Shown: positions 1 through 64,000 of the stretch, in pieces
Layout: every line of letters begins with the position of its first letter
How positions within the stretch are numbered: the stretch's first letter is position 1
NCBI RefSeq assembly: GCF_021028975.2
Contig: NC_059426.1
Coordinates: 70,246,001 to 70,310,000, forward strand
DNA length: 64,000 bases
Direction of reading: 5' to 3'
Origin: Sphaerodactylus townsendi
Lineage: Eukaryota
Translations under genes and position numbers: made by a program
The notes under the pieces: model-generated
Databases searched by the model: none
The model's input: only the letters and a program-made list of their open reading frames with translations
Told to the model about the DNA's origin: nothing

Positions 1-122
1 ATTAACTGCCCAATGACTAATCAATGAATAGATAGCAAGACACTGACCTCACTAGCTAGTTAACATGCACACAGTTAACCCCTTGTTATCTGGATTGTGA
101 CAGACACTTGCAAATCCTAACA
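1..122 (-). repeat. 3' LTR of copia A (partial)
   Basis: 122/122 nt identical to 4435-4556; begins TGTTAG on the minus strand directly after the PPT. Confidence 0.95.
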
Positions 123-135
123 AACCCCTTCTCAA
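123..135 (-). promoter_or_regulatory. Polypurine tract of copia A
   Basis: Minus strand reads TTGAGAAGGGGTT, abutting the LTR TG. Confidence 0.85.
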
Positions 136-243
136 GTGTCATTGTCACAATGCACTTGCAATCATAAAATCATAAAGCTTAATCATAACAGTAAAACAAA
201 ATTCAACTTCATCATAACAATGCAGATATCAAATTCAATCACA

Positions 244-905
244 TTAAAATTGCATGCATAAACTTTCTCGAAGATTTTCAAACTTCAGTCTTCCCAGTGG
301 CTTCGTGAAGATGTTAGCCACCATCTCTTCTGAGGGTGTATACTCGACATTGATCAGTCCCTCCTTCATTATCCGCCTCAGTCCTGAGATCTTGATTGTG
401 ATGTGTTTACCTCTGTTGTTGATCCCTTCAGACTTCATCAGGGTAATACTGGCTTGATTGTCCTCAAACAGGGTGATTGGCTTAGATTCATCTATGCCAA
501 AGTCCTTCAGTAGAGCAATGATCCATTCCATTTCTCGACATGCACTATTGGCTGCAATGCATTCAGATTCTGTAGTAGATTGAGCAATAATAGTCTGTTT
601 TCTACTAGTCCAGCTTATCAAGTTCTCTCCATAGTAGAAACTGTATCCACTTGTTGAAGCAAAATCAGTGTTGTCTTCACCCCAGTTTGCATCCATGTAA
701 CCTAGTAGTTTTGGATCCTTGCAGGATGAAATCCTCAATTTTAAGTCCATTGTTTTAATCAGATATTGAGCTATTCTCTTTACAGCTTTCCAATCATGAT
801 GATTTGGTGCACTTGTCTTTCTGCTTAATATTCTTACAGCAGCTGTGATATCTGGTCTTGAGACTGTGCTCAGATACAACAGCTTTCCAATAGCTTCTCT
901 ATATT
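244..905 (-). pseudogene. copia A pol: end of RT and RNase H, frameshifted from the upstream ORF
   Basis: Motifs YL..SRPDI, GYMDANWG, ISWTSRKQ, STTESE, FEDNQ, KHI, ANIFTKPL. Frame break near 905, where YREAIGKLLYL lies in the alternative frame. Confidence 0.9.
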
Positions 906-2096
906 ATTGTTCTCCATTGGCTGTCCATCATTGAGCTTGAGGTATACAGGCTTCATTGGTGTCCTGACACCTTTTGCATCTTTCATGTTCACTGATTCAA
1001 TAAAGTCCATGATCTTTGCTTTCTGGTTGAGAAGAAATCCTCCATCCTGGGTTCTTTCCATTTGTATTCCCAAATATTGCTTTGCTTCTCCCAGTTGCTT
1101 TACTCCAACAGAGTGATTCATCATCTTGGCAATTTCTGCTGCATCCTCACGCGTCTGGCAGCAGACTAAAAGATCGTCAACAAATGTCAAAATGTACTGG
1201 TATTGTCCATTTTTCATCCTTGAAAATAAACATAGTTCAGCTTGCCCTTGCTGAAAACCTTGTTCTTTTAGTAAAGCTGTTAGCTTTCTTTTGTTAGAAA
1301 TAGTCCCAATGTTCAAATGTTGCACTTGCATCTGCCGTGAAGCTGCAATACTCAACAATGTCCTGAAGGCTGTCCACTTCCCTACCTCAGGAGTGGGCAG
1401 TTGCATACTTCCATCAAGGCTAGTGGGTTCACTTTTAGATTCAACATTTTCAGATTCAACATTTGCATGACAAACATAGTCATCATATTTCTTTGGCATA
1501 ACTCCTTTGTTAGCCCTCTGTGATCTCCTTTCAGTGACAGGAATCTCTTCTTCCTCTGTGTCACTTTGCTCTGAGTCAGACTGCCCAGTTGCCCCTTCTA
1601 AATTGGCAGTTTCCAAACTCTCACTGGGGGCAACAGCTGCTTCACTGACCAACTCTGATAAGGTGAGTTCCCCAGGCTCTGGAGCGGGCCTTTGCACTGC
1701 GTTGCCCTGGATAGGAGCCTCTGGGAAATTCCCTTCATCAATGTAAACTGTATTCAAGACATCAACTTGTCCAGTTGTAGGATTCAGGATCCTATATCCC
1801 CATGAAAATGGGTTGTATCCTATTAAAATACCAAGTTCCACTCTTGGATCCAACTTCGCTCTCTTTTCTTTAGGGACAAAACTAAAAACTTTTGATCCGA
1901 AAGACTTTAAATGCTTTAATCCTGGCAACTTGCCATTCCACAGCTCATAAGGAGTCTTTCCTGTTGCTGAGTGAATACTTCTGTGGTACAAGTAGGTGGC
2001 AGTATTTGCTGCCTCTGCCCAGTAGGGGTCAGGCAGGTTCGCTTGCATCAACAAACAACGAGTAGCTTCTAGAATAGTCCTGTTGACTCGCTCAAT
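870..2096 (-). pseudogene. copia A pol: integrase C-terminus and internally deleted RT
   Basis: IERVNRT, YWAEAANTATYL, TPYELWNGK, GY..GYR, EPTS, FVDDLL, YLGIQ. The KARLVA/FAPV and DVKTAFL..YGLKQ blocks are absent. Confidence 0.9.
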
Positions 2097-3425
2097 TCAA
2101 CCATTCTGGAAAGCGCTATACTTTACTGATCTAGCATGCACAATGCCTTCACTGGCTAAATACTCTTCAAGATTGTGATTAACAAATTCAGAGCCATTGT
2201 CAGAGAATAACACCTCTGGAGACTTGCTAAACTTGTTTTTCAGTGATGCTAGATAGCCTTTCAGTTTATCAGCAGCTTGGTCTTTTGACTTCAGGAAATA
2301 AACGCTTACAAATTTACTTTTGGCTTCACAGATTGTGAGCATATACCTGGCTCCGCCACAAGATGGTGACAAAGGGCCTATCAAGTCACAATTGACCCTT
2401 TCCAAAAACTCCACATTGGCTTCACGGCCTTTTGTTCTACTGACCCTAGGTGCAGTCCCTTTTGCTTTCAAACAAATCTCACATTTCTCAAGAGTTAGGC
2501 CACAATCAAAAACTTTCAAATTGCAACTTTCAACAAGTTGTTTCACAGACTTAAAAGATCGATGACCCAATTTTTGATGCCAAGAAAATAAGCACGTTTT
2601 GTGTTTGCAAATGTCCTTAGACACTTTCAAAGATTTATCATCAGCATCAGACAAGTTTACATTTTTCAGATAGCAATAATTTCCATGGAGCTCAGCACGG
2701 AATGTCCTATTTAATTCCCTGTCAATGATAAGACAACATTCTTCCTTCATAACAATTTCACATTGTGCTTTTACAAAGCTTGCTGTAGACAAGAGATTAT
2801 CCCCAGCAGTTGGGACATAGAAAGCTTTTTTCAAAGTAAACGATATGAGTTCTCCTTTTTCATCATAAAAACTTAATTCAACAAGTCCTTCCCCTTCAGG
2901 GCAAAAACTGCTACCATCAGCTTGGGTTAAAACTTCATTACATGGCTTCAAGTCAGTAAAATACTTTTTGTCATTCAAAACATGCTTTCCTGCACCAGAG
3001 TCTAATAGAAACCAATTCTCCTTTCCTTTGGGTTCAGAGTCATTGGCTAGCAAAAGGTTTTTGGAGCTGGAGGGGAATTTTCCACCTCCCCTTTTCTTTT
3101 GCTCAGAGGATTCATTCCTGAAATTCCTTTCTACCTTTCCAGGCATTTTTCTTTGTTTAGGGTTATTACCATCTGAATGGCTAGCTTGCTTGGACCAGCA
3201 GTCAGAAGCCACGTGACCCTTTTTTCCACAGGTGAAACAGGTTTTCTGCTGCCTTTGAAAATGACCATGTACTTTCAAAGTAGAGCTCCCATTTCCTGGA
3301 AAACTTGACTTCTCTTTAAGACCTATTGCAGCATTTCTTAGGTAATTTAAGGCATAATCCACTGTTAAATCATCACGAGCTTGAAGTACAGCTACATGAG
3401 AGTTATAGCGTTCTGGCAGACTCAC
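2097..3425 (-). pseudogene. copia A Gag C-terminus, zinc knuckle, protease and integrase core
   Basis: CFTCGKKGHVASDC, LLDSGA, WHQKLGH..CEIC, DLIGP, SDNGSEF. Ends at an in-frame TGA within QNG*IER. Confidence 0.92.
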
Positions 3426-3967
3426 AAGAAAGCACTTAGAAAATCATCGTCTAGCAATGTAGCTCCTGTTGCTCGTATTTGATGTCTTAAATCCTCCATA
3501 TATTGTAGATGCTCAGTTAAAACTCCACTTGGGGACATTCTGCAGGTATACAGTTGTTGCCTGAGCGATCTGACAAATTGACTTGATCCAAATGCATATC
3601 TACCATTTAAAGATTCCCATAGAGCACATGCAGTTTTGTAATCCATTGCTAGAGCAGCCTCAGATTCATCCAGAGATGAACATATGAAGAGCAAGGCTCT
3701 TTTATCATCACGTTTAAACTGGCTCTGGGCTCTATCACCGGCATCAGGCCCTGGCGGATTCCCTGTTAGGACATACGCTATTTCTTGGACTTCCAAATTC
3801 TGAAACATGCAGGTGCGCCACATGAGGAAGTTATTTTTGTCTAGTTTCCTTAGTGGTGGCAAACTGGGGGCTTGACTTACGTGACCTGTACAGACATTAC
3901 GTGTAGAAGATCCGGATGCACTGTCTGCTGTGGACATGTTGCTCCTCTTCTTGTGTCTTCTTCCCAT
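3422..3967 (-). pseudogene. copia A Gag N-terminal part (UBN2/Retrotran_gag_2-like)
   Basis: L..NF..W, DDKRAL..I, TA..LWESL..RY, HL..M..L..I...G; frameshift before SLPERY. Confidence 0.88.
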
Positions 3968-4085
3968 TCAAAAGCACCACTGTAAATCCAAAATACCTCC
4001 GATTGAGGCAGCGAGAAAAAAACTTCCCTTTTAAAATCTGCACAGCAATCTCTTTTGCTTGGTCTCCTCGCAGCTAGTAAGCTGT

Positions 4086-4099
4086 CTGGGCCCATAACC
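4086..4099 (-). promoter_or_regulatory. Primer-binding site complementary to the anticodon arm of initiator tRNA-Met
   Basis: Minus strand GGTTATGGGCCCAG lies 3 nt after the LTR. The plus strand CTGGGCCCATAACC matches the tRNAiMet anticodon stem-loop. Confidence 0.9.
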
Positions 4100-4102
4100 T
4101 TT

Positions 4103-4556
4103 TGTTGGGGAATTGTTTCCCTATTTGGGTAATAAGCAGAGTGAGAGGAAAGACCAGGAGACTTTTGCTGTGATTATAAAAAGAAACTTTACTTAACTAA
4201 ATCAGGAAAACATGGAATAAACATGGAATAAACATAACAAATCCTTACTATTCTAGTACAAACTTAGTTGCAGAACTTAGGCACATGTGAGCCCACATGT
4301 GGCCTAGGCATTCACCTCTTAAGGTGAATCCATCTTACAGGTACAAGAAAAAGAGAATGGAGTGTGAGACAAAGAAATATAGTTAACTTTATAACCTCTG
4401 ACCTACGTGCTCTGCCTCACCTAAGCAATGTCGGATTAACTGCCCAATGACTAATCAATGAATAGATAGCAAGACACTGACCTCACTAGCTAGTTAACAT
4501 GCACACAGTTAACCCCTTGTTATCTGGATTGTGACAGACACTTGCAAATCCTAACA
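4103..4556 (-). repeat. 5' LTR of copia A (454 bp)
   Basis: TG...CA termini (TGTTAG...CCAACA on the minus strand); its first 122 nt are duplicated at 1-122. Confidence 0.93.
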
Positions 4557-4678
4557 GGGGGAGGGGAGCCAGGTTGGTGCTGCTGCGTTTTAGCAGCGCC
4601 GTCTGTGCGAACGGCTCCCTGGGGATGGCGTTTTTGCCGTCCCCAGGGCGCCGTAAATGGCCTGTGCGGAAAGGGCCT
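4557..4678. mobile_element. End of a PIF/Harbinger-like MITE, probably the insertion site of copia A
   Basis: Ends CCTGTGCGGAAAGGGCC next to TAA, the reverse complement of the terminus at 26153 (GGCCCTTTCCGCACAGG). Confidence 0.65.
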
Positions 4679-5809
4679 AAGTGAGTTGAGGGAGAAGGAT
4701 CATGCCTGCTCACATTCACGAGCTCCTTCCTGTCTCCATACGTGTTCAGTGTGTTTTCCTCTACACATACAGAATATATGTGCATATAGTCTCAACAGAA
4801 TCAGAAGCCCTGCCTTTTGAGGGTTTCTGATCATGAAGATAGAGCTTGTGTTCATATACATTTTGTGTAGCTTTTAATATTTTATGCTGAATACATGGTC
4901 TATGATTGTGACAGTGCCATTTCTAGACTGTAGAACACAGCAATCTTTGTATAGTCCTTGAGAGTTTGAGCAGTTTTTCTATGCATCACAATTTATATCT
5001 TTTCTGAAGCAAACTCTGGTATACCTGATATGTCATGTAAAAGTGCAAATTGGCCTTTTTTAGTGGAATGATTTTGGGTATCACAAGGCCTGCTGACAAC
5101 TGGAGATGGTTTCTTTTCTATCACCTTATTTTCTGCTAGTTTCTGACCCATGATTCAGCTTCTTATTTTAGAAGGAGGAGTGGAAAATGACACCAACAAA
5201 AAATGAGTAAAATTTTTCCTGTCTATCTGAGTCTGTACCATGGAATCCTCAGATTTCAAATCTTTGTCACATAACAGCATCCTTGAAACAAATTTACAAC
5301 CAAATCTCATGCCAAAGAGGAAGAATGAATGGAAAAATAAAAAGGACAGTGTTGATTAATTTTTCTCCATCTGAACATACACATACAAGATGGGAGCCTG
5401 CAAGGGCTTCTGGGAGGGAGGGGTTGTCTCATTTTCCTTTCCCCATTATTTCCTCCTCCCCTTTCCTGGAAGCCCCCAAATCTTTTCCTCTTTTCTGGCT
5501 TTCTTATCTCCTTCTCACTTACCAGATATCTTTATCTGTCCCATTTTTAGCATTCTTTCCTTCTCTTTCCCAGCAACCTCTACCTCAGAAAACTATGGCC
5601 TAGGTGCCCACTCTTGGTTACCGGACCAGGGTCAAGTGTCTAGTGGGGCGCCCACAGGATCATGTGGAAGGGGTACCTCATTTCCCCACATATCCCCCTT
5701 CCCATCCTAATTCCTCTTTCTGTCCTCCTGGAAGTCTCAGTATTGTCAGTTTTCCCTAGTTCCTTCTCTCCCCATCTGAAACCAACATGTGCTGTCCATC
5801 TTCAGTTAT

Positions 5810-6040
5810 CTTTATTCTTTATTTACTTCATTTATACTTTATCTTTCTCAACAATGGGAACTCAAAGCGACTTACATCATTCTTCTCTGCTGCGTTTTAT
5901 CTTCACAACAGCCCCATGAGGCTGAAAATGTGTAACTGGCCCAAGGTAATCCAGTGGGCCTCCATGACAGAATGGTGATTTAAATCTGGGTCTCACAGAT
6001 CCTAGTCTGGCTTTTCTAACCACTACCCCACACTGGCATT
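5810..6040 (-). mobile_element. Degenerate tRNA-derived squamate SINE (Squam3-like)
   Basis: cacaacagccc..tgagg, actggcccaaggt, taaccactac..cactggc; similar to copies at 14589 and 16093. Confidence 0.65.
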
Positions 6041-7106
6041 TGAGTGGTGGCTGCTATTCAACAGTAGCAAGCAGCTTGGCCTGGGTGAATCATGCAAGTC
6101 AGGAGATAGCAAGTTGCTGGTGGGCTTGACCTTGAAGCATCCTCCATTAAAGTTCAAAACAGCCATGGAAAGAGGCCTGCCCCTCCCACTACCTTTTACA
6201 AGGCTTGAAAACTAACTATTGTGGTTGCCTAGCAATGTCCACTGAGGGCATTTGTTTCATTTTTTTAAAAAAATCCACCATTATTTATTTATCTATTACA
6301 TTTCAAAATTTTCTGCCATCTTGAGACTTTTTCAGGTTTTTAGACAGATCTGTCTTGTCCACTTATGGTCCAAGTATCTGGATTTTGGTATCCCTACATT
6401 TGGCTTTGTTGTGTGTTATCCCCTGGAGAACAATGAGTCCTCAGGGACATAAGCAGAGCCCAGTAAGCCCAGACCAGGTTGGGAGCCAACAAGGGCTGGG
6501 CTTGGATCAGCCAGGGCCCCTGCAGGCTCTACAGCATGCACAACAGGCAGGTCAGGACTCAGAAGTTCCTGCAAAAGCAAGCCGGGCACCCAGCCCTGCT
6601 CCAGCTGAAGATACACAGGCACCTAGCTCACCTGAGCCCATATGACAACAGAGGCAGCAGCGCAGGGAGCTTCTTCAAGTTAAATATAGAAGTGCATCTG
6701 CTAGCTCAAAGAAAGCACTTTCTGCAGCAGGGGGAAACAGAGTCTTCACAGGGTGAAAATAACATTCTGGAGGACCCTATATATTAAGCAGGTTCACAGA
6801 CCATACCAGCCGGGATGTAAGGCGGCACATGACTGCTGCAACACTTCCTCTGACCCATTGACTCTTTGTGTTCTGATCCTCAGACCTCTGCTGGTGAAAG
6901 TGCTTGGCAGTTGTTGGATTTAGTTAATTCTGGATCAGCCCAGTCCTGTGTGTGAGTGCAATTATAGAAACTTCCCAATAAATAAATGTAAAAGGAAAAA
7001 CTTACATTTATTCAAGTATCTTCAGTTCACAGCTTTGTTTCAGGTAAGAGGTAGATAGAAAGAAACCCTAATCTGAAGAATTACTTTCCCGAGGACAAGT
7101 GGGCAC

Positions 7107-7881
7107 CAGGGGCGTAATGAGGCAGCCCAGGGCAAACTGTAGCCCTGAGCAAAACCTGAGTTGGATGTCCCCCCCATGGGCGGCCACTCCACCACGACCA
7201 AAGGGGTGCCCCATCCCCCATTCTTTGCCAAGGACATGGGGGCTACCCTTTGAGGGTCCATAACTTTGGACCCCCTGAACCAAACTGCACCAAAATTGGC
7301 GGGTACCATAAGGACAGTTTCCAAATGATACCCTGAAATTTTGGTGCCGATACATCCAGAAATGCACCCCCTGCAGGAACATCCTAGAAATTTGCCCAAG
7401 AATCTTTGTTCTGCATTGAGTTTTCTGCATTGCTGTCAATGGGGGTTGCATGCTGGGGAGGCACATTTCTGAAGGCAAAGTCTCAAAACTTTCATGGTCT
7501 CATCAGGAGACTTCCCTAATGATACCCCCCAGGTTTGGTGCAGTTTGATTCAGGGGGGCCAAAGTTATGGACCCTCAAAACTGTAGCCCCCATCTCCTAT
7601 TAGCTTCCATTGGAAACAATGGGGGATGGGGCATCCCTTTTGGGAGTCCATAACTTTGGACTCCTTGAACCAAACCTCGCCAAACTTGGGGGGTAGCATA
7701 AGGACAGTCTCCTGATGATACGCTGAAAATTTGGTGCTACTAGCCTAAAAACTGCGCCTCCTGCAGGCCAAAAATGAAAAACCACTAAAAATACCCAAAA
7801 ACGAACCCTGCATTTTGATGCCCCCCACAAGGTGATGGCCTGGGCAGCTGCCCACTTTGCCCAATGGGCATTACGGTCCTG
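7107..7881. mobile_element. Non-autonomous hAT-like element, CAG-type TIR (775 bp)
   Basis: 8-bp TSD GTGGGCAC (7099-7106, 7882-7889); TIRs CAGGGGCGTAAT / ATTACGGTCCTG. Confidence 0.88.
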
Positions 7882-8814
7882 GTGGGCACCCTAATGCACC
7901 ATCACGTGTGTGCAAGTAAGAGCTGCTTCTGTGGAAAAAGTCCACAGAGGCAGAGAGCCATTGTCCATGCGCTCAGGGCAAAGGACAGGAGAAATGTGAC
8001 TGCAGCATGGAGAAGAAAGGAAGTTAGTGGGCGGTCTCCTGGCCCAGACAAGGAGGGCAAGCAAGAGAGGCAACAACATAGTTAAAATGAGACACACAGC
8101 ACCCTTCAGTGTCCAGGCAGGCAGAAGTCGCTCATTCCAACAACAGCCTCTTTGGCTAGACTCAGCTCCCTGCTGTAACTCAATACTTCTGCGGGGGCAG
8201 CCTCAGGACAGGCCTTGTTCAGAATTAGATATAGTGATGAAAACAAACTTTCTCAATGGAATTTTTTCAGTGTTTTGATTAATTGAGTGTGTTTTGCAGG
8301 GGAAATTTGTGTTGCTTCAGTCATTTGTTTGATTGTTCTTTCAGTTAGAGTTAGGCAATTTATCAGTGGACTGACCTTCTGCATCTTGACAAGTAATATT
8401 TATCAAATGGCCAAGTAGTCTCTTTTCCAAGTATCTGGTTATTGACAAGGACTTCATGTTCATCCCATGCCTAAACTTCACAATACAAAGTTCTTCTTGT
8501 CCTAGAATTAATCATAATATATTTACTTGTCTAGCCACGGGAAATATAAAATTTACAAAAGATACAAACTTCTCAAATTAAAACAAAGTTAGTAAAAAGG
8601 TTAGAAGTCACTTCTCCTTTGTACTGGTTAAAATAAAATAAATGCCTAATAATCAAGTGTTCATCTTTACAACAGGTTTTTGCTAATATTTCGTACATGC
8701 TAATATGTTTATATCACATTTCCTTAACTTCCTTCATCAAGTGAGAGCAGGGTGGCATATATGGTGTTTGTCTGATCTGTTTTATTGTTACAACAACCTA
8801 TTGGGAGAAGCCAC

Positions 8815-10025
8815 AAAAACAAAGTTCTTCAAAATCTTAGCAAGAATATTCCAACAAATACAAAACAAACAATGGTTCACAGACTGGAAATGTTCAATTT
8901 ACATTCCAGTTCTGAAAAAAGAAGATATCAAAGACTGCAGCAACTATTGTACCATCTCATTAATTTCTTATGTGAGTAATGCAAAATCTTACAACAAAGC
9001 TGTTTCTAATGTATGAAACAAGAAAGGCCAGATGTTAAAGCTGGATTCAAAAAAGCAAGAGGCATTGGAGATCATTTTACTGGAGCATAGGAGAGAATTT
9101 CAAAAGAAAGTCAGCTTGTGTTTCATAGTTCACAGCAAAGCTTTCACTGAAAAGTTATTTGCAATGTGAGGCTACTATTAGGACAGAAAACAGAAAAAAA
9201 GAATGGTTTCCAGTTGGCGAAGGTGTCGAGTACGTATAGAATGGATTAGATTTAGATGAAGGTGGAGTGAAAATTCAGCAGAGAAACATTAACCACTGGA
9301 GATATGCAGATGACATCATGTTACTGGCAGACAATGGTAAAGGATGGAAAGAACTACTGATGAAAGTTAAAGCAAAAAGTGCCAAACCAGGATTACAGTT
9401 GAAGACAGCTGAAGACAAAAATAATGACTGCTGAGGAATTACGTAACTTCAAGACTGACAATAAAGACATTGAAATTGTTCAAGATTTTCTATTCCCTGC
9501 TCCATCATCAACCAAAAGGGAGACTGAAACCAAGAAATCAAGAAGATTGAGACAGGGGAGGGCAGCTATGAAGGAGCTAGAAAAGATTCTTAAGTAGAAG
9601 GCTGTGTCATTGATGATCCAGATCAAGATAATTCATATCATAATATTCCCAATACCCTGGACTGATGTGAAAGTTGGACAATGAAGAAAACTGACAGGAG
9701 GAAAGCTGATTCATTTGAAATGTAATACTGAAGGAGAGTTTTATGGACTTCCCATGGACTTCCAAAAAAGACAAATCAAGCCTGAATTCTCCCTAGATGA
9801 CGAAGCTGCATTTGGTTACATTATGTGAAGACAAGAGTCACTGGAAAATACAATAATGCTAGGAAAAACTGAAAGCAGCAGGAAGAGCCAACATGAGGTG
9901 GATTGGTGTAGTAAAGGAAGTCACAGCCCTCAGTTTGTAAGACCTAAGGAAGGCTATTAACAATAGTACATTTGAGAGGTTATTTCATAGAGCCATCATA
10001 CATCAGAAGTGACTTGATAGCACAT
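8815..10025 (+). mobile_element. Degenerate RTE/BovB-like LINE, RT and 3' end
   Basis: DWK.SIYIP..KK.D.KDCSNY.TISLIS and RYADD-encoding sequence; RTE-type 3' end; many stops and indels. Confidence 0.85.
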
Positions 10026-10350
10026 AACCCAACAAACAGTGGGGGTTAGGTTGAAATGGAACCACAAAACCAAGTAAGTTTCTTGACTGTAGGAATTTAA
10101 GCCCAATCTCCCCAGTGCTAATTTGGTGATCCAACAAATTGACCAAAGTGGTACAGGGTTAATATTCTGTTCAACTGACAACATTTGTTTTTAGTAGATT
10201 GGTGTCAAGTTACGACTTTGACAATACATCAAGTTATGTAGTCATAAAACTAAATCACTAAGGAATATGAAGATGGCTAACAACTTTCAAACAGAAAAGA
10301 GAAAACTAATGCATTGGGAAACTGTTTCTCCTCCTGACCCATGAATTCTA

Positions 10351-11292
10351 TCAGAAACATCTGCACAGATTTCTCTCCAATGTCCTCTTCAAGGCATCCT
10401 TTACATCTTTATTTCTTAGACTGTAGATTAAAGGATTCAACATGGGAAACACAACAGTATAAAAAACTGAGATTATTTTGTCTGTGTCCAGGGTATAACT
10501 TGAACTAGGACGTAGATACATAAAAAGAAGGGTGCCATAGAAAAGGGCAACAGCTGTCAAGTGGGAGGTGCAGGTTGAAAAGGCTTTGTGGCGGCCTTCA
10601 GCAGACTGTATCTTCAGGATTGTGCACAGGATGCAAAAATAAGAGACAAGGATAACCAAGAAGGTGCACATTTGTATAGAGCCACATAGAGCAAAGAGGA
10701 GGATTTCGTTGATATGAGTTTTGGAGCAGGAGAGAGCTAATAATGGAGGGATGTCACAGAAGAAGTGATTGATGACATTAGAACTGCAGAATGAAAGATG
10801 GAATGTAAACCAAGTGTGCACCAGTGAGCTCATGCTGCCTGTGAGATAGGAACCTGCTACTAGGCAGATGCAGAGTTTGTGAGACATGAGACCGGTATAG
10901 AGCAGTGGATTACAAATGGCCATGTAACGGTCATAGGCCATAGCAGCCAGCAGAAGGCATTCTGCATCAGCAAAGCAAGCAAACAAATACATCTGTGCAA
11001 TGCAGCCTGTGAATGATATGGTTTTCCTTTCAGCTAACAAATTGGCCAGCATCTTGGGAGTAATGGCAGAAGAATAACTAAGATCTAAGAAAGCCAGGTT
11101 ATTGAGGAAAAAGTACATTGGAGTATGAAGACAGGGATTGATCCAGATCAGCACAAAGATACCGATGTTCCCCATCAGTGTAGCAATATAGATGATTAGG
11201 AAGAGCACAAAAAGGACAACCTTTATGTCTTGTCGATCTGTGAAACCGAAGAGAATGAACTCAGTTATTGTAGTATGATTCCCATTGGCCAT
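10351..11292 (-). CDS. Olfactory receptor, class II, family 5-like (313 aa)
   Basis: ATG at 11292 (MANGNHTT, N-glycosylation site); [47 protein letters not shown]. Confidence 0.96.
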
Positions 11293-12676
11293 TTTGTTTG
11301 AGTTTCTTGCCTTTGCCTCCAGATCAGTGACAGGTGAATCAACGAGAGGAAGGAACAGCAGGGAGAACTTCAAATAAATTGTTTTAGACAATGGTTTTCT
11401 TTGCCTCTTATTTGAAACCTGAAGAAAGAGAGCAAATATTTTTAAATACTTCAGTCTCATCGCTTAATTATTTTGTAACTGATACAGATCTTCAGAATGC
11501 TCCAATTTATTTTCCATTTTTTCTGATTTTCCAGTATGAAGCCCATCTTTAATTGTTAATATTTTATGTTTTTGTAATTTATTAGGTGTATGTGGCTCAT
11601 TGGCAATTAAGCAATAAGTGTAGCCTCAACAATGATCTATGTATTCTTCCAAATATCCTTGCCAGCAAAATTCAACATCCATATCTACTTCCAAAAAAAC
11701 TCTTGCTTCTACTCTGTCTCTGTCAATTCATTAATTATTAAAACAAAGTCAAGAAAATCAGCTTATTTAGTTTCCTTTTAATTTTAAGTATATGCTAACA
11801 GTAAAATAATATGATATTGCGGCCAGATGTGCAGAGGCTTCCTTGTAATAAATACAGACGCGGCTTGGATTGAAAATGGGCCGCAGCCCTTTATTATTAC
11901 TATAATTGTTATACTGAAGCTGGGCGATCAAGAGAAGCACATCTTATCTGCCAGTCAGCATCCCTGGCTGATCCCGACTTCAACCCCAATTCTATTGGGG
12001 AGGACAGAGGTACTGGGCCATGGGGCGCTCGCCCATTCTTCGTGGCTCCCACACTGCTGGGGTGTCGGGCTCACCTGCAGAGGCCTTTGCAGCATGCTCC
12101 CCGAGCCCGCCCCGCCCCACCCCACCCCAAGCCTCTTATGGAGACCCCCATAGGCAGGGAGGTCTGGCATGCAAGCTCGCCCCCCCAAAAGATGCGCTCC
12201 TCTGCTCAAACCACTACAGAGCTGACTTGGCAGCTCCTGCCACAGCTTCGCAGCAATCCAGCCGGTCCCACTGGGCTCACCGAACGGCCAGAACCCCCTA
12301 CCCCCGTGTTGCTCCAATCAGCGCGCACTGCATTGTTGGAAGGCCATGGCACTTCACGCACATGCTCGTGGGCGGGAACTTGCTTTTTTATAGTAGTTTA
12401 AAGTGTTCATAGAATTTTGCAGACATCACTTCAGTAGCCTTCAAACAACTGTGTAATGTAAACCAGTATTATTGTTGTCCAGATATCAGTTATGGGAGAA
12501 AGTTAAGGCTGCTTTAAGGACACTCAGTAAGTTCATGGGTAAGGCAAAAGTAGAATTTGGAGGCTTCTCACTTCCTCGTCTTAGCCACTGTAGGATGATG
12601 TCAGGGTTGTGTTCAGTTTGGTGCATTATCAGCAGCTTTGTTACATAGGGTTGGCATATGCCTTATTTATTTTAGA

Positions 12677-12830
12677 ACCAGAATGGTGTAGTGGTTAAAG
12701 CATTTGAGTAGGATCCATGTTCAAATCCACATTAAGCTGTGAAAGTTCAACTGTGATAGATGAACTTGAACCAGTCCTTTCTCTCTCTCATTGTAATCTC
12801 AAGGCTGTTATAACAATAAAATGAAAAAAA
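12677..12830 (+). mobile_element. Degenerate tRNA-derived SINE fragment
   Basis: tggtgtagtggttaa (A box) and gttcaaatcc (B box). Confidence 0.5.
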
Positions 12831-13565
12831 ACCCCTCTGTCCTGACTCTGTTACAACTAAACAGTGGATTGGATTCACAGATCCTTCCAGTAAGTAAGCC
12901 TTGATCCATTGGGGGTAGACTTTCTTGCCCAGCAGAAGGGAGTTATAAGATCCAACCATGATTCCAGAGTTGTGGAGACAGGGTAGCAGGCTATTTTATT
13001 CCCTTCTGTGTTTTAAGCAACCTATATTGTGGGAGCCTTAGTATTGAATGGTTTCATATGGATCAAGCCAAGGCATGTGGTTTGCGCTGGAGCACTGCTT
13101 ATGCATTGTTGGAGATAGAAAGAAATGTGGCTGGTTCACTGCTGTAACTACTCTCACTAGTAATGGAGTTTGTCAGCATTTTATATTCCATATCATTATG
13201 CTGTTCCTGTAAGTTTCTGTACCTTCACTGACTTCACCGGGGCATGTGGGGTGGGGGGGGGAGAGGGATAGCAATATTTTTGTTGTTTTCTGTCCGAATT
13301 ATAAGCTAAGTGACTGATCTGAACCACATTTAAAGTTTAAGGCTGAAGACAGATGAGATTATAGTTTTGTGAAAGAAAAGAATGAGACACATTTTTCTTT
13401 TTTTATGGGCTCTGGTCAGAAAGATTTTGCTTGGGTTATTTTTAAAGTATTTTAAACACATGTAAATCCCATTTGATTAAAGATGAACCATGTGTCTGTA
13501 CCAAATACAATGATCAATCTATCATATCACTTTCAAATCTGTTTGAATTGATTCTGATGCTAACA

Positions 13566-13568
13566 TAT

Positions 13569-13611
<43 letters not shown>

Positions 13612-13650
13612 TTTTATTAGACTTTTATACCGCCCCATCCCCGAAGGGGA
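13566..13650 (-). mobile_element. LINE 3' end (L2/CR1-clade-like) with (AAAT)n tail
   Basis: (ATTT)n followed by tataccgcccc.tccccgaaggg, the same terminus as at 38839 and 42279. Confidence 0.65.
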
Positions 13651-14588
13651 TGTGATTTTGCACCACTCATTATTATTATTTAAAAAATTTCATTGGACAT
13701 TCCACAGAAGATAAACTGAGTGACCATTCTTTCTAGTGTAGGGTTTCATTGTTTAACACACAGATTTACAGGGGAAAAACAAGTCTTACATATAAAAGTA
13801 GCTTCAGCGGTTAATTTCCCAGTATATAATATGACTATAATGTTCCTCGGAAGTATCTTTAAATTCTGGATTTGTGTGGTTTTTGGCTCTGGCTTCTCAT
13901 TAATAAGATGTAGGTCTTAGATACATGCTCACAGGTTCTCTATTCTAATTACTATTTTGCAGGATTGAGCCATGACATTAAAAAAATGGGCCATTAAAGA
14001 GACGATAAAGAGATGATAAAATTAAACTTGGACTATATCATATCAAACAGCAATACTTACCACAGTTATAAATATGATTGTTTTCTTGTTTCAAAGTATC
14101 TTACTCTGAAGAACATCTGTTGATAGAACAATATGCATGGTTGTCTTGCCAATAAATTGATCAATTGGACCATTATTGAAACCCATGAAATAGCAAGCCC
14201 ATTGTACTGAAATCTATTTATCCTCTAATGATCCCGATCATGACTTACCTGGGAGGCATTTAAGGAAGTATTCACTACCTGACTGCAAGAACGGCAGCTT
14301 TTGAAGATGATGCATTTATTATTGAGTCACTGGAGGTTAGCCCGTTGAGAAACTGAAGAAATAACAAGGGACAGTCATGGAAAAAACCAATTAAAATATG
14401 CAAGATGATATTGCAGTGGTGAAATATGTGAACCATTCCATTTGTGTTAATGAGTTCATCTTGAGTATTTTTTTATTTTTCTTTTGAATTTAAAATGGGT
14501 AATTGGAGGTTGGAAGCACAGTTAATGTGTTGCTTTATATCATTACACTTAACATTTTGCTTTTGTATCATCACTGGTGCTGGAATAT

Positions 14589-14850
14589 AGAAGAAGAAGA
14601 AGAAGAAGAAGAAGAAGAAGAAGAAGAAGAAGAAGAGTTTGGATTTATATCCCCCCTTTCTCTCCTGTAGGAGACTCAAAGGGGCTTACAATCTCCTTGC
14701 CCTTCCCCCCTCACAACAAACACCCTGTGAGGCGGGTGGGGCTGAGAGAGCTCCGTAGAGCTGTGACTAGCCCAAGGTCACCCAGCTGGCGTGTGTGAGA
14801 GTGTACAGGCTAATCTGAATTCCCCAAATAAGCCTCCACAACTCAAGTCA
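14589..14850 (-). mobile_element. Squam3-like SINE with (GAA)n microsatellite tail (14589-14636)
   Basis: Reverse complement of the copy at 16093 (tttggatttatatccc...caccctgtgagg.gggtggggctgagag). Confidence 0.8.
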
Positions 14851-16092
14851 AAGATATATAGATGGATGTTTTCTTGATTATGAGAAACTCCCTGATTTTT
14901 CCATTCATTTCTTTAAAGTTTCAATCTTGTTCAATATCTTGTTTAAAATTTTGCTTAATATCAAAGCTGCCAATTTTTAGCTGGTTGTTGGCCTTTCAAT
15001 ATGAACCTCACCCAGATGTATCAGTGTAATATTCATGTGGATCCCAGAAGGGCTGCCTTCTGAATCTGACTGAAATTGATTTTGTCCATTTGAAGATGCT
15101 TCAAGTTCCACTCTAGTGTTTTCTGTAGATGCAGAGCTTCAGTGGGGCCACCTGGGGACAAATGCCCTGGGTGGGCCATTGTTCGGTCACGTGGGGGTGG
15201 AAAACTGCCCCCCACACCTCACCTCTTTCCCCCCTTGACCTGGCCCGGCCCTGCCAGACTGCTTTTTCAGCCGGTGGAGCCTCTGCTGAACGAGCAGCCT
15301 GGCGAGGCTGTCACCCAGTGCTCCTCGGCCTGTCCCCTTGGGCCCGCCCCACCAGGCTGCCCAGGCCTGCCACTGCCTAAGGTAAGTGGGTCATGGTGGT
15401 GTGGCCCAGGCCCACAGGGGCCAGGCAGAAGCCTTCCTGAGCCCCCTGCCACCCCCAAAGTCTGATTTCCCATACTTTTCTGACTATTTATGATGATGAT
15501 GAGCTGATGCAGTCCTGTGCTGGTGTGGGTGCCCACCCCACCAGCACAAGGAGCAAATGTACCAGTGAAGGGTCAGTCTATCCAGGTGACTGGGCACTGT
15601 GGGTCTGTGGTGCCTGACCCAAAATCTACTACTTATCCCCATGCCTGTCAGTGCAAAACACTGCACTGGCATGGCTGGGGAGTTGGTGGGGGAGTTCCCA
15701 AGGGTGGAGCTGACATTGGTCAACTTCCACCCTGGATTTGGTGCCCTGCACTTACATAGGGTTCCATTGGGGGAGTTCTGGTGGTGGGAAGGGTTCTTGA
15801 CTTTCCCCCCTCTTGCACTGCCAGAAAGATCTTTGGAACTGGTACGGGACCACCTCCAGCACTCCAGCCCCATCTGTGCAGTCCCTCTGGATTGCATTGT
15901 CAATATCCTGATCTTTCCGCTGGAACAGGCTCGGAGCAGCTAACAATATAAATAAAGTACAACTGATTTTAAATATCATAAAATGCATGTTATAAAATCA
16001 TATAAAGGTAGCACTAAAAACAAATCAAGGGTAGGCTAATACCCCCCCCACCCGATTTAAAGATGGACAAAGAGGAGCAGCAAAAGAGAAGG

Positions 16093-16430
16093 AAGCCAGT
16101 GTGGTGTAGTGATTAAGAGCAGGTAGATTCTAATCTGGAGAACCGGGTTTGAGTCCCCATTCCTCCACCTGAGTGGCAGAGGCTTATCTGGTGAACCAGA
16201 TGTATTTCCACACTCCTTTATTCCTGCTGGGTGACCTTGGGCTAGTCACAGTACTTCAGAACCCTCTCAGCCCCACCTACTTCACAAGGTGTTGGGGGAG
16301 AGGAAGGGAAGGTGTTGTGGGGAGAGGAAGGGAAAGGAGCTTGTAAGCCACCTTGAGCCTCTTTACAGGAGAGAAAGGTGGGATATAAATCCAAACTCTT
16401 CCTCCTCTTTCACCTCCTCCTCCTCTTCTT
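16093..16430 (+). mobile_element. Near full-length tRNA-derived SINE (Squam3-like)
   Basis: A box gtggtgtagtg, B box ggtttgagtcc, 3' ataaatccaaactc and (TCC/TTC)n tail. Confidence 0.8.
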
Positions 16431-17128
16431 CTCTACATCTCTACTTTGTTGCTGTCTATAACTATAGGCCTGATGGAACAGCTCTGTCTTACAGGCCCTG
16501 CAGAATTGGGATAATTGCTGCAGGGCTCTGGTCTCATTTCTTCTTACACTCTGAGAATTCACAGATTCTTACCATTGTTAAATAGAAGAAGGTTGTGTTT
16601 TAAGACAGAGATGGCTTATATTTTAGCTTTCAATGTCTGCATATTTAATTTGATTTTATAGAACTATTGCAGTAATGGAAATTTACTCAAACAGGTTGAT
16701 CCTTACCTATACAATAGCTAGCAGGCATTTTCCATAAGGGGATTCCATTCAGTCCAATTTTCTTTGATACATTGAATTTTTCCTCTGAGATGAAAATATA
16801 TAAAATGAGAACGCTGGCTCTCTATTAACAATCATTTCATGAAGAAAGTTTTCAAAAATAATTTTATTTTTTGTTATTTTACATTAATAAAATGTTTTCA
16901 CCATTCTTCTTGAGATATGTTGCTTTCCTCTCATTGTTACATTACCTAATTTTCATGAAGGACTATTCTTATGAATGTGTAGACATGAGGAACAACTTCG
17001 TCTACATTGTAATGGTCACTGATCACCAAAATAGGAAACAATGTAACAGCAGCAGCAACAACAAAATTTACATCCAGTCTAAAGCTTTACACGCTACTTA
17101 TTCTAAAACTTGTTCAGTGTGTTGGTTG

Positions 17129-18061
17129 TTAAAAGTGGGTTTTATCCACCAGTCTCCTGAAGGCACCTTTCACTTCCTTGTTCCTCAGGCTGTAGATTAT
17201 AGGATTCAGCATGGGAATCACCATTGTGTAGAATATTGATGCAATTTTGTCCGTATCTAATGAGTGGGTACCATTAGGCTGGCAATACATGAAGAGAATA
17301 GTAGCATGGAATATGGAGATGGCTGTGAAGTGGGAGGCACAGGTAGAGAAGGCTTTGTATTTCCCTTTGTTGGACTGGATCTTCAATACTGATGTAATAA
17401 TGAACAAGTAAGACATGAGGATTATTATTATGGTGCTGGTTTCCACAAATGTAGCAAAAATGAAAAGAAGCACTTTATTGGTGTGGTTATCAGAGCAGGA
17501 GAGATCCAGTACTGGGGAAATGTCACAAAAGAAGTGATTGATGGCATTTGGCCCACAGAAATCTAACCTAAAAGCAGAACAAGTATGCACAAGGGCACAA
17601 ACAATGCCACCGATATATGAACCAGCTACAAGTTGGATGCACAGCTTTCTAGACATAACAGCTGTATACAACAAGGGATTACAAATAGCCACATAGCGGT
17701 CATATGCCATCACAGCCAAGATAAAAGATTCAGTTACAACAAACATAACAAATAGGTACATCTGAACTGCACACTCAGCAAGAGAAATTTCTTTCATCGT
17801 AGATACAGAGTCGATGAGAAATCTGGGTGTGATGGATGAGGAATAGCAAATGTCAACAAAGGACAAATGACTGAGGAAAAAGTACATTGGACAATGGAGA
17901 TGGGATTCTACCCTGATTAATATAATTATGCCAATATTCCCTATTAAAGTGACAAGATATATCAGAAGAAACACCAGGAATAGGATAATATGAAGCTCTG
18001 GATTTTCCGTGAAGCCCAGAAGGATGAACATTGTCACAGAAGTATGATTTTTTTCTTTCAT
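17129..18061 (-). CDS. Olfactory receptor, class II, family 5-like (310 aa)
   Basis: ATG at 18061 (MKEKNHTS); [45 protein letters not shown]. Confidence 0.96.
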
Positions 18062-19138
18062 TCCTGTAGGAACTGGTGTGTGTTGCAAAGAACTGGAAAA
18101 GGTAATGCCAAATAAAACAAGGGTGTCTCAAAATCCTACTGCTGAATTATTAGTATTAGTAGTACTAGACTTTTTTCTTTTCAAAAAAAGGTGTCATGGT
18201 TAAAAAGAAAACCCTTCAACTTAAATGTTCATGCCTTCAAGAGATCATTGGTCTTCAAAGGGTGGTTTTGGTTTGAATACATTTCCTTCCTGGAAAACAA
18301 TAACTGATAATACGTAACATTAGTTATTTTTTTCTGTTGTTCCCAAATTGATCACATATTAAAAGAGAAATACATATAAGTGTTTGATGAAACAGAAAAA
18401 ATGTAACAAGATGGATTCCCAGCATTACAATTCTGCTTTTTGTCATATCTGCCTATTTCTGCTGGTTCCATATTATTCTTCATTTGAGCAGAATCATAGT
18501 ATTCAATTCCTTCCCAGAAAAATTAGCCTTTCTAGGTTTGTGGCAGGAATGATAAAGAGAAATCTCTACGGAGCACATGTCCCTTAAATGCAGCTTCACA
18601 TCCACTGTTTGGTACAGTGACATTCACAGAGTAAATCCTGTGAAGACACATGAAGAGCACTGGTCTTTTATCTTTGTATGGGCACCCTAGCACCTGCAGT
18701 ATTATTGATTAGATGAAAAAAACCCACATGCAAATATGCGGACTTCTAAGAAGCAAATGATGCGTTTGTATTTGTATGAAAAGGCTTCTGAAGGGGTGCC
18801 TGTGGAAGTTCTGGTAAGATGGATGTTTGTGCTTTCTGGTTCTAACTGCAATTCTGTTTCTGTTCCTACCTGGCTGAATCTTTCCCAGGAAGTTGCCAAA
18901 CCGAAGACACACATTACAACGAAGCCAATGATGAAAGAGAGACTGCTGTCACTTGATCTCAAGGCAACTGTACAAAGTTTGTATAGCAGAGCTCTTTTTT
19001 TATTTGCTTCTAAGACCTTTGGGATCCAATTTGTGAAGCACTTTGAAAATTTCCTGTCTTGGGATCCGTGAAAAATGTCAGAATCCAATAGACACCTTCC
19101 CTGAGGCATGATTATAATACATATACATTATTTTACAT

Positions 19139-19283
19139 CCGTGGTGGCGAACCTTGGCACTCTACATGTTATGGACTACAATTCCCATCAGCCCCTGCCA
19201 GCATGGCCAATTGGCCATGCTGGCAGGGGCTGATGGGAATTGTAGTCCATAACTTCTGGAGTGCCAAAGGTTCGCAACCACTG
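19139..19283. mobile_element. Palindromic hAT (Charlie-like) MITE, 145 bp
   Basis: 8-bp TSD TTTTACAT; TIR C(C/A)GTGGT(G/T)GCGAACC; the whole element folds back on itself. Confidence 0.9.
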
Positions 19284-19616
19284 TTTTACATATTTAATAC
19301 TATATATGGTATTATATATTTACTATTATATATTTTCTATTTCATATACTATGAATACTATTATATATGTAATATTATATATACTATTTTTAAATAAGTA
19401 AATAATATGATCACTTCAGAGCTGAGTAAGGTGACTTAGTTATCGATGGAGAAATACTTTTTTATAATAGCACAGACTTATTGGTTTCAAGTAGGAAATA
19501 AGATTCCAAACTGCATACAAGGAAAGAGGGCTGAAATCTTGTTTCTGATGGATGAGCCAGGCATCCATAGAATCAACATGCCATTTTTTTTCCAGTTTGG
19601 CCATTAGACCTTTATG

Positions 19617-20815
19617 CAGAGGTGTACGTAGGCAAACTGGAGCGCTGGGAAAAACCTGAGTTTGATGCCCCCCATTGGCGGCCACCCTCCCCCACCGTGA
19701 CCAAACAATGTTTTTTTCCACTAGGTTGTTTCAAAGTCACCATCACATTATAGAACATCCCCCAACTTACAAATCTGAACACAGCAATGGGCCATGCTAC
19801 ACAGCAGAAATAATTTTTGGAAAACATTTTCAAAATGCTTTCAAAATGTTTTATTAATGCTATGAAAACATTTTATGGTGTTGTATCCAGTCCCCCCAAT
19901 TGGGGGAAACAGCATCACTTTCAATGTTATTTAAACTGGGGACCCCAGATTCTCCCTTTAAGGTGGATTTAAAAGGATAATCTGGGCTCCCTCGTTTAAA
20001 CAAGTGATGCTGGAATTCACCCCCAAACAGCATCATTTTCAATGGTGTTTAAACTAGGGAGCCCAGATTCTCCTTTTAAATCCACCTTAAAGGGAGAATC
20101 TGGGGTCCCCAGTTTAAGCAACATTGAAAGTGCTGCTATTTTGGGGCGGATTCTTCCCCAACCTGAAACAGCATCCCTTTCAATGTTAAAACTGGGGACC
20201 TCAGATTCTCCCTTTAAATCCATGCCGAAGGGGGTGGATTTAACAACCACCACCACCACCACCACCACCACCACCTTTATTAGGAATTGAGAGAATAAAA
20301 GAAAGAAAGAAAACAAGCCTTGGCAGGAAGGGAGTGGATTTAAAAAGAGAATCTGGGGAAATTTAGGAGGTGCCTGTTGTCACGGGTGCAATTATTAAGA
20401 TAGCAGCACCAAAATTTCAGAATATCTTCATGGGTCCCTACTGATGATACCACCCAGGTTTGGTGAAGTTTGGTTCAGGGGGTCCAAAGTTATGGACCCT
20501 CAAAGGTGTAGACCCCATCTCCTATTAGCTCCCACTGGAAACAATGGGGGATGGGGGCACTCCCTTTGGGAGTCCATAACTTTGGACTCCCTAAACCAAA
20601 CCTCACCAAACCTGGGTTATATCATCAAAAGAGTCTCCCCAAAAACCCTGAAATTTTGGTGCTGTTAGCCTAAAATCTGTGCCCCCTGCAGGCCAAAAAC
20701 GGAAAAAACACTGAAAATACAAAATCCCCCACAAATGAACCTGCAATTTTGTCGCCCACCACAAGGTGGCACCCTGGGCAGCTGCCCACTTTGCCCAATG
20801 GGAGGACCATCTCTG
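19617..20815. mobile_element. Non-autonomous hAT-like element, CAG-type TIR (1199 bp)
   Basis: 8-bp TSD CCTTTATG (19609-19616, 20816-20823); termini CAGAG...CTCTG; both ends homologous to 7107-7881. Confidence 0.88.
20244..20326 (-). mobile_element. Very short 5'-truncated non-LTR retro-insertion with (GGT)n tail, nested in the hAT element
   Basis: 17-bp direct repeat GAAGGG(G/A)GTGGATTTAA at 20227 and 20327; AATAAA precedes the tail on the minus strand. Confidence 0.7.
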
Positions 20816-20856
20816 CCTTTATGCTTGATATTTTAATTTGCTTGATATTTTAATTC

Positions 20857-21016
20857 ACACAAATAGAACTTTACAGCTCATATAATGTTCTCTATTCTGG
20901 AGTCTCCTGGTAATATTTCAAAATTGCTTGCAGAGGAGCTGAAAGGCAGTTGTGAAATATTACCAGGACACTCCAGAATCGAGAACTCTGTATCAGCTAT
21001 AGAATTCTATTTGTGT
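20857..21016. repeat. Imperfect inverted repeat, ~70-bp arms
   Basis: acacaaatagaa...ttctggagtctcctggtaatatttca pairs with tgaaatattaccaggacactccagaa...ttctatttgtgt. Confidence 0.85.
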
Positions 21017-21316
21017 ATTTCCAGATTCTCCTTATTTAATTGATTTCTTCACAACAACTTCAGGATAGATATTGAGTTAAACTTTAATTTATTTATTATA
21101 TAGGTAACCAGACAATTGAGGACACACAAGATCTAACCACACCAGTGGTTGATTAGCCTGAAAGTTGGTGACACTGGTCACTTATTATTTGAATGCATTA
21201 CATTTTGAGCCAGTCAGTCATTGTTATTGTGATGCAGAGAGTCTGTATATTTTGTTATTTAGCAACAGAGAACCTGTATATTTTGTTGAAATACCTGATT
21301 TGTAGTTTTTGGAACA

Positions 21317-21910
21317 GGGCCCATTTCCCCACTGAGAAATTAAAGCCGGATACAACCAGGTTTCAAAAAAACCAGCACCTTTTCATCGCGGTTTCTCCCT
21401 CCCTTCTGCAGCATGTGTCTAGTGAAGACCTCAGTGTCTATCGCGGATTCAAGCAATGTAACACTCCCCATGAGTATGCAATCTGCTCAGCGGGTCTGTT
21501 CTTTCTCGTTCTGATTGGCTGTTGTGTTGTGTTGGAGCGGGAACTTTTTTAAAAAACTTTTTTTCATGCAGCTACGTCACTGCGTAAATGCATAGGCAGA
21601 ATTTCCCCACCTTCTGATTGGCTAGTGCTGGAGCGGGACACTTCTCAGCCCCAATTGAAAATTTATGTTGTTATTCTTCCCGTTTTTACGTCCGAACATA
21701 ACCACGCATAAACATCAAAATCATTATACCATAGCTTCCTATTTACGTTCCTTCATATCCACGCCCAGCATGGCAAAAAAAAAAAGACTGTGCGCTCTGC
21801 ACACAGCCCACTACACTCTGATTGGCTGGAAGGTTCGAAGAGCGGGAAGAATAAGCTGCGTCTGTCCCCTGTTTCTTCCCTCCCAAAGCACTACCTTCCC
21901 GGACTGTCAT
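21317..21910. mobile_element. Probable DNA transposon remnant (Harbinger-like terminus), CpG-rich
   Basis: Starts GGGCCCATTTCCCCACT; three ctgattggct repeats; no matching right TIR found. Confidence 0.35.
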
Positions 21911-22066
21911 TAGCAGCTAGGAAAGCCAGGGGCAGCAGTTGCTGAAAGAAGAATCTCAATCATCGAGACATTTCTTAGTCATAACAGTAAAAAAAAACAA
22001 CCTTGCACAGTGGAGTAAAGGACAGACAAAGTTCAGTTTTCAAATAATGAATTAACTGTAAGACAA

Positions 22067-22599
22067 AGTCAGGAGTTTCCCCCTTTCTAACAAATATGTC
22101 CCATCTCAGCCTTGTTCTTGATGTGATATACAAATTATTGGTTTTTATTCACCTGTATTGTATAGGATCACCAAATTCTACCCAGTATCTAGGAGGCCAC
22201 AATAGTACTTGAACAGAGAGGCCGCTAGTCCTGTACCATTAAGTTCAGGGCATAGTTAGACTTCGATCCTCCCATGCTAAGTTGCATATCGAGTCACCAG
22301 TGCTCTCCAGCAGTTCCAGTCTTGGACAAGTGTTTCAACCTCTTCCCATGCAATATTCAGTGATTTCAGGTCTTGCTTGAATGTTCTCTTCCAGGTGTTT
22401 TGGGGGTCTCCTTGTGGTCATTTGGCTTCAGGAGGTATCCACCTCATTGCTGTCTTTGGGATCTGACCGTTCTCCATGCGAAGTGGCATAAACAAAGTCA
22501 AATTTCACTCTTCACTATTTATTGTGCAATGTACTTCAAAGTTATGAGCAGCTGACTTTCTGATCCCTAGCAGTTATTTGGTTTTACCTTTGATGCATA
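22067..22599 (-). mobile_element. Probable retro-insertion (RTE-like remnant) between 18-bp direct repeats
   Basis: GAATTAACTGTAAGACAA at 22049-22066 and 22600-22617. Confidence 0.5.
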
Positions 22600-23407
22600 G
22601 AATTAACTGTAAGACAAGACTGCCTGTCTCCAGTTTTAATATGCCTGCTCTCTTCCATTAGTACACTACTTTCTCCTTTTGCTTCCTTATTAGATCTAGT
22701 ATAACTTACTATTTACATTTTAAATCTCTCAGTTTTTCTGGCTCACCCATCTTGTCTATTAATTTCACTTTTTTATTATTTTCCTCTTATCATCTTTGCC
22801 CTGCCAATATTTTATGTGCCAATCCAGAGAAGAAAGGTGGTCAGTGGCTGTGCTTTTCCAGTGACCCATGGTGCAGCTGGATGGACAGTGGGGCTAGCTA
22901 ATTTCCATTGTGTCACCCTAAGGTGATTTAATAAATTCTCTGAGCCAACTATTTTAAAATCTAACTTGCAGCCATCACAGCTAGTATTCACGAGAATAGC
23001 CCAGGCATTCTCTTGCACCCTGGTGACTCTTCAAGCCTCCCCTATCTTTGAATGAACCCCCCAAATACAATCACTTCTTTATCTTAGGCTTTCCTGCCAG
23101 CTTACCTCATACTGCCTCAAGACCCATTTTTGAGTACAAATATTGGTTCTTTAGCCAGACCACAGCCATACAGCCTGGAAAAACCACAACATTCCATTGA
23201 TTCTGGCCTTGAAAGCCTTTGACAGTACATTGTTCATAAATGTTGACTATTAGTTATGAGCTACAGGTATAAAAAGCCGAAAGGTAGTAAGAAGTAAATT
23301 CCTGGATGTAAATTCCTAATATTTTGACTGAATTAGTATTTTGATGGATGCATCCTAATTTCCTTTTTTATAGTTATTTAATCCTCCTAAAAATTGTCAG
23401 GTACTAA

Positions 23408-24361
23408 TCAGTTTTGGACCCACAGCTTCCTCTGAGTTGCACTCCAGGCATCCTTCACCTCCTTGTTTCTCAGACTATAAATCAGTGGGTTCAACAATGG
23501 GATTACAATTGTGTAAAATACTGCTAGAATTTTGTCACTCACGTCTTGGATGGAAGATCCATTGCTAGACTTGGGTCGGAAATGCAAAATGAGAATTGAC
23601 CCATGGAAGATGGTGACAGCAGTCAGGTGAGAGGTGCATGTAGAGAAGACTTTGAGCCTTCCTGCGGCTGAGCTGATCTTCACAATGTTGGCCAAAATAT
23701 ACGCATATGAAATGAAGACACTCAAAACAGTGATTGTTTCCACTGAGCCAGCAACACAAAAAATCAGTAATTCATTGAGATAGGTATCAGAACAGGAGAG
23801 TAATAGAAGTGCACTAATATCACAGTATAAATGACTGATCTTATTAGATCCACAGAAGGACAGTCTGAAGGTAAAGACTGTTTGAACAAGAGAATGCAAA
23901 AGTCCAAGTACATATGACCCAATCACCAAAAGAATACAAATTCGAGGGGACATGATGCTTGGGTACAGCAGTGGTTTACAAATAGCCACATATCGATCAT
24001 ATGCCATGGCAGCAAGTAGAAAGCACTCTGTGCTCCCCAAACCTATTACGAAGTACATTTGCATAGCACATCCAATCAGAGATATTGATTTTTTCTCTAT
24101 CAGAAGGTTCACTAATGTCTTAGATGTAACTGTAGATGAGAAGCACACATCCAGAAAAGAAAGGTTACTGAGAAAGAAGTACATTGGTGTGTGAAGTCGG
24201 GGACTAGATCTTATTAAGGCAATAATTCCCAGATTTCCAACCAAGGTGGCTGTATAAATAAGCAGGAACAGTAGGAAGAGAATGGTCTGCAGCTTGGGGT
24301 TGCTTGTTAAATCTACAAATACAAATGTGTTGACCACTGTGGTAATGTTTTCTTCAGACAT
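23408..24361 (-). CDS. Olfactory receptor, class II, family 5/8-like (317 aa); paralog of 40593-41543
   Basis: ATG at 24361 (MSEENITT) follows a splice acceptor; [38 protein letters not shown]. Confidence 0.94.
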
Positions 24362-24765
24362 TATATTCCTGTTTCTCTTCAGAGCTGCAAAACAGAACAT
24401 GCAAAGGTAGATGTATAATTTTTTCATACTGCATGTGTCTAAGCTATGGAATGTATAGCACTGACTTGGGAAAGTTTAAAAGACAGTTTGACAAATCCAT
24501 TAATATGTTGATCAAATGTTAGTTCCCTTTCCAATACAGTATAATATTAGTTGTTGGTAGTCATCTGGCAGTGGGTGCACTATCATGCATTCTTTGTAGA
24601 GCTGCTCAAGAACGTGATTTGGGTCAATGTGATTAGACACAGGTATTGTGTGCCTTTTTGGAGCATAGGGGCTATATCCCACAGGCATACCAAGGTTTAC
24701 ACCGCAAAATTCTGCAAAAGTAAATAGGATTTTTTTTTTGCATAAACTGGTCATAATTTACAAGG

Positions 24766-25046
24766 AAGAAATTGATTTTTGTTCTGCTATGCAGTTCACC
24801 AGCATTTTTGGGGGCAACCACTGAGGAATAACAGATATCCAGGAAAGATAGATTACTGAGGAAGAAATATGTTAGTGTGTGAAGGTGAGAACTTGTATTA
24901 ATTAGTATATTCACTGCAAGATTTTCCATCAAGCAGATAGTGTAGATGATAAGAAATATCACAAAAAGAATTAGTTGCAGTACAGGATCTTGTGTTAATT
25001 CCACAAATATGAACTTGGTGATCACTGTTTGATTTCCTTCAGGCAT
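24766..25046 (-). pseudogene. Truncated OR pseudogene (N-terminus to TM2); paralog of 49811-50788
   Basis: MPEGNQT...; GN changed to EN, PMY changed to LTY, frameshift after VVAPK; homology stops abruptly at ~24766. Confidence 0.92.
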
Positions 25047-25557
25047 TTCATCCAAAGTGCATTACCTGCATGGAATAGATTTCTTTTAGAAGGTTGTATG
25101 TATTGTAATGGAAGAAGTTATAGATTACCTTGCCACACTTCCAACTACTTTGATCCTTTTTGGGTGGAGGAAAAGGCAGACTATAAATGTGTTAATAAAT
25201 GTATAAATACAAAGATGGGAATTTGGACAATGTATATCGAACAACTGGAATGCCTTACCTTCTCAAGAGATTCAGTTTATTTTTGTGATAGTCATATTTG
25301 CTTTCTTTTGAATCATTTGTATATTCGTTCCAGCCTAACATTATTGTTTGTCATTTTTTAAATAAATATAATACTAAAAAAATTGCATTTGTGATACTCA
25401 AAGTGACTGCTTTATTACTATTCATCTCAAAGGGATTACAGCATTGGACTGAAAGAGATTCTGAAAGGAGGATGCATGTTTTCAAGTCTACCTAGTAAAT
25501 TTTGTCCTGACCTGGACAGGCCAGGTAAGCTCAATTTCATCAAATCTTTGACACTAA

Positions 25558-26057
25558 CAGTGCAATCCAAAGTTGGGGACCTGAAACCATTTAGGAGGTG
25601 GTGTGATACCAGCACTGGCATCAGTGCCTCTTGCACTGGAATAAGGAACATTTATGCTGGCACCCATGCACTTATGCCAGTACCAGGGATTGCCATGGGA
25701 ACACCACATATGGAAACCACTGCAGCCACTGCCACAGTGTACCTATGGCGCAGGATTTTGTGCCAGCACTAAATAGGGTGTTCCGGGGGGGGGGGGGTAA
25801 GGACGTTAGTCAGCTTCCTGAGCCCTTTCAACCTGGAAACACCCATATCTGCCAGCATAAACTTACATGACAAAAAGGTAGTTGCAGCCCCTGGTGCTTC
25901 ATAGTTCCAGGGTGGTTGGGGGAACATCCCTGTTGACTTTTTAGCCATATAGCAGCATTTTTCTCAGAAGGTGGCTTCACTGTGCCATGTCTGTGCCATT
26001 CACAGCAATGGTGCCGCAACCTCCCCCCCCCCCCCCCCCACCCAGCAGATTGCACTG
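25558..26057. mobile_element. PIF/Harbinger-like MITE (500 bp)
   Basis: TIR CAGTGCAATC / GATTGCACTG, 3-bp TAA TSD; absent at the paralogous site (~51355). Confidence 0.8.
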
Positions 26058-26152
26058 TAAACAGGGTTGGCCCTGGTTGGTATTTGGATGGGAGAACACC
26101 AAGGAATACCAGAATTGCTAGATGCAGCCAGCCAATGGCAAATCACCTCTTA

Positions 26153-26635
26153 GGCCCTTTCCGCACAGGTGGAATAGAGCATCACAGGGACAGCAAAAAC
26201 GCTGTCCCTGGGGAGGTGCCCCCGATGCCCAGGCTGCATGGAAATGCCCCTTTTGAACCTCACTCCACAAGCAAGGTTTTTCAAAAGGGGCGCCTTCCAG
26301 CCACTGCCGTGCGAATGGCAGCGGCTGGAAGGCGGAGTTTACCTCCCGCCTCCCACAACCGGCTTACCTTCTCCTGCTGGCTCCCGTCATACTGTGGAGG
26401 CCAGGAGATATGCCCCCTGGCCTTCATCTTCAGATCCATCATTCTGGCCAGGGGTGTGTGTCCCCTGGCCTTCACAATGCGACAGGAGCCAGCAGGAGCA
26501 GGTAAGCCGGTTGGGGAAGGCGCAGCCTGTGTGAAGGCTACGCCTTCCCCTGTGCCCCTACCGGGACCGTCTGTGCAAACGCCTCCCATAATTTATGGCG
26601 ATGCACCCCCACTCAGTGCCCATGCGGACAGGGCC
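26153..26635. mobile_element. PIF/Harbinger-like MITE (483 bp)
   Basis: TIR GGCCCTTTCCGCA / TGCGGACAGGGCC; absent at the paralogous site (~51448); TSD imperfect. Confidence 0.75.
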
Positions 26636-26719
26636 AATGTGTCTCTGGCCTTGGAAACTCTATGTAGTCACCATAATTTGGCTGCCCTTGACAGCAAAAA
26701 AAAAAGGGGGGGGGAATTT

Positions 26720-26905
26720 TTACCCTATTCCCCTTGGAAAATGCTCATAGACTTGTACATGGTCCTGCATTCCCCACAGTACTCTTACACCAACCCCATG
26801 AAGTAGGTTAGGTTGTCATTAGATTCATGACTGCATGGGGATCTGGACCTGGCTCTCCCAGGCCCTAGGCCTGCAGGTTAATCCTTAAACCATACTGGCT
26901 GTCTC
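26720..26905 (-). mobile_element. Degenerate tRNA-derived SINE
   Basis: caaccccatgaagtaggttagg...accatactggct; paralogous remnant at ~51515-51635. Confidence 0.5.
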
Positions 26906-28754
26906 TAATATATGCCAAAGACACTGGTATGTAGGTATGTATTGACCAGTACATGTAGTTATTTCTAGTCAGACTGTCTTGTGAGGAGACATACACTTAG
27001 GTGACCTCAAGAAAAGTTCTACAATCATCCCAGCCCTTTTGCATGCCTGGTGCTTCCCTAAAATACAAAGAAATGAAAAGAGGCAAGAAGCAGAACCCCA
27101 TACTCCCTTCATGTTTGGATTTGTCTGTATAATCCTTTCAAACCAGTATACTCCTACTCTAGGCATTCTTTTTAAGGCATTCATTCTTTGTTGAAAACCA
27201 TATTGAAAACCATGTCTTTCACATTATTTCATAATTCATGTATGTTTTTTGCTGTGTTTTCCCATTTCATTGTTAAACTGAAATACGCTGGCATACTCAA
27301 GGCTTCTCAGGGGCATTCAAGTCCATATTACTTTGGACTTGGGTTTTTCACATTCAAACCCAATTTTGTCCATGGCATCATAAGCACACCGTGAACTGTA
27401 AAAACTGAAGGAACGAACTGAAAGAAAGAAACAGGACTCATTTTGAGCATACCAACCATTTTTCACCCAACAATTCCATATCCAACTTTTCTACTACGTT
27501 ATTTAGAGCAATTCATTGTCTAGTCTTTGAGACCAACCTACTTCTACAATTTCTTTCACATATGACCTTCTGAAAGAACTACACATAATACTAAGAATTA
27601 CTGACTGTTTTAGAGAATTCAGCTCTCAAGTTATCACCAAGCACTTAGAAGGCCACAGAGCATGACTGTGGGCTGTTATTTGTTAGTGGATCCCAAGTTG
27701 CACACATCCATAGTATGCACTCTAAATCCAACAACACCTAATCCATTTGTTCTGTTCCTACACTGGTATCTTCCACATGAGTCATTCTTATAATAATCTG
27801 TTCATCTCACCTGTGAAGAGGCTTCTAAAAATTCTGCTTGGATACTATACAAACAGTGCATTCCCACAGTGTTTTATTTGTTCAAAAACCTCATGGGATT
27901 AAGTCACTGAAGACTTTCAGAACTTCATTTCTCATCACAGCTCTTCAGAAAAAATTAATAATTATATGCATAAGTGCTTTGATTTATCTATATAATTACC
28001 TGGTATATAGCTTCAATATTTGCAGTGCTAACATAATACATTCTGAAGTTGATACAGTTTGTTGATTTTTAAGATGACATTTACTAGACCATTTATTAAT
28101 AACAGCAGAAGTATCTGACAAAATTTATCAATATGGTAAAGAAAGGTTTTCTTTAGATAAGGATAGATTTATAGAAATATATCCCGGGAAACTGCTGTGA
28201 TTTAACTAAAAAGCCCATTGATTATTTCAGACATTTGGAAGGTATGTACATCACAGGAGGTTAGCCCCATTTCCCCAAGCCTCTAAAAGCAAGGGAGCAC
28301 GATATTCTGAGGCTGGAGTTACTGATTTATGGAGGATAGATCTGTCATTGGCTATTAATCATTGTAGCCAAATTGGGCCACAGGCATTCTGCCTCTGTTA
28401 GTCAAATGTAGAAGATCAGTCAGCAGGTGAATGTTATTGTCTAAAAACCCTGCTTGTGGTCTACTAAACGGGCTTCCCCGTGATATCCAAATGGTCACTA
28501 TATAAAATAGCATACAGCCATAGATAGGCCACCAATCTGATTCAGCATGGCTAGTTTTAAGTTCTCCATCAGATAAGCAAATACTTATAATAGTGTTGGA
28601 AATACATTGAAGTTCAGCATATTCTCAGTAGATTTGTTGCTGTTAAAAATGAAATGCCCTTGAATGCAAACAGAGTTTGTACCCACAACCTTTGCCTTTG
28701 AGTGTCTGAATCTATAGCTGAGCTTCTGCAGAAATCACTGTTGTGTGTGTTAAG

Positions 28755-29025
28755 TGCTATCAACTCACTTTTGACTCATGCTGGTCCTGTGAAATAATAT
28801 CCTCCGCAATGTCCTATCATTAACAGCCTTGCTCAGGTATTGCAAACTGAGGCCCATGGCTTCCTTTATAGAGTCATTACATCTCACATTGGGTCTTCCT
28901 CTTTTCCTGCTGTCTTCAATTTTTCCTAGCATTATTGTCTTTTCTACTTTTCCTAGCATTATTGTCCTGTCTTCTCATTATGTGACCAAAGTACAATAGC
29001 CGCAGTTTAGTCATTTTAAGTTCCT
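28755..29025 (-). mobile_element. RTE/BovB-like LINE 3' end
   Basis: Minus strand encodes EKTIMLGKIE.SRKRGRP; matches 9840-10020. Confidence 0.8.
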
Positions 29026-29459
29026 CAGGTAAGATAAGAAGATAAGATAAGAAGCATTTGTTGTCATTGTGCACACACAACGAAATTTACAAGCATTCCC
29101 CGATGCACACTATTTCAGACCTCACACCCCATCCTCACATTATTTATTAAACTTGCTATTCCGCCCACCCCCGAAGGGCTCTGGGAGGTTTACATTCAGA
29201 TGGTTTCAACTTAGTGCATTGGATCTTTTCATGTACTGATGACAAAAGGAATCCCACCTATAGTTTCATTAACATTCTCCTGTTCTTCCCAATACAAGAT
29301 TTACACTGAAAGAAAGGGAGGGGAAGGAGAGGGTGGATTTGGGAGGCAAGTGATGCTGGACAAAACCCGTAGCTGCCTCAGCCAAAGACTTGATGCGAGA
29401 AGCACAGATGGTGAAGCACAGAATGAATATGTGCTGTTACCGGGGTTCTGTAAAGACTC

Positions 29460-30590
29460 TCCCCACCACGTTTGGAACCAGCTGTAACTTTCAGAGCCGT
29501 ATCAAGGGCAGGCCAGCATAGTGTGAGTTACAGTAATCCAACCTGGAGTTGACCTTTGCATGGCTCACTGTGGCTAGGTCCAAATGAGACAGAGAAGGGA
29601 CCAACTGCCTAGCCTGGTGAAGATGGAAAAAAGCTACCTTGGTTGTATGTGTGACCTGGACCTCCAATGACAAGAAGGGCTCCAAGAACACATCCAGTTT
29701 TTTTGATGGAAGGAGCACGTGATAATGTCACTTTATCCAAATTCTGCAGTTGGAAACTCCCAACTAGCCTTCCTCAGCCCAGTCACAGAACCTCCATCTT
29801 CAATGGATTCAATTTCAGTTTGCTCTTTTTCAACCATTCTACCATGCCCTCCAGACATCCAGCCAGTAAATCAGGGGCAGTGGCTAGTTGGCCCTCCATC
29901 AGCAAATAGAGCTGGGGGTCATTGGCTTAATGGTGGCAACCCAGTCCAAAGCTTTGGACCAGCTGAGTCAGGGGTGATATATTTGTATTGGATAATGGTG
30001 AGGGGATCGCTCCCTGTGGACCCCCACAAAGCATGGCATGTTGCTGGGATATCCTCTCCCCTCATAATCATAATGGTCATAATCAGTTGTGTCAAATGCT
30101 GCTGTAAGCTCCAGTAACAACAGTAATGCTGACCTGCTGAAGTGGGAGTGCATGGTCTCCATCCCACAGCCAGGCCAGGAACTAGACTGAAATGGATCCA
30201 AAGCCAAGATATCATCCAAGAACACCTGGAGCTGCTCAGTTACCATTCGGTTACCTTATCCAGGAATGGTAAATTCAATATTGACTAAATCAAGTAGCTC
30301 CAATGATTTCTTTAAAGGGCAGTCTTAACACTGCCTCTTGTAGCCTCATTTCCAAAAGGGGATGCCACACTCTGTCACCACTGGCTTTAACCAACTGCAA
30401 TAAGCATGGATGAAGAAGAGAAGTGGTAGGCTTATTCTGTCCACATTGGCTTGGGATCGAAATGGTCCAATGTAGGACCAGAAGATGGCCAAGGGGCCTC
30501 CAGTTCCTTTACTGTATCAACGTTTTCCAGGAGGTCATGGCAGAGTGGCAACACTTTATTCACAACAAAAGCTTGCAAAAGCCTCACAGC
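29460..30590 (-). mobile_element. Degenerate L2/CR1-clade LINE (RT region)
   Basis: LDPFQS, L.LTAAFDT, SRLDYCNS..AGLP motifs in broken frames. Confidence 0.8.
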
Positions 30591-30989
30591 TAATGGCTGA
30601 ATCACCAATCTTTTTAGACCCTTCTGTGAGGGATGTAATTACCCTGAATAATTGTACTATGCATGAGCTAGCAGAAGCAATGGAGGCAACACAGAATTTC
30701 TTGTTAGCAACCTTCATTTCTATCTCATAGGATTTCATGAATGACCTATAAAATACTCTTGCAGCTTAGTCATGGATTTGCCACCAAACTTGCTTTAGTT
30801 GTCCATTTCATGAGCCACTGTTCCCCAGAAAGCCAGGTTGGCACAAGGACAAAGAGAACATCAGGAAGCAATCTCATCTGTGGCTTCAGAGAGCTGGACA
30901 TGCCAGTCAAGAAAATTGCTGGGGGCATTGGATCCCACATAGCATTCTGGAAACTAATAGGATGCATAGATCTCCAAGGGCAGGCATAA

Positions 30990-32235
30990 AAGGGAGGTGT
31001 ATTGAAACTCAGCTGGGCCTGCAGGGCAAAGTGATCCGCCCATTGCAGTCTATGTATAGTTATCAGATCTACATTCATATTAAAAAAAATGGGCCATTTT
31101 TTCATGTGATGCATTTATAAATAGATAAGGAAATGTTAGATTTTTGGAAAGACCCTTCGAAATACTAAGGATTAAATAGTTACCAAATTTATTGGTGTTA
31201 CGGTACAATTATGTTGCTAGATACTTTTTATAGGAATTAGTAAAGCAAACAATTTTAAGAGTGTCTACTGAGACATTAATAATAACCTGGTTTACTTTTT
31301 ATATATGAAATGTATTTGAGAAATATATATATATATGAAAAATTGATTTATTTCTTCATAATTATTGGATTTGCAAAAAGACAACAAAATTGTGGATATT
31401 AATTTATACTGAGACTCCAAAAACACTAATGATCCATTATAACCAGGTCTTAAAAGCAAAGATGTTAGGGAACAATGATCTTACAAGATACGTTTTCATA
31501 ACAGTTAACAGTAATAAAAAATACAGGGGTACTTGCTGAGAGAGCTAAGAAAAACTTGACTCATTTTTATATATATGATGGATATATTAAAAGACAACAT
31601 TTTTATTATTAATTTATGCTAAAACCTTCAGAATTATCAAAGATTAATCTTCAGGTGGGTCTTAAAAACAAAGGCTTTATGATACAAATATTCTGTTAAG
31701 TATCTTTCGGTTAAATTTATTGGAACAACAGTAAGAACTAATTTTACATTTACTAGTTGTAGAAAGAGTTTTGTTGCCTTTACTTTGGGAATATGAAAGA
31801 AGAATTGTAAAGATAATGTGAGGGAATATATATGACTAAAACAGACTAATTTAATGAATAGAAGATCTGAACATAATCCAAAAGTAGAATGGGAATCTTA
31901 TATTAATAATTTCTTAATGCATACTAATATTAAGCTTATGTTCTGCTAATATAGTTGTGAAATATATGAACACAAATTATTGTTTCTTTAGTATATGTAG
32001 CTTTCTATTATATATAGATGATCATAAATAATTCTAGATGAATTAGTTACATGAATATGACAATATGTAGCAGTTAGTAAACTAATGTATTAAGATACAC
32101 TTTTCTATTTTGAATGTAATTGATGTTCTTTCAGTTTTACAAGCTATTAACACAGATCCTCCTATTGTTCTTACTGTATCCCCCCTTTCCCCTCTCTTTT
32201 TAATATATAGAAAAATAAACAAAATTAAAAATATA
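30990..32235 (+). mobile_element. Probable degenerate L1/Tx1-like LINE 3' portion
   Basis: Very AT-rich, A-biased tract ending in a pyrimidine run, AATAAA and an A-rich tail; no clear protein motif. Confidence 0.4.
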
Positions 32236-33364
32236 TCTAGTTTCAACCCATAGTTCTTTTGGTCACATCCACTTGAATTAATGCAAATTTGTTCTTTATG
32301 TGGTCTTTAAACTCTTAAGGAAAGTTGCTTTCATTATATTTTGGCAGTATGTATGTGTTAGTACATTTCTTCATCTTTATTCTGTACCACAGTTGACTCC
32401 TGATCTTGTTTTAGCAGAGAGAATAGAGCTTCTCCATTTTCTAGTTGTAATTATGCAACCTATAAGAAATTATGCAATCTACTCACAAGAAACTTGCAAG
32501 AGCAGCTATTCCATTCTACCACCACCACCACCCTAACCTTGCTTTCTCTCCTTTCCTCTGTGCCTATCATTTCCTGTCTATTTCTGCCCCACCCCATCAC
32601 ACTCTCTTTCTGTCCCCATTACCCTCCTTGGCTTCCACCTGTTTCCTCTCCCTCTCCCACGACAGCAGTGGTTGCAGCAGCACTCCCAGCCACCCACCTG
32701 CTTCCTCTCCTCGCACAACAACAGTGATGGTATCAGCTTTCCCAGAATCAAAATGGATCACTCGGCCAAAGAGATCAGTTTCCTAAGGGTTGCCAGCTCT
32801 GGACTGGGAAATCCCTGGAGATTTGGGGATGGAGCATTAGGAGGAGAAAGGAGAGAGAATCAACCTCAGCAGAGTATAATGCCATACAGTCTCCAAAGCC
32901 ATTTTCTTCAGGGGAAATTATATGTGTCATCTGGAAACCAGTTGGAAATCTGGGTGATCTCCAGCCATCATCTGGAGGTTTTGACAAAATAATGGGGAGT
33001 TAGAACAACTACAGTAAAAAGAAGTAAAATTGCACACTGAAAAACTTGCAGTCACACGACTGAATACCTTAAAAATGACTAAAAATAATTTAATACTATA
33101 AACATAAAGATAAAGTGCTATTTACAACAAGGGTTTTTTCCTCCAGCTTTAAATCAGCCACATCCACAAACATAGCAGTATGTGAATTCAAGTCAATTCA
33201 CTGAGAGTCCATTAAATCACTCTAAAAGAGCCAAGGTGTCCTCAAACAGCATGCAATTAGTATACTTTTCAAATGCTGTGGATTCTCTAATTTAACATTA
33301 CAACCATTCAGATAACTCCTAAAAAAGTGGAAGATTTTTATAAACTACCTTCCTGATTCTCTAA

Positions 33365-33494
33365 GAAAGATTCCGAATGGGCCAAAAACATGCTGTGTGA
33401 AAGCGGTGTGGAAATGGTGTAAACCCTTTTACACCATTTTAAACCCTTTTACACCGTTTTCACTCTGCTGTTTTTGGCCCATGTGGAATCCGCC
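33365..33494. mobile_element. Small palindromic MITE (Harbinger-like)
   Basis: gattcc..atgggccaaaaaca pairs with tgtttttggcccat..ggaatc; inner ggtgt/acacc repeats. Confidence 0.7.
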
Positions 33495-33829
33495 AAAGTT
33501 TCCAGTCCATTTATTCAGAATGAGAGCTTTTTCTGATAGCGATTGGATAAAACTGTGAATGATGCATTTCTACTGTTCCTATCTATCTAGGAAACTCTGG
33601 GAACTATACATTTCTAAGCTAGAAATGTATGCTACTGAACTTTCAGCACTCACACAATTGTACGATTTCAAGGATTTGTCCAGACATTATGAACTTATCA
33701 CAAAGCAATATCAGTTTGCAAAACAGATATGTCCATTTGTGCCATGAACTGAAGTCAAACAATCTTTTCATTATTTTCTACACGTAGCTACATTTAGACA
33801 GAAAAAATAAAATGCACAGAAATAGGATG

Positions 33830-34430
33830 GGTGACACCTGGCTTGACAACAGTACATGTAAAAGGGATTTGAGAGTCATAGTAGACCACAAACTGAACAG
33901 GAGTCAGCAGTGTGATGCGGAAGCCAAGAAAGCCATGCAATTCTGGGGTGAATCCATAAGAGTATAGTGTCTAGATCAAGAGAAGTAATTGTACCACTCT
34001 ACTCTGCATTGGTCAGACCTCACTTAGAGTACTGTGTTCAGTTCTGGACACCACAATTTATGAAGGAAATTGACAAATTGGAACAAGTCCTGAGGAGGTC
34101 AAATGGCCCTAGGAGGAGTGGCTTAGGGAGTTAGGTATGTTTAGTCTGGAGAAGAGAAGGTTTAGGAGTGTCATGGTAGCCATGTTTAGATATTTGAAGG
34201 GATGTCATGTTGAAGGTGCAGGAAAAAAGATTCCACCTAAACATTAGGAAGAACTTCCTGACAGTAAGGGCTGCACAACAGTGGAAAACGCTGCCTCATA
34301 GGGTGGTGTAATCTCCTTCTTTGGAGGGTTTCACACTGAGGTTGGATGACCATATGTCAAGAGTCCTTTGTGTATTCCTGTATGGCAGGGGGGTGGCCCT
34401 CGTAGTCTTTTCCAACTCTATGATTCTTTG
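33830..34430 (+). mobile_element. CR1 LINE 3' end
   Basis: Encodes [17 protein letters not shown]; ends with the CR1 terminus ttccaactctatgattct. Confidence 0.9.
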
Positions 34431-34465
34431 ATCTGTGTTACTATGTCAAATCTGTACCTTAATAA

Positions 34466-35401
34466 TTACAAGGTTTTCTTCAGAACTCTCATAAAAGCCT
34501 CCTTTACATGCTTATTCCTCAGGCTGTAGATCAAGGGGTTAAGCATGGGGATGACCACCGTGTAGAACAAGGAGGCCACTTTGTCTTGTTCCAATGCATA
34601 CTTGGAGCTAGGTCGCAAATACATAAAGAAAATTGTCCCATAAAATAAGCTAACAACCATCAGGTGGGAAGTACAAGTTGAAAAGGCCTTATGTCTGCTT
34701 TCAGTGGAACGAATTTTCAACACAGTGGCCAAAATACAGACATAGGAAATTACAATAATCACTGTAGTGCCTATACAATTTATACTAACTTGAGTAAATA
34801 TTACTATTTCATTAATGTGAGTATCAGAGCAAGAAAGTTGTAGGAGTGGGGGAATATCACAGTAATAATGATTGATCACATTTGGCCCACAAAAGGTCAA
34901 AGTAAAGGTGAACAGAGTATGTAAAACTGCATAGAAAATCCCCAGGACAAATGAACCAGATATTAGCCTAAAACACATTTTCCTTGACATTAGGACAGCA
35001 TAATGCAGAGGCTTACAAATAGCCACATATCGGTCATATGCCATCACAGCCAATAGGATGCATTCACTACTACCACATATAACAAACATAAACATTTGAG
35101 TTGCGCAGTCAGAAACCCCAATAGTTTTCTTCTCTACAGAGAGATCCATCAATATTCTGGGAGTAATAGTAGAGGAATAATTAACATCCACAAAAGCCAA
35201 ACTACTAAGAAAGAAATACATGGGAGTGTGTAACTGTGAGTCTGCCTTGATTAAAATGATCAAACCCAGATTTCCCACCAGGGTGGTAACATAGATAAGT
35301 AGAAACAAGATGAACAAAGGCAGCCTTAACTCAGGTCGATTTGTGATTCCTAATAGAACAAACTCAGTGATGGCAGTGTGATTGAAAATTGGTGTTTCCA
35401 T
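34466..35401 (-). CDS. Olfactory receptor, class II, family 5/8-like (311 aa)
   Basis: METPIFNHT; [45 protein letters not shown]. Confidence 0.96.
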
Positions 35402-37753
35402 CTATCTGACCTACCTGCTGGGAACAAAAGACATAAACAAAAGAACAAATAAATAAAACATTCGAAAAGATGTGTAACTTTTCTGTTTCATATCCATATA
35501 CTCCACTTAGGCATGTGAATATGTACAACACACTTAAAAGTCCAAACTGAAACTTGATGATAGTAGTACATAGATTAAGTATGGTTGGCAGTTGGACTTT
35601 GGATCCATTTTAAGTGATAAATAGAATTCAACTATGGAATTTCAAGGGGCTCTGAAAAGGATTTTTTAAAAGTAACAGTCCAGCAAACAATTTGCTAATT
35701 TTAAAAACTATATCCACTGCTTCATTTGTTTCACTGCCTGCCTATATGCCTGCTGTACTAAGCTTGTATCCTGCTGTGCATAAACCAGTATAAATTATGT
35801 CTATTTCATCAGTGATTTGAGACTGTGCCCTCAGACAAACACAAATATTATGGGAAGCAGATCTGACTTTTCATTAACTCTCATCCCTGCATACCAACAG
35901 AGATTCCATTTCAGTTCATTACAATGCCACAGACTAAAGGAAACCATTCTCAATGTATAACCCTTGTGTTCCTCCTAAGGGGAGTATCTGCTACATGACT
36001 GTGGAATCTCCTATCACAACAAATTCATCCATGCAGTAAAAATGTCACAAGAAGTAGAACTGGCATATTGCAGTGTTCAAACAAGATATTGTTTTTCAGC
36101 TTGAAATGTTCTGATGAAAACATATTATTTAAAAAATCATGACATTCTTCTGTCTAGGATGTTCTTGCTATGAATGTTTAAGGAAATGAACTGCAAAGGC
36201 TATATTCAGCCCTGTGTCTGTAAGATCTCATAATCATTTTCCTAGTATTATTACCTACTTGTTATATTGATCTTAAGCAATAAATATAGGTAAATGAAAT
36301 ACCATTGGTTTCTACTAGTTGGCTCTGCAGCACCAAAATCAGTGAATGTACCAGTCAAATGAAGCATCAGATACTTCTGAAGAATATAATACCAGTGAAG
36401 TATTCATAGTGTATTTATTCATGCTATTCTCTCTTCTGGGATCTTCAAAATGCTTTTCTGCTATTGGAAGGATTAAATCTGGTGAGGATAAACTTCTTTA
36501 AATAGTTGCATAACGTTGGCATACATTTAGACACAGTTTATCATTTACAAAAATGTACATCCAGGCAATCTTTAATAATGCCCCAAGAAACTATGAAACA
36601 TTCAAGCTGTAATTATTCATAAAGCATTGAGAAACCATAACTAAGCTAAAGCCCACTGGAACCTAAGACCATTTGTTTGATTGTTTGTTTCTGGAACTGC
36701 TGTAGAAGTTCGTTAAATGACTATGGATCAGTTTCTCTCAGCTTAACCTATCTCACAGGAAATAAAATGCCCTCCAAGCCCTAGTGGAAACAACGGGCTG
36801 CTCCAGGTGTCTAGAAACTGCCTTCAGAACCATCTCCACCCTCTTAAGACATTGCTGAAGCCAGGACACAGCATTCCCTCCACTCAGGATGGTTCTCCAA
36901 CTGCTTCCTCTTGATCACCACACATATAGAAGTGGCAGTGGGAGGATGTGCTGTGTCAGCCATGGGCCCTGTGCCTGGGGTCTGACAGCAGCTCCAAGTT
37001 TCCAAAGCCCTGGGGACTCCCACAGTTGCAGCAGTTGGGGTCAGGATATAGGGTTTTACAACCTCATCAGCTTCTTGGTTATCCCACTGCCCCACCCCAC
37101 ATCTACCTGAGGATGTGTAGTCTTTTCACTCTGACACTTTGTCAACATCCACCAGCCCAAAGAAGTCTGAACTGTCCAGTGGCTGGGGCATTACTGTCCT
37201 GGCTCCCAGAACCAGTCTTGATGGATCAGGGCATGAAGGTGCTCTACAACTCAGGCAGCAAACATCAAGGCTGATGAGCATGTGGAAGAGGGACAGAGAG
37301 TACTGTATCAGCCAATGGGACCTGGCCTTGCCTGTGGGTCCATATGCATACACCATGCCAACATCTACCTCACCTCCATCCATCCTTGTCACTACATACA
37401 CTATGTTGGGGGGCTCCATCACTGAACTCCATCCCTTCATGGCTCTCTACTGCAGAGATGGTGAAGCCTACTGGGGCTTGAGATAACATTCCCACAGAGC
37501 AGTCAGGGGACCAGTGATGGTTCCAGTGGCCACATCCAGATCCATGAACAGTGTCCCAGCAGAGTGACTGAAATGTGAGGGAGCAAGACAGGTGTGAGTG
37601 GGCAGCAAGAGGGCTGGATACACCATGGCTATGAAGCCACATAACAAGAACTCAGTACTGTAGCCCACTATAATGAACAGGATCATCACATGAATGACAG
37701 CCTTACCAACTGGCACAGCCATAATCCACTCATATGGAATGCCCTGGGACATT

Positions 37754-37891
37754 CCCCAGATTTCCTACCAGGGTAACTTCATAGACAAGTAGAAACAGGA
37801 TGAATAAAGGCAGCCTTAACTCAGATCGGTTTGTGATTCCTAGGAGAATGAACTCAGTGACCCTGCTATGATTGCAGAAAGATGTTTCCAT
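37754..37891 (-). pseudogene. Truncated OR pseudogene (N-terminus to the TM1 GN motif); paralog of 55082-56023
   Basis: METSFCNHS...LVGNLG, then unrelated sequence with a stop at 37730; upstream flank homologous to 56024-56730. Confidence 0.93.
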
Positions 37892-38836
37892 CAAATTGAT
37901 CTTCCTGTCAGGAACAAAGAGTAAAAATAAAAATACTGTCAATAAATAAAACATGCTGAGAAGGGTCTGACTTGACTGTGTCATGTTCAACACCCCATTA
38001 CTCAGATAATTCATCTGAGACACGAGAGTCCTCAACCAAAAACTTTATTTTCCAGTTTGAAATACCCCCTTGAAAAATTGCATTAAAAAATGCCAGTTCC
38101 CTATGAAAGCTTTGCAAATATCCAACATGTGAAGAACTAAATGTATGTTCAGCCATGTATCTATAATGATCAGTTCTCATCATCATTTCTCCAGAATTAA
38201 TATTTCATTTATTTGGCCTATAATGACAGATATAGCTTAAGGAATTATTCTTAAAAATATAAATTGTAATAACAAAAATGAACATAAAAATGATAAATAC
38301 ATGAAACATACATTGCAAAAGCCGGAACTGGGGGGATTTACCAATAGAATAAACAGAAAATCAGAAGAATCTTTTTCAGATTAGGCATCAACAGTATATT
38401 TATTTATGATTCCACCTCTTCTGGGATCTTTTCTCTCAATGTTCTCTTAATGTTCGCATACTCTTGTTGTGTATGCTGCTACAGAGATGTTAAATCCCAC
38501 AAGAATAGGCACCATTAAGTAGTCCCATGGTCATACAATTGTTTTTATCTTAAGCTCAAAGAGACACATAGGGAACCTCCAGGGGGCTTTTGGGTAGCAT
38601 GGAGTGGCAGCAAACTCCAGAAACTCCTCAGCTGCCTCAAAGCCCTCAAGTTTAGTACTTTACTAGCCCCATAATTCAGGTACTCACAACACTCCATAAT
38701 TGAAGGTAGTGGCAATCCTTGTGTTAATTCTCTCTTCTAATTATGCAACCAGTGTTCCTCAAATCTAGTATCCTCTCCAAGTTGCTCTGAAATTTTCTTT
38801 CTGGTTCAGCTGGTCTTGATAACTAATGTGACTGCC

Positions 38837-38838
<2 letters not shown>

Positions 38839-38880
<42 letters not shown>

Positions 38881-39430
38881 TCAATTTCTATACCGCCCGA
38901 TCCCCGAAGGGCTCTGGGCGGTGAACAACATATTATCAACATAAGACAGGAGCAGGTCCAGTATAACACAATACATAGGCTCCATCAATAAAACATCTTA
39001 ATATACATAAATACATAAAACAGCGGCTAATAATTAATGTTTAAACAGAAGGCGTCCAGGCCTCAATTTCAACCCACCCCAAGAGGGGGACGGCAGGCTC
39101 CTCAATATGAGGGCTCTGATGTATCAGTGCCAAGGCAAGGAACAATAGGAGCAGTAGGGGGCACCATATCAGCGGCTGGGCACTCCAAAGGCCCGGTGGA
39201 ACAACACAGTCTTACAGGCCCTGCGGGGAGATCCTCACCAAGGTCCGCGCAGGTTCCAGGACGAGTTGGAGGGGAAGGGGGTGTTCCCACCTCAGGCCGG
39301 GGCTGAAAGCGCTATAAAAGTCCTGGCAGCAGTGTGGGAGCTGGCCAGCTGCATCATTGAGGGGCAGGGGACCACCAGCAAATTGACCTCTGCTGAGCGC
39401 AGAGGCCGAGTAGGGACAGTAGCTTATGGG
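38839..39430 (-). mobile_element. 5'-truncated L2/CR1-clade LINE with (CAAT)n tail
   Basis: (ATTG)n at 38839-38878, then the shared terminus tataccgcccgatccccgaagggctc; GC-rich 3' body. Confidence 0.75.
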
Positions 39431-40164
39431 TACCTTGGCTTCTGAGGACAGAAACACCTTCCTTGTCAAGTCTGCAGTCTGAAAACAATGGAACTGGTGC
39501 AGCAAGACACTGGCTGTGAGCAGGCTGGTGGGGCCTTCCCTAGCCTAATCATTATCAACTACTGTACATTAAAAAACTGAGTGTTATATGTTGTTTATCA
39601 TGTAATAACTGAAATTTGGAAAAGAAAGACTAACACCCACATGGAGATTCATTACATAAGCTTATTTGATTACATAACCATATTTGAATGCAACTTCTCT
39701 TGCATTATATATGAGTAATATTTATGCAACCTAGGAGGAGATCGCCCAGTCACACAACACTGGGCTTGTTTTCACTTGAATTCATTATGATGGGCAGTCC
39801 CAGTGCTGACACTACAGGGCCACCTTAACTGATATTGCAGGTAATGCATTTCTCTAACAACATTTGCATGTATTCAAACAATTTGGGGATAAGCATTTCC
39901 CAACTAGATACTTGTCTTATGCATTATGACAAACTTGCCACCCTGAGCCCTGTAGGGAATTGGGACTAAAATGTGAAAATAAAAAAGTAATAAAAATAAA
40001 TTAATGACAAGCATCTTCAGCTTGTGACACATAGGCTATCTGGTAAATGTACACCGATATTTAATTCTACTAAATAATTGATAACACCAGTGTTGAACTG
40101 TTTTATATCTATTGAAATTATTCATAAATTGTTGCTATTAACTACGAGCCAGACCTGGAACGCC

Positions 40165-40355
40165 CCAGGCTACCCTGATCTCACCAGATCTTAGAAGCCA
40201 AACAGGGTTGACCCTGGTCAGTACGGATGACCTCCAAGTTATACCAGGATCCTGATGTGAAGGCAGGCAATGGCAAACCACCCCTGAATGTCTTTTGCCT
40301 TAAAATCCTATGGGGTCACAAGTCAGCTGTGATGTGATGGTACATGCACACACAA
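40165..40355 (+). mobile_element. 5S rRNA-headed SINE with RTE/BovB-like tail
   Basis: ccctgatctc..cagatct..gaagc.aa.cagggt..ccctggt.agtac (5S-like), then ggcaatggcaaaccac and a (CA)n end. Confidence 0.75.
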
Positions 40356-40592
40356 AAACCCTAAGAGAGTCAAGACCTAGGTTGCAGGTTTAAAAAGCAG
40401 GACAGTGGCAAGAGTAGTAGTACAATTTCATGAATAATATCTACATGGAAGTAAATTAATGAATGTAAATTCCTACTATTTTAACTAAAATAATATGTAT
40501 TTCGAACTGAAAAGTGAGTAGTATATTGATGGATGCATACTAATGTCCTTTCATATAGTTATTTAATCCAACTAAAAATTGTCAGGCACTAA

Positions 40593-41543
40593 TCAGTTTT
40601 TGACGCACAGCTTCCTCTGAGTAGCACTCCAGGCATCCTTCACCTCCTTGTTTCTGAGACTATAAATCAGTGGGTTCAACAATGGGGTTACAGTAGTGTA
40701 GAATACAGCAAGAATTTTGTCACTCACATCTTGGATGGAAGATCCATTGCTAGACTTGGGTCGGAAATGCAAGATGAGAATTGACCCATGGAAGATGGTG
40801 ACAGCAGTCAGGTGAGAGGTGCATGTAGAGAAGGCTTTGAGTCTTCCTGCGGCTGAGCTGATCTTCACAATGTTGGCCAAAATATATGCATATGAAATGA
40901 AGACACTCAAAGCAGTGATTGTTTCCACTGAGCCAGCAACACAAAAAATCAGTAGTTCATTGAGATAGGTATCAGAACAGGAGAGTAATAGAAGTGCACT
41001 GATATCACAATATAAATGACTGATTTTATTAGATCCACAGAAGGATAGTCTGAAGGTAAAGACTGTTTGAACAAGAGAATGCAAAAGCCCAAGTATATAT
41101 GATCCAATCACCAAAAGAATACAAATTCGAGGGGACATAATGCTTGGGTACAGCAGTGGTTTACAAATAGCTACATATCGATCATATGCCATAGCCCCAA
41201 GTAAAAAGCACTCAGTGCTTGCCAGACCTATTACAAAGTACATTTGAATAGCACATCCAGTCAGAGATATGGATTTCTCTACCAGAATGTTCACTAATGT
41301 CCTAGGGGTTACCACAGATGAGAAGCACACATCCAGGAAAGAAAGATTGCTGAGAAAGAAGTACATTGGTGTGTGAAGTTGGGGACTAGATCTTATTAAG
41401 GCAATAATTCCCAGATTTCCAAGCAAGGTTGCTGTATAAATAAGCAGGAGCAGAAAGAAGAGAATAATCTGGAATTTAGGGTTGCTTATTAAATCTACAA
41501 ATACAAATGTGTTGACCACTGTGGTAATGTTGTCTTCAGACAT
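40593..41543 (-). CDS. Olfactory receptor, class II, family 5/8-like (316 aa); paralog of 23408-24361
   Basis: ATG at 41543 (MSEDNITT); all canonical OR motifs present. Confidence 0.94.
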   Translation of the reverse strand: MSEDNITTVVNTFVFVDLISNPKFQIILFFLLLLIYTATLLGNLGIIALIRSSPQLHTPMYFFLSNLSFLDVCFSSVVTPRTLVNILVEKSISLTGCAIQMYFVIGLASTECFLLGAMAYDRYVAICKPLLYPSIMSPRICILLVIGSYILGLLHSLVQTVFTFRLSFCGSNKISHLYCDISALLLLSCSDTYLNELLIFCVAGSVETITALSVFISYAYILANIVKISSAAGRLKAFSTCTSHLTAVTIFHGSILILHFRPKSSNGSSIQDVSDKILAVFYTTVTPLLNPLIYSLRNKEVKDAWSATQRKLCVKN

Positions 41544-41920
41544 TGTATTCCTGTTTCTCTTCAGAGCTGCAAAACAGAAGAACATGGCATAGGTAGACAT
41601 ACAGTTTCTTCGTACTACATATGTCTAAGCTATGAAATGTATAGCCACTGGCTTGGGAAAGTTCAAAAGACAAATCCATTAATATGTCTATCAAATGCTA
41701 GTTTGTGAAAGAGAAACCCTCCCTTCCAGATATAGTATAATATTAGCTACCAAAAGCTGATGGTAAGCATCTGGCAGTGGCCGGGTGCACTATCATGCAT
41801 TCTTTGTAGAGCTCCTCAGGGACATGAGTTTGATCAATATGAGTGATTAGACAAGGGTATTTGCTAGCTTGCTGAAACCCAGTAAGGAGGATGCACCTCA
41901 CAAACAAAGTGTGCACACCA

Positions 41921-41975
41921 CAAAATTCTGCAAAAACACATAATTCTGCAAAAACACAAAATTCTGCAAAAACAC
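41921..41975. repeat. 18-bp tandem repeat, three copies
   Basis: ca(a/t)aattctgcaaaaaca x3; single copy at the paralogous site 24705. Confidence 0.85.
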
Positions 41976-42228
41976 TGCCCCTAGGGCAGTTACATCAGGG
42001 TCCCCTCATATTGAGGGGTCCTGCCATCCCCCCCCCATGGGGGTAGGTTTTAAATTGGGGTCGGACGCCTTTTATTATGTATTATGGTTTTTTGCTGTTT
42101 TATGAGTTTTAAGCTATTTTATGGGATGGAGCCTATGTGTTTATATTTGTACGACCGCTCCTGTTGATGTTGTAGTGAATGTTGTTCACCGCCCGGAGCC
42201 CTTCGGGGATCGGGCGGTATACAAATTA

Positions 42229-42279
<51 letters not shown>
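41976..42279 (+). mobile_element. 5'-truncated LINE 3' end with (AAT)n tail
   Basis: gcccggagcccttcggggatcgggcggtatacaaattaaa(taa)n; absent from the paralogous site at ~24720. Confidence 0.8.
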
Positions 42280-43458
42280 CTTTTTTTATGAACTGGTCAT
42301 AATTTACAAGGGGAATCGGAGAACAATTGAAGTAAGGTTTGAATTGCAAGTCACTTTTAATAGGGAGTGACTCGGAACATAAGAAAAAGCCTGCTGGATT
42401 AGATTAGTCATCCATCTAGTCCAACATACAGATTCACACAGTGGCCAACCAGTTATTCCTGAGTGCAACAGCAGGGCATTGAGGCAAAAGAGTTACTGTG
42501 ATGCTACCTCCTAGTATTGACTGCCTATGATCTTCTCTGCTCCAAACAGTCTTCCTACAGCTATTACACTCCCAGTTAATTCAGAAAGTTGGAAGCACCA
42601 AAGGCCTTTTGAGAGCCCAGAGTGATGTTTTGTTTCAGGCACAGAAAGTAAACCCTGATTTATGCAGTGGCCATCATTCTTTAAAAAGAAAAGATCCATA
42701 TTTGGGGATTTTGGAGAAAAAATGTTGATAATATAAATTAGAATTTTTTCCAAGCAAATTTAAATGAAAATAATTTACCTAAAGTTCTTGTCAGACATCT
42801 ATTTCTTCTCTAGCACACATAATTTATTACTTAAACTAGTGTCTGACAACTTGATTATCTAGCCCTTTCCACCCAACCAAAATAAAATGTTTTGAGGCAG
42901 GAAATAAAACATTTTCTCTGAAGAGTTCGGAATACTTATTAGCTCAAAATGTTTTATTTCCAGCCTCAAAATGTTTTATATGCATCTTCTATTTTAGTGA
43001 TTCTTTTTATAAAAATGTTTCCAAAAAGTCCATGGACTTCCACCACAATACCATTTTCTGAGCTCACTCTGCTGTCTCATCTGTTTACCTCTGCCATTAA
43101 AAAAAAGGGGGGGGTGATATCTTTGAAGCGTTGAAGACAACCCATGAAGAATTGCAGTGTAAGGCTTTGAGGCATCGAAGCTACGAATCCATGGAGACAT
43201 TAAAATAAAACAGGAGAATCATAGAATTGTGGCCAGGAAGCATTTTTGAGGGGCTGAGTGCAGACAAATGGGGAGGATTGAAAATGTTTTGCAGACATTT
43301 TCAGTGACTTGTGCAGAAATGGTCACTTACTGGTGCCATTGCCTTCACCCAGGCTAGGCATCTCTATAACCAGGGAGTCTATAAGGGCATCTCCACGAAA
43401 CAAACTGGAATAAAGCCAAGATGTTCAGGGCACAGAGAGAGCCATAGTTAAGATCAAC

Positions 43459-43545
43459 CAGAGGCGTATTTACCTAGGGACATGGGGTACCCAATGTCCC
43501 TGGGCGCCACCATTCCAGTCACGTGGGGGCACCAAAACATCCCCC
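43459..43545. mobile_element. Isolated end of the CAG-type hAT-like family
   Basis: cagaggcgta..cctagggaca.ggggtaccc..gtcacgtgggggcacc matches 59934-60015. Confidence 0.7.
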
Positions 43546-44429
43546 CACGGACTGAATCATTAGCCCAGCAAGCCTCAACTAACATGCGGAACTCAGCTGC
43601 CTCATGCTGCCAGTGCCTGGTCATCTCATCCCTGCCCACTCTGGATCAACTGTGAATTAACCAACTTTAAACCAATCTCAGATCCTGCTTTGACAGACCG
43701 TAACTAGCCATAATTATTAAAGTGGCCCATATTCAGATAACAACAATCATTATAGCATAGTTAAGCCAAGGTTTTACATTATGGCTGAACTTCAGAATTA
43801 AAAAACAGAGATTTCAAGAAGCCATTCCCCTGTCGTAATATTTTGTTCTCAGATCTACGTAACCCTTTTGTTCTTTTAACCCATGGATCTGTTTATTATT
43901 GCTGATCAGATATTGGGGTTTTTTTTTGTAGTATGTATGTTTTATGTGTCAAACAGATATTGTTTTTTGTTGTACGTATGTTTTTCAGGTCAATTGATCG
44001 CAACAATAAATAAATGAAAATTATGGCTGAACTTAGCCTATATGATCAAACCTCATGAATAAAATTAAGATACGTTACTATCTATGTTCATAATATTTAA
44101 TTAAAAATGCTATAAACTGACAAAAATGCAATCATTTTAGGCTTACCTTGTATAATAATTTTCTGCTTCAGCATAAGCAGCTGCCTTAATTAGATATGAG
44201 TGTGTGTTAGTGTGAGTGAGAGTGAGAAAGAGAGAGCATGCTCCAAGTCCACCTAATTATGGCTTCAGATTTAATAGGAAAGAGCCTACTTGGTAGATGT
44301 ACAATGGAGGAGATTTTGTGTAATGTGTAACAAATGTCAGAAAATCTAACTTGTAACAGCATCCTTAGACAGTAATTTTCCCCTCAATTACTGAAAAACA
44401 GTGTTTTGGGTTCCTTTAAGACAGCCATA

Positions 44430-44585
44430 GGGAACTTCATGGTGCAGAGTGATAAGCTGCAGTACTGCAGTTAAAGCCCTACTCACGACCTGAGTTCAGT
44501 CCCAGTGGAAGTCAGTTTCAGGTAGCCAGGTTGACTCAGCCTTCCATCCTTCTGAGGTCAGTAAAATGAGTACCCAGCTTGCTTA
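44430..44585 (+). mobile_element. Sauria-type SINE 5' fragment
   Basis: tggtgcagagtg.taagctgcagtactgcag...ggttgactcagccttccatcctt.tgaggtc.gtaaaatgagtacc. Confidence 0.7.
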
Positions 44586-45269
44586 ATGTTTCAGACCATT
44601 TGTACTCATTTTCCCCTTGGCAATAAGTGTAATCATCATTCTGATCTGAAAATGTCATTCTACCTTACTCTTCTCTCTGAAGCTGTGTTGCCTATGATAC
44701 CTGATGTTGAATAAGCAGTCTATAAGTTCCAAATGCTTTTCTTCATGCTATCCTATCCTGTCTATATTCCTCTAAAAACTAAAATGATTCACAAGCTGCT
44801 GGTCTGGTATCTGTCACAGCTATGAACAGTTCCCAGTAGCGAGGGAAAGGGTACTAACCGTTTTGAGGCAGTAATCCATATGTAAATAAATGCCACTGAT
44901 ATAGCTGAATTCCAGATAGGGGACTATGGTGGCTTATTTTGCTTTTAACTACAAAGATAATTTTGCCACCTCAAGAACTAACATTTAGTAGGTTTGCTTG
45001 AACTAGATGCTTAAAATGGTATTCTAAATTGGCAGGTATATATAGTCGGAGCAGAGTTTGTACAAACTGCAGCTCTCAAAACTCTGTGTCTCTAGAGGAA
45101 TCCTCAAAATCCAGCATAAACACTTGTGGAAGAAATGAAGATGTGTCTTAAAGTCCCAAAAGTATTAATGTGCAGCATCTGTTCTTTGTTTTTAATTAGA
45201 AAAACATGTATTCCATAGGAGAGAGCAAAGTGAAGAAGGGATAGGAAAAAGGCAATCTGCCCTCTGGAA

Positions 45270-45420
45270 TAATATATTTTATTATTTTATTTATTTCTTT
45301 ACTTGCATTATTCATACTCCTCCCCACTGTGAACCCAAAGTATCTTACATCACTCTCCTCCATTTTATCCCCACAACAGCCCTGTGAGGTAGGTTAAGCT
45401 GTGTGACTGGCCCAAGCAAG
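45270..45420 (-). mobile_element. Squam3-like SINE 3' fragment
   Basis: ccacaacagccctgtgaggtaggttaagct..gactggcccaag. Confidence 0.6.
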
Positions 45421-46449
45421 CAGCCATGCCACAAGTAGATGCCAAGCCTGCCAATGTAGGGATGGATATGCAGTAACAGCCTGGTCAGTGGCACTTAAAT
45501 GCTGATGCCAATAGCAGCAAGGAATGAGAAAATGGGAGGAGATTCTCTTCCTGTGCAGTCTAGGGGAAAAGGATCTTCAGAAGTCCTAGTTGGGAGACCA
45601 TGAGTTATTCAGTCATATTCCTACAGAATAATTCATTGCTCGAGGACACCTATAAGGATCCCTTCCTCACCAACAATTTCCAATGGCATGAGTGGCATGG
45701 GTACAAGACCATGGGTATAAGACTTTTAAAGAAGACACCTGTTCTGGATGGGGCTGCATTCCTCTTGGATAAACAGCTTCATAATTTGGATGTGCTCTTG
45801 GATCCAGTCCAACTGCTGGATAAGCAAGTGACAATTGTGCCCAGGAGTGCCTTTCCTTCTCAGAAAACATCTGACCACTGTAACGCTTACCCTGGTTACA
45901 TCAACACTAGATTACATATGGCTCCCTCCAGTAAAGAACTACAGCAGAGTCTTACTCTCTGTTAGAGTGCCTAGATGTTCAGCCTTGAGTCAACCTGAAT
46001 GGGGCCTCTACGCTGTTGCTTTTTTCCCCTGTCTGCTTAGATAAAAGAGGCATCTCTGGCCTTCTCGGCCAGATGGCTTCCTATCTCCCACCTAGCCTTG
46101 TGGAAGACTGTAGCTTTCACACACTTTTCCCGCCTTCATGTTATGTGGGAAGGGGCAGGATGGAGGATGGTATCATTGGTATTATTATGTGAGGAGTTGG
46201 GGATTGGGGAAGAACTGGCTTTTGCAAAGCTGGGGTTCAGATGTCCATTACAATAAACACTACTGATTGATGAAATCCAGAGTGGTCATCGTGTGGAACC
46301 CTAGACCTGGCATTAAGCCAGTTCTTCACAACGACCCGCATCCAACTCTGTACGTGTGTATATGGATGGAGCACTGGGCGGGTTCAGTGGTTTGGGGGTC
46401 CAGATCAACTAAAATTTGCAATCTCAGATCAAGGAGGATCAAGATTGGT

Positions 46450-46670
46450 AGCCATTGATCGACTTCTCCTCCATAAATCTGTCCAAGCCCCTTTTAAAGC
46501 TATCCAGGTTAGTGCCCATCACCACCTCCTGTGGCAGCATATTCCAAACACCAATCACGCATTGCATGAAGAAATGTTTCCTTTTATTAGTTCAAACTCT
46601 TACCCCCAGCATTTTCAATGTATGCCCCCTGGTTCTAGTATTGTGAGAAAGAGAGAAACATTTCTTGTTC
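46450..46670 (-). mobile_element. CR1 LINE 3' fragment
   Basis: Minus strand encodes FSLSHNTRTRGH..K; typical CR1 end. Confidence 0.75.
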
Positions 46671-47104
46671 TCTTCAGCCCAGTCATTTAATGTATCAAGG
46701 AGGAAGCATGTGTAAAGTTTATAGGACTTGTTTAATAGATTTATAGGTTTATAGTTTGTTGGGCTAGATTTCTCTTCTTTCTTGAAGATGGGAACGGTTA
46801 TACTCTGGTTCCAGTTTTCTGGGATCTTACATTGAGCATTTATATTTAAAAAAACTTTTGCAAGAATTGGAGCCAACCAAGATATGTTGGATTTAAAGAC
46901 CTCTGGAGGAATTACATCCACTCTGGGTACCTTACTATTGGAAAGGGACTGTATTATTTTTACACATTCCTCTGAAGTTACATGCTCCCATAAAAGGAAA
47001 GAATCTATTTCCTTGGGGATATTATTTAATGGGCATTTTTTTCTTATTTGGATCTGAACAGTTCATTAATAAACTGTTTATTTGTATCCATTCCCAAATA
47101 ACTC
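46670..47104 (-). mobile_element. Degenerate non-LTR RT N-terminal fragment
   Basis: IPENWNQSITVPIFKK...NYKPINLL..SYKLY. Confidence 0.7.
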
Positions 47105-47112
47105 CTCCTCAT

Positions 47113-49398
47113 TAGGGTTGGTCAATACTAAAAAAATTCGGTAAAATTCGGATTTGGGTATTTTGGGGCATAAAATGATTTGTATGCCCGAATCCGAATC
47201 ATAGCCAATTCGGATATACCCGAAAATTCGGGTAAATCCGAAAAATTCGGGTCCGTTTTATTATTTTTTTGAATTTTGGGTGTTTTTACACGTTTTGGCC
47301 TGCAGGGGGCGCAATTTTAAAGCTAGCGGCACCAAAGTTTCAGGATATCATCTGGAGACTGTCCTGATGATTCTCCCCAAGTTTGGTGCAGTTTGGTTCA
47401 GGGGGGGCAAGGTTATTGACACTCAAAAGGGGTGCCCCATCCCCCATTGTTTCCAATGGAAGCTAACAGGAGATGGGGGCTACACTTTTGAAGGTCCATA
47501 ACGTTGGACCCCTGAACCAAACTTCACCAAACTTGGGGAGTATCATAGGGACAGTACTTGTATGATACCCCGAAATTTTGGTGACAGTAGCTCTAAAACT
47601 GCACCCCTCACAGTCACCCAAAGAAATTTCCCCAGATTCTGTGCTCTGTAGTGGCTGGCTGGCTCCATTGCAGCCAATAGGAAATTTCTGTGGGAGGGCT
47701 GTGGAGTGCACATTTCTCATGGTAAACCCACAAAACTTTCAGGGTGTCTTCAGGAGAGTCTCTTCATGACACCATCCAGGTTTGGTGACCGTTGCTTCAA
47801 GGGGTTCAATGTTATGGGTAGGGTCCATCTCCCACTGCCCCCATAAGCAAAGTTCTTCTATACCTTGATAAATGTGCACCCCACAGCCCTCCACCAGAAA
47901 TTCCACATTGACAGCAATGCAGAAGTCACTGCAGAAAAAAGAATCTTGGGCAAATTTTTGGGGGTGCCTGCAGGGGCACATTTTGTGACATATCAGCACC
48001 AAAATATCAGGGTATCATCAGGAGACTGTCCTGATGACACACCCTGGTGCAGTTTGGTTCAGGGGCCAAAGTTATGGACCCTCAAAATGGTAGCCACCAT
48101 CTCCTTAGCTGTCATTGGAAACAATGGGGATAGAGGCCCCTTTGAGGGTCCATAATCCAGCCCTGAACCAAACTGCACCAAACTTAGTGTCATCAGGGCC
48201 ACTTAGCTTTAAAAATTCCGGTTTTCATGTTTCACCGCTCCTGCACATGAAGCCTGCTGGAGTGCAGGAGCGGTGAAACACGCAAACCAGCATTTTTAAA
48301 GCTAGTGACACCAAACTTTCAGGGTAACATCAGGAGACTGTCCTGATGATACCCCCAAAGTTTGGTGCAGTTTGGTTCAGGGGAGCCAAAGTTATGGACT
48401 CTCAAAGGTGTAGCCCCCATCCCCTATCAGCTCCCATTGGAAACAATGGGGGATAGAGGCCCCCCTTTGAGGGTCCATACCTGAACCAAACTGCACCAAA
48501 CTTGGTGGGCAACATCAGGACAGTCACCTGATGATACTCTGATAATTTGGTGCCGATACATCTCAGGGCACAGAAATTTGCCCAAGATTCTTTGTCCTTC
48601 AGTTACTTAGCTGTATTGCTGTCAATGGGGAATTTCTTGGGAGGGCTGTGAGGTGCACATTTCTGGATGACACCATCCAGGTTTGGGGAATTTTGCTTCA
48701 GGGGGTTTAATTCTATGGGACCCAAAAAGGGTAGGGCCCATCTCCCACTTCCACCTGAAGTAAAGTTCCCCAAACCTGGATGGTGTCATCCAGAGACTCT
48801 CCTGAAGATACCCTGAAAGTTTTGTGGGTTTACCATGAAAAATGTGCACTCCACAGCCCCTCAGAAATTCCCTATTGACAGCAATGCAGCTAAGTCACTG
48901 CAGAACAAAGAATCTTGTGCAAATTTCAGTGCCTGCAGGCATTTGTAGATGTATCGGTACCAATATTTCAGTGAGACTGTCCTGATGATACCCTCCAAGT
49001 TTAGTGCAGTTTGGTTCAGGGGCCAAAGTTATGGACCCTGAAAAGGGTAGCCCTCATCTCCTTAGTTCCCATTGGAAAGAATGGGGGATAGGGACACCAC
49101 TTTGGGGTCCATAACTTTGGCCCCTAAACCAAAATGCACCAAACTTGGAGGGTATCATCAGGACAGTCTCCCACCCTGAAAATTTGGTGCTGATATGTTT
49201 AAAAATGTCTCCCCTGCAGGCCAAAATGTGAAAAAAAACACCAAAAATAAAACGCATTCGTTGGTAATCCGAATCCCATGGATTCGGATCTGTTAGGATT
49301 CGGACAGCTCAGATTCGGCTCCTGCTCGTCCGAATCCGTCCGAATCCGTGCAGATTCGGTAAAAATTCGGATTTGGACTGTCCGAATCTCCAACCCTA
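47113..49398. mobile_element. Non-autonomous hAT-like element, TAGGG-type (Ac-like) TIR (2286 bp)
   Basis: 8-bp TSD CTCCTCAT (47105-47112, 49399-49406); TIR TAGGGTTGG / CCAACCCTA; dense TTCGG/CCGAA subterminal repeats at both ends. Confidence 0.9.
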
Positions 49399-49810
49399 CT
49401 CCTCATATTTTTAAATAAAAAAGAATTACAATCATATGTTTTTGTAAGATTTATGGAAGTTATAACCAATTATTAATACAATATTATTCACATATTACTA
49501 GTTTCAATTCACTGATGTTCTATCTAGGTATGTTGTATATGATAATATATACAATATTTCTTACAGTACTTTATAAAAATCATTTTGGACTCAGATAAGA
49601 TTTCCATCCTCTAAACATAATAGAAAAAAAACCTGGAAAATAATTCTTCTATGAATGTACATTTTTCCAAGTGCTTTTTTTCTTTTTTCTTCACTTTTTT
49701 ACAATACATATTACTCTAACCTACTCATAAATTCTTCATTTTTATCTACATATTTTAGAAATGTAAAATCATCTTTTCAAGTAGATGATTTCATTCTTGA
49801 CCAGCAGTTC

Positions 49811-50788
49811 TTATGATTTCTTCCAGATGTTATCAATCATGCTAACAAGTACATGTACAGAAAGGTTCTTTTTAAGAAAGTAATTCAAAGCTTCTTTCAC
49901 ATCTTTGTTCCTCAGGCTATATATCAAGGGATTAAGCAAGGGGATTGCCATTGTATAGAATACAGCAAGAATTTTGTCAGAATCCAAAGAGTAGCTAGAG
50001 GTTGGTCTCAAATACATGAAGAGAATTGTCCCATGGTAAATTGTGACACCTGTAAAATGAGAGACACAGGTAGAAAATGCCTTCTGTCTCCCTTGGACTG
50101 AGTGAATTCTGAGAATGGTGGCAAGAATGTAGGTGTATGAGATCACAACAGCCAGGATGGTGATAATTTCAATGCCTCCTACAAGACTAAATAAAAGAAC
50201 TTCACTAACATATGTATCAGAACAAGAGATGGATAACAGTGGTGTAATATCACAATAAAAATGGTTTATCTTGTTAGATCCGCAGAAAGACAATTTAAAT
50301 GTGAAGGTCGTATGAACAAGAGAATGAAAAATCCCAAGAGTGTATGATCCAATTACCAGAGGGATACAGACCTTAGGTGACATGAGGACTGGATACAACA
50401 GAGGGCTACAGATGGCCACATACCGGTCATATGCCATCACAGCTAGAAGACAACATTCTGTGGTCCCCAAAGCGATGAAAAAATACAATTGTGTTGCACA
50501 TCTAGCGAGAGAAATTGATTTTTTATCTGCTATAGAATTGACTAGTGTTTGGGGAGCAACCACTGAGGAATAACAGATATCCAAAAAAGATAAATTGCTG
50601 AGGAAGAAGTACATTGGAGTGTGAAGCTGAGAACTGGCACTAATTAATATAATCAGTGAAAGATTCCCCATCAAGCTGATGATGTAGATAATGAGGAATA
50701 TCATAAAGAGAATCCGTTGCAGTACAGGATCTTGTGTTAATCCCACAAATATGAACTCAGTGATCACTGTTTGATTTTCTTCAGACAT
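49811..50788 (-). CDS. Olfactory receptor, class II, family 5-like (325 aa)
   Basis: First ATG at 50788 (MSEENQT; the ORF track start is TTG); [45 protein letters not shown]. Confidence 0.96.
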
Positions 50789-51329
50789 TTCATCCAAAGT
50801 GTGTTACCTGCATGGAATAGAGTTCTTTGAGAAGGAGAGACTGTTTTATAATGGATGAAGTTATAGATTTCCTTGTCACACTTGCAACCACTTTGAGCCT
50901 TCTTGGATGGAGAAAAAGGCAGCATATAAATGTTTTAATAAATGCTTAAATGCAAAGGTTATAGTTCAGACAATGCATATGGACCAATGTGAATGCCTTT
51001 CCTTCTGACAGATCCTTACCTTCTCAAGATACTGAGTTTATTTTTGTAACAGCCATGTCTGCTTTGTTTTCTGAATTTGTGTATTAGCTGCAGCCTTATA
51101 TTATTGTTTGTCATTTGTGAAACCATTTATTTCATTTAAAATACATTCTAATTTAATTTAAAACAATAATACTAACATTTTTGCATTTATGACATTCAGT
51201 ATTACTGCCTTGTTACCATTCATCTCAGTAGGATAACAGTATTGGACTTAAAGAGATTTTGAAAAAAGAATGCATATCTATTTTTTAAATCCATGGCATG
51301 TAATAAATGTTGCTCTGATCTGGCTAGTC

Positions 51330-51510
51330 CAGGCAAGCTCAATCTCTTGGAAGCTAGGCTGGTTTGGTCCTGATCAGTATTTGGATGGGAGAACACCAAG
51401 GGATACCAAGTCTACTATGCAGAGGCAGGAAATGGCTAATCACTTCTGAAGGTCTCTTGTCTTGAATGGTCCTCACAATTTGGGTGTGACTTGACAGCAA
51501 AAAAAAAGGG
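51330..51510 (+). mobile_element. 5S-headed SINE, uninterrupted paralog of 25520-26700
   Basis: ggaagcta..agtatttggatgggagaacaccaagggatacc..aatggc..cacttctgaa. Confidence 0.7.
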
Positions 51511-52834
51511 TGGGGGTAAGTTAGCCTGAGAGACAGACCCAAATATCAGCCATTCGATTCATGACAATGTAGGGATCTGAATCTGGCTCTCCCAGATCCT
51601 AGGCTGGCAGATTAATCCTTGCACCATACTGGCTGTATCTAATATATGCAAAAAATACAGATATGTAGTTATACATTGTCTTTACAAGTACATGCATTTA
51701 TTTCTGTTTAGAATGTCTTGTGATAAGACCTACACTTAGGTGACCTCAGGAAAAGATCTACAATCTTCCCAGACCTTTTCAGCTCCTGGTGCTTACAAAT
51801 AAATGAAATGAGGCAAGAAGGAGGGCCATGTACTCCATGTTTGGACAATTGTTTACTTAACCCTTTCAAACCAGTATGTTCCTAGTGAGAATAATCAAGG
51901 ACCCAAATATTGTATTTTATCTAGGCATTGTTCTGTTTTTCCTCTCATTGAAAAACCATGTCTTTCACATTGCTTTATAATACCTAGCATGTTTTTTGCT
52001 AAGTGCTTTCCCATTTTGTTAAATTAGGCTGAAAGATGCTGACTTGTTACCCAAGGCTTCTCAAGGCATTCATAACTAAACATTTCTTGGAATATGGGCT
52101 TTCATATCAAAGCCCAATATTGCCCAAGTCATTATGTGTGCATAGTGAACAGTAAAAACTAAAGAAATGAAATGAAAGAAAGAATCTAAGGCGCATTTTG
52201 ACCATTCAGTGTGAGATTAACCAGCAAATTTCTGCCCATCAACTCCACACCCAACTCTACTTTTCTCCTAAATTAGAGCCATTCATTGTCTGGTCTTTGC
52301 GACCAACTTCACGTAACCTACCTACTTGTACAATTTCTTTCATGGAAGACCTTATTAAATAACTACACATAATACTAAGTATTATTGACTGTGTTGAAGA
52401 AACCAGCCCACAAGTTATCATCATGCTGCTAGAAGGCATGGCTGTGGACTGTATTTATTAGTGGGTCCCTAGTTGCACACATCCATAGCATAAATTCTAA
52501 ATCCAGCAACACCCATCCATTTGTTTGGTTCCTACATAGGTATTTTCCCCATGATTCATTTCTTTTCCTTATGCTCTCATAATAATTGGTTCATCTCACC
52601 TGTGAGGAGACTACTGAAAGTTCTGCTTGGATACTATGCAAGCAAATTGTGTTTCCACAGTATTTTATTTGTTCTGAAACCTACTGGGATTAAGCCACTG
52701 AAGTATTTCAGAACTTCATTTCTCAACAAAGCTCTTCAGAGAAAATTATTCTGTGCATGAGTGCTATGATTTATGTATATAAAATTATCTATATAATTAC
52801 CTAGTATATTGCTTCTGAGAGGGGGAAGGTAGCA

Positions 52835-53020
52835 TGATATAGCCCGGTCTTGTCAGACTGGTAGTTGGAAAGGTGACTTTTAAAAGGAGACCTCCAAGGA
52901 CATTTCTGCAAAAGGCAGTAATGGCAAACCACCTCAGCTTATCACTTGCCTTGGAAGTCTCTTGCTGAGATTTCTGTATGTCGGCTGCGACTTGACAGCA
53001 CCTTACACATGTACACATAC
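52835..53020 (+). mobile_element. Degenerate 5S-headed SINE
   Basis: gcccggtcttgtcaga...gagacctccaagga...aatggcaaaccacctc; absent at the paralogous site (~28010). Confidence 0.6.
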
Positions 53021-54801
53021 AATTTTTGTATTTGTTCTGAGGTTTATTCAGTTTTTTTATTTTTAAGATAGCCTTTGCTAAAATCTTTATTAATATTAGC
53101 AGAAGTGTCTGGCAAATTTATCAATCTGGTCAAGAAGCTTTCTTTTAAATAGGGGAGGGTGTGGCAAAATTAATAGAGTTATGTTCAAAGAGAATGCAGT
53201 GATCTAATTAATGGGCTCATTGATTCCTTCAGACATATAGAAGGTGTATACATGAATGGAGGTCAGTCCCACTGTCCCAGACCTCCAAAAAGTAAGGGAC
53301 AGGAGATACTGAGGTTAGAGTTACTGATTTGCAGAGGATAGATCTGTAGTTGACTATTAACCATTGTTGTCACATTGGACCATGGGTTCAGAGGCAGAAT
53401 GCCTCAGTCAAATGCAGATCAGTCAACAGTGAATGCTGTTGTCTGATGACCTTGCTTGTGGCCTACTAAATGGGCTTCCCTCGGGCATGTAGTTGGCCAC
53501 AGTACGAAATAGCATATTTGCCTAGATAGAATATTGATCTGATCCAGTCTACTCTTATGTTCTCCATAATCTCTGATAAATATATACTGATTATTTAATA
53601 GTGATAGAAATACATTGAAGCTCTGCATATACTCAGTAGATTTATTCCTAAGATAAAGGAACTTGTGTGTTTGTGGTCCTCTATGTTGTCCACCATGCAA
53701 CACCTTGAACCAAATCTGCTCCTAACTGCACTGGATGTTACAGAGTGACACATATAAGTAGAGTTGTTTTGCTCCCATTTCAGACATTTAAACTTTCACA
53801 AAGCTTTGGCACATTATTCATCCAAACATGGAATTATCCCCCTTCTTTTTTTCACCAGGTTTGTGTGTGGTATGATTATATAATCTTGTGGAAAATATTA
53901 TTCTTCATAGGAAAACTCTGTAGGCATTAATAGAAAGTTCATAGCAGAACATATATAGTGACAATGTCATTAAAATATAAGGCACAAAATTATCTCAGTC
54001 CTAATCTCTTTTGACATGTAGCCTTAATGTGAAGGAATAAAGACATTTTACCTATTAAAACCTAAAACTGCAAGGTAATAATTGCCAGAACCAGACATTT
54101 CATCAAGTAGCACTTGTTCTCCAGAATTATGTGGTACAGTTTTTCATGAACTGAACAACCTCAAACAGAAAGTAAGTCACATCTTATCTAAATCCTCCCC
54201 CATTAAAAGAGCTCACTTAAAAATGAGTATATAAGAGAGAAAGAGTAGACTAGGCTAGATTTTTCCTCTCAAAGAGGCTAGTTTTCTATGGATAAAACTT
54301 TTAAACATCACCACTGCTCTGCAACCAGAGGGTAGTAGATTCTGCTGACTGTGTTGCTCAGGTCAGGGAGAATGTTTTAACATTATTATTATCATTAAAA
54401 TTGTCACTAAAATATAATGTTTTATAATATACAATATTGTGATTATAATAAAGAATGAAAATGGATCTTTCCATTATTTTGCAGCTTATTATTTCATAAT
54501 TTGACTTATAATTATAATGAATCGAACCCTTCCATTTCATTCCACTTGTGGTGGCATGTTTCTCACACAACAATCTCTCCATCTACACTGGTTTTGTCAT
54601 GGGTGGAACAACCCAGAAGCAGATTTATCACACTCCAAGAACACACTGCTACCAATGGAATAGTGTGGTAGAATCCAACTAAATGTCTCCTCAAACATTC
54701 TCTAAACATCCCTAGCCTCAAGCTATAGCATAAGGTTAGTGCTGACCTTGGTAAATTAATTTCAACTTCAGTGAAACCTCATACTGCCACTCACAGTCAT
54801 T

Positions 54802-54901
54802 GGAAACAATCCCAAACAGATATATTCAGAAGTAAGTCCTATTTTATTGGGGGGGGGGGGCCTGGCTTACTCCCAGAAAAAAAGTCCTTAGTATTGCAGC
54901 C
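54802..54901. mobile_element. Small MITE-like inverted repeat
   Basis: acaatcccaa...gaagtaagtc pairs with ggcttactc...ttagtattgc. Confidence 0.45.
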
Positions 54902-55081
54902 ATTCTCTGGAAATTATGAAGAAACTCTAGAAATAGCATTTTAAGTGGAAAAAAATGTTGAACTCCCAACAATTCCCAGGATTCTTTGAAGAAATGTTGA
55001 AAGTAAAACTAGAAAAAACAGTGTCAAGTTGTAGACAACATCTGAATCAAACATTCTACTCATTATGTGTAACTGCTTTCA

Positions 55082-56023
55082 TCATAACCATATTTTCAAA
55101 TGAAAATGTCTTCTAAAAGCCTCTTGCACATCTTTGTTCCTCAGGCTGTAGATCAAGGGGTTCAGCATGGGAATGACCACCGTGTAGAACAAGGAGGCCA
55201 CTTTGTCTTGTTCCAGTGCGTACTTGGAGCTAGGTCGCAAATACATAAAGAAAGCTGTCCCATAAAATAAACTAACAACAGTCAGGTGGGAAGCACAGGT
55301 GGAAAAAGCCTTACGTCTACTCTCAGCAGAACGTATCTTCAAGACTGTGGCCAAGATACAAACATAGGAGATTAAGATGACCATTGTAGTACCTACACAA
55401 TTAATACTAACTTGTACAAATATTACTATCTCATTAGTATGGGTGTCAGAAGAAGAAAGTTGTAGGAGTGGGGGAATATCACAGAAATAATGATTGATCA
55501 CATTAGGTCCACAAAAGGATAAAGTAAAGATGAACATAGTATGTAAAAATGAATACAAAATTCCAAGGACATATGAACCATCAACTAGGCAAACACATAA
55601 TTTCCCTGACATTATTGTAGAGTAATGCAGAGGGTTACAGACAGCCACATACCGGTCATAGGCCATCACAGCCAATAGGAGGCATTCAGTACTCCCACAT
55701 ATAATACATATAAATAGTTGGATTGCACAGCCAAAATACCCAATGCTTTTTCTTTCAGCTAAGAGATCCACTAATATTTTGGGGGTTAGAGCTGAGGAAT
55801 AGTTAATGTCCACAAAAGCCAAACTACTGAGAAAGAAATACATGGGAGTGTGAAGTCGTGAGTCTCTCTTGATTAAAATGATCAACCCCAGATTTCCTAC
55901 CAGGGTAACTTCATAGACAAGTAGAAACAGGATGAATAAAGGCAGCCTTAACTCAGATCGATTTGTGATTCCTAGGAGAATGAACTCAGTGACCCTGCTA
56001 TGATTACACAGAAACGTTTCCAT
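55082..56023 (-). CDS. Olfactory receptor, class II, family 5/8-like (313 aa)
   Basis: ATG at 56023 (METFLCNHS); [40 protein letters not shown]; LSC changed to LSS in ECL2. Confidence 0.93.
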
Positions 56024-57404
56024 CAATATGATCTACCTGTCAGGAGCAAAAGAATAGAAATAAAAATATCATCAGTAAATAAAACATACAGAGAAGGGTC
56101 AAATTTGTGAAGTGGCCAATTTGTCCTGCTGCAGGCTTATACAGCTTTCTACTGCAGCCCACAAATATTACAATGTCCTGTTCCTCAGATAATCCGTATC
56201 AGAAATGAAAATCCTCAACCCAAAATTTTCTTTCCCAGTTTGAAATGCCCTTCTGAAAAATCTCATTAAGTAAATGCCAGTTCCCTTTGAAAGCTCTGCA
56301 TGGTTAGAGCAAATATCCAACATCTAAAGAGCTAAAAGTGTTCAGCAAGCAGTGCTTATCGTTATTTGTCCAGAATTATTTTATTTATTTGATCTATATT
56401 AACTAAGGACAGATATATCTTAATGAATGATTCTTAAAATAGATAAATCGCAAAAAATGAATTCATAAATGACAAAAGCATGAAACATCCTTTTTAAAAG
56501 TCAGAATACCAGAACTGGGGAATTTACCGATAGAATGGAGTAATAGATAAATCAGAAGAAACTTTCTCAGATTAGGCATCCACAGTCTATTTATTCATGA
56601 TTCCACTTCTTCTGGGATCTTTTCTCTTATTGTTCTTAGGCTCCTGGTGTGTGCTGCTATAGAGATATTAAATCCCACAAGAATAGGCACCATTAAGTAG
56701 TCCCACAGTCATTCAATTGTTTATATCTTAAAATCGAGCATTTGGGGAATCTAACAAAAAAAACCCCTCTATCAAACATCCCTTTGTAAACATTTACTAT
56801 AATCCACAGCATCCAGAAATTAGTAGCTTTCTGTACAGTATAAAAAGGGTCAGTTATTTCTGTGGTAATCAAATGAAATGCCTTTTTGAAAAGTCACATT
56901 TTAAAAAAACCCTCCCAAAATATTTCTCACCAAATGGTAGCAAGTAATACCATAAAAGTCTACAGTGACCTTTACTTAGCAGTCCCATGGATCAAAGGCA
57001 GGAGTGAGGGCAAAGAGGAAAAGGCACCAGGCAGACAAGACCATGAAAAAAATAGGCCACAGCTTTTATCAAATTTAGCAAAAAAAAATGTATTAGTGCA
57101 GCATGAGGATGGGACCAGCACTGGGCAACCCACCTGCTGCCTGATATAACCCCATCCTCCCAGTTCACCTGCTGAGGGGTAAAACCAAAGAGTGGCATGC
57201 CCCAGGACACCTCTTAAGCAAAAGACACCATGTGATTCCCTTGCCACATGGTGGTGAGAGTCAGTTTGCAGCTGGCAGTCCTTGAGCTGGGGCATTTTTG
57301 TATATCCTGACTCTATTGCCCATCAAAATCACTGGATGCTCTGGTCTCCTTGCTAAATTTTAAAAAAGTGCCAAACTACGTCCACAAAAGATCTTTCCAC
57401 ATAG

Positions 57405-58054
57405 GAAAGGTGCCTCGACCTCTTAAGCATCCTGGTTGCCCTTTTATGCACTTTTTCCATCACTGCAATGTGTGACCAAAACTTCACACATTATTCCAAA
57501 TGAGACTGGACTATAGATCTATAAAGAGGCATTAAAATATTGGCTGTTTTATTTTCAGTCCTTTTCCTAATAATCCCTAGAATAGAGTTGGCCTTTTCAC
57601 TGGTACAGCAACATTCACAGAAATTTTTCATTGAACTATTCACTACTACCCCAATATTCTCTTTCCCTCTCAGGTTGAGCAAGTTCAGACCCTGTTAGCA
57701 TAAACCTGAAGTTGGGATTTATTGTTCATCCCTTTAATTACATTGTACATAATCTGCCACATAATTTCTTGCCCTCTCGCTCAATTTGCAGAGATCCTTA
57801 TGGAGTTTTTTTATGGCAGGGCTTGGTTTTCACAACCCTGAATAATTCAGTGTTATNNNNNNNNNNNNNNNNNNNNNNNNNNNNNNNNNNNNNNNNNNNN
57901 NNNNNNNNNNNNNNNNNNNNNNNNNNNNNNNNNNNNNNNNNNNNNNNNNNNNNNNNNNNNNNNNNNNNNNNNNNNNNNNNNNNNNNNNNNNNNNNATCAT
58001 TTATGAACAAATAAAATAGCACTGGCCCTGTGACCATTCCTTGTGGGACATCAC
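57405..58054 (-). mobile_element. Degenerate CR1 LINE fragment spanning the assembly gap; insertion site of copia B
   Basis: GPVLF.LFIND and KANSILGII..LMPLYRSIV.SHLE on the minus strand. Confidence 0.85.
57857..57995. other. Assembly gap (139 N)
   Basis: Run of N. Confidence 1.
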
Positions 58055-58498
58055 TGTTGGCCTAGTGCACAGCGGAAGGACTAGGTGCCAACTCACCCTT
58101 GCTAGAACAGGAGGTAACTGCTTGCAGTATAAGAAAAAGAAACACTCAGACAGTAGATTTAGTTCCAACAGGAATACTTTATCTCTTGTTTCTCAAAGGA
58201 ACAAAAATAACAATAACTATCCACTCTCTACTCTGACAACAATCTGAGCCCGAACCTGAAGGTGAAGGAGAGGTACTGAATTGGGTATGCAGTCTTCTTA
58301 TATAGTTTTGTCCAGCAAATCATTAGCTAGATGATCTAATCATCCTGGCCTGTGACCTTTACAATTCTGCTGACTGTTACATGCCAATCACTGCAGACCC
58401 AGACAGAGAGGCTCCGACCTTTACAATTCTGCTGACTGTTACATTCCAGTCATTCTAGACCAGCATATGACCACCTTGCAATTTTCAATATCCTGACA
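58055..58498 (-). repeat. 3' LTR of copia B (444 bp)
   Basis: TGTCAG...CCAACA on the minus strand, directly after the PPT GAGAAGGGG (58499-58507); CR1 sequence resumes at 58054. The partner LTR is outside the window. Confidence 0.8.
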
Positions 58499-58633
58499 CC
58501 CCTTCTCATATCTGGTTGGAATGTTGCCTCATTACATAATATTTACAAACAAAATAATTACAAACAAAAGTCATTCACATTATTTACACTCATTACATAG
58601 TTAGTACATAGTCAGTACACAGAGTTACTTATT

Positions 58634-59933
58634 TCACTCACTTTGTACAGAGTCCTTGCCAAATTGTACATCTGCTAAACCCAAACCAAACACCAAGTCA
58701 TTATGTTTTTGTATTGGTAATGGCTTTGTTAAGATGTCGGCTATGTTTGCAGATGATTCACAGTACTGCAACTTAATCATATTTGACTGTATCAGTTGTT
58801 TTACATTTTGGAATTTCACAGCTACATGTTTAGTACGACTTTTAAGGTTTTCGTTCTCTGCCATGGCTATACATGTCTGTGAGTCTTCAAAAACTGTTAT
58901 AGGTTGTTCACATTTCTCACCCAGGTCTTTTAGCAACTGCATAACCCATTGTAGCTCATTGCATGCCTCATTAAGAGCCGCAGATTCTGTCTGAGCAGTT
59001 GAAGTGGTAAGCGTTGGTTGTTCTCGAGATCTCCAACAAATCGGATGGCTGCCATATCGCATATAATAATCACCCACTCACTTACATCCTGAGTCCTCTG
59101 CAAATGAGCTGTCCGCATACACCACTAAGTCCTTGTTGTTTTGGTTAGAAAAGTGTAAACCATAGTTAGCAGTTCCCTTCAAGTAACGAATTACTCTTTT
59201 AGCCCCTGCCAGTCTTTCTCAGTAGGTTTTGCAACTGTTCTACTTAATAAACCTACAGCAAAAGCTATGTCTGGTCTTGTCCAGTTAGCAATGTGCAGCA
59301 GGCTGCCAATTAAGGAACGATATAGGTCTTGCCTTTCAAATGCTTTGCTGTTATCTTGCTTACAAAATCAGCCACCATTGGGGTTTGTGCCACTTTGGCA
59401 TCTTGCAGACCAGCTTTTTGTATGACACCCTCTATCTTTTGTTTTTGTGTCAGAAACACATCCCCTTCTTCAGATTTACTGACTTGAATACCCAGGTATT
59501 GCTTTAGATACCCCAAGTCTTTCAGCTTAAAGTGTTTACTCAACTCAGTGTAAAGTTGTTTGATTTGGTTGTCTGTTTTTGCAACCAAACAGAGAACATC
59601 AACATAAATCATCAAAATGATACATTCATCACCAGTACCTCTGGTATATATAAAGGCATCGGCCACACTTTGGTCAAAATTCATTTCACATAATGCTTTG
59701 TGTATGCACCTGTTCCAACATCTGGCTGACTGTTTCAGCCCGTACAAAGCTTTGTTGAGCTTATAAACTTTATCAACTTGTTCATGCTCATAACCTGGTG
59801 CTTGCTTCATGTATATGGTCTCTTGCAAATCTGCATTTAAATAAGCTGTTTCAAAATCAAAGTGCCTCATTTTAAAGTCTCTTTGCTCAGCCAGAGCAAT
59901 CACTAATCTCATGGATTCTGCCTTTGCAGTGGG
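58634..59933 (-). pseudogene. copia B RT and RNase H, frameshifted
   Basis: ORFs 59310-59912 and 58634-59077, with intervening GSLLHIANWTRPDIAFAV and YADS. Confidence 0.9.
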
Positions 59934-62561
59934 CAGTGGCGTTCCTGCCTAGGGACAGGGGGTACCCTCTGTCCCCGGGCGCCCCCCATTTGGTCACGTG
60001 GGGGGGCACCAACATTTCAGGGTCGTTTGTGTGTTTTTAAAGTTTTAAAGTGTTTTTCACGTTTCGGCCTACAGGGGGCGCATTTTTAAGGCTAGCGGCA
60101 CCAAAATTTCAGGGTACCATCCAGAGACTGTCCTGATTATACTACCCAAATTTGGTGATGTTTGGTTCAGGGGAAGCAAAGTTATGGACCCCCAAAGGGG
60201 GTGCCCCATCCCCATTTTTTTTCATGGGAGCCACCCTGAGATGGGGGCTACCCTTTTGAGGGACAATAACTTCGCTCCTCCTGAACATAACTTCCCCAAT
60301 CTTGGGTAGCACCCTAAGAATAGTTAATAGATGATATCTCTGAAAATCTGGTGCCACTAGCTTTAAAAATACATCCCTTCCAGGCACCCCAAGAAATTTG
60401 TCTAAGATTCTTTGTTTTGCAGTGACTTTGTTGCATTGTAGCCAATGGGGAATTTCTGAGTGTAGGGAGGCTGCACATTTTTGAAGATAGAGGCACCAGA
60501 CTTTCAGGGTGGCTCCAGGAGGGCCTCCTGGTAATAGCATCCAGGTTTGGAGACCTTTGCTTCTGGGGGGTTCCAATTTGCTATGGGCCCCTAAAAGAGC
60601 TTATTTTGTTTCCCCGCTCCCTTGCACATGAAAGCTCCTTGTGGGCTAAGTTCTCTCAGGACTCTCTCTCAACTCCCCACCCAATCCAGGAAAGTAAAGC
60701 TCACCAAGCTTGGATGCTATTAAGGCCTCTTTGGAGCCATCTTGAGAAAGTCTGGTGCCTCTATCTTCAAAAAATGTGCAGCCAGCTACACACTCAGACA
60801 TTCCCCCAGAATCTGCCAGGCTCTTCAGCAAGTTCTGTGGTGGGAAAAATTACTTTTCCCACCACTTGCAGACTCTTCAAATGGGAGGCTTTCTGTTATG
60901 CCCAGATGGCTCTGTGGTAGAGGTTTCAACAGGAGGCACTGTGCTAAGGACCTTCCCCTGGGTGGAGGCATTTCCCGTAGCTGCTGGGTGTGAGTCTCCT
61001 GAAAGGAACCAGCCAAAATTTGCTAAAATGTGTGTGTGGAAGAGGGGAAAATGCTGTGGCCACCGAGGTTGGAAGGTGAACCTGAATTACCCCACAGAAT
61101 TCGGCCATCATAGGCAAACTTTAGCAAAGTTGGCTGGTTCCCTTTCAGGAGACCCACACTGCTAGGCTTCCTGCAGGGGGCCTTGAGTAATAAAGCATCC
61201 AAGCTTGGTGAGCTTTGCTTTTGGGGGTGGGTGGGGGCACTGAGAAGTTCTGAGAGAACTCAGCCAGCAGGCTTCATGTGCAGGAGCAGGGAAACAAAAT
61301 AAGCCTTTTAGGGGCCCATAAAATTGGACCCTCAGAGCAAAGGTCTCTCCTAAGCCTGGGATTGCTATTACCAGGAGGGCACCTGGAGCCACCTTGCCAA
61401 AGTCTGGTGCCTCTATCTTCAAAAAAAAATGTGCAGCCTGCTTCAGAAATTCCTCATTTAGCTACAATGGAGCAAAAGTCACTGCAAAACAAAAGAATCT
61501 TGGGGCGTTCTTTGGGGTTCCTGGAAGGGATGTATTTTTTTAAAGCTAGTGACACCAAAATTTCCGGGTATCATCCTGTTAACTATTCTTATGATTACCC
61601 ACCCAAGTTTTCTGAAGTTAGGTTCAGGAGGGACCAAAGTTATGGTCCTCAAATGGGTAGCCCCTATCTCAGGTTAGCTCCCATTGAAAACAATGGGGAT
61701 AAGGGCAGGCATTCCATTTGGGCATCCCTAACTTTGCTTCCCCTGAACCAAACATCGCCATGAAACTGGAATTGGTATCATCAGGAGCAGTCTCTGGATG
61801 ATGTCTCTGAAATCATGGCAGTGCCTCTAGCTTTAAAATGCGCTCCCTGTGAGGCTGAAAAAACACCCAAAATACTTTCCCCCAAAAGCCCAAATACCCT
61901 TGCATTCAGCATTTGTTCATATTTGGGCAGGACATAATCAGACAATTTTGTTTTGTCCGAAGGTGCCCAAATTTGCCCAGATTCCAGCCGAATCTGCTAT
62001 TTGTTTGGCATCTGAATCTCCAACCCTCAAAAGTAATGCTGTTTTAGGGTGGGGAGAATCCACCCTAAAACAGCATCGAACACTTTTGTTTTATTAGGGG
62101 AGACCCCAGATTCTCCCTTTAAGGTAGATTTTAAAAGAAGAATCTGAGCTCCCTAGTTTAAAACACCATTGAAAGTGATGCTGTTTGGGGGTGGGGATTC
62201 CACTGGGAGAAGTGTTTTTGAGGAGATGATGCTGACATGTTTGTTTTGGTAAATGTTTTTGCTGGGGGGTGATTTGTTGAGGAGATTTACATGCTTAATA
62301 CCCACTTGCACTGGCTTGGAGCTGTTTCTCAGGGCTAACAACTCTACCTCTATAGGGTTGTTGTGATTAGGAAATTAGGGAAAAGAGTTGGTGGGGAGAG
62401 AGCCATGTATGTTTTACTGGGGAGTGGAGAGGCATTTTGTGAGCTGGTACATAAAAATCATTGTTTGGTCATGGTGGGGGAGGGTGGTCACTGATACGCC
62501 GGGCCGGAAGGCCAAACTCAGGTTTTGTCCCCGGGCGCCAGTTTGCCTAGGTACGCCCCTG
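59934..62561. mobile_element. Non-autonomous hAT-like element, CAG-type TIR (2628 bp), inserted in copia B RT
   Basis: 8-bp TSD GCAGTGGG (59926-59933, 62562-62569); TIR CAGTGGCGTTCCT / AGGTACGCCCCTG. Removing it restores DQTYAPTAKAESMRL. Confidence 0.92.
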
Positions 62562-64000
62562 GCAGTGGGTGCATAAGTCTGATCATAACTGTCAAACTTT
62601 GTTTGAGAGAAGCCTTGTCAGCGACTAATCTTGCTTTTATATTTACCAAAGTCCCATCGAGACCCTTAGGTTTACGCTACTGTATACTCCATCTTGCACC
62701 TATGATCGGCTTTATCAGTAGGTTTATCAACAATGTTAAACACTTTTAAGTTCACCAAGTGATTCAAACCTTCATTGTCCATAGCCTGATTCCATTTTTT
62801 TTTCCCTGTTCCTCAGGTGGACATTTCAACATATCATGGGAAACCTTCGTGGTTTCTGTCCCTAATTGGCACACTCTCACTTCCTTTGTACCATAAACCT
62901 TTTGGTTGGTGGTATGCCTTTATTTTGCTCCTTTTCTGATCCTGCGTTGGTATAGCCTATTTCTCCAGTTTGCTCAGCCCCTCTCCCTCTCCCTGGCTTC
63001 CTTCCTGATCACTATCACTGTTCTGTTGTTGCTTAAAGGACTCGGAGACAGATGTGTGACCTTTGCAGACAGGGAGTGGGGTTGTGTGCTGTCACTAGGT
63101 ACTGTGTCATGGCTTACTGAGTGAGTAAGAACACTTCATGAGTTTTTGATGCACATGTTCCCCAACCTGTATGCTTTTTCAAAGTTGGCACTATGCGTTG
63201 AGATAGCAATTCTTCCATGACCCAATGAAAATCTATAGCCTTTGGTATGGCTCTGCGCATATCCTACAAAAAACGTAGTCTCTGCCATGTTTCTTTTGTC
63301 CTTTTTTCCGTTAAGCTGTCTGGGAATGAGGGACGTTAGCAAAACTTTCCCAAATATTCTAAGGTTGTTTCAGGGAAGGCCTTTTTGCCAAACATTCTGA
63401 AATATGTTATGACATTGATACTTGAAAGACACAAACTGTTTATTACATGGGTGGCAGCTAAGACAGCCTCTCCCAAGAAATGAAATGGAACCTTGGAATC
63501 ATTTATCATGCAATCCCGCATTGTTTGAAGAAGAATGCCTAGTCTCCTCTCAGCCACGCCATTTTCAGCGCCCGGGCTGAACGGATTTGTTCTACTGTGG
63601 CTAATACCTTTCTGTGTCAGCCATGTTTGGAATTTGTTCCCCCATGAACTCACACCGCCTCTGTCAGATTGCAGGTACGAAGCCACCTTGTGAGGAACCT
63701 CCGTTCAATCATTGAGACTCCATTCCTTAAACCTTGTAAAGGCTTCATCCTTAGATTTCCAACAGCAAGCAGTAAAGAATATCTGCTATAATCATCAATC
63801 AGCAGAAATATATATACGTGGCACCCCCCCTTCCGGCTTGATTGGAAAGGGACCAGCTAAGTCTGCATGGACTAGTTCAAATGGATGCTTTCCATTTGTC
63901 TGTAGCTCTTTTTTTGGGGATTGGATAGGATTTTTCACCTTAACCCCACTACAGACTGAACAGTCTAGGAATGCTTTGCAAGGCTTCTTTTTACACTCAA
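62562..64000 (-). pseudogene. copia B integrase and RT N-terminus, many frameshifts
   Basis: CSVC, VHADLAGP, LQSDRGG, NGVAERR, FVGY..KGYR and KARLVA in shifting frames. Confidence 0.85.

What the first reader, a model, noticed from the sequence alone, without database searches (positions are those of the whole stretch)
4086..4102. Squamate copia element primed by a half (anticodon-cleaved) initiator tRNA
Seen: the PBS is GGTTATGGGCCCAG, not the usual TGG.. complement of a tRNA 3' CCA end. Known: this motif pairs with the anticodon arm of tRNAiMet, and Drosophila copia and yeast Ty5 prime from a 5' tRNA fragment in this way. Ty1/copia elements are essentially absent from mammals and birds. Inference: a recently active amniote element depends on a tRNA half made by anticodon-region cleavage, which would link its transposition to tRNA-fragment biogenesis, and its lineage may be close to invertebrate elements.
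Basis: partly seen in the sequence, partly recalled or inferred. Interest (0 to 1): 0.72.

Follow-up and report, generated by a model that had tools for sequence, protein, structure and literature searches.

The report
Gecko copia with half-tRNA primer site
A young but broken copia-type jumping gene in a gecko-like lizard carries a primer site that matches the middle of the host's initiator tRNA, so it likely starts copying itself from a cut tRNA as fly copia does; this is a known trick, the site occurs hundreds of times in this genome, and extra matching boxes in the element's end repeat would help it grip and refold that tRNA.

Summary
Observation confirmed; interpretation partly. GGTTATGGGCCCAG (4086-4099, minus strand, after a 3-nt spacer) follows the 5' LTR of a 4,883-bp Ty1/copia element (5-bp TSD, LTRs 1.1% apart) and is the exact complement of nt 26-39 of the host tRNA-iMet. 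It is not special to this copy: 714 exact genome matches, mostly at LTR ends of many copia families. Squamate copia are published (23 of 24 genomes, all Mtanga clade), and half-tRNA priming defines Hemivirus-type elements, so novelty is low. Corrections: the implied cut lies in the anticodon stem, not the loop, which fits an RNase P-type cut better than stress tRNA halves; this copy is broken; 16 of 17 family copies carry a longer G-run in the PBS; no close invertebrate relative was found. Added here: LTR ends hold 7+ nt complements of tRNA-iMet nt 1-25 at 47 of 86 sites (control window 1 of 86), and modelled binding refolds nt 40-75 into a minihelix starting at the cut. The scan noted half-tRNA primer sites before in other genomes, none in this one.

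The parts
4557..4561 (-). Target-site duplication, 5' copy (CCCCC in element orientation; the 3' copy lies beyond the window start)
4103..4556 (-). 5' LTR, 454 bp, TG...CA; 5 substitutions in 449 aligned bases against the 3' LTR
4135..4143 (-). U5 box: exact 9-nt complement of tRNA-iMet nt 1-9 (acceptor 5' strand); exact in 14 of 17 family copies
   Evidence: (0 of 1000 shuffles reach 9)
4100..4102 (-). 3-nt AAA spacer between LTR end and PBS
4086..4099 (-). Primer-binding site, exact complement of host tRNA-iMet nt 26-39; 3-G form unique to this copy among 17 family copies
4069..4085 (-). Leader extension predicted to pair with the tRNA D arm (nt 11-24), continuing the PBS helix
   Evidence: (-16.7 kcal/mol, 3 of 500 shuffles as low)
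3422..3967 (-). gag, N-terminal part (Retrotran_gag_2); frame breaks at its end
2097..3443 (-). gag zinc knuckle, protease region and integrase N-terminal/core part; ends in an in-frame stop inside integrase
870..2096 (-). Integrase C-terminal part and reverse transcriptase with internal deletions (about 350-400 bp shorter than longer copies; Pfam RVT_2 matched only at profile positions 131-243 of 244)
244..903 (-). RNase H region, in another frame
125..133 (-). Polypurine tract, followed by 2 nt before the 3' LTR
1..122 (-). Start of the 3' LTR (runs on beyond the window; whole in L061)

Best explanation
This is the primer-binding site of a young but broken Ty1/copia LTR retrotransposon, exactly complementary to nt 26-39 of the host initiator tRNA, so reverse transcription of the family likely starts from the 5' 39 nt of that tRNA (Hemivirus-type priming). 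SHOWN: element anatomy; the 14-bp complement; its stop at nt 39; extra complements to tRNA nt 1-25 at the LTR end across families. PREDICTED (folding): the RNA pairs with tRNA nt 11-39 through PBS plus leader, leaves nt 1-10 free for the U5 box, and nt 40-75 refold into a 10-bp stem with the T-loop and a CCA tail that begins exactly at nt 40. INFERRED: a host nuclease, most likely RNase P, cuts at 39/40 on this refolded complex and leaves the 3'-OH primer (about 0.5); the PBS is not re-copied from the primer each cycle, which lets the 5-G bulged form persist (about 0.6); this copy, broken in gag, integrase and RT, moved with proteins supplied in trans or decayed after insertion. The family most likely belongs to the Mtanga clade, the only copia clade reported in lepidosaurs (about 0.9, not tested against a reference).
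For: Anatomy: (14 of 15 two-LTR copies have a perfect 5-bp TSD). Host tRNA-iMet match 26-39: (duplex -28.9 kcal/mol against -6.9 for the tRNA-iMet 3' end). Motif 714 vs 0 control; of 86 sampled non-tRNA sites 56 follow CA directly and 77 within 0-5 nt. U5 complements: 8 of 11 families have a 7+ nt exact complement of nt 1-25 in the last 60 nt before the PBS, against 0-1 of 11 in eight control windows and 0 of 11 for nt 40-64; 0 of 300 shuffles reach the mean; 47 of 86 sites vs 1 of 86 control, other host tRNA-like genes 0-8 of 86. Refolding: (complex -58.4; free tRNA MFE -30.3, free RNA -9.4). Precedent: PMC10275265 (copia uses a 5' tRNA-iMet half), PMC5371799 (Ty5 primer end ascribed to RNase P), PMC8515867, PMC6317226, PMC10886601. 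Clade: PMC11889832 text and supplements 3, 6; tree sister to a Gekko japonicus protein, SH-aLRT 100.
Against: No primer, cut or transcript was observed. 16 of 17 family copies lack the perfect 14-mer (bulge of 1-5 nt costs about 4-10 kcal/mol). The U5 box pairing crosses the PBS helix (loop-back), so it was scored on its own (-14.1), not in one fold; folding ignores tRNA modifications. Families are related, so the 11 are not fully independent; the family cut-offs and the 60-nt window were chosen after seeing the data. The host tRNA set tested for rival 3' matches was partial (25 distinct genes, no Pro). The tree is the quick search without bootstrap, holds no Mtanga, copia or Ty5 reference, and three own rows are under half filled. 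PMC5371799 words the Ty5 cut as within the anticodon loop, not the stem.
Confidence: 0.8

Rival explanations
1. The primer is taken from a pre-existing host pool of 5' tRNA halves made by anticodon-loop nucleases (angiogenin type), tying transposition to stress or germline tRNA-fragment biogenesis.
For: [quoted passage not shown] Boxes match only the 5' part of the tRNA, as a free half would need.
Against: The pairing runs to nt 39, four bases past the anticodon and inside the stem; a loop cut (nt 31-37) removes the primer's last pairs, and RNase A-type cuts leave a blocked cyclic-phosphate end (recalled). A box that mimics the acceptor 3' strand is more useful for opening an intact tRNA (inference).
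Confidence: 0.12
2. Same 39-nt primer, but made on the element RNA by something other than RNase P: 3'-to-5' trimming back to the duplex edge, or a cut by another host or element-encoded nuclease inside the particle.
For: A sharp boundary at nt 39 is what trimming to a duplex edge would also give; nothing here names the enzyme.
Against: The released nt 40-75 are predicted to form a minihelix with CCA that starts exactly at nt 40, an RNase P-like substrate; a reference title (Kikuchi 1990, seen only in a reference list) proposes RNase P for the copia primer.
Confidence: 0.25
3. Ordinary priming from the CCA end of another tRNA at the TGG that begins 9 nt after the LTR; the tRNA-iMet match is a relic.
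For: A TGG lies inside the motif; the 5-G form starts like a tRNA-Pro-type PBS for 7 nt (recalled, not tested); the family tolerates a bulge in the iMet match.
Against: Best 3'-anchored match among 25 distinct host tRNA-like genes is 3-7 nt, always 8 nt away from the LTR end, against 14 nt for iMet; the exact iMet motif is shared by 10+ families and flanked by iMet-specific boxes.
Confidence: 0.03
4. The family came recently from an invertebrate by horizontal transfer.
For: It lies in an animal clade with spider, pseudoscorpion and nematode elements (SH-aLRT 99); PMC11889832 leaves horizontal acquisition of Mtanga by sarcopterygians open.
Against: No relative above 56% among the best 150 of 1.84 billion representatives; the closest named one is from another gecko; the family is shared by four organism labels. 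An old transfer is not excluded. Three of the closest rows are unnamed.
Confidence: 0.07

Closest known systems
Drosophila copia and yeast Ty5 (ICTV genus Hemivirus; also Osser, Bryco, Gymco-II, fungal Copia/Helenus)
   Same: Ty1/copia domain order; PBS complementary to the anticodon arm of tRNA-iMet, implying a 5' tRNA fragment as primer (PMC8515867, PMC6317226, PMC10886601, PMC10275265). That fly copia has this same 14-mer and a 39-nt primer is recalled.
   Different: Vertebrate host; 3-nt spacer after the LTR (56 of 86 sampled sites in this genome have none); PBS bulged by extra G in most copies; U5 boxes for tRNA nt 1-9 or 12-21, for which I found no description in hemiviruses.
Mtanga clade of metazoan Copia (Anopheles Mtanga; lepidosaur subclades; Anolis Copia-6-like active corn-snake element)
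   Same: Copia in a squamate; all 750 amniote elements analysed by PMC11889832 are Mtanga, including the 18 annotated Gekko japonicus clusters; sister to a G. japonicus protein in my tree; recent activity as in corn snake.
   Different: That paper's main text has no occurrence of PBS, tRNA or primer; its reference sequences could not be read, so subclade placement is open.
Extended primer contacts of Ty1 (bipartite PBS, boxes for D and T arms) and Candida elements with long internal-tRNA PBSs
   Same: Several short stretches grip the primer tRNA beyond the core PBS (PMC5371799, PMC4139406; Ty1 box details recalled).
   Different: Ty1 primes from the intact 3' end; here the extra boxes match only the 5' 25 nt and lie mostly in U5, upstream of the PBS.

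Membership tests
Ty1/copia LTR retrotransposons (Pseudoviridae) | Two LTRs (TG...CA), 5-bp TSD, PBS and PPT | tested here: met
Ty1/copia LTR retrotransposons (Pseudoviridae) | gag, then protease-integrase-RT-RNase H order with copia-type domains | tested here: met
   Pfam Retrotran_gag_2, zf-CCHC, Pol_BBD, gag_pre-integrs, rve, RVT_2 in that order; RNase H part by homologs
Hemivirus-type (half-tRNA) priming | PBS complementary to an internal (anticodon-arm) segment of tRNA-iMet instead of the CCA end | tested here: met
   nt 26-39 of host gene
Hemivirus-type (half-tRNA) priming | A truncated tRNA is physically the primer of minus-strand DNA | not testable with these tools
   needs particles or strong-stop DNA
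Hemivirus (ICTV genus) | Phylogenetic placement with copia, Ty5, 1731 or Osser | not tested
   no named copia/Ty5 sequence came back; ICTV itself expects revision of the genus
Mtanga clade | RT/RNase H groups with Mtanga reference elements | tested here: inconclusive
   reference FASTA of PMC11889832 unreadable; indirect only: sister to a G. japonicus protein, whose annotated clusters are all Mtanga
Mtanga clade | Host range includes Lepidosauria | tested here: met
   host is a gecko-like squamate
Autonomous element | Unbroken gag-pol | tested here: not met
   window copy has four separate frames and RT deletions; none of the 15 two-LTR copies examined has one unbroken frame

The most novel reading that the evidence does not exclude
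Squamate copia elements make their own primer: a three-part site (U5 box, PBS, leader) seizes the whole 5' 39 nt of intact tRNA-iMet, displaces its 3' half into an RNase P substrate and so directs the 39/40 cut, an architecture kept across many otherwise unalignable LTR families and not yet described, which would answer how hemivirus half-tRNA primers arise and show it working in an amniote.
Probability: 0.25. Interest if true: 0.62.

Novelty: new member of a known kind. Interest (0 to 1): 0.36.

Why it matters
Half-tRNA priming is old knowledge and squamate copia are a published, abundant group, so the site itself is ordinary. What may be useful: (1) I found no paper that states the primer type of squamate copia, and here it appears as the common type in a lizard genome (714 exact sites), in a group that still causes mutations in snakes; (2) how the 39-nt primer is made is still thinly documented in the reviews read, and the U5 and leader boxes give a concrete, cheap test with short RNAs; (3) elements with such a PBS would escape silencing by CCA-ended 3' tRNA fragments that act on mammalian LTR elements (inference; that silencing is described in PMC7773854).

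Tried and rejected
Pattern search for tRNA-iMet with a recalled motif found nothing; a locus-derived motif found it. Rfam tRNA search of the genome scores only the best 63 candidates, so no full tRNA set. L097, L098, L099 share spacer and 3-G-type PBS but belong to other families (27-52% protein identity in long HSPs), so they were not counted as family copies. Five of 91 sampled motif sites (L036-L039, L167) are tRNA-derived and were dropped before counting. Homopolymer assembly error as the source of the 5-G PBS rejected: the 2-base insertion stands in contigs of all four public runs laid (37.3 of 37.3, 1661.8 of 3381.4, 19.8 of 19.8, 574.7 of 677.2 depth; four organism labels, three studies); whether this copy's 3-G form is a true reversion, slippage or an error stays open. 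Expression: no RNA holder listed; three RNA runs of a related organism gave 105, 46 and 26 reads, mostly on the LTR, over half running on into unlike sequence: not used for or against activity. Protein atlas gave only generic RVT_2 clusters. Corn-snake element PBS not found in the readable supplements of PMC4657000 and PMC11948899 (the sequence files may not be among them). Tuatara supplement held no Mtanga text. Primary papers not held: Ke 1999, Rohr 2002, Lauermann and Boeke 1994/1997, Friant 1996, Kikuchi 1990, Matthews 1997. The careful tree did not finish; the quick tree was used. No absolute age is given because no rate was available from a call.

Full report
OBSERVATION. The motif GGTTATGGGCCCAG lies at 4086-4099 on the minus strand and is the window's only match with up to two mismatches. 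It follows a 3-nt AAA spacer (4100-4102) after the CA end of a 454-bp LTR (4103-4556). With the flank from the own genome the element is 4,883 bp, has TSD CCCCC on both sides and LTRs that differ at 5 of 449 aligned bases. Pfam gives copia gag, zinc knuckle, Pol beta-barrel, pre-integrase, rve, SH3 and RVT_2 in copia order; a PPT lies at 125-133. The copy is broken: four separate frames and an RT region about 350-400 bp shorter than in longer copies. The host is a gecko-like squamate: a window olfactory receptor is 88% identical to a gecko protein and 70-75% to other lizards and snakes.

MATCH TO THE HOST tRNA. Two tRNA-Met(CAT) genes were found (L079, L080); the initiator label rests on the recalled vertebrate sequence type. 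The PBS is the exact complement of nt 26-39, with the anticodon at 33-35, so the implied primer is the 5' 39 nt and ends two bases into the 3' strand of the anticodon stem. The duplex is -28.9 kcal/mol against -6.9 for the same tRNA's 3' 18 nt. Among 25 distinct tRNA-like genes from 43 ARAGORN calls in fetched loci (a partial set, without Pro), the best 3'-anchored match was 3-7 nt and always began 8 nt from the LTR end.

HOW COMMON. The exact motif occurs 714 times in the genome, the reversed control 0 times. I fetched 90 of the first 100 listed places and added the window; 5 of the 91 are tRNA-derived and were dropped. Of the other 86, 56 follow CA directly and 77 within 0-5 nt; only 4 have the G that would pair nt 40. 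They fall into 31 clusters, 10 with two or more members; of 16 C1 sites extended, 11 showed an LTR pair, 7 of them above 96% identity, and 13 showed copia protein hits. So this is the usual primer site of many copia families in this genome.

THE FAMILY'S OWN COPIES. An LTR-leader search gave 15 full-length-query hits and many solo LTRs among 40 scored of 1,364 candidates. Fifteen two-LTR copies have LTR pairs 0.4-3.4% apart (one poor alignment at 10%) and 14 have perfect 5-bp TSDs. Of 17 copies with a PBS, only the window copy has the perfect 3-G form; 11 have five G, 2 four G, and 3 other longer purine runs. The window copy is nested among 5-base-run copies, sister to one with GAGGG (SH-aLRT 99), so the perfect form is derived. 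The 5-G form is real: the 2-base insertion stands in contigs of all four public runs laid. It keeps all 14 pairs around a 2-nt bulge (-23.5). Persistence of a mismatched PBS suggests it is inherited from the element rather than re-copied from the primer, as titled for Ty1 (reference title only); this is inference.

EXTRA PRIMER CONTACTS. The window element has an exact complement of tRNA nt 1-9 in U5 (4135-4143; 0 of 1000 shuffles reach it) and a leader stretch (4069-4085) predicted to pair with the D arm (3 of 500 shuffles as low); the exact boxes are kept in 14, 14 and 16 of 17 copies. Over 11 families (10 multi-member clusters plus the window family), 8 have a 7+ nt exact complement of nt 1-25 in the last 60 nt before the PBS, against 0-1 of 11 in eight other windows and 0 of 11 for nt 40-64; 0 of 300 dinucleotide shuffles reach the observed mean of 7.36 (null 5.35), while the 3' half is at chance (202 of 300). 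Over all 86 sites: 47 against 1 in a control window; reversed or same-sense iMet 2 and 1; ten other tRNA-like genes 0-8. Matches centre on nt 1-9 and 12-21. Limits: families are related and the window size was chosen after seeing the data. Co-folding intact tRNA+CCA with PBS and leader pairs nt 11-39, leaves nt 1-10 single-stranded, and folds nt 40-75 into a 10-bp stem with the T-loop and a CCA tail beginning exactly at nt 40.

MECHANISM. Most likely the element RNA invades intact tRNA-iMet through PBS, leader and U5 box; the freed 3' half forms a minihelix that RNase P can cut at 39/40, leaving a 3'-OH primer (product chemistry recalled); RT then copies the spacer, U5 and R. Half-tRNA priming about 0.9; RNase P as the cutter about 0.5; trimming or another nuclease 0.25; a pool of loop-cut stress halves 0.12. 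None of this was observed. Seven of 15 copies have a shortened RT segment (603-688 bp against 952-1000), so RT-deleted forms likely spread with proteins supplied in trans.

RELATIVES. The best 150 of 1.84 billion representatives reach 49% over the RT-RH stretch (one fragment 56%); of 20 looked up, the named ones are Gekko japonicus, a pseudoscorpion and a nematode. In a quick 52-row tree (four rows dropped as too short) the family groups with the Gekko protein and another AAA-spacer family (100), inside an animal clade (99) that also holds six other own-genome families as a separate group, spiders, pseudoscorpion and Trichuris. No recent invertebrate donor shows.

WHAT IS KNOWN. [quoted passage not shown] PMC6317226 (passages): half-tRNA-Met PBS in Osser, Bryco, Gymco-II, with the cut placed in the anticodon stem. 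PMC10886601 (passages): anticodon-arm priming in copia, Ty5 and many fungal elements. PMC10275265, PMC7773854, PMC5371799, PMC4139406, PMC2359750, PMC3601003, PMC3587641 (passages). PMC11889832 (passages, supplement 6 whole, rows of supplements 1-3): copia in 23 of 24 squamates, all 750 amniote elements Mtanga; no mention of PBS, tRNA or primer in the main text; its tree figures and FASTA were unreadable and may bear on placement. PMC7116210 (passages): Mtanga-like copia abundant in tuatara. PMC4657000 and PMC11948899 (passages, readable supplements searched): a probably active copia in corn snake. Nine paper searches showed no paper stating the PBS of squamate copia or U5 boxes for a half-tRNA primer; the library lacks most subscription papers, Repbase and GyDB, and the primary copia/Ty5 papers were not held, so this is weak evidence of absence. 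The scan's index held five notes on half-tRNA PBSs in other genomes and none for this genome or protein.

VERDICT. Real feature, known mechanism, known group: new member of a known kind. The U5/leader boxes and the refolding model are the part worth a test. Interest 0.36.

Noticed in passing
window 870-2096 and L061-L076, L100: The RT catalytic motif reads FVDD instead of YVDD in all 14 of 17 copies where the motif was read; the Gekko relative has YVDD, the unnamed sister protein P0184 FVDD; F is rare among the 150 representatives (6 against 99 Y).
   Followed up: partly
L061, L062, L063, L065, L070, L071, L074 (element positions about 3170-3280 in the window copy): Seven copies have a shortened RT segment, three of identical length (603 bp); the pieces left between the deletions are only about 79% identical to longer copies while the rest is about 95%, and L063 groups with an undeleted copy in the gag-IN tree, hinting at recombination with an older deleted form.
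   Followed up: partly
L037/L038 and L039 (G000:C1 about 12.52-12.54 Mb), L036, L167: tRNA-iMet-derived sequences in which the anticodon-arm segment appears twice in inverted orientation (hairpin-like), not called as tRNA by ARAGORN.
   Followed up: no
L047/L054/L148/L173 (spacer 3), L051 family (spacer 4), most others (spacer 0): The LTR-to-PBS spacer is family-specific (0, 3 or 4 nt); the 3-nt-spacer family L098 groups with the window family in the tree, the 0- and 4-nt families form another group.
   Followed up: partly
L049/L050 (G000:C1 44.013-44.018 Mb); L022: Two PBS motifs 4 kb apart in the same orientation, and a pair of adjacent solo LTRs in L022, suggesting tandem insertions.
   Followed up: no
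window 4557-4680: The element inserted next to or into a short very high-copy repeat (contig depth far above the LTR's in all four runs).
   Followed up: no
window 10351-11463 and 17129-18127: Intact-looking olfactory receptor genes on the minus strand; the element sits beside an olfactory receptor cluster.
   Followed up: partly
window about 8700-10000: Decayed sequence that reads like a LINE (RTE/Bov-B-type) remnant by eye; not tested.
   Followed up: no
L079:292-1547: tRNA cluster with Leu(CAG), Lys(TTT) and the Met(CAT) gene used here.
   Followed up: yes
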